44,695 bases of DNA from a virus (lineage: Duplodnaviria > Caudoviricetes). The stretch covers positions 1-44,695 of IMG/VR virus record IMGVR_UViG_3300032373_000033; one strand, 5' to 3'. The position numbers and the translations under genes are program-made. Positions 1 through 44,695 of this stretch are shown here, one piece after another. Under the pieces are notes generated by a model, which did not search any database, was not told the origin of the DNA, and saw only the letters and a program-made list of their open reading frames with translations. How positions within the stretch are numbered: the stretch's first letter is position 1; every line of letters starts with the position of its first letter.

Positions 1-127
1 AGGTGTACTCGCCGAGCCCTGGCGCTGACAATACCGTTATTGGCGGCCAGACTCTCCACGTAGAAGAACGACAAGCCCCTAACAACGGGTTCGATCTATG
101 ACAGCCGCGCAACTAGCCAGAGAGTTT
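1..127. repeat. Terminal direct repeat, copy 1 (circular assembly overlap)
   Basis: Identical to 44569-44695. The 127-bp length matches a common assembler k-mer and the repeat lies inside coding sequence. Confidence 0.95.
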
Positions 128-583
128 TTGATCCATCACACCGATTCGCTCAAGCAAGCTTTGGCACTAGGCGCTGTAGCGAGTGTCGAGGGGTACGCGG
201 TTGCTGATATTAAAGCACTCAAACGCCAAAAACTCTCCGGACAGATCAGGTACCTAGGACAAGAGCACACGGCCTACACGGATGAGGGTAGGTTCAATAG
301 AGCTATTGATGTTCTGTCGGCCAGTCTACACCAAGAGCCGGTGTCCGAGCTTTTGCTGTTCTTGCCGCCCCAGGTTACTGAGCCGAGTTTGACGGGAGTA
401 CTGTCTACGCTAGGCGAGGACGCGGCCAAACCTCTGCGCCGCCGAATGGGATTGAACTTTTTTCAATTCGCAGCTGGGCGCTTTTCAGTCGTCGGTTATG
501 AGGCGTATCTGGCTACTGATCTTATTGAGCATGTCGTACCCTACGGGGGTTTCCCAGACCATTACGTGTATCGTGACGCATAA
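98..583 (+). CDS. Hypothetical early protein
   Basis: 161-aa ORF; across the circular junction its ATG overlaps the TGA of 44148-44669 (ATGA coupling). Confidence 0.7.
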   Translation: MTAAQLAREFLIHHTDSLKQALALGAVASVEGYAVADIKALKRQKLSGQIRYLGQEHTAYTDEGRFNRAIDVLSASLHQEPVSELLLFLPPQVTEPSLTGVLSTLGEDAAKPLRRRMGLNFFQFAAGRFSVVGYEAYLATDLIEHVVPYGGFPDHYVYRDA

Positions 584-794
584 GCAAAGTGTAGAGTTTG
601 AGTGTGAAGTGACCGAGCCGGGCGGAGAGGCCCACTCGTACAGTGTTTTCATCGAGTACGATGACTTAATGGCCATTGGCGAAATTCAAGATAAAGCCTA
701 CAGACTGGCCGAAGACGAAGCTGAACGCCGAGGCTACTCAACTGAACACGTGCTAGTCTACTTCGGAGACTTCTACCCTGTATACAATTTCTAG
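573..794 (+). CDS. Hypothetical acidic early protein
   Basis: 3' part of ORF 498-794. GTG at 573 avoids a long overlap with the upstream gene; start is uncertain. Confidence 0.6.
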   Translation: MTHKQSVEFECEVTEPGGEAHSYSVFIEYDDLMAIGEIQDKAYRLAEDEAERRGYSTEHVLVYFGDFYPVYNF

Positions 795-840
795 AAACAA
801 GCGGTCTGTGAGAGGATCGTAGCCGAAGCCGGTTAGGCTA

Positions 841-874
841 GGCCCCGGCTTAGTTTTAGGTCGGGGCCGTTTTC
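841..874 (+). terminator. Putative intrinsic terminator ending the early block
   Basis: 12-bp stem GGCCCCGGCTTA/TAGGTCGGGGCC (two G-U pairs), 4-nt loop, short GTTTTC tail. Confidence 0.6.
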
Positions 875-877
875 ATA

Positions 878-970
878 ATGGAATACCTAGTTAACGCGGT
901 TGTACCGATCGTGATCTTAGGACTACTGACGGTACCTTGGATGTTGTGGACAGAGAGAAGGAAGCAATGA
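878..970 (+). CDS. 30-aa hydrophobic micro-protein MEYLVNAVVPIVILGLLTVPWMLWTERRKQ
   Basis: Read manually; one TM-length hydrophobic stretch and a basic tail; ATGA overlap with the integrase start at 967. Confidence 0.55.
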   Translation: MEYLVNAVVPIVILGLLTVPWMLWTERRKQ

Positions 971-1773
971 GTAACGACACACTATTAAAGCGGCTAGAGC
1001 AGTACCTGGAAGACAACCTAGTCAACCACGCTGGTCGCGAAGAGTTCCAGCGGCGGATCAAGACTGTAGCCAACAAGCTGGGGAATCCTAGATGTTCTGA
1101 CATTGACCCGAAACGGGCTTCGGACGCCCTCGCCGCTACAGGGGTCCGGAATACGACCGTAAACAGGTACGCCACAGACCTCAAAAAGCTAGGTATCACC
1201 CTTAGTAGGAGAGCCAGGGATCAGAAGGTTTCCGCGTTCCTTTCGGGATCGGCCCTCTCAGAGCTGGATTCTAGGGTCCGCGCGGACCGTGACGATCACT
1301 GCAAGGTCATCTACTGCCTCATGCGAGACGGAGGCATGCGGGGCCTTACGGAGTGGCGGAGGTTTGACTGGGGCCGTGTCAACTGGAGTCAGAAAACCTT
1401 TGTCCTTGAGTCGCGCAAAGGTACGCTGTCGTATAGGATTATCCCTATGACGGACCGAGTGTTTAAGGCTCTTTGCTGGTGGTACTCAAACCAGGAGAAC
1501 GTTTCGGATTCGCGCTGGCGAGCTTTCTGGAGTAGAGTGCGACTGGGTCCCGAGAATGTTCCGTACGATCTAAGACACACTTTCTGTACGCGGCTGCTAG
1601 ACGCCGGGGTTGAGGTGGAAACGGTTTCTAGAATTATGGGCCACTCCAGTCTTGACCAGACGATGGAATATGTACACACCACACCAAAAACGCTCAGAAG
1701 CGCCGCTTACGCGCTAGACCGAAATGATGTTCGAAGAGATCCTGCCCCTATTGCGGGCGGGCAAGACAGCTAG
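967..1773 (+). CDS. int: Tyrosine recombinase / phage integrase
   Basis: Catalytic motifs GGMR (Arg I), SRKG (Lys), YDLRHTF (HxxR with His replaced by Tyr), MGHSS, TMEY (Tyr nucleophile). ATG at 967 preferred over TTG at 937. Confidence 0.9.
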   Translation: MSNDTLLKRLEQYLEDNLVNHAGREEFQRRIKTVANKLGNPRCSDIDPKRASDALAATGVRNTTVNRYATDLKKLGITLSRRARDQKVSAFLSGSALSELDSRVRADRDDHCKVIYCLMRDGGMRGLTEWRRFDWGRVNWSQKTFVLESRKGTLSYRIIPMTDRVFKALCWWYSNQENVSDSRWRAFWSRVRLGPENVPYDLRHTFCTRLLDAGVEVETVSRIMGHSSLDQTMEYVHTTPKTLRSAAYALDRNDVRRDPAPIAGGQDS

Positions 1774-2212
1774 GCGCACGGGCAACCGGCCCTATAAATG
1801 GGTCCGCGTAGCTGACCCGAAGATCGAAAAGGACCTTGATGGTCCTGAGTATGAGTGGGTGATCCACCTTAACGGTCGGATGTGCTCGCACTTCTCGGTC
1901 TTTGAAACTGAAGAGGAAGCCACTGCCGCTCTTTCGCTTGCCTCGGAAGACATGTTCAAAGAATGGGAGACCTTCCAAAACCTACGAAGAGAGTTTGAGG
2001 CCAAGGTTGAGGAAGGCGATCACTCAGCTGTTTCCCCGACTGCTCCAAAGAACAGGATCAGCTATTACGCTGATGCTAAAGTAATCCAAAGGGCAGCTGC
2101 CCGATTACGTCGCCTATCGGTGCCTATCTTTCTGTGCCTTCGAAAAGACGGCGTAGTCGCACCGTGGTACCCTAATGCCGAAGATATCCTCGCAACTGAC
2201 TGGAAAGCTTAA
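1724..2212 (+). CDS. DUF2829 / Tad2-like protein with a large internal insertion
   Basis: N-terminal MFEEILPLLRAGKTARRTG and C-terminal PWYPNAEDILATDW resemble the F..AL..LK.GK.V.R.GW and W.PS..D.LA.DW signatures. Confidence 0.7.
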   Translation: MMFEEILPLLRAGKTARRTGNRPYKWVRVADPKIEKDLDGPEYEWVIHLNGRMCSHFSVFETEEEATAALSLASEDMFKEWETFQNLRREFEAKVEEGDHSAVSPTAPKNRISYYADAKVIQRAAARLRRLSVPIFLCLRKDGVVAPWYPNAEDILATDWKA

Positions 2213-5200
2213 TGGCTCAAAGATCACGCACCGATTTCGCTCGACTTGTAGCTATGTTCCAAGATACGGATCTAGCTTACTCTGAACGTATCCGAACACG
2301 ACTCGACGCAATCGCGCGAAGGGTCCAAGACCTTCTAGGCGCCGCCCCTGATTGCGGAGATGCCCCTGCTCCGCCTACGGCGCTCACAGCTACAGCGGAT
2401 GACTTTCGCGTTGACCTTGCCTGGACGACCGAGGCCGAGGCGGTACGCTATCGAGTCTATCGGAGCCTGGAGCGCACTACCGCGTATACGCTCGTTGGGC
2501 TGACAACTGACGGTAGCTACATGGACACCGGGCTAACCGCCGATGTCGAGTATTTCTACTACCTTCTGTCTGAGGATGAGTGTGGGCAGCTTTCAGGACA
2601 ATCTGAAGTTGTCTCGGCTACCCCGACTGATGGATCGAGCGGCGGGGACCCTCCGGGAGTCCCGACTGGTCTCGCTGTTGACGCATTCGACGAGAACAGC
2701 GTCGATCTCAGCTGGGACAACCCCACGGGCGGTACCGTTTCTTTCAATCTTGAGCGGTCGCTTGAAACGGGCACCGGCTTCGTTGAAGTAGCCTCTTCGA
2801 TTGTCAGTACTAACATCGTGGACGCGGGTCTACTCGAAGGTACTACGTACTACTACCGTTTGCGTGGAGTAAACGCGGCTGGAACCACTAGTACGCCCTC
2901 GTCCGAAGTGTCTGTCACGACTGACACGACCGACATCGTTCCGCCGCCTGTTCCTACGTTGACCGGCGTAAACGCACTTGATGAAAGCTGCGAGTGCGAG
3001 TGGAGCGGAGTCGCTGCCGCTGATCTTGCTGGCTACGAAGTGGGCTACCACACGGTGTCGGCGGGTCCCTATACCTACGTCAACGCTGCGCTTCTAACTA
3101 GTGTTACGGTGGGCGGTCTGACGAACGACACGGAGTACTTCTTCGTTGTTCGTTCTTACGATGAAAGCGGTAACCGCTCGGCTGATTCTAACGAGATCGC
3201 CGCCACGCCGACTGATTCTGGAACGGGTGATCCTCCGGAACCGCCGACTAACGTTGGTGTAACCTCGCCGGTTCTGAATGAAGTCAAAATCACTTGGGAT
3301 TACAACTTCACTGAGCCCGCCCTGGCGAACTTCAACCTGTACCGCACGGATAATCCGCGTGGTGGGGTGTACGTTCTTGTTACGGATGCACTCGGCACAG
3401 CTGCACGTGAGTACACTGATACTGGGTTGGATTCTACGACCACGTACTACTACTACCTGACTGCTGAAGACACGTCAGCCCAGGAATCTGATCCGTCTGT
3501 GCTTTCGGACGGTATCGTGCCCGAGGGGTTCAGCCCTAATGGCAGCGGTGAGCCGATCGGAGATCAAGGTGACGTACAGCCGCAGGGCATTGACGGAGAT
3601 ACCGGCTTGCCCTCAGGCTACCGGGCTCCTGGTTACACCTTCGATCATGTTGTCGATCTGACGAACTACACAGGCGAGACTCACGCCATGCAGGTCGCTG
3701 GCGCAGTTCTTCGATCTCAAGTAGCGGATGGAACTATCGAGCTTGCAGAAGACGGTTCTTCGGTGATCGGTGTGTGTCTTCCGGCGCGAACCGAACGACG
3801 GGGTGCCGGGTTCACTTTCGTCAGTGGAAAGTTTGTCGGTACGAACGTAAGCGCTTGTCATATCCCGCATGAGCAGAACTACGAGCTTCACTTTATTGCG
3901 CCGTGGACAGGCGGAGCCGACAAGACCGCGGCTATGCGCTCTGTTAGCGGAATCGCGGATGACTTGACGCTCTCTACTCCGCTCGATCCCTCGAACTTCC
4001 AGTATCGTATTGTCGGCGCAGATGAGACAACGGGTGAAAGCCTTAACCCAGGCTCTGTGTTTGGGTTTCTCGGCGGCAACACAGATGTCCGTAATGTAGG
4101 GTGGGCCGGTGACATCCACTGTTGGGGTATGCGCTTCGCCGGTGGCGGCTCGCAGTGCCTAGAAGCTGGATGGAGCGCACAGGGTGAGGCGGGGCAATCG
4201 CTCAACTTCCACCTTTGCCGCTTTGATGGTGATGACGTCTCGTACCCGCTTACGGGGCGCGGTCAGAAGTGGGGCATGTCTACGTATGACTTGCTTCTTA
4301 GCTTCCACGGCTGCTACGTTGACTTCCCGTGGTCCTGGGAACACGCTATCTATCAGCGTGATACACCTTGGGGCGATGAGAGTCGAGAGTACCTGCGGAT
4401 CTACCGCTGCGGTGGACAGGCCATTCAGCAGACCTTGCGAGGCAACGACGGTAACCCTGGATCTGGCAACCAGTTCCCCGAGCCTAACCCCGGAACTACT
4501 ACGTACGATCACTTCGTATCGCAGTACAGCTCTCGGGCAAAGTTCAGAAACGCTGCTTCACTTACGCGGTACGGACCGAACCAGGATCTCCTAATCCGAG
4601 ACTCTCTGATTCTACAAGACCTGTACGTAAACGGTTACTTCGATGTAACTGGCGAGAACGCGTGGCCACCGCCCGATCCTTTCGCTGACCCGCTTGGCGA
4701 TGGATCCTGGGTAGGGACCGAGGGAATCCTAACGATCTCTTGGCCTAACCCTAACCAACAGCCGACCTTCTACGACGACGAAGGATTCTGCGGCGGGGAC
4801 GTGACTATCCAGGATAGTTTCTTCTACACGATTGCACCAGGGCGCCCGATGATTCAGATCGGGATTGCCAAGAACGTTGATGTTCAGGACAGCGGAATCT
4901 GGACTGGACCCATTGGTGTTCCGCACACGCGGGCTTCAGCGGGATCTCAATCTCGAATTCAGTTCACTACGACCACTGGCACCAACGGCACGCTGTACGC
5001 TCCTGTGGGTTTCGAGCCAGAGTTCGTTATCCAGAGTATCAACTGGACGGGCAATAACACGGGTGCGCTGAAAACTCAGTTCAACTCTATTACGGGTATT
5101 GATACGTCTGCTTTCGTTGATCCTTCTTTCCGTTTCCTGAACCTTGCGCCGGGCGTGGACCAAGGTACCGCAGATCAAACTCTGACGTGTACTAATGTTC

Positions 5201-5247
5201 CGTATCTCCCGGGGAGCGGGCTGCCGGCTGATCTCTCTGTGAGCTAA
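2212..5247 (+). CDS. 1011-aa protein with four fibronectin type III domains and a probable beta-helical C-terminal region (candidate virion adhesin)
   Basis: Four repeats of P..P..L...V.L.W...Y.VYR...Y.D.GL...T.YYY...S..S; TAATG coupling to the upstream gene; no signal peptide. Confidence 0.8.
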   Translation: MAQRSRTDFARLVAMFQDTDLAYSERIRTRLDAIARRVQDLLGAAPDCGDAPAPPTALTATADDFRVDLAWTTEAEAVRYRVYRSLERTTAYTLVGLTTDGSYMDTGLTADVEYFYYLLSEDECGQLSGQSEVVSATPTDGSSGGDPPGVPTGLAVDAFDENSVDLSWDNPTGGTVSFNLERSLETGTGFVEVASSIVSTNIVDAGLLEGTTYYYRLRGVNAAGTTSTPSSEVSVTTDTTDIVPPPVPTLTGVNALDESCECEWSGVAAADLAGYEVGYHTVSAGPYTYVNAALLTSVTVGGLTNDTEYFFVVRSYDESGNRSADSNEIAATPTDSGTGDPPEPPTNVGVTSPVLNEVKITWDYNFTEPALANFNLYRTDNPRGGVYVLVTDALGTAAREYTDTGLDSTTTYYYYLTAEDTSAQESDPSVLSDGIVPEGFSPNGSGEPIGDQGDVQPQGIDGDTGLPSGYRAPGYTFDHVVDLTNYTGETHAMQVAGAVLRSQVADGTIELAEDGSSVIGVCLPARTERRGAGFTFVSGKFVGTNVSACHIPHEQNYELHFIAPWTGGADKTAAMRSVSGIADDLTLSTPLDPSNFQYRIVGADETTGESLNPGSVFGFLGGNTDVRNVGWAGDIHCWGMRFAGGGSQCLEAGWSAQGEAGQSLNFHLCRFDGDDVSYPLTGRGQKWGMSTYDLLLSFHGCYVDFPWSWEHAIYQRDTPWGDESREYLRIYRCGGQAIQQTLRGNDGNPGSGNQFPEPNPGTTTYDHFVSQYSSRAKFRNAASLTRYGPNQDLLIRDSLILQDLYVNGYFDVTGENAWPPPDPFADPLGDGSWVGTEGILTISWPNPNQQPTFYDDEGFCGGDVTIQDSFFYTIAPGRPMIQIGIAKNVDVQDSGIWTGPIGVPHTRASAGSQSRIQFTTTTGTNGTLYAPVGFEPEFVIQSINWTGNNTGALKTQFNSITGIDTSAFVDPSFRFLNLAPGVDQGTADQTLTCTNVPYLPGSGLPADLSVS

Positions 5248-5270
5248 GAGTAACAGCTGTCGCTTCTCTT

Positions 5271-5305
5271 GACCCGAGTACCTTGACTGGTGCTCGGGTC
5301 TTTTT
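5271..5305 (+). terminator. Intrinsic terminator
   Basis: GACCCGAGTACC-TTGACT-GGTGCTCGGGTC stem followed by TTTTT. Confidence 0.85.
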
Positions 5306-5323
5306 GTTTACAAAATAAGAACA

Positions 5324-5890
5324 ATGTCGAACGAAACCGATAAACTCGTTGAGACCCTCCGGTTACAGCTAGTTTCAGACGAACTGTCGGCATTCCTGTG
5401 GAACACGACTAGAGAGGCGATTGCCTTTGTGAGTCCGACGGGGGTGTTGCGTCTTGTCAACCCCGCGTTCTCCGAACTGTTGGGTTACGCAGTAAACGAG
5501 TTGGAAGGTATGACCTTTCAAAATGTCACTGTTCGCGATGACATTGTCGCGGATGAGGAAGAGTTTAGCCGTCTGCTGCGCGGCGAGATCCAGTCATACA
5601 CGATGGATAAGAAGTATGTGACCAAGTACGGCAAGGAAGTAACCGTGTCCTTGAAGGCGGTCAACTACCGAACTGGCGTGCTGGTGGTCGGCCAGGCGCT
5701 ACACCTGGACGTGTTCAGCTTCGATCATCTGGCTCCAGCGCAGGAGACACGGATCATTCAACTTCTGATCGGTAGGTGGCTCGTGGAGAACTGGAAAAAA
5801 GCGCTTGTACTCTTGTTCCTGTTTATCGGAGGAGCTAGAATCGACCAAGTCATAGAGTACGCCCTTCGATTCCTTCCCGTGCAAAATTAG
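5324..5890 (+). CDS. PAS-domain protein with a C-terminal hydrophobic helix
   Basis: PAS/PAC pattern G.LRLVNPAFSELLGY...EL.G..F...T...D...Y.MDKKY.TK.G; C-terminal KKALVLLFLFIGG. Confidence 0.8.
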   Translation: MSNETDKLVETLRLQLVSDELSAFLWNTTREAIAFVSPTGVLRLVNPAFSELLGYAVNELEGMTFQNVTVRDDIVADEEEFSRLLRGEIQSYTMDKKYVTKYGKEVTVSLKAVNYRTGVLVVGQALHLDVFSFDHLAPAQETRIIQLLIGRWLVENWKKALVLLFLFIGGARIDQVIEYALRFLPVQN

Positions 5891-5895
5891 CGTGA

Positions 5896-8400
5896 ATGCC
5901 CAAGGACTCCGTCGATTCTGATATCTACTCCCTCATGTTTGACCTTGGACAGAAGGATGTCCAAGAGATGCTACGAGAAAAAAGAGCTGCGGGGCGCTTG
6001 ATCGAGACAGGACCAGGGGCGCGGCTGGCGGCTGAAGCTGCCGGGGCTGTCCACGAGTATTGCAGGACTTGGCTTAAGGGTAGCGACGGGGTCAAGAATC
6101 GTCGCAAGAGTAAACCTATGCGTATCCGGCAGATGCTCGGAGAGCTGGGCTCCCTTAGGGCAGCTGCGGCGGCTACGCGTACAGTTATCAACACCCTGGG
6201 GGCATCGACTGAGGAGGTACCTACCTCGAAGCTCCGGAGAACTCTTGGCGAAGCGCTGAAACAGGAAATGATCCTCCAGCATATTGCGGAGGAAGATCCT
6301 ACTTTCTGGAGCCACCACGTTCAGCGAAGGTATCAGGGTTTGTCCGATAAGCGACAAGCGATCAAGAGCGCTATCAAGAGAAGCAAGGATATGCCCGAGT
6401 GGGACGGCGGGGACTGCTCGGCTGTCGGTATGTTCTTCATTGATGCTTTCAAGCATTGCACGGATCTTCTCCATTTCTACACGCTCGCCGGATCCAGGAG
6501 TGAGCATGATTTTAGGAAAGGCTTCTCGGAGTTCGTCCGTCTTAGCTCAGAGGTCGAAACCTGGCTCCAGACGGCTGCGGGTGCTATGGTTATGGCGACT
6601 GTCAAGCCTCTACCTATCACAGAGCCGCCGCTGGATTGGGGACCGGACGAGCCCGGCGGGTACCACGAGTTCATGCCGCGCTGTACTGACATCATCCGAG
6701 CGAGCACGAGGCAGCAACGAGAGAGCCTTCCCACTTCTGGTGCGGACGAGGTCTACCGTGCGATTAACACGGCGCAGCGGACACCTTGGCGCATCAACTC
6801 AAGGGTCTGGGAAATCTACTGCTTGGCGCTTAAGCACGAGTGGCCGGACACCGGACTGTTGACACCGGAGCCCGTTTTCCCAACTAAGCCCACGCATGAG
6901 TTTGTCAAAGGCGACGAGGGTTGGGCGACGTACGGAAGACTGAAGCACAGATTCTTTCGACACAGCCAAGAGCGCAAAGGTCAGACGAGACGCCACGCTG
7001 TCTCTCGTGCTCTGGTCGAACACTACCTTGAGAAAGATAGTCTGTACTTCCCGCACTTCTTTGACTTCCGGGGCCGTCTGTACCCTTTCGGAGCTTGGTT
7101 TAACTACCAGGGAACAGATCATATCCGAGGATCCTTGGAGTTTGCGCACGGCAAGCCGCTGTCTACAGCTGGATCAGTAGATTGGTTCAAGATCCACGGA
7201 GCTAATTGCTGGGGCGAAGACAAGTGTTCTATGGCTGATAGGATCAGCTGGGTCCACGAGAACTCTGCCAAGATCGTAGACTGCGGCGAGAACCCAATTG
7301 ACAATCGTTGGTGGACTGAGGCAGACAAGCCTTTCTGCTTTCTGGCGTGGTGCTTCGAGTATTCAGACTGGTACAAGGATTCCCGTAACTTCGTCTCGCA
7401 TCTTCCGATCGCTATGGACGGTTCGAACAACGGGCTCCAGATCTTTTCACTGCTGACACGAGATGAGCGGGGAGGACGCTCGACGAACTGCGCTCCTACA
7501 TCTGAGCCCCAGGATATCTACTCAGATGTGGCAGACAAGGTGACCGCTGAGCTGCGGAGCATTGCTTCGAGTCACGCTGAATCCGCGAAGGAACTGAAGC
7601 ACCGTAGATGGGCTAAGGGTATCTTGAGGATGTGCGATCGTTTCTATGACGGTAAGATCCCGCGCAAAGCTACCAAGCGTCCCGTTATGACCTTGCCGTA
7701 CGGCAGCACTCGGTTCTCCTGTCAGCACTACATGACTGATTGGTACCACGACACGGTCCGAGACTTGAATCTAAGCGCGGACGAGGCGCCCTTCGCACCG
7801 AAGGAGAGCTACAAGGCGATGACGTGGATCGGGAATCTAGTCTGGGACGCTGTCGGGGATACTGTGGTTAAAGCCCGAGAGTGTATGGACTGGCTCCGGG
7901 ACGCTTCAGATCTCCTGGCAGCATACGGGAAGCAAACTGAGTGGAGCACACCTACGGGTTTCCATTGCATCCAACAGTACATCACGGGTGTCCGCAAGCG
8001 AGTGATGATGAAGTCCGCTGGAAGTGGAAACATGACTGTTCGTGTGTGGGAGCCCGATAAGCGCGTGGACAGCCGTAAAGCCCGTAATGGTTTCTCACCG
8101 AATTACGTGCATTCTCTCGACAGCGCCGCGATGGTCCGGACGATCAACCTGGCAAGCATGGCAGGAGTTACACACTTTGCAATGATCCACGACAGCTTTG
8201 CGTGTCATGCGCACGATGCCCCCTTGCTGGCGCGGTCGCTTCGAGAGGCTTACGTCGAAGTATTCGAAGTAGACCTATTGAAAACTCTGCGCGACGAGCT
8301 ACAATCTTGCCTTCCTGAAGACGTTCAACTTCCAAAGCTCCCTGAGTACGGAAGCCTTGATGTGGAACAACTAAACAACTCAACCTACTTTTTTGCATGA
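5896..8400 (+). CDS. Single-subunit DNA-directed RNA polymerase (T7 gp1-like)
   Basis: DFRGRLY, motif A DGSNNGLQ, motif B RKATKRPVMTLPYG, PNYVHSLD, motif C IHDSF, C-terminal YFFA. Confidence 0.98.
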   Translation: MPKDSVDSDIYSLMFDLGQKDVQEMLREKRAAGRLIETGPGARLAAEAAGAVHEYCRTWLKGSDGVKNRRKSKPMRIRQMLGELGSLRAAAAATRTVINTLGASTEEVPTSKLRRTLGEALKQEMILQHIAEEDPTFWSHHVQRRYQGLSDKRQAIKSAIKRSKDMPEWDGGDCSAVGMFFIDAFKHCTDLLHFYTLAGSRSEHDFRKGFSEFVRLSSEVETWLQTAAGAMVMATVKPLPITEPPLDWGPDEPGGYHEFMPRCTDIIRASTRQQRESLPTSGADEVYRAINTAQRTPWRINSRVWEIYCLALKHEWPDTGLLTPEPVFPTKPTHEFVKGDEGWATYGRLKHRFFRHSQERKGQTRRHAVSRALVEHYLEKDSLYFPHFFDFRGRLYPFGAWFNYQGTDHIRGSLEFAHGKPLSTAGSVDWFKIHGANCWGEDKCSMADRISWVHENSAKIVDCGENPIDNRWWTEADKPFCFLAWCFEYSDWYKDSRNFVSHLPIAMDGSNNGLQIFSLLTRDERGGRSTNCAPTSEPQDIYSDVADKVTAELRSIASSHAESAKELKHRRWAKGILRMCDRFYDGKIPRKATKRPVMTLPYGSTRFSCQHYMTDWYHDTVRDLNLSADEAPFAPKESYKAMTWIGNLVWDAVGDTVVKARECMDWLRDASDLLAAYGKQTEWSTPTGFHCIQQYITGVRKRVMMKSAGSGNMTVRVWEPDKRVDSRKARNGFSPNYVHSLDSAAMVRTINLASMAGVTHFAMIHDSFACHAHDAPLLARSLREAYVEVFEVDLLKTLRDELQSCLPEDVQLPKLPEYGSLDVEQLNNSTYFFA

Positions 8401-9038
8401 CTGCTATTACATCACCGCTTGTTCCCGCGCTCTGGCCGCATCTGATTGAGCCGAGCGTGTATACTCCCAAAGGGGGCACCCCTGATCCTGACGATAAAGG
8501 GAGCTACAGCGCTATGCTCCTGTTGGATCCAAACAAAGGAAACCACAGCGAGTTTATCGCTGCTGTTAACGATTCGCTCGAAGAGCTTTTCACGGTTGAG
8601 TGCAACACTAAGGGCAAAAAGCTGAAGAAGAGCGAGGACTTCTCACCCTTCAAAGACCAAGAGGATGAGGACGGTAACGAAACGGGAATGGTCGTATGCC
8701 GACCTAAGAAGAAAGCGGGAGGCATCACGAAAAGCGGGCGGCGTAAAGGGCAGCCCTGGTCGTCAGCTCTTCCCCTGTACGACCAAGCTGGAGAGAAGTT
8801 CAAACCCGAGGAGGGTAAGTCTCTGTCCAACGGCACGATCCTTCGCGTTGAGGTGGAGACTTTCATTTATCCGATGGGCGGTAAGTACCGTGGCGGTATG
8901 CGTATGACCGGGGCCCAGATCGCCATGCCTCGCTGGTACGACGGCGGAGGCGGCACTGCGTTCAAAGGCGCTGCGATCGAAGACGAAGACTTTGAGGAAG
9001 CAATCGCACCGCAGATTGAGGAAGGACAGAACTTCTAG
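8397..9038 (+). CDS. ssDNA-binding protein (T7 gp2.5-like)
   Basis: Position after RNAP, WPHL..P motif, acidic tail ending in Phe. Confidence 0.8.
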   Translation: MTAITSPLVPALWPHLIEPSVYTPKGGTPDPDDKGSYSAMLLLDPNKGNHSEFIAAVNDSLEELFTVECNTKGKKLKKSEDFSPFKDQEDEDGNETGMVVCRPKKKAGGITKSGRRKGQPWSSALPLYDQAGEKFKPEEGKSLSNGTILRVEVETFIYPMGGKYRGGMRMTGAQIAMPRWYDGGGGTAFKGAAIEDEDFEEAIAPQIEEGQNF

Positions 9039-9059
9039 TCTCACGGGATAAGCAGTAGC

Positions 9060-9431
9060 ATGGGAAAAGCTTCCAGAGATAAAGGTAAACGAGGCGAGCT
9101 AGAAGCTCGTGATCAAGTACGTAGAATTTGGAAGTGCCCCGGCTGTATCAGGTCCGCCCAAGTATCCGGACAGTTTGCTTCGGATCTCATGGGTGGACCT
9201 GATGGACTTCATCTAGAAGTCAAGCGTTACAGAAGAGTTGTGGCTGCCGATTTCATGCAGCAAGCTAAAGAGGACGCCAAGGCTTCCGAAATCCCCACAG
9301 TGCTCCTTAGGGAGAACGAGGGCGAATGGCTGGTCATGGTTCGAATGGAGGATACTGTTGAGTGGGCTAGACGAATCATCGAAGCAGTGGAGCGGGGAGA
9401 GGACAGCTTGCGAGGATTGCGGGGCGTCTAG
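9060..9431 (+). CDS. Holliday junction resolvase-like PD-(D/E)XK nuclease
   Basis: SRDKGKRGE...SD...HLEVKR, an Hjc-like pattern, in the T7 gp3 position. Confidence 0.8.
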   Translation: MGKASRDKGKRGELEARDQVRRIWKCPGCIRSAQVSGQFASDLMGGPDGLHLEVKRYRRVVAADFMQQAKEDAKASEIPTVLLRENEGEWLVMVRMEDTVEWARRIIEAVERGEDSLRGLRGV

Positions 9432-10989
9432 ATCTCTCGCGCGGCGCTCGGACGGTATGACGTACTGTCATGTCTGTACTCAAGTCGGCTCAGTAGAGCC
9501 CGAACACACTTTCTCTGGAGTCTCTGCTGTGAGTGGACAAGACCTGATCCCGCAAGCTGAAATCAGCTATGACAATCTGACGGGCCGCGGGTTGTTCCTG
9601 AACTCCTGTCGGCACTACCGCTATGGGCTGGCGAACTACAAGGGGCGCCCGTGTCAAGTAGCACAGTGGTTCGACAGCTCTGGCAAACCTTCGGTCCAGA
9701 AGCTTCGATTCGCTGATAAGAGTTTCCAGATCCTCGGGCCGGGTTCCACTGTGTCTCTCTTCGGTCAAGATGTCTGCCAATCTGGCGGGCGCAGGATCAT
9801 TGTGACTGAAGGGGAACTCGACGCGATCGCGTGCTACCAAGCACTCGCCGGGTCGGGGTGGCCTGTTGTAAGTCTACCCAACGGCGCGTCCAGCGCTGCT
9901 AAGGCCGTCAAGAGAAGTCTTGAGTTCCTGGAGAGCTACGACGAGATTGTACTCTGCTTTGACCAGGATGAAGCTGGCGCTAAAGCAGTAGAAGAGGTTA
10001 GAAAACTCTTCAAAACCGGCAAGGTCCGTATCGCAACCCTGCCCCGTAAGGATGCCTGTGAAATGGTACAGGCAAACGAGAGCGCCGACCTACGTCAAGC
10101 GCTCTGGCGGGCTAAGAAGTGGCAGCCAGAAGGTCTCGTCAGCGGCGATGATATCTGGGACCGCATTGTAAACCGCCGGATCGTCGAGGGTGTACCCTAT
10201 GTGTGGTCGGGGTTGCAAGAGTATCTTAAGGGCCGTCGCGCTAAAGAGCTTGTACTGCTGACTTCTGGTACCGGCTCCGGGAAGACAACGATTGTTAAAC
10301 ATCTTGTCGGAGAAGCGCTGGAGTCTGGAGCTACAGTCGGTTTCGTAGGTCTGGAAGAGTCCGTGTACCAATCCGCAGTAGGCTTGTACGGCATTATGGC
10401 GGGTGTCCGTGTTCTTCCGGATGACCCTCTACCTCTCACGGCTTTCGCTGAACTCCACGACAAGCACGGCGATCGTCTGTTTCTTTACGATCATTTCGGT
10501 TCCGTCGAGTCCGACAACCTTGTCTCTAAGCTGCGACACTTGGTGATCGCCGAAGGTTGCGATGTCATCGTACTCGATCATATCACAATCGCTATCAGCG
10601 GTCTAGCTATCGAGGACGAGCGCAAAGCTATTGATAAGATGATGACCGATCTAAGGTCACTTGTCGAAGAGACGGGCTGCACCCTATACCTCATCTCTCA
10701 CCTAAAGCGCTCCAATGCTGGTAGTCATGAAGAGGGTCTTCAAATTCGCCTGTCTGATCTTAGAGGCTCCCACTCACTCGGCCAGATCCCTGATATCATT
10801 GTGGCGGCGGAGAGAGATCAACAGGCAAGCGGCAGAGAGAGAGACTGTGTGCAGTTGCGGATCCTCAAGAATAGGCCGATTGGGTTGCTCGGTTTGTGTC
10901 AGACACTACAATACGATCACGTTACGGGACGATTGAGCCCGGTTAACGAGAATTCTCTAGAAGGCCAGGAGGTCACAATTGAAGACTGA
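9358..10989 (+). CDS. DNA primase-helicase (T7 gp4-like)
   Basis: Zn finger CEDC...CHVC, TOPRIM IVTEGELDA and FDQD, Walker A TSGTGSGKT, LDH, SHLKR, DLRGS, KNR. TTG at 9358 follows GGAGGA; start is uncertain. Confidence 0.96.
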   Translation: MSGLDESSKQWSGERTACEDCGASRSLARRSDGMTYCHVCTQVGSVEPEHTFSGVSAVSGQDLIPQAEISYDNLTGRGLFLNSCRHYRYGLANYKGRPCQVAQWFDSSGKPSVQKLRFADKSFQILGPGSTVSLFGQDVCQSGGRRIIVTEGELDAIACYQALAGSGWPVVSLPNGASSAAKAVKRSLEFLESYDEIVLCFDQDEAGAKAVEEVRKLFKTGKVRIATLPRKDACEMVQANESADLRQALWRAKKWQPEGLVSGDDIWDRIVNRRIVEGVPYVWSGLQEYLKGRRAKELVLLTSGTGSGKTTIVKHLVGEALESGATVGFVGLEESVYQSAVGLYGIMAGVRVLPDDPLPLTAFAELHDKHGDRLFLYDHFGSVESDNLVSKLRHLVIAEGCDVIVLDHITIAISGLAIEDERKAIDKMMTDLRSLVEETGCTLYLISHLKRSNAGSHEEGLQIRLSDLRGSHSLGQIPDIIVAAERDQQASGRERDCVQLRILKNRPIGLLGLCQTLQYDHVTGRLSPVNENSLEGQEVTIED

Positions 10990-11149
10990 AGATACAGAAG
11001 ACTGGAAAGCTAAGTACGAAGCTCTTGCTGAAGCTTGTCAGCTGATCAAAGCTGCTGGAGTGGACAACTGGGTAGGCATGGAGTTTCTAAGCGATGACCT
11101 AAGCGATGAGGAGTACGAAACAATCCTTGGTCCCTTTTGGTACGCTTGA
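10979..11149 (+). CDS. Small hypothetical protein (56 aa, AAGVDNW motif)
   Basis: Read manually; TTG preceded by AGGAGGT; fills the gap after the helicase. Confidence 0.6.
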   Translation: MKTEDTEDWKAKYEALAEACQLIKAAGVDNWVGMEFLSDDLSDEEYETILGPFWYA

Positions 11150-11238
11150 TGGATCCTGAGATCTTGGAAGAGAACGAGGATGATGATGTGTTGCACGGAA
11201 TTCTTATGGAGATCATGCGGGGTGTAGAATGCGATTGA
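11149..11238 (+). CDS. 29-aa acidic micro-ORF
   Basis: TGATG coupling to the upstream ORF; MDPEILEENEDDDVLHGILMEIMRGVECD. Confidence 0.35.
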   Translation: MDPEILEENEDDDVLHGILMEIMRGVECD

Positions 11239-11774
11239 AGAAATTTGTAGGTCTCGTAGGTTACACTGGTGTCGGCAAAGATTACATCGCGGATATCTTG
11301 GTGCGTGAACACGGGTATACGCGGTTGGCCTTTGGGGATGAACTCAAGAGGATGCTAATCGAGATTGATCCTATTTATCAGCGTCTGGCGTCTGTTGGGG
11401 GCGGTAGCGAGATGGAAGCGCTGGAGTGGGATAAGCGGGAAGATTTGGAATACACGCGAGAGAAGCTACAAAATCTGGGACATGTAGTAAGAACGTTGGC
11501 GCCTGATCACTTTGTCGATATCGTAAAAGACGCGATGCGCGCTTATGAAAAGGTCGTGGTAACCGATATTCGGTACATGAATGAACTGGATGTGTTCACA
11601 GAACTGCCTCGTAGTGTTTCCAGAAAACTTGTCTACGTGCAACGAGACGGTTACGGCGCGATCAACACGCATTCCAGCGAAGAATCGATTGAGACGCTGC
11701 GGTCTTTATCTGATACCACGATCAATAACAACGGAAACAAGGAAGAACTACAGCGCGACTTGTCCCAGCTTTGA
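11229..11774 (+). CDS. Deoxynucleoside monophosphate kinase
   Basis: P-loop GYTGVGKD, FGDELK, REKLQ.LG, VTDIRYMNE, HSSE. Confidence 0.88.
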   Translation: MRLKKFVGLVGYTGVGKDYIADILVREHGYTRLAFGDELKRMLIEIDPIYQRLASVGGGSEMEALEWDKREDLEYTREKLQNLGHVVRTLAPDHFVDIVKDAMRAYEKVVVTDIRYMNELDVFTELPRSVSRKLVYVQRDGYGAINTHSSEESIETLRSLSDTTINNNGNKEELQRDLSQL

Positions 11775-13600
11775 CTCTGCTCTTTGACCTGGAGACCGAC
11801 GGCCTTCTCGGAGAAGTCAGTAGGATCCACTGCATCGTCACGATTGACACGGACACAGAGGAGGTCCGTGCGTATCACGATGATATCAGCATTGAGCCCC
11901 GGCACGGGTCTATCAGTGATGGGTGCCGCGCTATCGAGGAAGCTGGGGATGTCGCGGGTCACAACATTCTTGAGTACGACTATCCAGTACTGAAGAAGCT
12001 TAGAGGCATGGACAGGACATGTGATGAGATGTTCGACACTATCATCATGTCCCGTCTGTGCTATTCCGACCGCAAGGAGAAAGACTTCGCGCTTCATAAG
12101 GCAGACCGACTGCATGGTAAGTACATTGGGCAGCACTCGCTAGGCGCCTGGGGTCAACGTCTCGGCGAGCACAAGGGCGAGTACACTGGCGGTTGGGAGA
12201 AGTTCAGCCAGGACATGCTGGACTACTGCATCCAAGATTGCGTAGTCAACCTGAAGCTTTACCGTCACCTTGTGGCTGTGTCTCCGCCTGATCAGTGTGT
12301 CCGTATCGAACACAGGTTCGCTAAGCAGCTCTTCGAGCAGCAGGAGCGAGGGGTCCAACTCGATTTCGAGGCGATGGACTCTCTGTTGGAAGAGCTGATC
12401 GAGCGGAAAGCCGTGCTCATCGAAGAGATCCGTGAGATCTTCCCAGCTTTAGAGGTCAAGTACAAAAAGCGGAAGGACACGGGTAAACGAACTATGCGTA
12501 TGTGTCCCGTGCGTAACAAGAAATGTGATTCTAAGCTTGTTCCGTTTAATCCCGGCAGTCGTCAACAGCTCGCAGCGCGGCTCATTAAAAAGCACGGCTG
12601 GGTGCCAGAGGAGCTGACCAAGAGAGGCGCTCCGTCTATGGTCGAAACAGTGATGCTCGATCTGGTATCGCTGTACCCGGAGGTTAAGCCGGTCATGGAG
12701 TACCTGGTAGTCAATAACAGGATTTCAATCCTGTCCGACTCTCCCGGCAGCTACTCACGTTTGGCCGACAGTCAAGGAAGGTTGCACGGCAGGACCATCC
12801 ATATTGGCGCAGCCACGCACAGATGCGCGCACAGTAAGCCGAACACTGGCAACGTCACCTCTGTACGTAAGCCGTACGGTGCAGAGATCAGGAAGCTGTT
12901 TGTACCCTTTACGGGTTTCTGTCAAGCCGGGTATGACGCGGACGGACTGGAGTTGCGCATGCTCGCACACTTTCTGTACCCCTATGACGGTGGCGCTTAC
13001 GTTGAGTCGGTTACTAGGGGCACCAAAGAAGCTGGAACGGATCCCCACTCAGTGCACGCTAGAGTGATTTCGACTGTGGCTGAAGTGTCGCGCGACAGAG
13101 GCAAGAACACAACCTACGCGCTACTCTACGGCGCGGGCGATATCAAGCTAGGTAAGATGCACGGGGGTTCCCGACAACTGGGGCGGCGAGTTCGTGAAGC
13201 TTTGATCACGCAGATTCCAGGCTTGCAGCAGCTTTACGATGCCCTGGGAGTAGCAGTTGAGCGCGGATGGATCATGGGTCTCGACGGTAGACGTATCGGG
13301 ATCCGGCATATTCACGCCGCCCTAAACACCCTTCTACAATCTGCTGGCGCAGTAGTAATGAAGTACGTGCCCGTCTTTCTTGAGGATCTACTCAATCAGA
13401 CCGAGTGTCGGTACGGTCACGAGTATCTCCAGACCGGGCATGTTCACGACGAGGGGCAAGGTTCCGTCAAACCGCAGTACAAAGAAGTCTTTTCGCGTTG
13501 TGTCACAGAGGCTTTCGCTCAGACAGAACGTATCCTTAACCTCAACGTCCCTCTTGCGGGCGAAGCCGAATTCGGTGACTCATGGGCGGACACGCACTAA
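11771..13600 (+). CDS. DNA polymerase family A with 3'-5' exonuclease (T7 gp5-like)
   Basis: FDLETDG, GHNILEYD, YCIQD, DADGLELRMLAH, RDRGKNTTYALLYGAG, HVHDE. Confidence 0.97.
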   Translation: MTLLFDLETDGLLGEVSRIHCIVTIDTDTEEVRAYHDDISIEPRHGSISDGCRAIEEAGDVAGHNILEYDYPVLKKLRGMDRTCDEMFDTIIMSRLCYSDRKEKDFALHKADRLHGKYIGQHSLGAWGQRLGEHKGEYTGGWEKFSQDMLDYCIQDCVVNLKLYRHLVAVSPPDQCVRIEHRFAKQLFEQQERGVQLDFEAMDSLLEELIERKAVLIEEIREIFPALEVKYKKRKDTGKRTMRMCPVRNKKCDSKLVPFNPGSRQQLAARLIKKHGWVPEELTKRGAPSMVETVMLDLVSLYPEVKPVMEYLVVNNRISILSDSPGSYSRLADSQGRLHGRTIHIGAATHRCAHSKPNTGNVTSVRKPYGAEIRKLFVPFTGFCQAGYDADGLELRMLAHFLYPYDGGAYVESVTRGTKEAGTDPHSVHARVISTVAEVSRDRGKNTTYALLYGAGDIKLGKMHGGSRQLGRRVREALITQIPGLQQLYDALGVAVERGWIMGLDGRRIGIRHIHAALNTLLQSAGAVVMKYVPVFLEDLLNQTECRYGHEYLQTGHVHDEGQGSVKPQYKEVFSRCVTEAFAQTERILNLNVPLAGEAEFGDSWADTH

Positions 13601-14364
13601 TGGAACACGACACACTAAACGCAGCGCTATACGATGCGGACGAGCTTCTATACAAGGTCTGTCGGGTATGCGAGCAGGAGACAGGGGTTACAGGAGAACT
13701 CCAGGTAAGCTCAGACGTTGACTCGATTCACCGCATGATCGAGCAAGAGATTCAGCTGTGTAAAGAGCGTCTGCAAGTTGACGCTGTACACTTCGCACTC
13801 AGCGACAAAGACGGGTACTTCCGCCGTGATATCTACCCGCCGTACAAACGCAACAGGAAGGATGTCCGGAAGCCTCTTGGTTTCTGGAAAACACGAGACT
13901 GGCTGGTGCAGGAATTCGTCACGTACGATTGGGAGCTTCTAGAAGCAGACGACGTGATGGGCATTCTCACGACTGAGTACGAGGTTATCGTGTCATCCGA
14001 CAAAGACATGAAGACTGTTCCAGGTACGTTCTACTCGCCCTACCACGACCGCCGGTACACGTCTAGCCCCGAACAGGCGGATTGGTATTTCCTGTACCAA
14101 ACGTTGATGGGCGACTCAACCGACGGGTTTCCTGGCTGTCCCGGAATCGGAGCTAAGAAAGCCGAGAGGATCCTTAACGACATCGTGCGTATTCCTGGAA
14201 CTATCAATCCGGACGAATTTGATAGTTGCTGGGGATCCGTGGTAGAGACGTACGAAAAGGCTAAAAAGCGCGAAGACCCTGTCAAGCAAGCTATCTGTGC
14301 GCGCATCCTCCGACCCGGAGAAGGTGGTCCGAAAACCATCAAACTGTGGGAACCCCCTTTCTGA
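13600..14364 (+). CDS. 5'-3' exonuclease (T7 gp6-like)
   Basis: DAD.LLY, FR..IYP.YK.NR, LEADDVMG, SDKD, GDSTDGFPGCPGIG; TAATG coupling to the polymerase. Confidence 0.95.
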   Translation: MEHDTLNAALYDADELLYKVCRVCEQETGVTGELQVSSDVDSIHRMIEQEIQLCKERLQVDAVHFALSDKDGYFRRDIYPPYKRNRKDVRKPLGFWKTRDWLVQEFVTYDWELLEADDVMGILTTEYEVIVSSDKDMKTVPGTFYSPYHDRRYTSSPEQADWYFLYQTLMGDSTDGFPGCPGIGAKKAERILNDIVRIPGTINPDEFDSCWGSVVETYEKAKKREDPVKQAICARILRPGEGGPKTIKLWEPPF

Positions 14365-14365
14365 G

Positions 14366-14728
14366 ATGCAGAACGAAATCAAGAACGACACCCTTATTAG
14401 GAAGGGCGGGACACCCGCTATTGTAAGGTCTCTGCAAGTGCTCCTACGGGATGCCGAGGAGACATTCCCGCGACTCGAACACATGCTCGCGCATCCCGAG
14501 CGTGATGTAGGTCTTGAGTACGGGCGCCAACAGTACATTCTGGGGGCGCGTGTGGCCTTTGAGTGGTTCCAAAAAGAACTCAAAGAGCAATTCGATATTG
14601 AAGGTCCGCCGCCTAAGCGAGAGATTGAGACTGAGTCTCCAGGCGGTCCCGTTCCCGCCGATGAATACGTTCAGGCTCTCGGAAACAATGTGCAGCTACA
14701 ACACCAACGACACGACGGTCAAACCTAA
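14366..14728 (+). CDS. Hypothetical protein (T7 gp6.5-like position)
   Basis: ATG immediately after the exonuclease stop; position before the portal block. Confidence 0.6.
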   Translation: MQNEIKNDTLIRKGGTPAIVRSLQVLLRDAEETFPRLEHMLAHPERDVGLEYGRQQYILGARVAFEWFQKELKEQFDIEGPPPKREIETESPGGPVPADEYVQALGNNVQLQHQRHDGQT

Positions 14729-14891
14729 GAGACCTAAGCTGAGGAAGGCGCCACCGCCGCCGCAGTCTACGCCAGGCGCTACGCAGGTAGGACGAAGCCT
14801 CAACTCTCGACAGCGCGAAGCCTCAACGCCCTTTGGCACCCTTGGTCGATTTGATCTAAGGTTGCCCTCGGTGCTCTCCATTCCTAAGTAG
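14688..14891 (+). CDS. Small Pro/Lys-rich virion protein (gp6.7/gp7.3-like)
   Basis: Starts MC, PPPP run, ends LRLP..LSIPK; typical pre-portal gene in T7-like phages. Confidence 0.6.
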   Translation: MCSYNTNDTTVKPKRPKLRKAPPPPQSTPGATQVGRSLNSRQREASTPFGTLGRFDLRLPSVLSIPK

Positions 14892-15289
14892 TGGAGAATA
14901 AAGAATGCCGGAAGTGTCTTCAGGACCTTCCGGTTTCTTCGTTCCATAAGAGAGGCGCGGGTCACCAGTCTTACTGCAAAGACTGCTCAAACGGGTACAA
15001 CACCCGCAGGTACCAGGAGCTTCCCAGGGAAAAACGTAGGGCAGCTGTACGTAAGCAACGGTACAGATTAAGTCCTGAGGACTACCAGGCTCTCCTGGAT
15101 AAACAAGAACAAGTCTGCGCCATATGTAGCGCCGACTCTCGATCCTTAGTCGTGGACCACGATCACGACACAAACCGCGTCCGCGGTCTTCTTTGTTCAC
15201 AGTGCAACACTGGAATAGGTTTGCTGGGTGACGGAAGAAACCTAGAAATCTTTGCTCTAGCACGAGCGTATTTAGAACAAAAGGACTAA
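14891..15289 (+). CDS. Endonuclease VII-family (HNH-like) nuclease
   Basis: N-terminal CxxC..CxxC; Q..CAIC...LVVDHDH.T..VRGLLC..CN.GIG. Confidence 0.9.
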   Translation: MENKECRKCLQDLPVSSFHKRGAGHQSYCKDCSNGYNTRRYQELPREKRRAAVRKQRYRLSPEDYQALLDKQEQVCAICSADSRSLVVDHDHDTNRVRGLLCSQCNTGIGLLGDGRNLEIFALARAYLEQKD

Positions 15290-16842
15290 TGGAAGCGAAA
15301 ACACTACGCGAGCTTTACCGGCAGCTAGAAGGACCTCGACAGGAGTTCATCGAACTCGGGCACATCTCGTCCGTACTCACGATCCCCTCGATCCTCCCCA
15401 GGGACGAGTCTTCCCGAGTTCGACTCACGCAGAACTTCCAATCAGTCGGAAGTCGGGGCGTGAACAACTTGGCGTCAAAGCTGATGCTGACTCTGTTCAA
15501 CCCGACTCTGCCGTTCATGCGCCTGGAGATCCCTCCGAGCGCTATGGAGGCGCTGGCGGGTGACCCCGATGTAGAGTCTGACGTACAGAATTCACTTCTG
15601 GGGATTGAGACAGAGGCGCTGTCCATCTTCGATACTGACGGATGGCGGCCCGCCATGTCGGAGTCGATGCTGCACTTGATCATCGGTGGGAACTCTCTTC
15701 TCTACGATCGACCTGGTGGGCGTCCTTCTAGTTTCGACATGCGCCGCTTTGTCGTTGATCGGGACTCTGAGGGCAACCTGCTCTCCACGGTCCTGCGACA
15801 AGAGGTGGGCATGCAGGTAGCTATGGAAACCCTGGGAGACAGCGTGACTCCCGAGCAGCTGGCACAGTCTACCACAGGTGCCACGCATTCGAGCCAGTCG
15901 AGCATTGAGCCGCTGATTGAACTGTTCACAGGCGCTGTCCGGATGTCCGACGGGCGTTTCCAGTTCTGGCAGGAGATCGGTGGATTTCAGGTTGAAGACA
16001 GCGTGGCGATCATGCGGGAAGAGGATCTACCTTTGATGCCTCTTCGCTTCCAGCCGATCTACGGAGCCTCCTACGGACGCGGGTACGTCGAGCACTATCA
16101 CGGGGACCTGTTGGTCCTTGAGTCGCTCTCGCGCGCTCTGTCTGAATCCTCGATTGCCGCGGCCAAGGTTCTGTTCATGGTCCGGCCTGGCGCCACGACC
16201 AAGCCCGCGTCCATCGCCAAAGCTCCCAACCTCGCTGTCCGCTCTGGTGATGTTGATGATGTGGGTGTACTGCGCTTGGAGAAAGGGCAAGACATGGGCA
16301 TTGCGCTCCAGTATGCTTTGCAGGTCGCTGGGAGGCTCTCTAACGCCTTCCTGCTGAACAGCTCCGTACAGCGCCCCGGCGAGCGGGTCACGGCAGAAGA
16401 GATCCGGTTCGTGGCGCAAGAGCTTGAAGACGCCCTAGGCGGTGTGTACTCCAGTCTCGCCGACACCGTCCAGCGCCTGATCGTCAACTACATCTACAGC
16501 AAGATGAAGCGTGACGGTAAGGTCGATGTGGGTGATGCACCAGTGCAGCCAGTTGTGGCTTCGGGCTTGGACTCAATCAGCAGAAATCACAAGGTCGGTA
16601 AGATCCGAGAATTCCTCGGGTTGATGTCCGGCTTCATTCCCCCCGAACGGTACAGCGAAGTATTCAGGCTCGACGCGATCGCGGCGGACCTGGCAGCTGG
16701 ATTCAACCTGGACGTTGACCGTTATGTCCTAACCCCTGAAGAGGTAGCAGCCGCGCAGCAATCACGCCAGGCCGAGGAAGTCGTAAGGACTCTCGGACCC
16801 GACATGGTAAAGCAAGCGGGTAACAGTAATGACGCAGCTTAA
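15289..16842 (+). CDS. Portal / head-tail connector (T7 gp8-like)
   Basis: QSVGSRGVNNLASKLML.LF, YGRGYVE, ERVTAEEIR.VAQELE..LGGVYS. Confidence 0.97.
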   Translation: MEAKTLRELYRQLEGPRQEFIELGHISSVLTIPSILPRDESSRVRLTQNFQSVGSRGVNNLASKLMLTLFNPTLPFMRLEIPPSAMEALAGDPDVESDVQNSLLGIETEALSIFDTDGWRPAMSESMLHLIIGGNSLLYDRPGGRPSSFDMRRFVVDRDSEGNLLSTVLRQEVGMQVAMETLGDSVTPEQLAQSTTGATHSSQSSIEPLIELFTGAVRMSDGRFQFWQEIGGFQVEDSVAIMREEDLPLMPLRFQPIYGASYGRGYVEHYHGDLLVLESLSRALSESSIAAAKVLFMVRPGATTKPASIAKAPNLAVRSGDVDDVGVLRLEKGQDMGIALQYALQVAGRLSNAFLLNSSVQRPGERVTAEEIRFVAQELEDALGGVYSSLADTVQRLIVNYIYSKMKRDGKVDVGDAPVQPVVASGLDSISRNHKVGKIREFLGLMSGFIPPERYSEVFRLDAIAADLAAGFNLDVDRYVLTPEEVAAAQQSRQAEEVVRTLGPDMVKQAGNSNDAA

Positions 16843-17641
16843 TCCGACAATGACAATGACACAGACTCCCAATACTCCCCCCGCTGGGGAGACAGATGAC
16901 GCGGTGAAACCGCAAGGCGTAGTAATTCCTGACGAGTATGTCACAGATGGTAAGATCCTTGGCCGCTTCGACAACGTTGGACAGCTCATGGACGCCCTCG
17001 GACAAGCTCCCCCGGTACCTGCTGACCCGCCGCAAAGCGCGCCTACAGGGGATCTGCAAGTGCCGCCTACAGAGCCCAACGTGCCCTCAGCGCCTGGCGC
17101 TCCCCTTGAAATCCCGGATGCGCCTCAAGGTACTCGCGGGCTCACGCAGGAGTACATGCTGGAGCTGGGTCAAGAAGCTCTTCAAAACAACGGAGCGCTA
17201 ACGGATGCAAGCTATCAGAACTTGAAGCAACAGGGCTACCATCGTGAGATGGTGGACGCTTTCATTCAAGGTCAGATGGCCCTTCGACAGCAGCAAACCA
17301 ACATCGTTGAGACTAAGCTCGGCGGTCGCGAGAAGATCGACAAGGCTCTAACGTGGGCGCAGAGCAACTTGGATAAAGCGGCGCAAGACCGGATCAATGC
17401 GGATCTCTCCAAAGCCTCGATTGAGGGTCAGATCGCGATCATGCAGGGCTTGATGTCACAGGCGGGCATCGTCGGCTCCACGGTCCCTGGCACCACAGCG
17501 CCTACGCTTACCTCGATGCCCTTCAGGTCCAACGAAGAGAAAGAAACGGCTATGGCGGATCCCCGATACGCTACGTCTCCCGAGTATCGAGCTGAGTACG
17601 AGAATCGACTTCGCGCAACTCTAGCGGCACAGACACGATGA
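16829..17641 (+). CDS. Capsid scaffolding protein (T7 gp9-like)
   Basis: Position; GG.E......WA..NL and AM.DPRY..SPEYR motifs. Confidence 0.9.
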   Translation: MTQLNPTMTMTQTPNTPPAGETDDAVKPQGVVIPDEYVTDGKILGRFDNVGQLMDALGQAPPVPADPPQSAPTGDLQVPPTEPNVPSAPGAPLEIPDAPQGTRGLTQEYMLELGQEALQNNGALTDASYQNLKQQGYHREMVDAFIQGQMALRQQQTNIVETKLGGREKIDKALTWAQSNLDKAAQDRINADLSKASIEGQIAIMQGLMSQAGIVGSTVPGTTAPTLTSMPFRSNEEKETAMADPRYATSPEYRAEYENRLRATLAAQTR

Positions 17642-18009
17642 AAAAGTTTCTACTAGTATGCGGCGCGGCGTTGTTGGCTTCGTGCGCGGCTCTTGGAGCT
17701 TTCGAGGAATCTGCTGAATCTCGTATTGAAGAGTACGAGGGAGACAGGGCAGCCCTGCTTGAGCTTCTAGAAGAGGGAGAGATCGACCATGATTCGTATC
17801 AAGAGATGGCGGATGATCTCGAAGACGAAGCCCTTGAAGACATCGGAAGGTCCGCAGAAGAGGCACGGGAAAACGCCAAGATCGAAGCCAAAGAGAAAAC
17901 TTCCTACTGGCTTCAAATGGGACTAGCTTTGTTGCTTGGTGGAGGAATTGTAGGAGGCCGCCAAGTAGTCAAGAAACCAAAGAAAAGGCGTAGCAACACC
18001 GCCGCATAG
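17638..18009 (+). CDS. Predicted lipoprotein with a C-terminal TM helix (u-spanin-like topology)
   Basis: MKK plus hydrophobic core plus LLAS-C lipobox; acidic helical middle; WLQMGLALLLGGGIVGG followed by a basic tail. Confidence 0.65.
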   Translation: MKKFLLVCGAALLASCAALGAFEESAESRIEEYEGDRAALLELLEEGEIDHDSYQEMADDLEDEALEDIGRSAEEARENAKIEAKEKTSYWLQMGLALLLGGGIVGGRQVVKKPKKRRSNTAA

Positions 18010-18021
18010 TAGAGTTGCCAC

Positions 18022-18160
18022 AACGGGCATAGATTGTCCGTTCGCGTCTGGACGAAACATCTAGACGCGGTTTACACCCCTACGTAACTGTAGGGCAGCC
18101 CAGAGGGCCGATGCAGCGAGTCCGCCAAGGCGGGTCACTCGAAGACGCGGAAGGACCGGG
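18022..18160 (+). promoter_or_regulatory. Multi-hairpin leader upstream of the major capsid gene
   Basis: Stems 18022-29/18035-42, 18043-52/18060-69, 18078-83/18090-95 and a bulged hairpin at 18117-18141. Confidence 0.45.
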
Positions 18161-18202
18161 CACCTTATTCGCTATTCGCGAACCCCTCTCCAAAGGAACC
18201 CT

Positions 18203-19189
18203 GTGGTTCAAGTTACTTCGCCGTCCCTTCTGGGTCAGGCAAACCTCGCCGGGTCAGACACCGCTCTGTACCTGGATATGTTCTCAGGGGAAGTCCTTAA
18301 GACCTTCCGTGAGAAAAATGTGATGATGGGTCTACACCGCACTAAGACGGTTGGACCCGGCAAGTCATTCCAGTTCCCGGTCATCGGTCAAGCTTCGGCG
18401 TCTTACCACGCTCGCGGCGAAGACATCTTTGATCCGGCGAACAACCTGCTCAACCTGATTGAGCACGGACAACGCACGATTTCCCCGGATAAGCTCCTCC
18501 AAGCCTCGACGACCGTTGATGCTTGGGACGAGAAGATCAATCACTACGAGTACCGTTCTGAGTACGCAGCGCAGCTTGGCGAGTCGATCGCCGAGAAGAT
18601 GGATCGAGACCTGATCCAGCTGATTGCGCTTGCTGCGCGGGATGCTGCTACTCTCAGCTCGACGCAGTCCGCGACTAAAGCGGGCACCGTGATCAGCGCA
18701 GCCGACTGCAACACCGATGCTTCTATCCTAGTTGCCGCGATGGTGGATGCAGCTGTGACGCTGGCGCAGAAAGATGTGCCGATGGATCAGATGGTCTTCC
18801 TCACGCGACCCGCGAACTACTTCGCGATGATTGAGGATGGTGGACTTCTGAACGTTGACTTCGGGAACGCCGGAAACGGCTCTCAGGCCAACGGCGCCAT
18901 TATGAAGGGTTACGGTTTCCGCATCATGTGGTCTAACCATATCCCGTCTACTGTTGTTGCTGCGGATTCTGGTGAACGCAACACGTACTCTGGTGACTTC
19001 CAAGATACCGTTGCTGTTGCCTTTACTCCGGATGCGGTTGGTACGGTGATCCGCCAAGGTATGATGACTGAACAGTCCTACTGGCAGAACTACCAGACGT
19101 GGCTCTTGACGACTAAAGCCGTCGTGGGTCATGGTATCCTTCGCCCTGAGTGCGCTGTTGAGATCGTCGATCCCAACATCACGCCGTAG
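18203..19189 (+). CDS. Major capsid protein (T7 gp10A-like)
   Basis: ALYL..FSGEVL..F, GKSFQFPVIG, GHGILRPECAVEI. Confidence 0.97.
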   Translation: MVQVTSPSLLGQANLAGSDTALYLDMFSGEVLKTFREKNVMMGLHRTKTVGPGKSFQFPVIGQASASYHARGEDIFDPANNLLNLIEHGQRTISPDKLLQASTTVDAWDEKINHYEYRSEYAAQLGESIAEKMDRDLIQLIALAARDAATLSSTQSATKAGTVISAADCNTDASILVAAMVDAAVTLAQKDVPMDQMVFLTRPANYFAMIEDGGLLNVDFGNAGNGSQANGAIMKGYGFRIMWSNHIPSTVVAADSGERNTYSGDFQDTVAVAFTPDAVGTVIRQGMMTEQSYWQNYQTWLLTTKAVVGHGILRPECAVEIVDPNITP

Positions 19190-19220
19190 TAATCCCCTGT
19201 AACCCGCTACCTTGCAGGTT

Positions 19221-19259
19221 GGCCCTGGTCCTCTCAGGAGGGCTGGGGCCTTTTCCTTT
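19221..19259 (+). terminator. Tphi-like terminator after the capsid gene
   Basis: 13-bp stem GGCCCTGGTCCTC/GAGGGCTGGGGCC followed by TTTTCCTTT. Confidence 0.8.
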
Positions 19260-19267
19260 ATTCAAAT

Positions 19268-19885
19268 ATGGCAGTAGCCCGAATCACAAAACTCGACGCC
19301 GTTAATCAGCTGTTGCGCGGAATCGGAAAGGCTCCTGCTAATACCTTGGAAGGTCCTACATCCCGTTGGACTCGACTTGCAGAAGACCAAGTCGATGAGA
19401 CTTCCCGCACAGTACAACTAGAAGGGTGGGGCTTCAACACTCAATACGACTACATCCTCTCCGTCCAAGCAGAGACTGGATTCATCACGGCGCCCCCGAA
19501 TGTAGCCCGGTTCCAAGTAAAGAATGAGCCGTGGATCATCTTGCGGGGCGAGCGCCTCTACGACCGCAAAGAGCAGACTTTCGTATTCGAGCGTGCCGTC
19601 GAGGGTATGGCCCTACTCGTGTTTGAGTTCGATGAGCTGCCTGAGTCCGCTAAAGATTACATCGCAGCTAAGGGCGCTCGTGTCATGTTCGAGACACACG
19701 TGCAGGACCAGGCACCACAGGCTATCACGGAGAAAGAGGTGCGTACCCGCGCAACGCTCACAGATCGTGATACGAACGAAGCCAACTTCTCAATGCTCGA
19801 TGATGAGTACACCTTCCCCCGGCTCTACGGATCCTCGTATGTTCCGGGAAGTCCAGATCTAGGATACCGAGGCGATCGGTTCTAA
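19268..19885 (+). CDS. Tail tubular protein A (T7 gp11-like)
   Basis: LDAVN.LL..IG..P, VQ.EGW.FN, RG.RLYD, F.ELPE....YI. Confidence 0.93.
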   Translation: MAVARITKLDAVNQLLRGIGKAPANTLEGPTSRWTRLAEDQVDETSRTVQLEGWGFNTQYDYILSVQAETGFITAPPNVARFQVKNEPWIILRGERLYDRKEQTFVFERAVEGMALLVFEFDELPESAKDYIAAKGARVMFETHVQDQAPQAITEKEVRTRATLTDRDTNEANFSMLDDEYTFPRLYGSSYVPGSPDLGYRGDRF

Positions 19886-22701
19886 TGGCACTAGCAAGAC
19901 TCAACGTTCCCACCTTCCTCGCTGGGATCTCGCAACAGTCCTCAGCTGTCCGCGAAAGTAACTACATTGTCGAAGCGGAGAACGTTGAGTTCTTGATCTC
20001 TGACGGGGCAACCAAGCGTTTCCCTTCAGAACTGGTAAGCCAAATTACCTCTTTGGATCTAGACGGGTATCGCCTAGAGATACTCGAAAGGGATGAAGAG
20101 GACTACTTGATCTTGATCGGCGATGCTGATATCAAGGTCTACACTACAGACGGAACGGTAGTTCAGGTTCTGGATAGCTCCAACAGTGGCGGTGCGTACG
20201 CTCCGGACTTCAGCTACCTTTCTGGGGTTCTCTATGAGAACACGCAGTCTCGCGCTATCGCAGATGCTCTGTTTGTGTCCAACCGAGGCACGACCGTAAC
20301 CGCTTCGGAGGGCCGCGATTTCCCGTCGTGGGCTCGCCCTACAAGCGGCGACGATCAAGCCAAGGGTGAAGGCGGGATCTTCATCAAACAGGCCACCTAC
20401 AACTTAACGTACACCGTCAAGATCAAAACGGCTTCCATGTCTGAAGCCCAGGAAGTCACCTACACGATTCCTTCAGTTCCCAAGGGGCAAGGCGATAAGT
20501 CCAACCGGACCTTCTCCAGCATCACGGCTGGACAGGCAACGGGAATTGAAGAGTTCCTTCTGGAGAACGCCTCAGGCGGTGGTCGCTTCCAATTCAACTC
20601 CGTAGACGAGCTGGTCTTTGAAGCTGACACGGGCTCGGGGTTTGATGAGATCCAACGTAGTGACTTCGAAGCGGATGAGCTTACAGGCTCCTTCGTCTAC
20701 CGCGGCGATCAGCTCACGGTCGGTGACGATGTGCGGGTCCGGCGCGAGCTTGACCGGGAAGACTTCGTTACAGGTGACTCCAAGGAACCAATCAACATCT
20801 ACGCGCGTACTGATAACGTCGCAACGCTTCTAGCTGAGAGGCTCTCAGAGCGCTTCGACGGTAACGGTACCCCGCTCGTGGAGATCGAGAGGAACCGCCG
20901 TGATCCCAGTATCCGTGTGTCCTTTGATGAACCGCTGGAGATCCTGGAAGTCCGCGACAGCCAGGCGTCTACCTTCATCTCAGGGTGGACGAACGACGTT
21001 GAGAACATTGTAGACCTCCCTCTACAGTTCAGGCACGGTGCTCTCGTTCGTATTACGGGCGAGAACAACGACTCAATCGACGACTACTACGTTGAATTCG
21101 CGACGGAAGAGTGGAGCCGAGAGACGGATAGAGATTTTGACCAGTTTGACGCCTACACGGCTTTCGGGCAAGGTCAATGGATCGAGTGTCAAAAGAGGGG
21201 AGAAGCCGACGGCACGCTCGATGTTGACACGATGCCCCACAGACTCCAGAGAGCAGTTGATGACGGCGCGGGCACAATCACAGGAACTCCGGACGAGATC
21301 TACTTCGACTGGCAGCCGTTCAACTACAGCATCCGCCCCGTTGGTGATACCGAATCGAATGTCGTCCCGAGCTTCGTCAACTCAACGATTAACGACATCA
21401 CGTTCCACGACAACCGATTGACCTTCGTGACCGACTCAGCAGTCGTGTTTGCAGAGGCTGGAGTTCCAGAGAACTTCTGGCGCTCGACGATTCAATCAGT
21501 TCCGCAATCAGATCCGATTGATGTGGACGTGATCGGACTCGATGGTGATACAGTACTGCACGCAGTTCCGTTCGACCGACAGCTTTACTTGTGGGGCAAG
21601 AACACGCAAGCTGTTGTATTCGCTAGAGACTTCCTGTCTCCGCAGACAATCGAGGCACCCCAGATTGGTAGCTTCCGTTGTTTCCGTGACGTGAAGCCGG
21701 TCAACCAGGGCCGCTCTGTGTTCTTCGGCGCAAGCACGGGAAACTTCTCGGTGATCCGTGAGTTCGTTCCGGGTACCGACTCGGAGACCTTCGCCGATCA
21801 GGACATCACGATTGCCACGCCACGTTTGATCCCTTCGGATGTCCGCAGGATCGTAACAGGTGGTTCAGAGCAGTCTATCTTTGCCCTTGGATCTCCTGCG
21901 GATACCTTGTACGTCTACAAGTACACGCGGCTTTCAGGTAATCTCCTCCAAAGCGCCTGGTCAACCTTCAGATTCCCCGGAGCTACTATCGTCGATATCG
22001 GGTTTGTCGAAGATGAGTTGTTCATCGTGAGTACTCGGAACGGTAATACGCATATCGAGAAGCTGTTTGTGGGTCCGGGAAAGACAGATCTAGGCGATTC
22101 ATTCGCAGTGCGTCTCGATGGCTTTCTGACAGCCACTGGGACTTACGACAGGGCATTGGATCAGACCCTGATCAGCATGCCTATCGAGGTGTACGAGGAC
22201 GACAATTGGAGTGCTGTTTCAGATGGCACCGGAGAGATTCCGTACGGCTCTGAACTCGCGGTCACGGTTGACGAGATCAACGACCGACTGGAGATCGTAG
22301 GCGACGTATCTGGCGAGTCTTTCATTGTGGGTAGAACGTATAACGCTTCAATGACTCTGACTCGCCCTCACGTCCGCACTGAGTCTAACGAGGGCTCTGG
22401 TCCGCTACTGGGCGCCCACACGTCTATTGAGAGCCTGATTCTGTACCTGGTAGAGACGGGGTACCTTCGGGCTACCGTGACCTCTGTTGACTCTGATGAG
22501 GCCGTAGAGGAGTTCTTGGGCGATCAGCTCAGTGTCGGGAAGATCGACGATGCTGTGGTGCGCGACGGTGAGATGGACATCGCTGTTATGTCGGACCCGG
22601 AAGAAACCCGGATCACCCTCGAAAACGATACAGCACTTCCTTCAACGATTACATCGGGCTCATGGGGTCTGAGGTACAGCCGCCGTCAACCCAGGAGTTA
22701 G
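19885..22701 (+). CDS. Tail tubular protein B (T7 gp12-like)
   Basis: GISQQ, DDYYV.F, TMPH.L.R, GD..SN..PSFV, F..NRL, QSAWS. Confidence 0.93.
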   Translation: MALARLNVPTFLAGISQQSSAVRESNYIVEAENVEFLISDGATKRFPSELVSQITSLDLDGYRLEILERDEEDYLILIGDADIKVYTTDGTVVQVLDSSNSGGAYAPDFSYLSGVLYENTQSRAIADALFVSNRGTTVTASEGRDFPSWARPTSGDDQAKGEGGIFIKQATYNLTYTVKIKTASMSEAQEVTYTIPSVPKGQGDKSNRTFSSITAGQATGIEEFLLENASGGGRFQFNSVDELVFEADTGSGFDEIQRSDFEADELTGSFVYRGDQLTVGDDVRVRRELDREDFVTGDSKEPINIYARTDNVATLLAERLSERFDGNGTPLVEIERNRRDPSIRVSFDEPLEILEVRDSQASTFISGWTNDVENIVDLPLQFRHGALVRITGENNDSIDDYYVEFATEEWSRETDRDFDQFDAYTAFGQGQWIECQKRGEADGTLDVDTMPHRLQRAVDDGAGTITGTPDEIYFDWQPFNYSIRPVGDTESNVVPSFVNSTINDITFHDNRLTFVTDSAVVFAEAGVPENFWRSTIQSVPQSDPIDVDVIGLDGDTVLHAVPFDRQLYLWGKNTQAVVFARDFLSPQTIEAPQIGSFRCFRDVKPVNQGRSVFFGASTGNFSVIREFVPGTDSETFADQDITIATPRLIPSDVRRIVTGGSEQSIFALGSPADTLYVYKYTRLSGNLLQSAWSTFRFPGATIVDIGFVEDELFIVSTRNGNTHIEKLFVGPGKTDLGDSFAVRLDGFLTATGTYDRALDQTLISMPIEVYEDDNWSAVSDGTGEIPYGSELAVTVDEINDRLEIVGDVSGESFIVGRTYNASMTLTRPHVRTESNEGSGPLLGAHTSIESLILYLVETGYLRATVTSVDSDEAVEEFLGDQLSVGKIDDAVVRDGEMDIAVMSDPEETRITLENDTALPSTITSGSWGLRYSRRQPRS

Positions 22702-23208
22702 ATGGACACTACACTAGAACTACAACGATCAGACGATCTCATTGTGGAGCTGGCGCATCCCGACGACGGGTACGCGCTCGTGGGTGGTCTGCGGAGCGAG
22801 GATATCATTGAAGCCCGCGCGATGCTCGGGGATGCTGTCGATATCGGTAACCTTCTGCGCGCTACGATCGAGACCTCGCACGAGGCGTTCAGTTTGATTA
22901 CAGAGAACAGGGTAATCCACGCCCTGTGGGGCCACGGAAAGTGTACTGAAGAGACAGAGCAACGAAAAGGGTGGGTCTGGTTTGTATCCACTCCGGATCT
23001 GTTCAGAACACACAGTCTCACTATGTGCCGCTTCGCTAACAAGGTTTTGTTTCCCCAGTTCGATGAGATATACGATGCGTACGGCAACTGGGTCCACGCC
23101 GATAACAGCAAACACTTAAGATTCCTGTCGGCGTGCGGATTCAACGCGAAGGCCAAGAAGACCTTTCCGACTGGTAAAGATTTCGTTTACATGGAGCGGA
23201 GTAACTAG
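22702..23208 (+). CDS. gp13-like protein (GNAT-like fold)
   Basis: Position; LR..D..E, N.VHADN..HLRFL...GF. Confidence 0.8.
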   Translation: MDTTLELQRSDDLIVELAHPDDGYALVGGLRSEDIIEARAMLGDAVDIGNLLRATIETSHEAFSLITENRVIHALWGHGKCTEETEQRKGWVWFVSTPDLFRTHSLTMCRFANKVLFPQFDEIYDAYGNWVHADNSKHLRFLSACGFNAKAKKTFPTGKDFVYMERSN

Positions 23209-23209
23209 A

Positions 23210-23755
23210 ATGTGTTACGCATGGATCGGCTACGCTGTTGGTTCCGTGGTCAATATCGGCACGGAGTACTACAACTACGAAGCCCAGAAAAAGCAAGTAG
23301 AGGCGGAAAAGACTCGGCGCGAGAAGTACTCCCGCGACGTAGCCAAGCTGGCCGCAAGAGACGCCGTTAATCAGTTCTCCCAGCTGGCCGTCAGAACTCA
23401 ACAAGAACGGCTCCGCGGAGCACAGTTGATTAACGACGTGAAGCAAGAGGCGCAGAGCCGTATCGGTATCACCAAAGCTTCCGCAGGTTCAAGTGGCGTC
23501 GAGGGTTCATCCATCAATGCGCTGCTATCCGACTTCGCGAAACAAGAGATCGCGCAGATCGAGATTATCGAAAGAGACGTTGCCCAGCAAGAGGCGGTCA
23601 TTGAAGGCGAGAAGGACGTAGTAGAGGCGGAGAGCGCCCAGAGAATCTTCAACTCCTTTGGAGAGCCGCTCCAAGCCCCCGATCTCTGGGGCTCTATCCT
23701 CAACATCTTCGCCAGCGAGAGCAGCACAGCCACCCAACTACTGTCTGGATTCTAA
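23210..23755 (+). CDS. Internal virion protein (T7 gp14-like)
   Basis: Starts MC; ASAGSSGVEGSSINALL motif; position. Confidence 0.8.
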   Translation: MCYAWIGYAVGSVVNIGTEYYNYEAQKKQVEAEKTRREKYSRDVAKLAARDAVNQFSQLAVRTQQERLRGAQLINDVKQEAQSRIGITKASAGSSGVEGSSINALLSDFAKQEIAQIEIIERDVAQQEAVIEGEKDVVEAESAQRIFNSFGEPLQAPDLWGSILNIFASESSTATQLLSGF

Positions 23756-23757
23756 GA

Positions 23758-26334
23758 ATGGCACGAATGACTCCTAGGTCATCCCGTCTCGGGATGATTG
23801 CCTCGACCCCTTCCGCTCGCCGCAACAGCACCTTTGCAGTGAAGCGTCCTCCCCAAGCTCTCCCCTTCCAAAAGCCCTTCAGTAACGAAGTCCGACGGAA
23901 CCTGATTGGGTCCTTTAACAACCTCTCGCGAACGCTACAACAGCGCCAGCGTGAGCAGAGTTCAGAGGATGAGTCGTACTACGCAGAGATTGCCAAGGCG
24001 GTGTCAAGCGGAAGGGACAAAGGTAAGAGTGATTCTGACATCTTCAAGAGTCTCTCGGAGTCCGATAAGTCTCCCCGCCGGGTTCGTTCTCTTCTTAACA
24101 AGCTGTACACAGAAGAGAACGGATTCACCAAAGCTGATAACCCTGTGTTCCAGTTCACGCTCCAATCAATCCGGGGTGAACAGGCAGCCGCCGAGTTGGG
24201 TCGAATTGGCACGGATCAAATCCAGGAAGCAGCTGAACGGGTAGCCGCCCGGCGTCCCGAAGAGCGAGCGGCTGCGGCTAACGAAGAGCTTCTCCAGCTG
24301 CGAAAGGAGAATGAAGACCTGTTCGATATCGAAGCGCTTGGAATTTTCGGCGTCAACGCAGCAGAAGAGAATCTACAGCGGGTAGGCGAAAGCTATATCG
24401 ACGAGGTCTTTAAGCGAGCAGCTGAGATTCAGGTAGCCGAGGCTGAGACCGCGATCACCGCCAAAATGATTACGGCTGTCGCTCCGGTTGTCCAAGCCTT
24501 CGCGACCTTAGACGGCGGAGACGACGTTCAAGCCTACCAAAGCGCCGCAACCGCACTTGGTCTGGTCATTGATCAGGCTAAGATCGGCGGAGTCCTAACT
24601 TCAGAGCAGAGCGTATTGCAGGTACGCAAAGCTATCGGTGAGCTTGTCACTGAGATTGGACCCGAGAAAGGCGCAGATTTCCTTGAATACGCAGCCGACA
24701 ATGTGAAGAACGGCGCGGGTGTCAAGGTGCTCCAGGACAGCCTGGAACTCCAAGGCTACATCGACTCGCTACAAGCCGCCGCCGCTCAGGATGGACAGCA
24801 AAAGTTCTTTAGGATCCAGCAGGAGCGAGCCAGGGTTGGAGACGCTATCCTGCGCTCGAACGTCTGGACGCAGATGCAAGAGGCTGCGAGTAGCGGGAAT
24901 CTCGCTACACTGAACAGTGTCTTAACCAATGCAGAAGGAATCATCCGCTCAGGCGATCTTGAGGCTTTCGAAGAGCTTGGACTCGTTCTGTCTGAGGACG
25001 ACATCAACTACGCGCTAGAGGCGCTCCAGGATGAGCGCGCTCGCCTCTCTCGCACCGCAGCAGCTTCTTCCGAAGCAGAGATGCAGGGGTTCAGGGACAC
25101 ACTCTCAGACGTTCTGTGGGAAGAGGGGATCCTAGAAGCCCGTAAAGCTCTAGACATGTCTCTCGATGTCAACGGTACACAGCGCGGAGAGCTAGTCGAG
25201 TTCATCAATGGGTTTCCGCAGGACGACACGATTCGTCAGGCTTACCGGACGCTCATTCAGGAAGGCGGTTTGAACGCACGGCTTATCAAGCTGGCAGAGC
25301 GTACTACGCCTACCGTGGATGGCGCCGAAGGTCCGTCACAGCGACACGTAGAGAAGCGGGAGTCTGAGCTTCGTCGCGAGCTTCGGCGGGAGTTGAGATC
25401 GAATGGAGAGCTAATGCAGACCATTCTTGAAGAGGGACCAATGGCCGCTGAAGAGCTTCTGGAAGACTTCCAAGAGCGCGTTCTAAAGCGGGACGGCGAC
25501 TACTTCTCCGTTAATGGAGATGCGCCCGATGACATCGGAAAACTTCTAGGAACCGCTGACACCATGTCAGCCCAGGAAGAGATCAAAGCTCTTAATAGGC
25601 TCGTCCCTCAGCGTGAATCTGCCGTGGGTCCCTACTCAAACCCTGAAATCCTTGTGGGCGGCGTGAAGGCCGACGCGGCTCCTAGCTCGATCCGTAGGCT
25701 CCACGACTTCACTACGCGTAAAGCTAAGAGCGCTGAGATCCTCTACCAGATTGATCCCGAGGCTGAGCGCTTCGATCTTGCTAGTGGTTCTAACTACGTC
25801 TATGTGCCTCCCGAAGAGATCTCCGGACCCAACAACCCCGGAGTAGGCGTGAACAGGCTAATCAAAGCCCTCGACCGTGTTAACCGCGACACGACCCTAG
25901 AAGACCACGTGAAAGACGCGGCGTTCTCGGAGTCTCTCGGCTTCTCAGGAATGCTGTCGTCCACTTCACAGCGGCTTCTCGAAGCGGGCAACGTAGAAAG
26001 CGCGCTGACGCATATCTCCAAATCCCTCACTGATAACGAAGACCGGCAAACAGCGATTCAAACCGCGTTGCTTCCTGTGCTCTCTGGGCGCGACTTTGAC
26101 TTTGGAGAGATGAACCCGTATTCGATCCGCTCTTCAGTTCTTCAAGACGCTGCCAGAATGACCAAGCCGGACAAATTCGAAAGGCCCCAAGCTACAGAGT
26201 TTCTGACTGAAGAGGCAATCAACGAGTCTAAGCTGATCCTTCAGAGAGGCGGGATCGAACCGACGATGCACAATGTTTTGGATCTTCTAGACGCTCAAGC
26301 TGAACTCTGGGCGCGCGTAAACACAAACCGATAA
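23758..26334 (+). CDS. Internal virion protein (T7 gp15-like position)
   Basis: 858-aa helical ORF assigned by synteny only. Confidence 0.7.
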   Translation: MARMTPRSSRLGMIASTPSARRNSTFAVKRPPQALPFQKPFSNEVRRNLIGSFNNLSRTLQQRQREQSSEDESYYAEIAKAVSSGRDKGKSDSDIFKSLSESDKSPRRVRSLLNKLYTEENGFTKADNPVFQFTLQSIRGEQAAAELGRIGTDQIQEAAERVAARRPEERAAAANEELLQLRKENEDLFDIEALGIFGVNAAEENLQRVGESYIDEVFKRAAEIQVAEAETAITAKMITAVAPVVQAFATLDGGDDVQAYQSAATALGLVIDQAKIGGVLTSEQSVLQVRKAIGELVTEIGPEKGADFLEYAADNVKNGAGVKVLQDSLELQGYIDSLQAAAAQDGQQKFFRIQQERARVGDAILRSNVWTQMQEAASSGNLATLNSVLTNAEGIIRSGDLEAFEELGLVLSEDDINYALEALQDERARLSRTAAASSEAEMQGFRDTLSDVLWEEGILEARKALDMSLDVNGTQRGELVEFINGFPQDDTIRQAYRTLIQEGGLNARLIKLAERTTPTVDGAEGPSQRHVEKRESELRRELRRELRSNGELMQTILEEGPMAAEELLEDFQERVLKRDGDYFSVNGDAPDDIGKLLGTADTMSAQEEIKALNRLVPQRESAVGPYSNPEILVGGVKADAAPSSIRRLHDFTTRKAKSAEILYQIDPEAERFDLASGSNYVYVPPEEISGPNNPGVGVNRLIKALDRVNRDTTLEDHVKDAAFSESLGFSGMLSSTSQRLLEAGNVESALTHISKSLTDNEDRQTAIQTALLPVLSGRDFDFGEMNPYSIRSSVLQDAARMTKPDKFERPQATEFLTEEAINESKLILQRGGIEPTMHNVLDLLDAQAELWARVNTNR

Positions 26335-26335
26335 T

Positions 26336-29300
26336 ATGATCAGTAGAGCACAAAGGTACGCGATGCAGACGCCGGGCTATACCGACCGGCAAGATACGAA
26401 CATCGCGCAGGACCTAATCCGCGGTCTGGGTTATGGCACCACGGAATCTCTTCGATCCGTTTACGGGCTCGTGGACTACATTGACGACAACACGAGTATT
26501 AATATTCTTCCCAGCTGGGATAAGCCCTTAGTCTCAAAGCCCGACAGCTTCACAGGTAACCTGGTCGGTGGCGCTACTCAGTTTCTTCTTCCCTTCGGAG
26601 CTATCGGAAAAGTTTCGGGAGCCGTAGGTGCAGCGCTACAAAGCAACAGGATTCTAGCGCCCGCGGGTAAGTCACTTAGCTGGTTCTCGGGTAAAAGCTT
26701 CACCAGTGCGGCAGATGCAGCCGACAAGGCGATCAAAGCTGGCAAGGGTTCCCAAGCTTTCACGCGCGCTATCCTCGCCGGTAAGGCTGTATCTTCCGGA
26801 GCCGCCAGGGGCGCTGTAACGGACTTCATCGCATTTGAGGGTGCGAGTACGCGATTGTCAGATATCGTCCAGGGGAACCCCACCCTGGCTAACCCTCTGA
26901 CTGCCTGGCTGTCTTCCGACGAAACCGACGGTGAACTAGAAGGGCGCTTCAAGAACCTACTTGAAGGCGCATTCCTGGGCGGGGCCTTTGACATGATGTT
27001 TGCTTGGCGACGTGGCTTCAAAGCCTCAAACGCCGTCAAGGCTTCTGGTGGCGATGAAGCAGCGCAAGCTACAGCATTCGCGGATGCGGCAGACACAGGT
27101 TTGCGCGAGCGCGCAGATCTAGCTCGGGTTGAACGCGATTCGCAGATGAAGCTCGAAGAGGGTCTTGAGGTCTCGTTGCCGCAAAGAGACGGCGAAGACG
27201 TTATCCTTACCGGGAAGCAACAGGAAAAGGCAGCGCGAGAGACGGCACAAGAGCTTGTCGAAGCCGCTGCTGAGGACGTTGAGCTACAGATCAAGGGACT
27301 CCCGGCGGGTCTCGCGAAGCGGGTTAAAGCGGCGACGAAGCGGGCAAAAGATGAGCTGGATGACGCTACCAGGATTCAAACAGCTTTCGACGGACTCGAA
27401 GGTGCTACAAACATCAAACGAAAGCCCGTCGGTAAGCTCGCTGATAACCTCAGTATGCTCCAAGACGAGCAGGGTCTAAGCCGCCTTATGCGGGCTATCG
27501 AGGAGGCCGATGTTGACAGTTTCGTTAAGGACAAGACGACTAACGACAGCATCACCGCAGATGCTCTGAGTGAGCTTCAAGATCTGGTTGGGCTCTCCAG
27601 CTCTGAAAAGCGAGAGGGAGCTATGTTGTTCTCGCGGGCTGATGCAGCAGAAGTACGCAAGTTCACTGTTCGCGCGCGAGCCGCACGTGTAGTGTCAATC
27701 GCAGTCTTCGACGACCTCGCACCGCTGTTCAAAGAGCTTACTGGGCGCGAAGCCCTCAACGTCGATCACGCCCGGCTGATCTCAAGTCGCATGCGCGGCG
27801 TTAAGCGTCTCATTGAGTATCCGCGAGAAATCTACTCAGAGTTCGGGCGGGGCCTACAGAGCGCTTCAGCTTCAATTGATCCCAAAGCGGTCAAGGGGCA
27901 GATTGAGAACTCGTTCACGTTCGGACCTCTGGAGATCTTGGACGATCTCACCAGGGAGTTTGACGAAGGTTCGTTCCGCGGGATCCTAGACGATCTCCAT
28001 AAACTCACGCAGTCCCCGGATGCAATTGAGAACATTCGTGCAATCAAGAAATGGACGGAAGCCTCAGCCACCCGCAAGTTTCAGGATGGAGCTGTCGAGT
28101 ACTACATCAACTCGCTACTCTCCGGTCCGACCACGCACGCCGTTAACACAATGAGCGGTATCGCGATGTCATTCTTCAGACCGCTGGAGAACATGATCGC
28201 AGGAGCTGTGAGTTCGCTGTCACGGGATGATGCGCTTAAACAGGCCGGTAGGTCTTTGTGGCGTACCGAGGCAGGAACGGTGATGAACCTTCTGTCTGAT
28301 ATGACCGAAGCGCGTTCAATGTTCAAAATGAACGGTGCAGACGCTTTCGTCAAAACCACCAAGTTCGACGGAGGGTCCTTCTCTCCGTTGAAGCAAGCGG
28401 CGCAAGGGAAGAATAAACTGTTCAGCCACGCTGCGGATGTTGTCAGTCTCCCCTCTCGTCTTCTAGGGGCTGAAGACAAGTTCATTAAGTCCTTGAATGG
28501 TCGCTCGCAGTTCCGCGCTGTAGCGAAAGAAAAGCTGGCGCAGTCCGGCGTGGACGTGAGAGAACTCGACGGGATTGTCAACGATATGCTCGACTCCGCG
28601 ATGGACTCAAGGGGTCGCATTCGGGAGCACACGGAGATCGCTCGCGCTATTCGCAAAGCAGCCGATGAGGGAGGTAGCGACCTTACGCCGCTTCTCGAAG
28701 GGCGCGCACGGGAGCTTCTTAAGTTTGACGACGAACAGTTAGAGATTCTGTTGGAAGCCAACGACGCCGCGATCACGCGTGGCGCCGAAGCCACTTTCAC
28801 CACTGAGCTTAGCGATTCAATCTTCGGAACCACAGGAAAGGCGATCCAGACGGTTGCGGAGAAACATCCCGCAATCAAGTTCTTTCTACCTTTCGTCAGG
28901 ACTCCGGTTAACATCGCGGAGTTCGGCTGGGATAGATCAATCGGTGCCGTGCTCGGTTCCTCAATGGAGTTGATTCGACAGAGTTCAAAACTGATTCCAG
29001 GTGTAAACTGGAAGCTGACTGAGCGGTCTATAACCAAGCTGCAAAGGGAGCTTGCCAGCCCCGACAACGCTGTACGCGCTCACGCCAGGCTGCGCATGAC
29101 TTACGGTCTAGTTACCGTCGGTACCATCATGCACTCCGTTATGAACACGGATGAAACAGACAGGCCGCGTATCACCGGGTCAGGTCCGAGTAACCCGGCT
29201 GTCCGAAAGTCTCTAGAGCTTACCGGCTGGCAACCGAACTCGATCCTAATCAGAGGTAAGTACGTTTCGTACTCACGTCTAGATCCCTTCGCTTCGATCC

Positions 29301-30130
29301 TGGCAACCTCCGTAGACGCCGCTGATTACATCAAGGCAAGCGTCGATGAGAATGGGGAAGCCACAGCTTCCGCGTTGACCCTCTCTCTAGCCGTGGGCGC
29401 TGCGAACAACTTGACCAGTAAGACGTACGCACAGGGCTTGAGCAACCTGCTGAACCTTGTTACAGATCCTGAGGAATCGGGAGAACGCGTTCTGGGTGCT
29501 ACCCTGGGCGGCTTCATCCCGACAGCTGTTGCTGGCGTCGAAAGAACTCTAGACCCTGAGCTACAGGAGGTCCGCAGTGCTATGGACGTTCTAATGTCCA
29601 GGATGCCCGGCTTGAGCGACAAGCTCCCGACGCGTCGAAACATCATGGGTGAAGCTATGGAGATCGAGGCTGCGGAACTCTCACTGTTTAACCCTTTCCG
29701 TATCTCGACCGTAAAGGACTCTAAGGTCAATCAGGAGCTGGGGCGCTTTGCTTATGGATTCCGGATGCCTCTGACGACTAAGCAAGGCGTGGATCTGCTC
29801 GAAGATAGCTTCAGCGCGGATGGACAAACCGCCTACGACCGTTACTTGGAACTGACAGGGACGACCACGGTCCAGGGGATGAGCTTGCGACAAGCGCTCC
29901 GAAAGGAATTCGGAAGCACGTCATACAGCCGCCTCAACCCCGATGACGGTCCGAACGGTGAGAACAGCCCCCGCCTGAGCAGAATCAATTCGATCTTCCG
30001 TAAGTACCGCGACAGGGCTTGGAAGGATCTCCAAAGGGAACGCCCGAACCTTCGCTCTGAAATCCGCCGACGCTCCAAAGAGCGGGCACAATTCCGCCGA
30101 CCCGGTGTAATCCGCATTCCGGGCCAGTAA
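26336..30130 (+). CDS. Large internal virion protein (T7 gp16-like position)
   Basis: 1264 aa; NSLLSGPTTH..N, PFVRTPVNI, GWQPNS...SYSRLDPF motifs; synteny. Confidence 0.8.
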   Translation: MISRAQRYAMQTPGYTDRQDTNIAQDLIRGLGYGTTESLRSVYGLVDYIDDNTSINILPSWDKPLVSKPDSFTGNLVGGATQFLLPFGAIGKVSGAVGAALQSNRILAPAGKSLSWFSGKSFTSAADAADKAIKAGKGSQAFTRAILAGKAVSSGAARGAVTDFIAFEGASTRLSDIVQGNPTLANPLTAWLSSDETDGELEGRFKNLLEGAFLGGAFDMMFAWRRGFKASNAVKASGGDEAAQATAFADAADTGLRERADLARVERDSQMKLEEGLEVSLPQRDGEDVILTGKQQEKAARETAQELVEAAAEDVELQIKGLPAGLAKRVKAATKRAKDELDDATRIQTAFDGLEGATNIKRKPVGKLADNLSMLQDEQGLSRLMRAIEEADVDSFVKDKTTNDSITADALSELQDLVGLSSSEKREGAMLFSRADAAEVRKFTVRARAARVVSIAVFDDLAPLFKELTGREALNVDHARLISSRMRGVKRLIEYPREIYSEFGRGLQSASASIDPKAVKGQIENSFTFGPLEILDDLTREFDEGSFRGILDDLHKLTQSPDAIENIRAIKKWTEASATRKFQDGAVEYYINSLLSGPTTHAVNTMSGIAMSFFRPLENMIAGAVSSLSRDDALKQAGRSLWRTEAGTVMNLLSDMTEARSMFKMNGADAFVKTTKFDGGSFSPLKQAAQGKNKLFSHAADVVSLPSRLLGAEDKFIKSLNGRSQFRAVAKEKLAQSGVDVRELDGIVNDMLDSAMDSRGRIREHTEIARAIRKAADEGGSDLTPLLEGRARELLKFDDEQLEILLEANDAAITRGAEATFTTELSDSIFGTTGKAIQTVAEKHPAIKFFLPFVRTPVNIAEFGWDRSIGAVLGSSMELIRQSSKLIPGVNWKLTERSITKLQRELASPDNAVRAHARLRMTYGLVTVGTIMHSVMNTDETDRPRITGSGPSNPAVRKSLELTGWQPNSILIRGKYVSYSRLDPFASILATSVDAADYIKASVDENGEATASALTLSLAVGAANNLTSKTYAQGLSNLLNLVTDPEESGERVLGATLGGFIPTAVAGVERTLDPELQEVRSAMDVLMSRMPGLSDKLPTRRNIMGEAMEIEAAELSLFNPFRISTVKDSKVNQELGRFAYGFRMPLTTKQGVDLLEDSFSADGQTAYDRYLELTGTTTVQGMSLRQALRKEFGSTSYSRLNPDDGPNGENSPRLSRINSIFRKYRDRAWKDLQRERPNLRSEIRRRSKERAQFRRPGVIRIPGQ

Positions 30131-30131
30131 T

Positions 30132-31196
30132 ATGCCGACTGTTAGCTATACCGCAACCGCGGGTCAGACGAACTTTGCATTCACCTTCCCGTATATCAGC
30201 GAGGGACACCTACGTCTAACGATTGACGACATGCCCTCGACTGACTGGAGTCTTTCAGACAGCACCACTCTCGTCTACTCAGGTACAACCCTAGTAGGCG
30301 GTGAGGTAGTCACGATATTCCGAGAAACACCCGTAGACACGCTTCTAGTAAGCTTCGCGTCCCCTTCATCAATCAGGGCGCGCGAGGTTGACATCGCGTT
30401 CAAACAGGCTCTCTACGCTATTGAAGAGTACTCGCTAGAGTCCTCTTTGGGTCTGCGCAAGAACTTCTCGGAGACGGCCTGGCTCGGTGAGACACTGCCG
30501 ATCAAGAATGTTGGAGAGCCGGTGGACTCCACTGACGTTACGACGGTGTCTTGGGTACAGAACTTCTTTACCGGCTCCGGTGTGCTTCCGCCGGTAACCG
30601 CAGGAGACGCCGGTAAGGGGTTGATTGTCGTAGACGATGGAACGCCTAGCTTTGAAATCAAGAACACTCAGGGATCAGTCACGATCCTAAGGGTCCAAGA
30701 TGATGCCACAAGTTCCGCAGATGCCCGTCTGGGTAAAGAGCTTACCGGCGCGTATGTCGGCAACTCAGCCTTTGTCTGGCAGTTCCAGGAACAGATGGAT
30801 ATGCAGGTGGAGCAAGCCCTGGGAACTCCGGAAGGTGGAGCAATCTCCGTCAGTGGCGACACAGGCATAATCGTACCCGCAGGTAAGTACGAGATCGTTG
30901 TAGAGGGAACCGCACGAAGCATCGTGGTTGCCACCAACAGCAACGCCCCTAGTGCAGCTTGTGCTTTGACGAGCACTGACGGTCTAACCGTCTACGATGA
31001 ATCACCGCGTGTAGCCCTCGGCATGCCTGGTGGCGTTACGGGAGCCCACGACTCAACCGCGGCTTTGCAGTGCCACTACCTCGCCGACTTCGCGGTTAAC
31101 ACCACAATCAACCTCCGCGCAACCTGTTCACAGGCCGCAGGAGATATCGTTCTTGACAAAGCATTCCGCGTAATCATTCGCGAGTACATCCGATGA
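30132..31196 (+). CDS. Short tail fibre/adaptor with a T7 gp17-like N-terminal anchor
   Basis: T.F.F.FPYI...H...V.IFRETP...F...S.IRA...Q.LY..EE; only 354 aa. Confidence 0.85.
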   Translation: MPTVSYTATAGQTNFAFTFPYISEGHLRLTIDDMPSTDWSLSDSTTLVYSGTTLVGGEVVTIFRETPVDTLLVSFASPSSIRAREVDIAFKQALYAIEEYSLESSLGLRKNFSETAWLGETLPIKNVGEPVDSTDVTTVSWVQNFFTGSGVLPPVTAGDAGKGLIVVDDGTPSFEIKNTQGSVTILRVQDDATSSADARLGKELTGAYVGNSAFVWQFQEQMDMQVEQALGTPEGGAISVSGDTGIIVPAGKYEIVVEGTARSIVVATNSNAPSAACALTSTDGLTVYDESPRVALGMPGGVTGAHDSTAALQCHYLADFAVNTTINLRATCSQAAGDIVLDKAFRVIIREYIR

Positions 31197-31426
31197 GAGA
31201 TCAATACGACGACATCGACCAGGCAGTAGCTGATACTCTTCTACGCTGGGCGAAAGACGACTCAGTGACTGTGGATAAAATCGAGATGATCCGCAAGTAC
31301 CTGAAGGACCGGGGGCACCGACCCCTCACCCTAGAAGGAGAGAAGAAGGCGAACCCGCAGGGCCCAGTGGCTAAACTATCTGGTATCCAGTTCGACGAAG
31401 CCGCAGGGAGCGAATGGTGCTCTTAA
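31193..31426 (+). CDS. terS: Terminase small subunit (T7 gp18-like)
   Basis: IRKYLKDRG resembles the gp18 R.FLKDNG motif; position and size. Confidence 0.7.
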   Translation: MRDQYDDIDQAVADTLLRWAKDDSVTVDKIEMIRKYLKDRGHRPLTLEGEKKANPQGPVAKLSGIQFDEAAGSEWCS

Positions 31427-31842
31427 TGCGGTCCGTGAACCGAGGCGTAAGCCTTGGCGTATGCAATCCCCCAGAGCGTATCGGTAAGCTCGGTACCACC
31501 AATACACTCCGTCATTGCATGAGCGTATTCATGTATGAGGCAATCAAGCGCCTCGTTCGCCGTGAGACCTGGGTTGATCGTAATGAGCCAGTGCCGACCA
31601 AACGCCTTAGTCGTCGATACTCGGCAACACGCGAAGTCTGCGCCCGCTCGCAAGCCTTTAATCGAGAAGCATAGTCGGACTGCCATCGGGAGAGGACAGC
31701 TCTCTTGGAGTTCTTCGAGTTTTTCACGAAGCTGCTTCCGTACCCCATACTCCGCGAGCGTTGCGCTCGAACCCGGCAGAAAGAAAGAGGTTTCGGTTTG
31801 ATGCCCATACTTGGCCTTGAAGTTTTCGGGGGTCATGTCCAA
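31423..31842 (-). CDS. Hypothetical protein with HExxH motif (ImmA/IrrE/SprT-like zincin)
   Basis: ITINPGL...LDCLIHEYAHA...WG..YAK.Y. Confidence 0.6.
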   Translation of the reverse strand: MDMTPENFKAKYGHQTETSFFLPGSSATLAEYGVRKQLREKLEELQESCPLPMAVRLCFSIKGLRAGADFACCRVSTTKAFGRHWLITINPGLTANEALDCLIHEYAHAMTECIGGTELTDTLWGIAYAKAYASVHGPH

Positions 31843-32044
31843 TCTCGATGTTGTTCATTACGATTAGAAGCAGTTCTTCCAGGTGACGAGTTCGCGAATC
31901 TCCCGTCTCTTGGAGCTTGCACAGATCGAACAAATCTTCATCAATATCGTCTAGGGTGCTCGCTATCTTTTCGACATTGCTAGAAAAAGAATTAGCGATT
32001 TTAAGAAGATCTTCGAAGACAGCTTTGTTTTGCCTAAACATCAC
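31724..32044 (-). CDS. Hypothetical helical protein
   Basis: 106-aa ORF filling the gap before terL; overlaps the downstream ORF by about 120 nt. Confidence 0.45.
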   Translation of the reverse strand: MMFRQNKAVFEDLLKIANSFSSNVEKIASTLDDIDEDLFDLCKLQETGDSRTRHLEELLLIVMNNIEIGHDPRKLQGQVWASNRNLFLSAGFERNARGVWGTEAAS

Positions 32045-32052
32045 TAGGATGA

Positions 32053-33771
32053 GTGTATTTAATGAGTGAAGAACATCCTTTCAGACTGTTCCGGAATTTC
32101 GCGCAAGCGATCTGGAAGCATCTAGGACTTCCGCCTCTCACGCCGGTACAAAAAGAAATCTGTGACTGGCTACAGTTCGGTCCTAAGCGTAGCCAGACTT
32201 GGGGTTTCCGCGGCGTTGGTAAGAGTTACATCACTTCCGCCTACTGTCTCTGGCTTCTCTGGTTCAACCCGGAGGAGGTCATCCTTGTTGTTAGCGCGAG
32301 CAAGGACCGCGCAGATGCGTTCGTACAGTTCACGCGTAGGCTCATTGGGGAAGTTGATTTCCTTCAGCATCTAACACCCGACAGGAACAGAGGAGATCGC
32401 GACAGTAATGTCAGCTTCGACGTAGGAGCTTGTACCCCCAAGCATTCGCCGAGTGTAAAGGCCATTGGTATCACGGGACAGATCGCTGGTAGTCGCGCGT
32501 CCACTATTGTTATGGACGATGTCGAAGTCCCCGCAAACAGCGGTACTCCGGCGCAGCGAGAAAACCTCTCTGAAGCTGTTAAGGAGGTCGATGCCGTCCT
32601 TCTGCCTAAAGACGAACGTGTCAACGTGGATCCTAAGGTTCGTGTTCTCGGCACGCCACAGAGCATGGAGACTGTCTACCTCCAGCTGGAGGAACGTGGA
32701 TACGTGCCCCGCATCTGGCCGATCCGCGTCCCTGATGAGGAGACGCTCATAGGATACAGAGGAAATCTGGCCCCTTCCGTCCAGAAAATGATTGCTGACG
32801 GGGAGGCTCCCGGCGCTCCCGTCGAGCCCAGTCGATTTCACGTTGACGATATTGAAGAGCGGAGAATCAGTTACGGCGCACTTGGATTTGCTTTGCAGTT
32901 TATGCTCAGTACCGCATTGGCCGATGCTGAGAAGTACCCTTTGAAAACAAAGGACATTATCTTCGCCCCCTTTGAGGTCAAGCGTGCTCGTGAGGTCTAC
33001 GTACATAGCTGTCAACGTAAGTACAAGATGGTCGATGCGGATAACGTGGGCATGCAGGGTGATGGGTTCTACAATGCCGCGGACACCATAGGCGATTGGG
33101 TGCCTTTCCAGAAGACTATTCTCAGTGTAGATCCGTCAGGTCGTGGTAAAGACGAGACAGCCGTGATCTCAGGCTCGATCTACTCGGGTCAAATCTTCGT
33201 ACACAGGTGCCTTGGGATGCTCTCCGGATACGCAGAAAGCACCTTGGAGGCCATCGCCCTCGAAGCCAAGAGAGTCAGCGCCCAACGAATAGTAGTCGAG
33301 GCGAACTTCGGGGACGGCATGTTTCTCCAGTTGCTCCGTCCGGCACTGAACCGAATATACCCGTGTACTGTCGAGGAAGTTAAGCACAGCACAGTCAAAG
33401 AGCGACGAATCATCGACACTTTGTCGCCGATCTTGGAAGCACACAAGCTCGTCATGCACGAGAGTCTTCCAAAGTCCGACAGAGTGGCGCATGACGCGGA
33501 CAGTGAGACTAGAGCCAGGGACCGTCAGCTCTTCTATCAACTTACGCACCTTACCGATGAAAGAGGCTGTCTGGCGCATGATGACCGCCTGGACTGCTTG
33601 GCTATGCTTGTCGCGCATTTCTCGGATAGCATCGCTCTCGATGCCCGCTCCGAAGAACGGGCGCGTAACGAAAACCTCTGGGACTCGATGATCGAAAACA
33701 TGGACCGTCCCACCAACCTTAACTGGGCCGACTCGATGGAGATCGGCTGCCCCGGAACCTTTACTCTCTAA
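32053..33771 (+). CDS. terL: Terminase large subunit (T7 gp19-like)
   Basis: FRGVGKSYIT, GITGQIAGSRA, DDVEVP.NS, LGTPQ, VDPSGRGKDET, EANFGDGMF, HDDRLD. Confidence 0.98.
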   Translation: MYLMSEEHPFRLFRNFAQAIWKHLGLPPLTPVQKEICDWLQFGPKRSQTWGFRGVGKSYITSAYCLWLLWFNPEEVILVVSASKDRADAFVQFTRRLIGEVDFLQHLTPDRNRGDRDSNVSFDVGACTPKHSPSVKAIGITGQIAGSRASTIVMDDVEVPANSGTPAQRENLSEAVKEVDAVLLPKDERVNVDPKVRVLGTPQSMETVYLQLEERGYVPRIWPIRVPDEETLIGYRGNLAPSVQKMIADGEAPGAPVEPSRFHVDDIEERRISYGALGFALQFMLSTALADAEKYPLKTKDIIFAPFEVKRAREVYVHSCQRKYKMVDADNVGMQGDGFYNAADTIGDWVPFQKTILSVDPSGRGKDETAVISGSIYSGQIFVHRCLGMLSGYAESTLEAIALEAKRVSAQRIVVEANFGDGMFLQLLRPALNRIYPCTVEEVKHSTVKERRIIDTLSPILEAHKLVMHESLPKSDRVAHDADSETRARDRQLFYQLTHLTDERGCLAHDDRLDCLAMLVAHFSDSIALDARSEERARNENLWDSMIENMDRPTNLNWADSMEIGCPGTFTL

Positions 33772-33778
33772 TTTAGAC

Positions 33779-34108
33779 ATGCCGCAAGAACTCTTCGAAC
33801 CGATTGATACGCAAGGCGTTCGTCTCCGTTTTGATACTGACAGTGCAAGGTGGGTGGTCGAGCAAGAGCGAACTCGCCGAGCTAACGGCGTAACAGACCC
33901 TAATACGCTCGGGTCTATTCTAGACCTAGACGAGATTGGCTGGGAAACCCGTTGTGAGTACGGCGATATCCGACAAGCTGTGGTTGAGTGCGCAGCCCTG
34001 GCCTTTGAAGAGAACGTCCCACTACGCGAGTTTGACCTAGGCCCGTTCCTCCCAAACAGTCCTACTGTCGTCGCCGGTATCGTGCTGCTCCAGCAAATCC
34101 GGCTGTAG
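33779..34108 (+). CDS. Hypothetical protein
   Basis: 109-aa ORF directly after terL and before the terminator. Confidence 0.65.
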   Translation: MPQELFEPIDTQGVRLRFDTDSARWVVEQERTRRANGVTDPNTLGSILDLDEIGWETRCEYGDIRQAVVECAALAFEENVPLREFDLGPFLPNSPTVVAGIVLLQQIRL

Positions 34109-34125
34109 AGGGGGTGATCTATCTG

Positions 34126-34170
34126 AACTGAGCGGAGGTCCAAGGTTAGTCCGTACCTCCGCTCAGTTTT
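34126..34170. terminator. Hairpin between convergent operons (probably bidirectional terminator)
   Basis: Perfect 14-bp inverted repeat AACTGAGCGGAGGT/ACCTCCGCTCAGTT. Confidence 0.75.
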
Positions 34171-34384
34171 AGAATGCGTCTAAACCTTCACCGAAGTCTA
34201 CGCCGATATCTTCGCACCTCTCTACCCAATCGAAGTTATCGAAGTAGAACCGGCGCCAGCGGTCCCCGTCGAACAAGAGGGGCACCTCAGATAGAAGCAA
34301 GTAGGCTGTTTCTAGATCCTTTTTAAGACAGGCGATCTCATACTGATAGCCTTTGATCAAGTCGTCTTCGCGCGATCCACTCAT
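34169..34384 (-). CDS. Hypothetical protein
   Basis: ATG at 34384 in ATGA overlap with the upstream gene. Confidence 0.6.
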   Translation of the reverse strand: MSGSREDDLIKGYQYEIACLKKDLETAYLLLSEVPLLFDGDRWRRFYFDNFDWVERCEDIGVDFGEGLDAF

Positions 34385-35694
34385 CGTGTCACCACAGTAA
34401 TACCCCACCAGCACCGCTCGGGCACGTAAGTAGCTCCGGTTCCACCGTCATCTCGACAGGCTTCTCGGACTCTGAATCGATCACCTTCTGATACCGCAAA
34501 GACTTTGAAGCCCGGAATAGACGCTGAAGCGTTAGGGTGCCCCGTAGAGCGACCCGAGTAGCTGGCGTCCGTGGCGATCTCATCCCACACCAGAGTAGAC
34601 GTGTTATACATCTCCAGCGAGAGGAACGGCGTGTAGCGGTTGGTCGTGCCATCAAGCCCAGAATGGACGGAGTGACAAAGATCCGCGCCTTCTCCAACAG
34701 CAGTCACAGTGAACTCGTGCGTACCTGTGTCAAAGCTAATGGCTGGGCAGGGCCCATCTTCAGTGTCAAACTCGAATACGGCCTGAGCAGTGACGGGGTT
34801 AGACGCATCCTCTGTGGACGTGAAGGTCGTAGAGACGAGTCGCGCCTGTGCAAACATAACGGGGGGCTGCCATACCGGAGCCTCACCGCTGCCCTTAGAC
34901 ATGTAGCAGTCGCCCGCATCACCCGCATCGCCGTTAACGGTATGGTGCGCTCCCAGCGTAAACGTGTACTGCAAGTCGTCGCTGACGACCGCAAGTGACA
35001 TAGACGGGTTACCCCCAGTCTCCGAAGCGCTCATAAGAAAGCGCGGAGTCGTGGGTTGACACAAGAGAGAAGCAGTCTTAGTGGTGCCGCCGACATCGGT
35101 CAGACTAAACAGCGTGTAATAACCATCTCCGTCATTGTCGATGATGCGGTTACCAGTCAGGGTCTGATCAGCAGCCTGGAATATCTCAGTCCTATCCGCC
35201 TTATCGCTGTCAAGCGTCAGAATATCTGCCGCGTTGTCGGTGATATCAGAAATGTTAGTCGCGATATCTGCCGCGTTGTCGGCGATATCAGAGATGTTAG
35301 TAGCGATATCGTCTGAGTTGTCCGAGATGTCCGCGACATTCGTAGCGATATTACCCGTGTTGGTCCCGATAGCAATCAGGTTCGCCGCGATATTGACAAC
35401 GTTCGTAGCGATATCAGCTGTGTTCGTAGCGATATCAGCTGTGTTCGTAGCGATATCAGCTGTGTTACTGCTGATATTGCCCGAGTTCGTGGATACCGCT
35501 ACTGACGTAGCCGCCGCGTCAGTCGCCAGTGTACTTACGGTTGTATCAAGAGTCGCCAGGTCCGACTCTAATTCGGTCTGACCGTCTCGGAGCTCTTCTA
35601 CGTCCCGACGCAGCGACCCCGCTTGCTGTACCAGGTTCATATTCTCTACTCGGAGACGGTCAAACTCCTGTCTACGGCGGGCGTCAAGCGTCAT
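34381..35694 (-). CDS. Fibre-like protein: heptad coiled-coil stalk plus beta-rich C-terminal head
   Basis: (N-T/A-A-D-I-A-T)n heptads typical of trimeric coiled coils, then a beta-rich domain. Confidence 0.75.
   Translation of the reverse strand: MTLDARRRQEFDRLRVENMNLVQQAGSLRRDVEELRDGQTELESDLATLDTTVSTLATDAAATSVAVSTNSGNISSNTADIATNTADIATNTADIATNVVNIAANLIAIGTNTGNIATNVADISDNSDDIATNISDIADNAADIATNISDITDNAADILTLDSDKADRTEIFQAADQTLTGNRIIDNDGDGYYTLFSLTDVGGTTKTASLLCQPTTPRFLMSASETGGNPSMSLAVVSDDLQYTFTLGAHHTVNGDAGDAGDCYMSKGSGEAPVWQPPVMFAQARLVSTTFTSTEDASNPVTAQAVFEFDTEDGPCPAISFDTGTHEFTVTAVGEGADLCHSVHSGLDGTTNRYTPFLSLEMYNTSTLVWDEIATDASYSGRSTGHPNASASIPGFKVFAVSEGDRFRVREACRDDGGTGATYVPERCWWGITVVTR
35222..35480. 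repeat. 21-bp (heptad) tandem repeat region
   Basis: GTTCGTAGCGATATCAGCTGT three times exactly at 35401-35463, with degenerate copies around it. Confidence 0.85.
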
Positions 35695-35899
35695 CTTGTG
35701 CTCCCAGCAGTTCGCGCATAAGCTTCAGATCTCGTTCTGAAAACAAAGTATCGAGCTTTTCGCTCGCGCCTACTTTGCTCACACCATTCATAACGCCGCC
35801 CACACCAGACTGCCTGTAACGCCAGTGCACACTGTAACTCTCAGGCGTAGTGTGCTGGAAGACAGAAGCGCTAGCCGTCTCAGTTTCAATCTTCAGCAT
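35684..35899 (-). CDS. Hypothetical protein
   Basis: 71-aa ORF overlapping both neighbours by a few codons. Confidence 0.55.
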   Translation of the reverse strand: MLKIETETASASVFQHTTPESYSVHWRYRQSGVGGVMNGVSKVGASEKLDTLFSERDLKLMRELLGAQDDA

Positions 35900-36215
35900 T
35901 GAGGCGCTCCCTGAGCTTCTGCATCACAGATTCCTTGATGTGCTCTTCGCTGAACTCGAAATGATTGCAAAGAGCCTGAACGGCCCATAGAACATCTCCG
36001 ACTTCTTCGAAGATCTGATCAATATCCTCCGCCGTCAATCGACCTTTGCGACGACGGGAAGCCTTTTGGAAAACCTCGACAACTTCGCCGGTCTCCGCGG
36101 CAAGCTCTAGAACCAAACCAAATGCTTTCAGATCGCCCCCTGCTAGCTGCGGGCCTTCATTGGTTGCTGTGGCTTCCACGAAAGTAGGGAAGTCCGTTGA
36201 GTAAAGATTCGCCAT
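35886..36215 (-). CDS. MazG-like nucleotide pyrophosphohydrolase
   Basis: LAAETGEVVEVFQK...EEVGDVLW (ExxE...ExxD); start at MANLY with TGATG coupling. Confidence 0.85.
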   Translation of the reverse strand: MANLYSTDFPTFVEATATNEGPQLAGGDLKAFGLVLELAAETGEVVEVFQKASRRRKGRLTAEDIDQIFEEVGDVLWAVQALCNHFEFSEEHIKESVMQKLRERLNAED

Positions 36216-36310
36216 CAGGTCAGTGCGTGGTAGAGGAGATAGATGAGGCACACAGCGATAATCGCCGCCTCGAACCAATCGGTAGGTTGTTTGTATCTTG
36301 TGTAGTTCAT
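36215..36310 (-). CDS. 31-aa membrane micro-protein MNYTRYKQPTDWFEAAIIAVCLIYLLYHALT
   Basis: Read manually; TGATG coupling to the MazG-like gene; hydrophobic C-terminal half. Confidence 0.55.
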   Translation of the reverse strand: MNYTRYKQPTDWFEAAIIAVCLIYLLYHALT

Positions 36311-36314
36311 TCGA

Positions 36315-36419
36315 TCACAGTACGTTCAGCACCAGAATCCACCACAGACCAAGGCAAACCCAAAAGACCGTCCAGTCTGGTTCAGGACCCCGGTAGGTAT
36401 AAACGCCTTTGTAGTTCAT
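36315..36419 (-). CDS. 34-aa membrane micro-protein MNYKGVYTYRGPEPDWTVFWVCLGLWWILVLNVL
   Basis: Read manually; ATGA overlap with the upstream ORF; hydrophobic C-terminal half. Confidence 0.55.
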   Translation of the reverse strand: MNYKGVYTYRGPEPDWTVFWVCLGLWWILVLNVL

Positions 36420-36544
36420 CCGCCCGTCCACCAGTCAGACACGCGTTTACGCGCCCGTTCGAAACACTCAACCGCGAAGTACTTGAGTTCAAAGTAGTAG
36501 ACTCCGACAGTCCAGGAGATTTCTCGGCAAATCTTTTTGATCAT
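36416..36544 (-). CDS. 42-aa hypothetical protein
   Basis: ATGA overlaps at both ends. Confidence 0.5.
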   Translation of the reverse strand: MIKKICREISWTVGVYYFELKYFAVECFERARKRVSDWWTGG

Positions 36545-36810
36545 CGGTCTAGTTCGTACCTTTGGAGATACACGTAGTTTCGGAACGGATATGTACCTTC
36601 CAGGTACTCCCTCGCATCTTCGACCGCTTCCTCCCAAGGCATCCCCCGCGGGACCCGGTACTTGAACACCCTTGTTTTTGTCAGATCGCCCGCTGTGCTT
36701 TCTTCGTTCCAAGTTGCTTCGATGCAGTAGGCCCAGGTTTGCGTCCGCGTTTTGGCGGGCAGAAGGGGAGAATTGTGGGTGAACAGGTCTTTTGCTTTGA
36801 GCTTCTTCAT
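36541..36810 (-). CDS. Hypothetical protein
   Basis: Starts MKKLK one base after the upstream stop. Confidence 0.6.
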   Translation of the reverse strand: MKKLKAKDLFTHNSPLLPAKTRTQTWAYCIEATWNEESTAGDLTKTRVFKYRVPRGMPWEEAVEDAREYLEGTYPFRNYVYLQRYELDR

Positions 36811-36811
36811 T

Positions 36812-37657
36812 TCAATACAGGTACCCGTCACGAGGGTTCTTCTCTAGATCCAAGTACGATTTGTACTCATGGTTGAGGAACTGCGCATGAAGCTGCATGC
36901 CCTCTTTGTCTACGAAGTACGGGTCATGGACGAACACACCAGGCACAGGTTTATAGGCGTCAAACCCGAAAGACTGCGCTCGCGGTGGTGTACCGTCAAC
37001 CCCGATTACGCTCCTGATGAAGTCACGCTCAAGTACCTCGTAGGTGCCAAGATCTTGCACGTGGGGAATCTGGAGCGCGAGGATATCCGACTGCACCATA
37101 TCAAAGTCTACGATACGCCCAGGATGCGATAGACCTTCACTGTTGTCCCACAGGAACCCCTGTAGCCAGAACTTGCCTAGCATCTTAGCAGGGTACGGGG
37201 TATTAGCCCTCTGCGGTAAGTACACTCCACTGGCCCAGAGTCGGTCTTCGCGCGTCTGTAGATACTCCCGCAGATTGTGGGTATCCGACGAATGCCGCAT
37301 GTAGGGCTCTAGCGCTAGAACCCGATCAGAGTAGGGTACACGAGGATCGATAATGAAGTCTACTGCGCCTTTAACGGATACCTGCATCCGCACGCGCCAA
37401 CCGTCAAGAATCGGGTGCATCTTAATCTGCCCAGGATCCTCAGGTGATCCCAGGAGCGCATCGATCGTCTCGGTATCCTGGTAATGCCCTAGCCACCTAT
37501 GCGAGTTACAGGAGAACTCGGCGCCTCCGCGGATAGGTCCATCGAGCCAGTACTTGCGATCAGGGATATCCTTTGCGCAGACAGGAGTGTTAGGTGCTCC
37601 ATCTGAGATATCCTCCATGACGATAAGCTCGTTTTGTGTTTCAGCTCGTTGTTTCAT
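36812..37657 (-). CDS. Hypothetical protein, possibly a degenerate ATP-dependent ligase adenylation domain
   Basis: HPILDGWRV, LQGFLW, IVDFDMV, PGVFVHDP and HEYK occur in the order of ligase motifs I, III, IIIa, IV and V. Confidence 0.5.
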   Translation of the reverse strand: MKQRAETQNELIVMEDISDGAPNTPVCAKDIPDRKYWLDGPIRGGAEFSCNSHRWLGHYQDTETIDALLGSPEDPGQIKMHPILDGWRVRMQVSVKGAVDFIIDPRVPYSDRVLALEPYMRHSSDTHNLREYLQTREDRLWASGVYLPQRANTPYPAKMLGKFWLQGFLWDNSEGLSHPGRIVDFDMVQSDILALQIPHVQDLGTYEVLERDFIRSVIGVDGTPPRAQSFGFDAYKPVPGVFVHDPYFVDKEGMQLHAQFLNHEYKSYLDLEKNPRDGYLY

Positions 37658-38055
37658 CAGTCGCACTCCTCATAAAGATTGGCAACCCACAGGATCTCAG
37701 CGTAGAACGTAGCAACTTCACCCAAACGCTCAAGCACCGGAAGCGTGACTTGATCCCAAAACGTTCCCTCAGAACGCTCGCAGTCGTCAGGAATTTGCAC
37801 AAGAGCTTCGACCTTTCGGCGAAGCCGTCGCTGATCCCCAGGTTTACCCGAGTTGCTCCAAGTAGACAGCTGGCTAAACAAGTGTACCACACGGTGCATG
37901 TGGTCCCTTAGTCGGATGTCTCCAGGCGGCGGCGGGAGATCTGAAATATCAGCAATCTGCCGACTGTGGCTTAGAAAAAGCTTACGGGAATGATGCCGAT
38001 CAGGTGCGGTAATACCCGCACTCCCCAGCTCTGCAATTGTGATCTTACGTGCCAT
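37657..38055 (-). CDS. Hypothetical protein
   Basis: 132-aa ORF with TGATG coupling to the downstream gene. Confidence 0.65.
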   Translation of the reverse strand: MARKITIAELGSAGITAPDRHHSRKLFLSHSRQIADISDLPPPPGDIRLRDHMHRVVHLFSQLSTWSNSGKPGDQRRLRRKVEALVQIPDDCERSEGTFWDQVTLPVLERLGEVATFYAEILWVANLYEECD

Positions 38056-38078
38056 CTGAAAGTCTAGGTAAAGAAAGT

Positions 38079-38207
38079 GGCGTCACCCACTAGTGAGCCC
38101 TGGAGGAGACTCCTGTAAGCGCTCGATCCCTGGTGCCGCTGACTGGGGGAGTGCGGTTCGGCGTAGGCACGGAGGGAGGGCTGCATTACAGTTCGGTGGG
38201 TGACGCC
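38079..38207. ncRNA. Candidate structured RNA, unclassified
   Basis: Perfect 12-bp closing stem GGCGTCACCCAC/GTGGGTGACGCC enclosing several internal helices in an intergenic gap. Confidence 0.45.
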
Positions 38208-38226
38208 TGAGCGTTACGGGAACATC

Positions 38227-38496
38227 TTAGGTTGTTGGATCTTCAGTGCAAGGGATAAATACGAGTTTTCCTGGCGTGTTAGCGAGTACTCCGACAAGTG
38301 AGCGTTTGTTCCAAACTTCTAGAAGCCTTTCCTCGGGTTCTAGATCGTCAGCAGTGACGCTAATTGCGGGACCCTCGACGCCGCACGTGTCACAGAACTT
38401 CATGGCGTAGATCGTCTGATCCACTCCGGAACCAAAGAACGTGGTCATGTTTTCGATTTCGTTGCCGCCACAGAAGGGACAAGGTAGTGCGTTCAT
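38227..38496 (-). CDS. Lar-family (restriction alleviation-like) zinc-ribbon protein
   Basis: LPCPFCGG...CDTCGVEGP...WNKR; GGAG ribosome-binding site before the ATG at 38496. Confidence 0.75.
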   Translation of the reverse strand: MNALPCPFCGGNEIENMTTFFGSGVDQTIYAMKFCDTCGVEGPAISVTADDLEPEERLLEVWNKRSLVGVLANTPGKLVFIPCTEDPTT

Positions 38497-38506
38497 AGCG
38501 TATCTC

Positions 38507-39103
38507 CTAGTTTTCGGATAAGACAGAAATCTCCCGCGCTTCACGCTCGCTCAAGTCAAGGTGCGCCGGACTTGATTCGATCGCCGACTTGATCCGTTCA
38601 ACGATCCAGTCCTCAGTAGCCATCCGGATCTGATCCGCTTCAACGAACGGCAGTGCGATCGTCACCGAGAGCCACCGCGCTTGCTCATTGATCGAGCACC
38701 TCAGTTCGCGATGCCCCTCGACTTCGCGTTCCAACTCCGCGAGCCGCGCGTCCTTCTGCCGGGCGTCTTCGTGTATCACCCGAACGTCCGTCAGGTGCTC
38801 GCGGGCGCGCTCGCGTAGCTCGTCGAGTTCATCCTTAACCACCGCGAGCTGCGCTAGATCTTCTCCGCGCTCTTGCCTACGGTCGCGCAAGCATTTATCG
38901 AGAAGCAGTTGCGCCGTCGCTAGATGCGACTCTAGTGCGGACACGCGCTCGCGCGCCGCCGGTAGCTCGACGTTCATCCCGTAGCAGTCTCCGCACCAGA
39001 GCACATCATCGCCACGATCGGTCATCTCCACCGCGCGCTCGTGCTTCCCGCAGTTCGCGCACGTGCTCCAAAAACTGCTGTTGCTTTCTACTTCGCTTTG
39101 CAT
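38507..39103 (-). CDS. Hypothetical zinc-finger plus coiled-coil protein
   Basis: CANC...CGDC followed by a heptad-rich helical region. Confidence 0.6.
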   Translation of the reverse strand: MQSEVESNSSFWSTCANCGKHERAVEMTDRGDDVLWCGDCYGMNVELPAARERVSALESHLATAQLLLDKCLRDRRQERGEDLAQLAVVKDELDELRERAREHLTDVRVIHEDARQKDARLAELEREVEGHRELRCSINEQARWLSVTIALPFVEADQIRMATEDWIVERIKSAIESSPAHLDLSEREAREISVLSEN

Positions 39104-40191
39104 CCGACCAATCTAGCTGAGCCCTGCGGAGCTTCAATGGATTTCCCGCTCGATTCTTTTCATGCTCTGGGGCGCTTACACAAGCATAACTTGAGTGAGC
39201 GGGAACCTTTCGACTGAAGCTTCTGTAAGGCTCTCTGCTGGACTTTGACGGCGATATGAAGGATTACACTCGGATCCTTCTAGAGTCCAGCACGGGGCAC
39301 TACAGGAGCTGTGAGGGGAAGCTGGGTGGATACTGATAGTAGAGCGTGCTGTGGGAGCGTCGGGAGTCTTGTTATTTTTGTGTATGGTGGGGACCCTAAA
39401 AACGGTGGGTAAGTTGAGGGGAAGATAAGCCCCACTTGGTGCCCGTTTAGAGGGTAAAAAGAGAACCGCACCCAATCAGGAGGAAAGGCGAAGGTACATA
39501 TGGTTATACATAGGTACGCATGCGTGCGCGAGGGCTCCTTTAGAGCGTCTTGGTTGGGTCCACGTAAAGGTCGAAGAGATCCCCCTGTAGAGCGTCTTGG
39601 TTCGGGCTCTGTAAGGGGTGCTATCTTCCCCCTAACTTCCTATCAAGCGTCAGGGTTCCTGATTTACATTCAACGTACCGACCAAAAAGTTGCTTAGCGG
39701 TACGAGCCCCCCTATGTTGTGTATGTTTGACCTTCCTTCCCCCCTTGGGGTCGCCGCCCTCTTTCCGGAAATCCGTATTTTCTGCGCGGTGTGCCGTGCG
39801 AGGTGGCAGGGCATCGACCATAAGTAGGGCATTGACAATCGGTTACATAGTCCTACAGAGACTGTGAGCCTTTGCTTTTGGGGTTTATACTTAGGGGGAG
39901 ACACCTAGATAGCACTAGGACCACACTCTAACTATGCCAGAATGGCAGTGTGTTAGGGCTTTGTTCGGATTTGCACAGGTTTGGCTGCTTTTGTGAAATC
40001 ATCCACCGTCGTAAACCCTTGTCAATCCACGACTTACCTCCACTACCCAAGAAAAGCCAAGGATACCCCGAAACAATCAAGCTCGCCGTTCGATATACCT
40101 TGCAGCTTCGGTTACCTTCGGTGACTCGAAGACCAAGCGGTCAAGCCACTCTCACAACGGCTTGACGTACTACTCTCACAACGGCCTAACA
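39104..40191. other. Divergent non-coding region; probable physical genome ends and early promoters
   Basis: No convincing ORF; lies between the leftward arm and the rightward early genes; contains short direct repeats. Confidence 0.6.
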
Positions 40192-40446
40192 ATGCCTCAA
40201 CAGTTCAACGGGATCATCGTGTTGATCGTCCCTGGACCTCAGACGGTCCACACGCCCTCGCCGCTTGCCTACTTGCCATCGCGGAGTATGGACATCGTCG
40301 GCTGGCTCTTCTCGACCGGGCTTGTGTACTGCGGCGACTGCACATCGCTGCACCCGGACCCGCAAGAGGTCATGGCAGCCGTACGTCGTATCGGCTGCGG
40401 CGACATGGCTTGCAACAACTGCTACGAGACCCTCGGCCGCTCGTGA
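40192..40446 (+). CDS. Hypothetical early protein with CxxC...CxxC
   Basis: YCGDC...ACNNC; ATG at 40192. Confidence 0.6.
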   Translation: MPQQFNGIIVLIVPGPQTVHTPSPLAYLPSRSMDIVGWLFSTGLVYCGDCTSLHPDPQEVMAAVRRIGCGDMACNNCYETLGRS

Positions 40447-40616
40447 TCCCCGAACAACAAAGGTTCTTCTTAGGTCTCGCACTCAACCTAGGTAAGCTGC
40501 GGCTAGAGTGCGGGTTCGAGGACGACCGAGTGCCCCCAACACAATTCGCCGGACTCTTCCTGAGTCTCGGAGCCTTCCGAATCTCATTCGGACAACACAA
40601 CGACACGACACAATGA
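40443..40616 (+). CDS. 57-aa hypothetical protein
   Basis: GTGA and ATGA overlaps at the two ends; internal repeat FLGLALNLGKLRLECG / FAGLFLSLGAFRISFG. Confidence 0.5.
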   Translation: MIPEQQRFFLGLALNLGKLRLECGFEDDRVPPTQFAGLFLSLGAFRISFGQHNDTTQ

Positions 40617-40960
40617 AGACAACCCAACGACACACACCTACGCCCGTTGAGATTCTACTCGCTTGGCAAGCATTCGAGTGCGACTGCATGGACGAGGTAC
40701 CGCAAGAGGAGGCGTGGGTAGTTTCGCTCCGCGGTATGTCCTGCGGTCCTGCGTTCACTCCTACCGCGTATGCTTTCAAGCTACACGCTGACGCGGTCCG
40801 ACGCCTAGGACGGATCACCTGGTCACACAAAGGTATTCAGGACTTCAACAACATCGCCGAGAACCGGGGTGCGGTCGTACCCGATCTCGCTTCGCGGCTT
40901 GTAGTGACTATCAGTCTGGAGATGGTGCCGTCGAGTCTTGTCGAGGGGCGTCAAGAGTGA
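40613..40960 (+). CDS. Hypothetical early protein
   Basis: ATG at 40613; GTGA overlap with the next gene. Confidence 0.6.
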
Positions 40961-42057
40961 ACAAGCTTTATAAAGGGTACGCAATCGCTCCCTATTCCCA
41001 TCTAGCCGGTGCCGACCTGAGAGGTGCCAGCCTGAAACACGCCAACCTGAAAGGTGCCAGCCTGAAAGGTGCCGACCTGGAAGGTGCCTACCTGAGCTAC
41101 GCCAACCTGAAACACGCCAACCTGAAAGGTGCCAACCTGGAAGATGCCGACCTGAAAGGTGCCGACCTGAAACACGCCAGCCTGGAAGGTGCCGACCTGA
41201 AACACGCCAACCTGGAAGGTGCCGACCTGAAAGGTGCCGACCTGGAAGGTGCCAACCTGGAAGGTGCCGACCTGGAAGATGCCAGCCTGGAAGGTGCCGA
41301 CCTGAGAGGTGCCAGCCTGAAAGGTGCCAACCTGAAAGATGCCAACCTGGAAGATGCCGACCTGAAAGGTGCCAGCCTGAAACACGCCAACCTGAAAGGT
41401 GCCGACCTGGAAGGTGCCAACCTGGAAGGTGCCGACCTGGAAGATGCCAGCCTGGAAGGTGCCGACCTGAGAGGTGCCAGCCTGAAAGGTGCCAACCTGA
41501 AAGGTGCCGACCTGGAAGGTGCCAACCTGGAAGGTGCCGACCTGGAAGATGCCAGCCTGGAAGGTGCCGACCTGAAAGGTGCCAGCCTGAAAGGTGCCGA
41601 CCTGGAAGGTGCCGACCTGGAAGATGCCAGCCTGAAAGGTGCCAACCTGAGCTACGCCAACCTGAAACACGCCAACCTGAAAGGTGCCAGCCTGAAAGGT
41701 GCCAACCTGAAAGGTGCCAGCCTGGAAGGTGCCAACCTGAAAGGTGCCAGCCTGAAAGGTGCCAGCCTGAAAGGTGCCAACCTGGAAGATGCCAGCCTGG
41801 AAGGTGCGACGGTACCAAATAGTCAAACCTGGGAAGACTGGTTGAGCACAGGTGTACGGGACTTCTTTGATCATTCCGCCGTGAATCTATCTGACATACG
41901 CACCTGTTGGTGCTGTCACACATGGAATAACTGCCCGCTCCATGTGGGTTTCGGAGTCAACGGGTTATCTGAGATGCCCGAGGCTCTACAAAAAGATGCC
42001 GCGTTCTTCGTAGCTACCTTCGACGCGGAGCTAGTACCCGTGTCCTGCCTCGACTAA
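40957..42057 (+). CDS. Pentapeptide repeat protein
   Basis: About 53 A(D/N/S)L(K/E)(G/D/H) units; C-terminal Cys/His domain [13 protein letters not shown]. Confidence 0.93.
41011..41805 (+). repeat. 15-bp tandem repeat, 53 units
   Basis: GCC-(GAC/AAC/AGC)-CTG-(AAA/GAA)-(GGT/GAT/CAC); 795 bp divided by 15. Confidence 0.95.
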
Positions 42058-42166
42058 CCTCGACTACCGCAAGGGCTCGCGCAGTAGCCCGCAGTGACTC
42101 CAGGGTCACCGTAGCTTCCTGTAAGGATGGAAGCCAAGTGCCACGGACGGCAACTCGATACCCTAC

Positions 42167-42754
42167 ATGGGCACAGCCATGAAAGAGAGCAAGACACACA
42201 ACGCTGATGGAACTCCCAAACGTTTCCCGTATCCTTCCGAGCCAGGCTACAAGCGAATGCGCGTCCGTAGGAATGGGCACTGGCGGCTCGAATCCGAAGA
42301 ACCCGAACCCGGCTCGGTGGCTTACGTAGACCGGCAACGCCTTGGGTACGCCTGGAACGAAGCGCGAGCGCCGATGGGTGACGCATGCCAGTACGAAGGC
42401 ACCAACTACGGTGGAGCGAAAGAGACCATCGAGAGACACGAAGTCGTACTCAAGCGTGATGCATCGCGGACTATTCTCGATGTACGGCTGTACATGGCTC
42501 GGCGTGCGCGCGGAGCTTCTCCGGTCTACGCGACTGTCTGGTACTGCGGCAAGGGCGAACAATCAGGGAGCGGTTCCGGAACCGCTTTTGGTTACGGCTA
42601 TGACAAACGATCTTCCGCGATCGAGGAGGCTTTTACCGAGGCCGGGTTTAGCTTCCGCGCGTCGTTCGGCGGTTGCGGAGATGGTGCGGTCCGTGTCGCG
42701 CTGGTAGCCGCCGCGCGTGCTCTTGGCTTTCGAGGGGATCTGGTGATCCTGTGA
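42167..42754 (+). CDS. Hypothetical early protein (GxGYDK motif)
   Basis: 195-aa ORF containing GSGTAFGYGYDKRSSA. Confidence 0.7.
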   Translation: MGTAMKESKTHNADGTPKRFPYPSEPGYKRMRVRRNGHWRLESEEPEPGSVAYVDRQRLGYAWNEARAPMGDACQYEGTNYGGAKETIERHEVVLKRDASRTILDVRLYMARRARGASPVYATVWYCGKGEQSGSGSGTAFGYGYDKRSSAIEEAFTEAGFSFRASFGGCGDGAVRVALVAAARALGFRGDLVIL

Positions 42755-43068
42755 GTGCACCGTTCACAAAAGAAGAGCTAGAAGTAGCTAAGGACGCATG
42801 TCGTAGATTCATCGCTGCGGGCGAAACCACGATGATATCAGCGTTTACAGGTGGGGACAGTTCAAAACTGGAGAACGGCTGAATCGGGATCCGAATCGCC
42901 GCCGTGCGCGGCGATGAAGCATGCAGCCATCTAGGCTTATGGCACTACACAGAAACAGCGAATGACGCGGTGTATGAACTCGGCGTGCTATTGGGATTTA
43001 ACGTACTCGCCGCGAACCCCGCTGAAACCCTCGAAGCCTTACTGAGCCTCGAAGCCTCGGAACCATAA
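42751..43068 (+). pseudogene. ORF interrupted by a single in-frame TGA (42880-42882)
   Basis: GTGA-coupled start; 43 codons, TGA, then 61 more open codons to a TAA shortly before the next gene. Confidence 0.45.
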
Positions 43069-43085
43069 CAACAAAAAGAAGAACA

Positions 43086-43451
43086 ATGAAAGTGAAGACA
43101 ATCAACGGCTGGACTAAAGCTAAAATCATCGACAAGCTCGAACAAATGATGCCTGATTCTGGAAGATGTATAGAAGAGGACGGCGATATGTGTCAGTACC
43201 GCAATGATGACGGAAAGGCTTGTGCGATTGGAGCGTTCATCCCAGACACCTTTAGGGAAGCTTTGGGGTATATCGGATACGTCAAAGCCCTGCTGAATGA
43301 GTACCCTGAAGTCAAAGACTACATGCCCATTACTCTAGAAACCCTAGATTTGTTTCAGTGCGTACATGATAGATGGAACGATGATCTATCGGAGTATGCG
43401 TCTCCGAAGCTGGCGTGCATCGCCTGGGTCCGGGAACACGTAATCGACTAG
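43086..43451 (+). CDS. Hypothetical early protein, paralog A
   Basis: INGWTKAKIIDKL..MMP..G...C.YR...GKACAIGAFIPD...Q.VHD. Confidence 0.75.
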   Translation: MKVKTINGWTKAKIIDKLEQMMPDSGRCIEEDGDMCQYRNDDGKACAIGAFIPDTFREALGYIGYVKALLNEYPEVKDYMPITLETLDLFQCVHDRWNDDLSEYASPKLACIAWVREHVID

Positions 43452-43501
43452 ATCCGAAACGGCCTCGGCCGTCTACGGGTAGCTCCCGTACTGACGAGGA
43501 T
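43452..43501 (+). ncRNA. Type II hammerhead ribozyme
   Basis: ATCC-GAAA-CGGC(CTCG)GCCG-TC^TACGGG(TAGCT)CCCGTA-CTGACGA-GGAT: all three stems plus the CUGANGA, GAAA and GUC core; predicted cleavage after C43473. Confidence 0.88.
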
Positions 43502-43536
43502 ACGCCCGGTAGCGCCGGTCTGCACGCTGAACACTT

Positions 43537-43716
43537 ATGCTGACCAAAGAACGTCGCGAATACTCGATCGTTGCCCTCGATTCCTGGGGCAACCAATACT
43601 CGACTTACATCATCGTCGAAGACGACTCAGAAGAGGAGGCGCGGCACTGCGCTGAACGGTGGGCCTGTTCGGAATCTTTGGATGTCTCAACCCTTTCTGT
43701 TATCGCGAGGAACTAG
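43537..43716 (+). CDS. 59-aa hypothetical protein
   Basis: Read manually (MLTKERREYSIVALDSWG...); fills the gap between the ribozyme and paralog B. Confidence 0.55.
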   Translation: MLTKERREYSIVALDSWGNQYSTYIIVEDDSEEEARHCAERWACSESLDVSTLSVIARN

Positions 43717-43718
43717 AA

Positions 43719-44111
43719 GTGGGTAAGTACGTACCGATTAACGGCTGGACGCGCGCCCGGATCATTGAGAAGTTGCGCGAAAAGATGCCCGAGCGCGGTC
43801 AAGCCTTAGACGAATTTAGTGGAGTTTGTGTGTTTCGCGATGAGCGCGGCAACGCTTGTGCTCTGGGAGCTTTTATCCCAGACGGTCACAAAGCTCTTAT
43901 GGGTAACGGGAGTCCCTACATGATCTTGAATGTGTACTCAGATCTGGCGGATATTTTCCCCTTGCGTTCAACTGCTTTGCAGCTTCTGCAAAATACTCAC
44001 GATACAGCGCGTTGTGAGCGGTATACTCCTCAGCCAGTCGATCTCTGCGTTCAATGGGTCCTAGATAACGTAAAACCTGACAAAAACGAACTTGAACCCA
44101 CACCAGCCTGA
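43719..44111 (+). CDS. Hypothetical early protein, paralog B
   Basis: INGWTRARIIEKL..KMP..G...C.FR...GNACALGAFIPD...Q.THD; GTG at 43719 aligns with the start of paralog A. Confidence 0.75.
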   Translation: MGKYVPINGWTRARIIEKLREKMPERGQALDEFSGVCVFRDERGNACALGAFIPDGHKALMGNGSPYMILNVYSDLADIFPLRSTALQLLQNTHDTARCERYTPQPVDLCVQWVLDNVKPDKNELEPTPA

Positions 44112-44147
44112 TCTACATACCGACCTACACCACACTCAAACCTCTAC

Positions 44148-44669
44148 ATGCTGAATACACAACTAGACCCAAACCCGCTCAACAAGTACAGCGGCATCCA
44201 AGCCACGAACACACAAGAAGCGGTAGGTTACGCCGTCAAAAGTCTCGAATCGTGCGTGGGTGCAATGATCGCGGTCCTCGTTGAAGCCACTAGTCTGCAC
44301 GTCAGGACGTTGAGCACTCCAATCGACAATTCGCTTAAGATGGAACTCACGAACCATCTAAACGTGTGCTCGACCGCTTCCTCGACTATTCTTGATGTCA
44401 TTGAAACCTCTGGCAGTAAGCTGGGGTCCGCCATGGCGCTAGAGACGTTCGATGGGAATAAGGATGACCTTAAACCTTTCACAGATTTTGTGGACTGGAT
44501 CGGACGCGAGAAGAAACGCGTTGAAACCATGGCGGCGAGTTCCGGGGCTGTCGTGCCTCTAGAAAAGGAGGTGTACTCGCCGAGCCCTGGCGCTGACAAT
44601 ACCGTTATTGGCGGCCAGACTCTCCACGTAGAAGAACGACAAGCCCCTAACAACGGGTTCGATCTATGA
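44148..44669 (+). CDS. Hypothetical early protein
   Basis: 173-aa ORF; stop overlaps the ATG of the gene continuing at 98-583. Confidence 0.7.
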   Translation: MLNTQLDPNPLNKYSGIQATNTQEAVGYAVKSLESCVGAMIAVLVEATSLHVRTLSTPIDNSLKMELTNHLNVCSTASSTILDVIETSGSKLGSAMALETFDGNKDDLKPFTDFVDWIGREKKRVETMAASSGAVVPLEKEVYSPSPGADNTVIGGQTLHVEERQAPNNGFDL

Positions 44670-44695
44670 CAGCCGCGCAACTAGCCAGAGAGTTT
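44569..44695. repeat. Terminal direct repeat, copy 2 (circular assembly overlap)
   Basis: Identical to 1-127, indicating a complete circularised contig. Confidence 0.95.

Follow-up and report, generated by a model that had tools for sequence, protein, structure and literature searches.

Does a T7-like phage cut its early transcript with a ribozyme of its own? The question is raised by a hammerhead motif in the virus record IMGVR_UViG_3300032373_000033 of IMG/VR (the window, meaning the whole stretch of 44,695 nt that was analyzed), for which a first-pass annotation had proposed autonomous cutting of the early transcript and uncoupling of two paralogous genes. Passages of both Weinberg 2019 (PMC6765202) and Eckert 2023 (PMC10085705) describe the purpose of such hammerheads, of which phage DNA holds many, as still undefined. 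The early regions of T7-like phages are well suited to examining this purpose, since in T7 a host enzyme makes the cuts in the corresponding transcript.

A type II hammerhead motif behind a stop codon

We found a real, complete and well-formed type II hammerhead motif in the expected place, at 43452-43501 on the + strand. Every element that the first-pass annotation had listed for a full core is present there: CUGANGA, GAAA and the NUH triplet lie around a three-way junction, stems I, II and III have 6, 4 and 4 Watson-Crick pairs, and the core-adjacent stem III pair is present. The order GAAA, GUC and CUGACGA, with stem II open and stems I and III closed by loops, makes the permutation type II. 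The motif also directly follows the TAG of the gene at 43086-43451, as had been claimed, with stem II starting at the next base. By the hammerhead consensus the cut falls after the GUC triplet (C17), and the cut put forward earlier, after C43473, coincides with our predicted site. The elements are as follows.

43449-43451 (+): stop codon TAG of the upstream gene, with G43451 immediately 5' of stem II
43452-43501 (+): type II hammerhead ribozyme with open stem II and loops of 4 nt (stem III) and 5 nt (stem I)
43452-43455 with 43498-43501 (+): stem II, four Watson-Crick pairs (A-U, U-A, C-G, C-G), with G10.1-C11.1 present
43456-43459 (+): GAAA core segment
43460-43463 with 43468-43471 (+): stem III, four G-C pairs
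43471-43473 (+): GUC triplet, its G being the last stem III base
43473/43474 (+): predicted cleavage site after C17 (C43473), from the hammerhead consensus and the sequence
43474-43479 with 43485-43490 (+): stem I, six Watson-Crick pairs
43480-43484 (+): loop I, whose first base is U1.7
43491-43497 (+): CUGACGA core segment

The Rfam check proposed in the first-pass annotation gave a divided result. RF02276 (Hammerhead_II) was matched over the full model with E 1.5e-4 in the 1.2 kb searched; the score of 33.0 bits is 4 bits short of the gathering cut-off of 37, and for this reason an Rfam scan of the window at gathering level returned 0 hits. RF02276 under-scores the short-loop geometry to which this hammerhead belongs. 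Hence, we class it as type II on structural grounds and do not count it among the curated members of RF02276.

Scanned with a descriptor that covers all three permutations, the window genome gave a single match, at 43452-43501, and no other ribozyme or Rfam RNA was credible there at E<=5. When 100 genomes simulated with an order-3 Markov model were searched on both strands, 5 matches had all stems of at least 3 pairs and 0 had all stems of at least 4 pairs. A contig of run X1 (depth 28) is identical letter for letter at the ribozyme, and X1 is possibly the source itself, so this agreement is not independent; runs X2 and X3 have no coverage of the ribozyme.

The early region of a T7-like phage

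Judged by its gene content, the window is a T7-like (Autographiviridae-type) phage. It encodes a PHROG 414 RNA polymerase at 5896-8400 (E 1.5e-208) that is 30-34% identical to cultured T7-like polymerases, along with a DNA polymerase, a major head protein and a terminase, and its T7-type replication and head genes run in one direction (PHROG 414, 17, 267 and 38). The contig is circular, since its ends overlap by 127 bases and one X1 contig (from a microbial-mat metagenome) spans the junction. Read across the junction, the hammerhead locus therefore precedes the integrase and the polymerase. Genes on the + strand from about 40500 lead through the junction into these two genes and, by analogy with T7, would form the early region. 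Both the T7-like assignment and the early location that the motif had been given are thus supported by the polymerase and the circular contig. A sigma-70 scan gave a single site, on the minus strand, and no promoter on the plus strand; the neighboring gene gaps showed no conspicuous long hairpin of the RNase III type. The genes and the leader that matter here are as follows.

937-1773: integrase
43086-43451 (+): upstream gene, 121 aa, of a large unnamed phage family
43502-43536 (+): 35-nt leader of the 59-codon ORF
43537-43716 (+): 59-codon ORF directly downstream of the ribozyme, ending 2 nt ahead of the next start
43719-44111 (+): paralog of 43086-43451, 38% identity over 120 residues

The family of the 121-aa upstream protein has 753 representatives at E<=0.001; the protein has no Pfam family, and its confident structural model (pLDDT 95) has no PDB fold match at E<=0.001. 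Six residues (C46, G49, P81, Q91, H94 and D95) are invariant in 61 sequences of the family of 43086-43451 and 43719-44111. As to a link between this family and hammerheads, just 2 loci were retrieved, too small a number to judge from, and neither record has an RF02276 match. With the start of the downstream gene set at GTG 43719 from the alignment, the paralogy behind the uncoupling claim is borne out; the two genes are not neighbors, however, as the 59-codon ORF intervenes. This ORF, for which no homolog was found, is probably a small gene that fills the gap between leader and paralog. Its leader has no Shine-Dalgarno motif, which is also absent at most starts inspected in the window genome. 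Of the 85 nt between the upstream gene and the 59-codon ORF, the ribozyme takes up the first 50; 5 of the 8 regional gaps are <=21 nt or overlaps.

Several other features were seen in this genome. Just ahead of the integrase gene, a strong GC-rich hairpin followed by T-rich bases (832-870) is terminator-like, and the gene after the integrase (1724-2212) has a Tad2-like (Thoeris anti-defense) domain (Pfam PF11195, 41.7 bits). Two ORFs occupy the interval between the integrase region and the RNA polymerase (2212-5890): one of 1011 aa, whose repeats look like fibronectin III, and one of 188 aa that resembles a PAS domain, the domains being named by eye. A 366-aa early-region gene (40957-42057) is pentapeptide-repeat-looking with a 15-nt period. 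The 109-nt intergenic gap at 42058-42166 has three short tandem hairpins; it is no more stably folded than its shuffled versions (z +0.42), no Rfam family matches it, and a pattern search gave 4 matches. In the non-coding stretch dividing the leftward from the rightward gene blocks, the arms of a 26-nt inverted repeat (39821-39846 and 40011-40036) each carry TTGACA and face each other across 164 nt, possibly as paired promoters or operators.

The closest relative found (L285/G135, polymerase 40% identical, record 69% complete) has the same order of integrase and Tad2-like gene as the window. There, too, a similar Tad2-like gene follows the integrase, and a 405-aa ORF stands at the position of the ORFs of 2212-5890. 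Its early region has no hammerhead; a weak RF02276 match in G135 (E 0.015) was rejected, being without the CUGANGA core and on the strand opposite the polymerase. Orthologs of the locus were found neither by protein or 20-nt pattern scans of IMG/VR nor by blastn of cultured phages or a word-based protein search.

Related hammerheads and an absent tertiary contact

One exact type II pattern was found at no fewer than 125 IMG/VR loci (at least), with about 880 stretches estimated for the collection. Among the matches listed, stems I and III had at least 3 pairs in 120 of 132, and many of the pattern-matched loci held further hammerhead copies. In 32 same-geometry sequences, including the window copy, 448 of 448 cells were paired and two-sided changes occurred at 11 of 14 pairs, these rows being chosen for having stems and being family members, not orthologs. 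A stop codon adjoining stem II is common among family members, and the window hammerhead is not unusual in kind or placement.

We found a T7-type polymerase in 1 of 91 hammerhead-bearing records (42 + 49, mostly fragments, a subset of the pattern loci); this record, G082, carries a pair of type II hammerheads on the polymerase strand, between the first of its early genes. A second set comprised 20 near-complete T7-like IMG/VR records (at least 90% complete; 7 + 13) chosen by polymerase alone, the set of 7 being what remained once G082, which served as positive control, and two non-T7 records were set aside. RF02276 matched 5 of these 20 (G118 and G157 with 3 copies each, G138 with 2, G121 and G147 with 1 each) and had no match in the other 15. 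On inspection G121 has two type II hammerheads and one of type III, G138 and G147 look related, and a sixth record, G158, has a U4C core variant. In all six T7-like records, the hammerheads share the strand of the polymerase and are surrounded by small genes.

A strict scan upstream of T7-like polymerases gave 3 matches in 0.99 Mb, all sense and two of them in one genome; downstream, 0 matches were found in 1.56 Mb. Of 50 bacterial genomes with a T7-like polymerase, at least 4 had matches and at least 3 (G185, G209 and G206) had linked ones, the linked count being a lower bound because the whole-genome search scored only 102 candidates per genome. Five copies in G185 lie 36-39 kb from the polymerase on the same strand. 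Since the early genes of several proviruses lie at the far end, counts in the 10-kb flanks of bacterial polymerase loci are too low. Clusters of 2-5 hammerheads between small early genes occur in these other T7-like phages and proviruses.

G118:C1:21778-24858: hammerhead cluster
G121:C1:35682-37329: hammerhead cluster
G138:C1:2656-3467: hammerhead cluster
G157:C1:2490-4416: hammerhead cluster
G185:C1:2082011-2084967: hammerhead cluster
G082:C1:13115-13604: hammerhead cluster

In several of the clusters, an additional U separates the core from stem II, and there is a loop I/tail pairing. A type II hammerhead-like sequence with a U4C core change was also seen in a T7-like early region at L361:4954-5033, with U1.7 and its partner A kept. 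Three hammerheads from other T7-like records gave short, uninformative matches only in a blastn against cultured phages, among which about 2,700 records matched the polymerase.

Passages of PMC9217987 describe a trans-Hoogsteen contact between U1.7 and an A for fast minimal hammerheads and report that an attempt to exploit it brought no gain. We compared the window copy with 77 other distinct hammerheads that have the same 17-nt stem I region (look-alikes). U is at position 1.7 in 73 of the 77 and A immediately 5' of the 4-pair stem II in 74; 73 have both, so every look-alike with U1.7 also has the A. Read across from that paper, the conserved pair may be the trans-Hoogsteen contact. The window copy is the sole one of the 78 with U1.7 and without A just 5' of stem II: U1.7 is present, but the partner position for the stem I-II contact is taken by G43451. 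One base beyond lies A43450, which might substitute for the missing adenine.

The pseudoknot between loop I and the 3' tail is likewise absent, with at most 2 pairs possible to the first 8 tail bases. By eye, most of the 31 long-loop members, all of which lack U1.7, look built for this pseudoknot, and a passage of PMC3088659 gives a type II hammerhead as 20- to more than 100-fold slower once it was broken. Because its partner adenine is a G and it has no pseudoknot, the window hammerhead would have a rate at cellular magnesium nearer that of a minimal hammerhead; its sequence marks it as a likely slow or partial cutter. The missing adenine, which the first-pass annotation did not mention, is the one distinctive and cheaply testable feature of this copy.

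Folds predicted from the one sequence include a rival helix of 43504-43508 with 43476-43480 that competes with stem I and gives the best predicted fold of a short fragment. A predicted 4-pair hairpin (43506-43509 with 43515-43518) would sequester the rival strand. For transcripts from 43452, the gap between the best fold and the hammerhead fold is 1.3, 5.3 and 1.4 kcal/mol at ends of 43502, 43510 and 43525. The rival fold is thus ahead by 5.3 kcal/mol in the transcript ending 9 nt past stem II, which is as bad in 3 of the 77 look-alikes. With a tail of at least 24 nt, the gap is ordinary compared with look-alikes, and with a downstream flank of at least 44 nt, it is no worse than theirs (2.1-3.1 against medians of 2.9-4.7 kcal/mol). 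In most contexts, stem II is predicted to form with low probability.

Probable cleavage of the early transcript and known systems

We favor, with moderate confidence, the reading that this type II hammerhead cuts the long early transcript once, after C43473, and probably slowly or partly. Its sense orientation, its position after a stop codon and the same placement in other T7-like phages support such transcript cutting. The products of hammerhead cleavage carry a 5'-OH and a cyclic phosphate, those of RNase III a 5'-phosphate and a 3'-OH. The single cut would split the early transcript in two. Stem III and a 2',3'-cyclic phosphate would form the 3' end of the upstream RNA; the downstream RNA would start with a 5'-OH followed by stem I, at a distance of 63 nt from the next start codon. 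In the type II permutation, both products would retain a hairpin at the cut. The two halves would gain separate ends, lifetimes (a stability effect that we infer) and translation starts without a host nuclease. By analogy, the hammerhead may replace RNase III here.

It is rather unlikely that the hammerhead is a decaying passenger that arrived with a gene cassette of stop codon, ribozyme and leader and is now too slow to matter, its tertiary contact having been lost by a change at the third base of the stop codon. This reading would account for the G where 74 of 77 look-alikes have A, for the local competing fold, for the single copy and for the absence of hammerheads from the early region of L285/G135 and, by RF02276, from 15 of 20 near-complete T7-like records; yet all 13 core bases (CUGANGA, GAAA and UC) and 14 pairs, which drift would be expected to erode soon, are intact, and U1.7 and the stem I geometry of 6 pairs and 5 nt are retained. 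An outright chance match to the consensus is highly improbable: the score under the gathering cut-off and the lack of an ortholog are in keeping with it, but 0 of the 100 simulated genomes gave stems this long, the exact intergenic and sense placement is common to the family, and a 6-pair stem I, U1.7 and a 4-pair stem II are the commonest phage geometry.

The slow core, the rival helix and the freeing downstream hairpin could also make a timed or regulated cutter, in which only part of the message is cut and cleavage is set by transcription speed or by a ribosome that ends translation at the TAG adjoining stem II. We consider this decidedly unlikely. The fold gap does swing from 1.3 to 5.3 to 1.4 kcal/mol as the transcript grows (43502, 43510 and 43525) and the stop codon does abut stem II, but the folds come from one sequence with no covariation for rival helix or hairpin, longer flanks bring the swing within the look-alike range, and a stop codon beside stem II is common in the family.

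The favored reading, a single slow or partial cut, can be extended to the proposal that a sizeable minority of T7-like phages uses hammerheads for the role of RNase III in T7 and that TAG in place of TAA tunes the cut in the window phage; we regard this proposal as unlikely. If it is true, the TAG removes the tertiary adenine, and partial cleavage sets the ratio of full-length to cut early messages.

Phage hammerheads and the idea of transcript processing have been in print since 2011, and the window copy adds one example. Passages of Perreault 2011 (PMC3088659) describe type II hammerheads as very common in bacteria, often near prophage integrases, and propose that cleavage divides long phage transcripts into mRNAs the length of an operon or a gene; three prophage hammerhead clusters cleaved in vitro, one of them also in E. 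coli, and 14 of 18 consensus-conforming hammerheads were active. In the literature covered (mostly non-subscription, the Dataset S1 alignments of Perreault aside), we found no explicit link between hammerheads and T7-like phages, and PMC3867540 had no match to T7 terms. Within its class the contact hardly ever varies, and the window copy offers a natural departure from it by a single base. Multi-copy T7-like proviruses are better test cases because the window phage is uncultured and carries one copy.

The RF02276 hammerheads, as passages of Perreault 2011 present them, share with the window copy the core, the permutation, the position between small phage genes and a nearby integrase; the window copy differs in being without the loop I/3' tail pseudoknot, in its 4-pair stem II and in being single, not clustered. 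The Agrobacterium tumefaciens C58 prophage (Perreault 2011, Fig. S2) likewise has hammerheads between small genes ahead of an integrase. It has three copies with ardA and MarR neighbors, whereas the window has one copy with unrelated flanking genes, and the early window ORFs scanned gave no MarR or ardA match. The C58 order (ArdA, small genes, MarR, integrase) resembles that of the T7-like proviruses G121, G138 and G157, in which a MarR-like gene comes after the hammerheads (the integrase is shown for G121); from this similar gene order, the tested C58 cluster may itself be T7-like.

HHphage of the haloviruses HF1 and HF2 also lies in the early-gene region of a dsDNA virus, and a passage of Perreault 2011 (PMC3088659) places a mapped transcript 5' end within 3 nt of its cut site. 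It differs in belonging to an archaeal virus, in its variant core and in its position, the first gene of the transcript following after 13 nt. The functional analogy is with the RNase III sites of T7: in passages of PMC8708148, the early transcript is cut by host RNase III, e.g. at R1.1, and cuts between early genes mature and protect the mRNAs. These T7 sites differ from the window hammerhead in that they require a host enzyme and a long stem.
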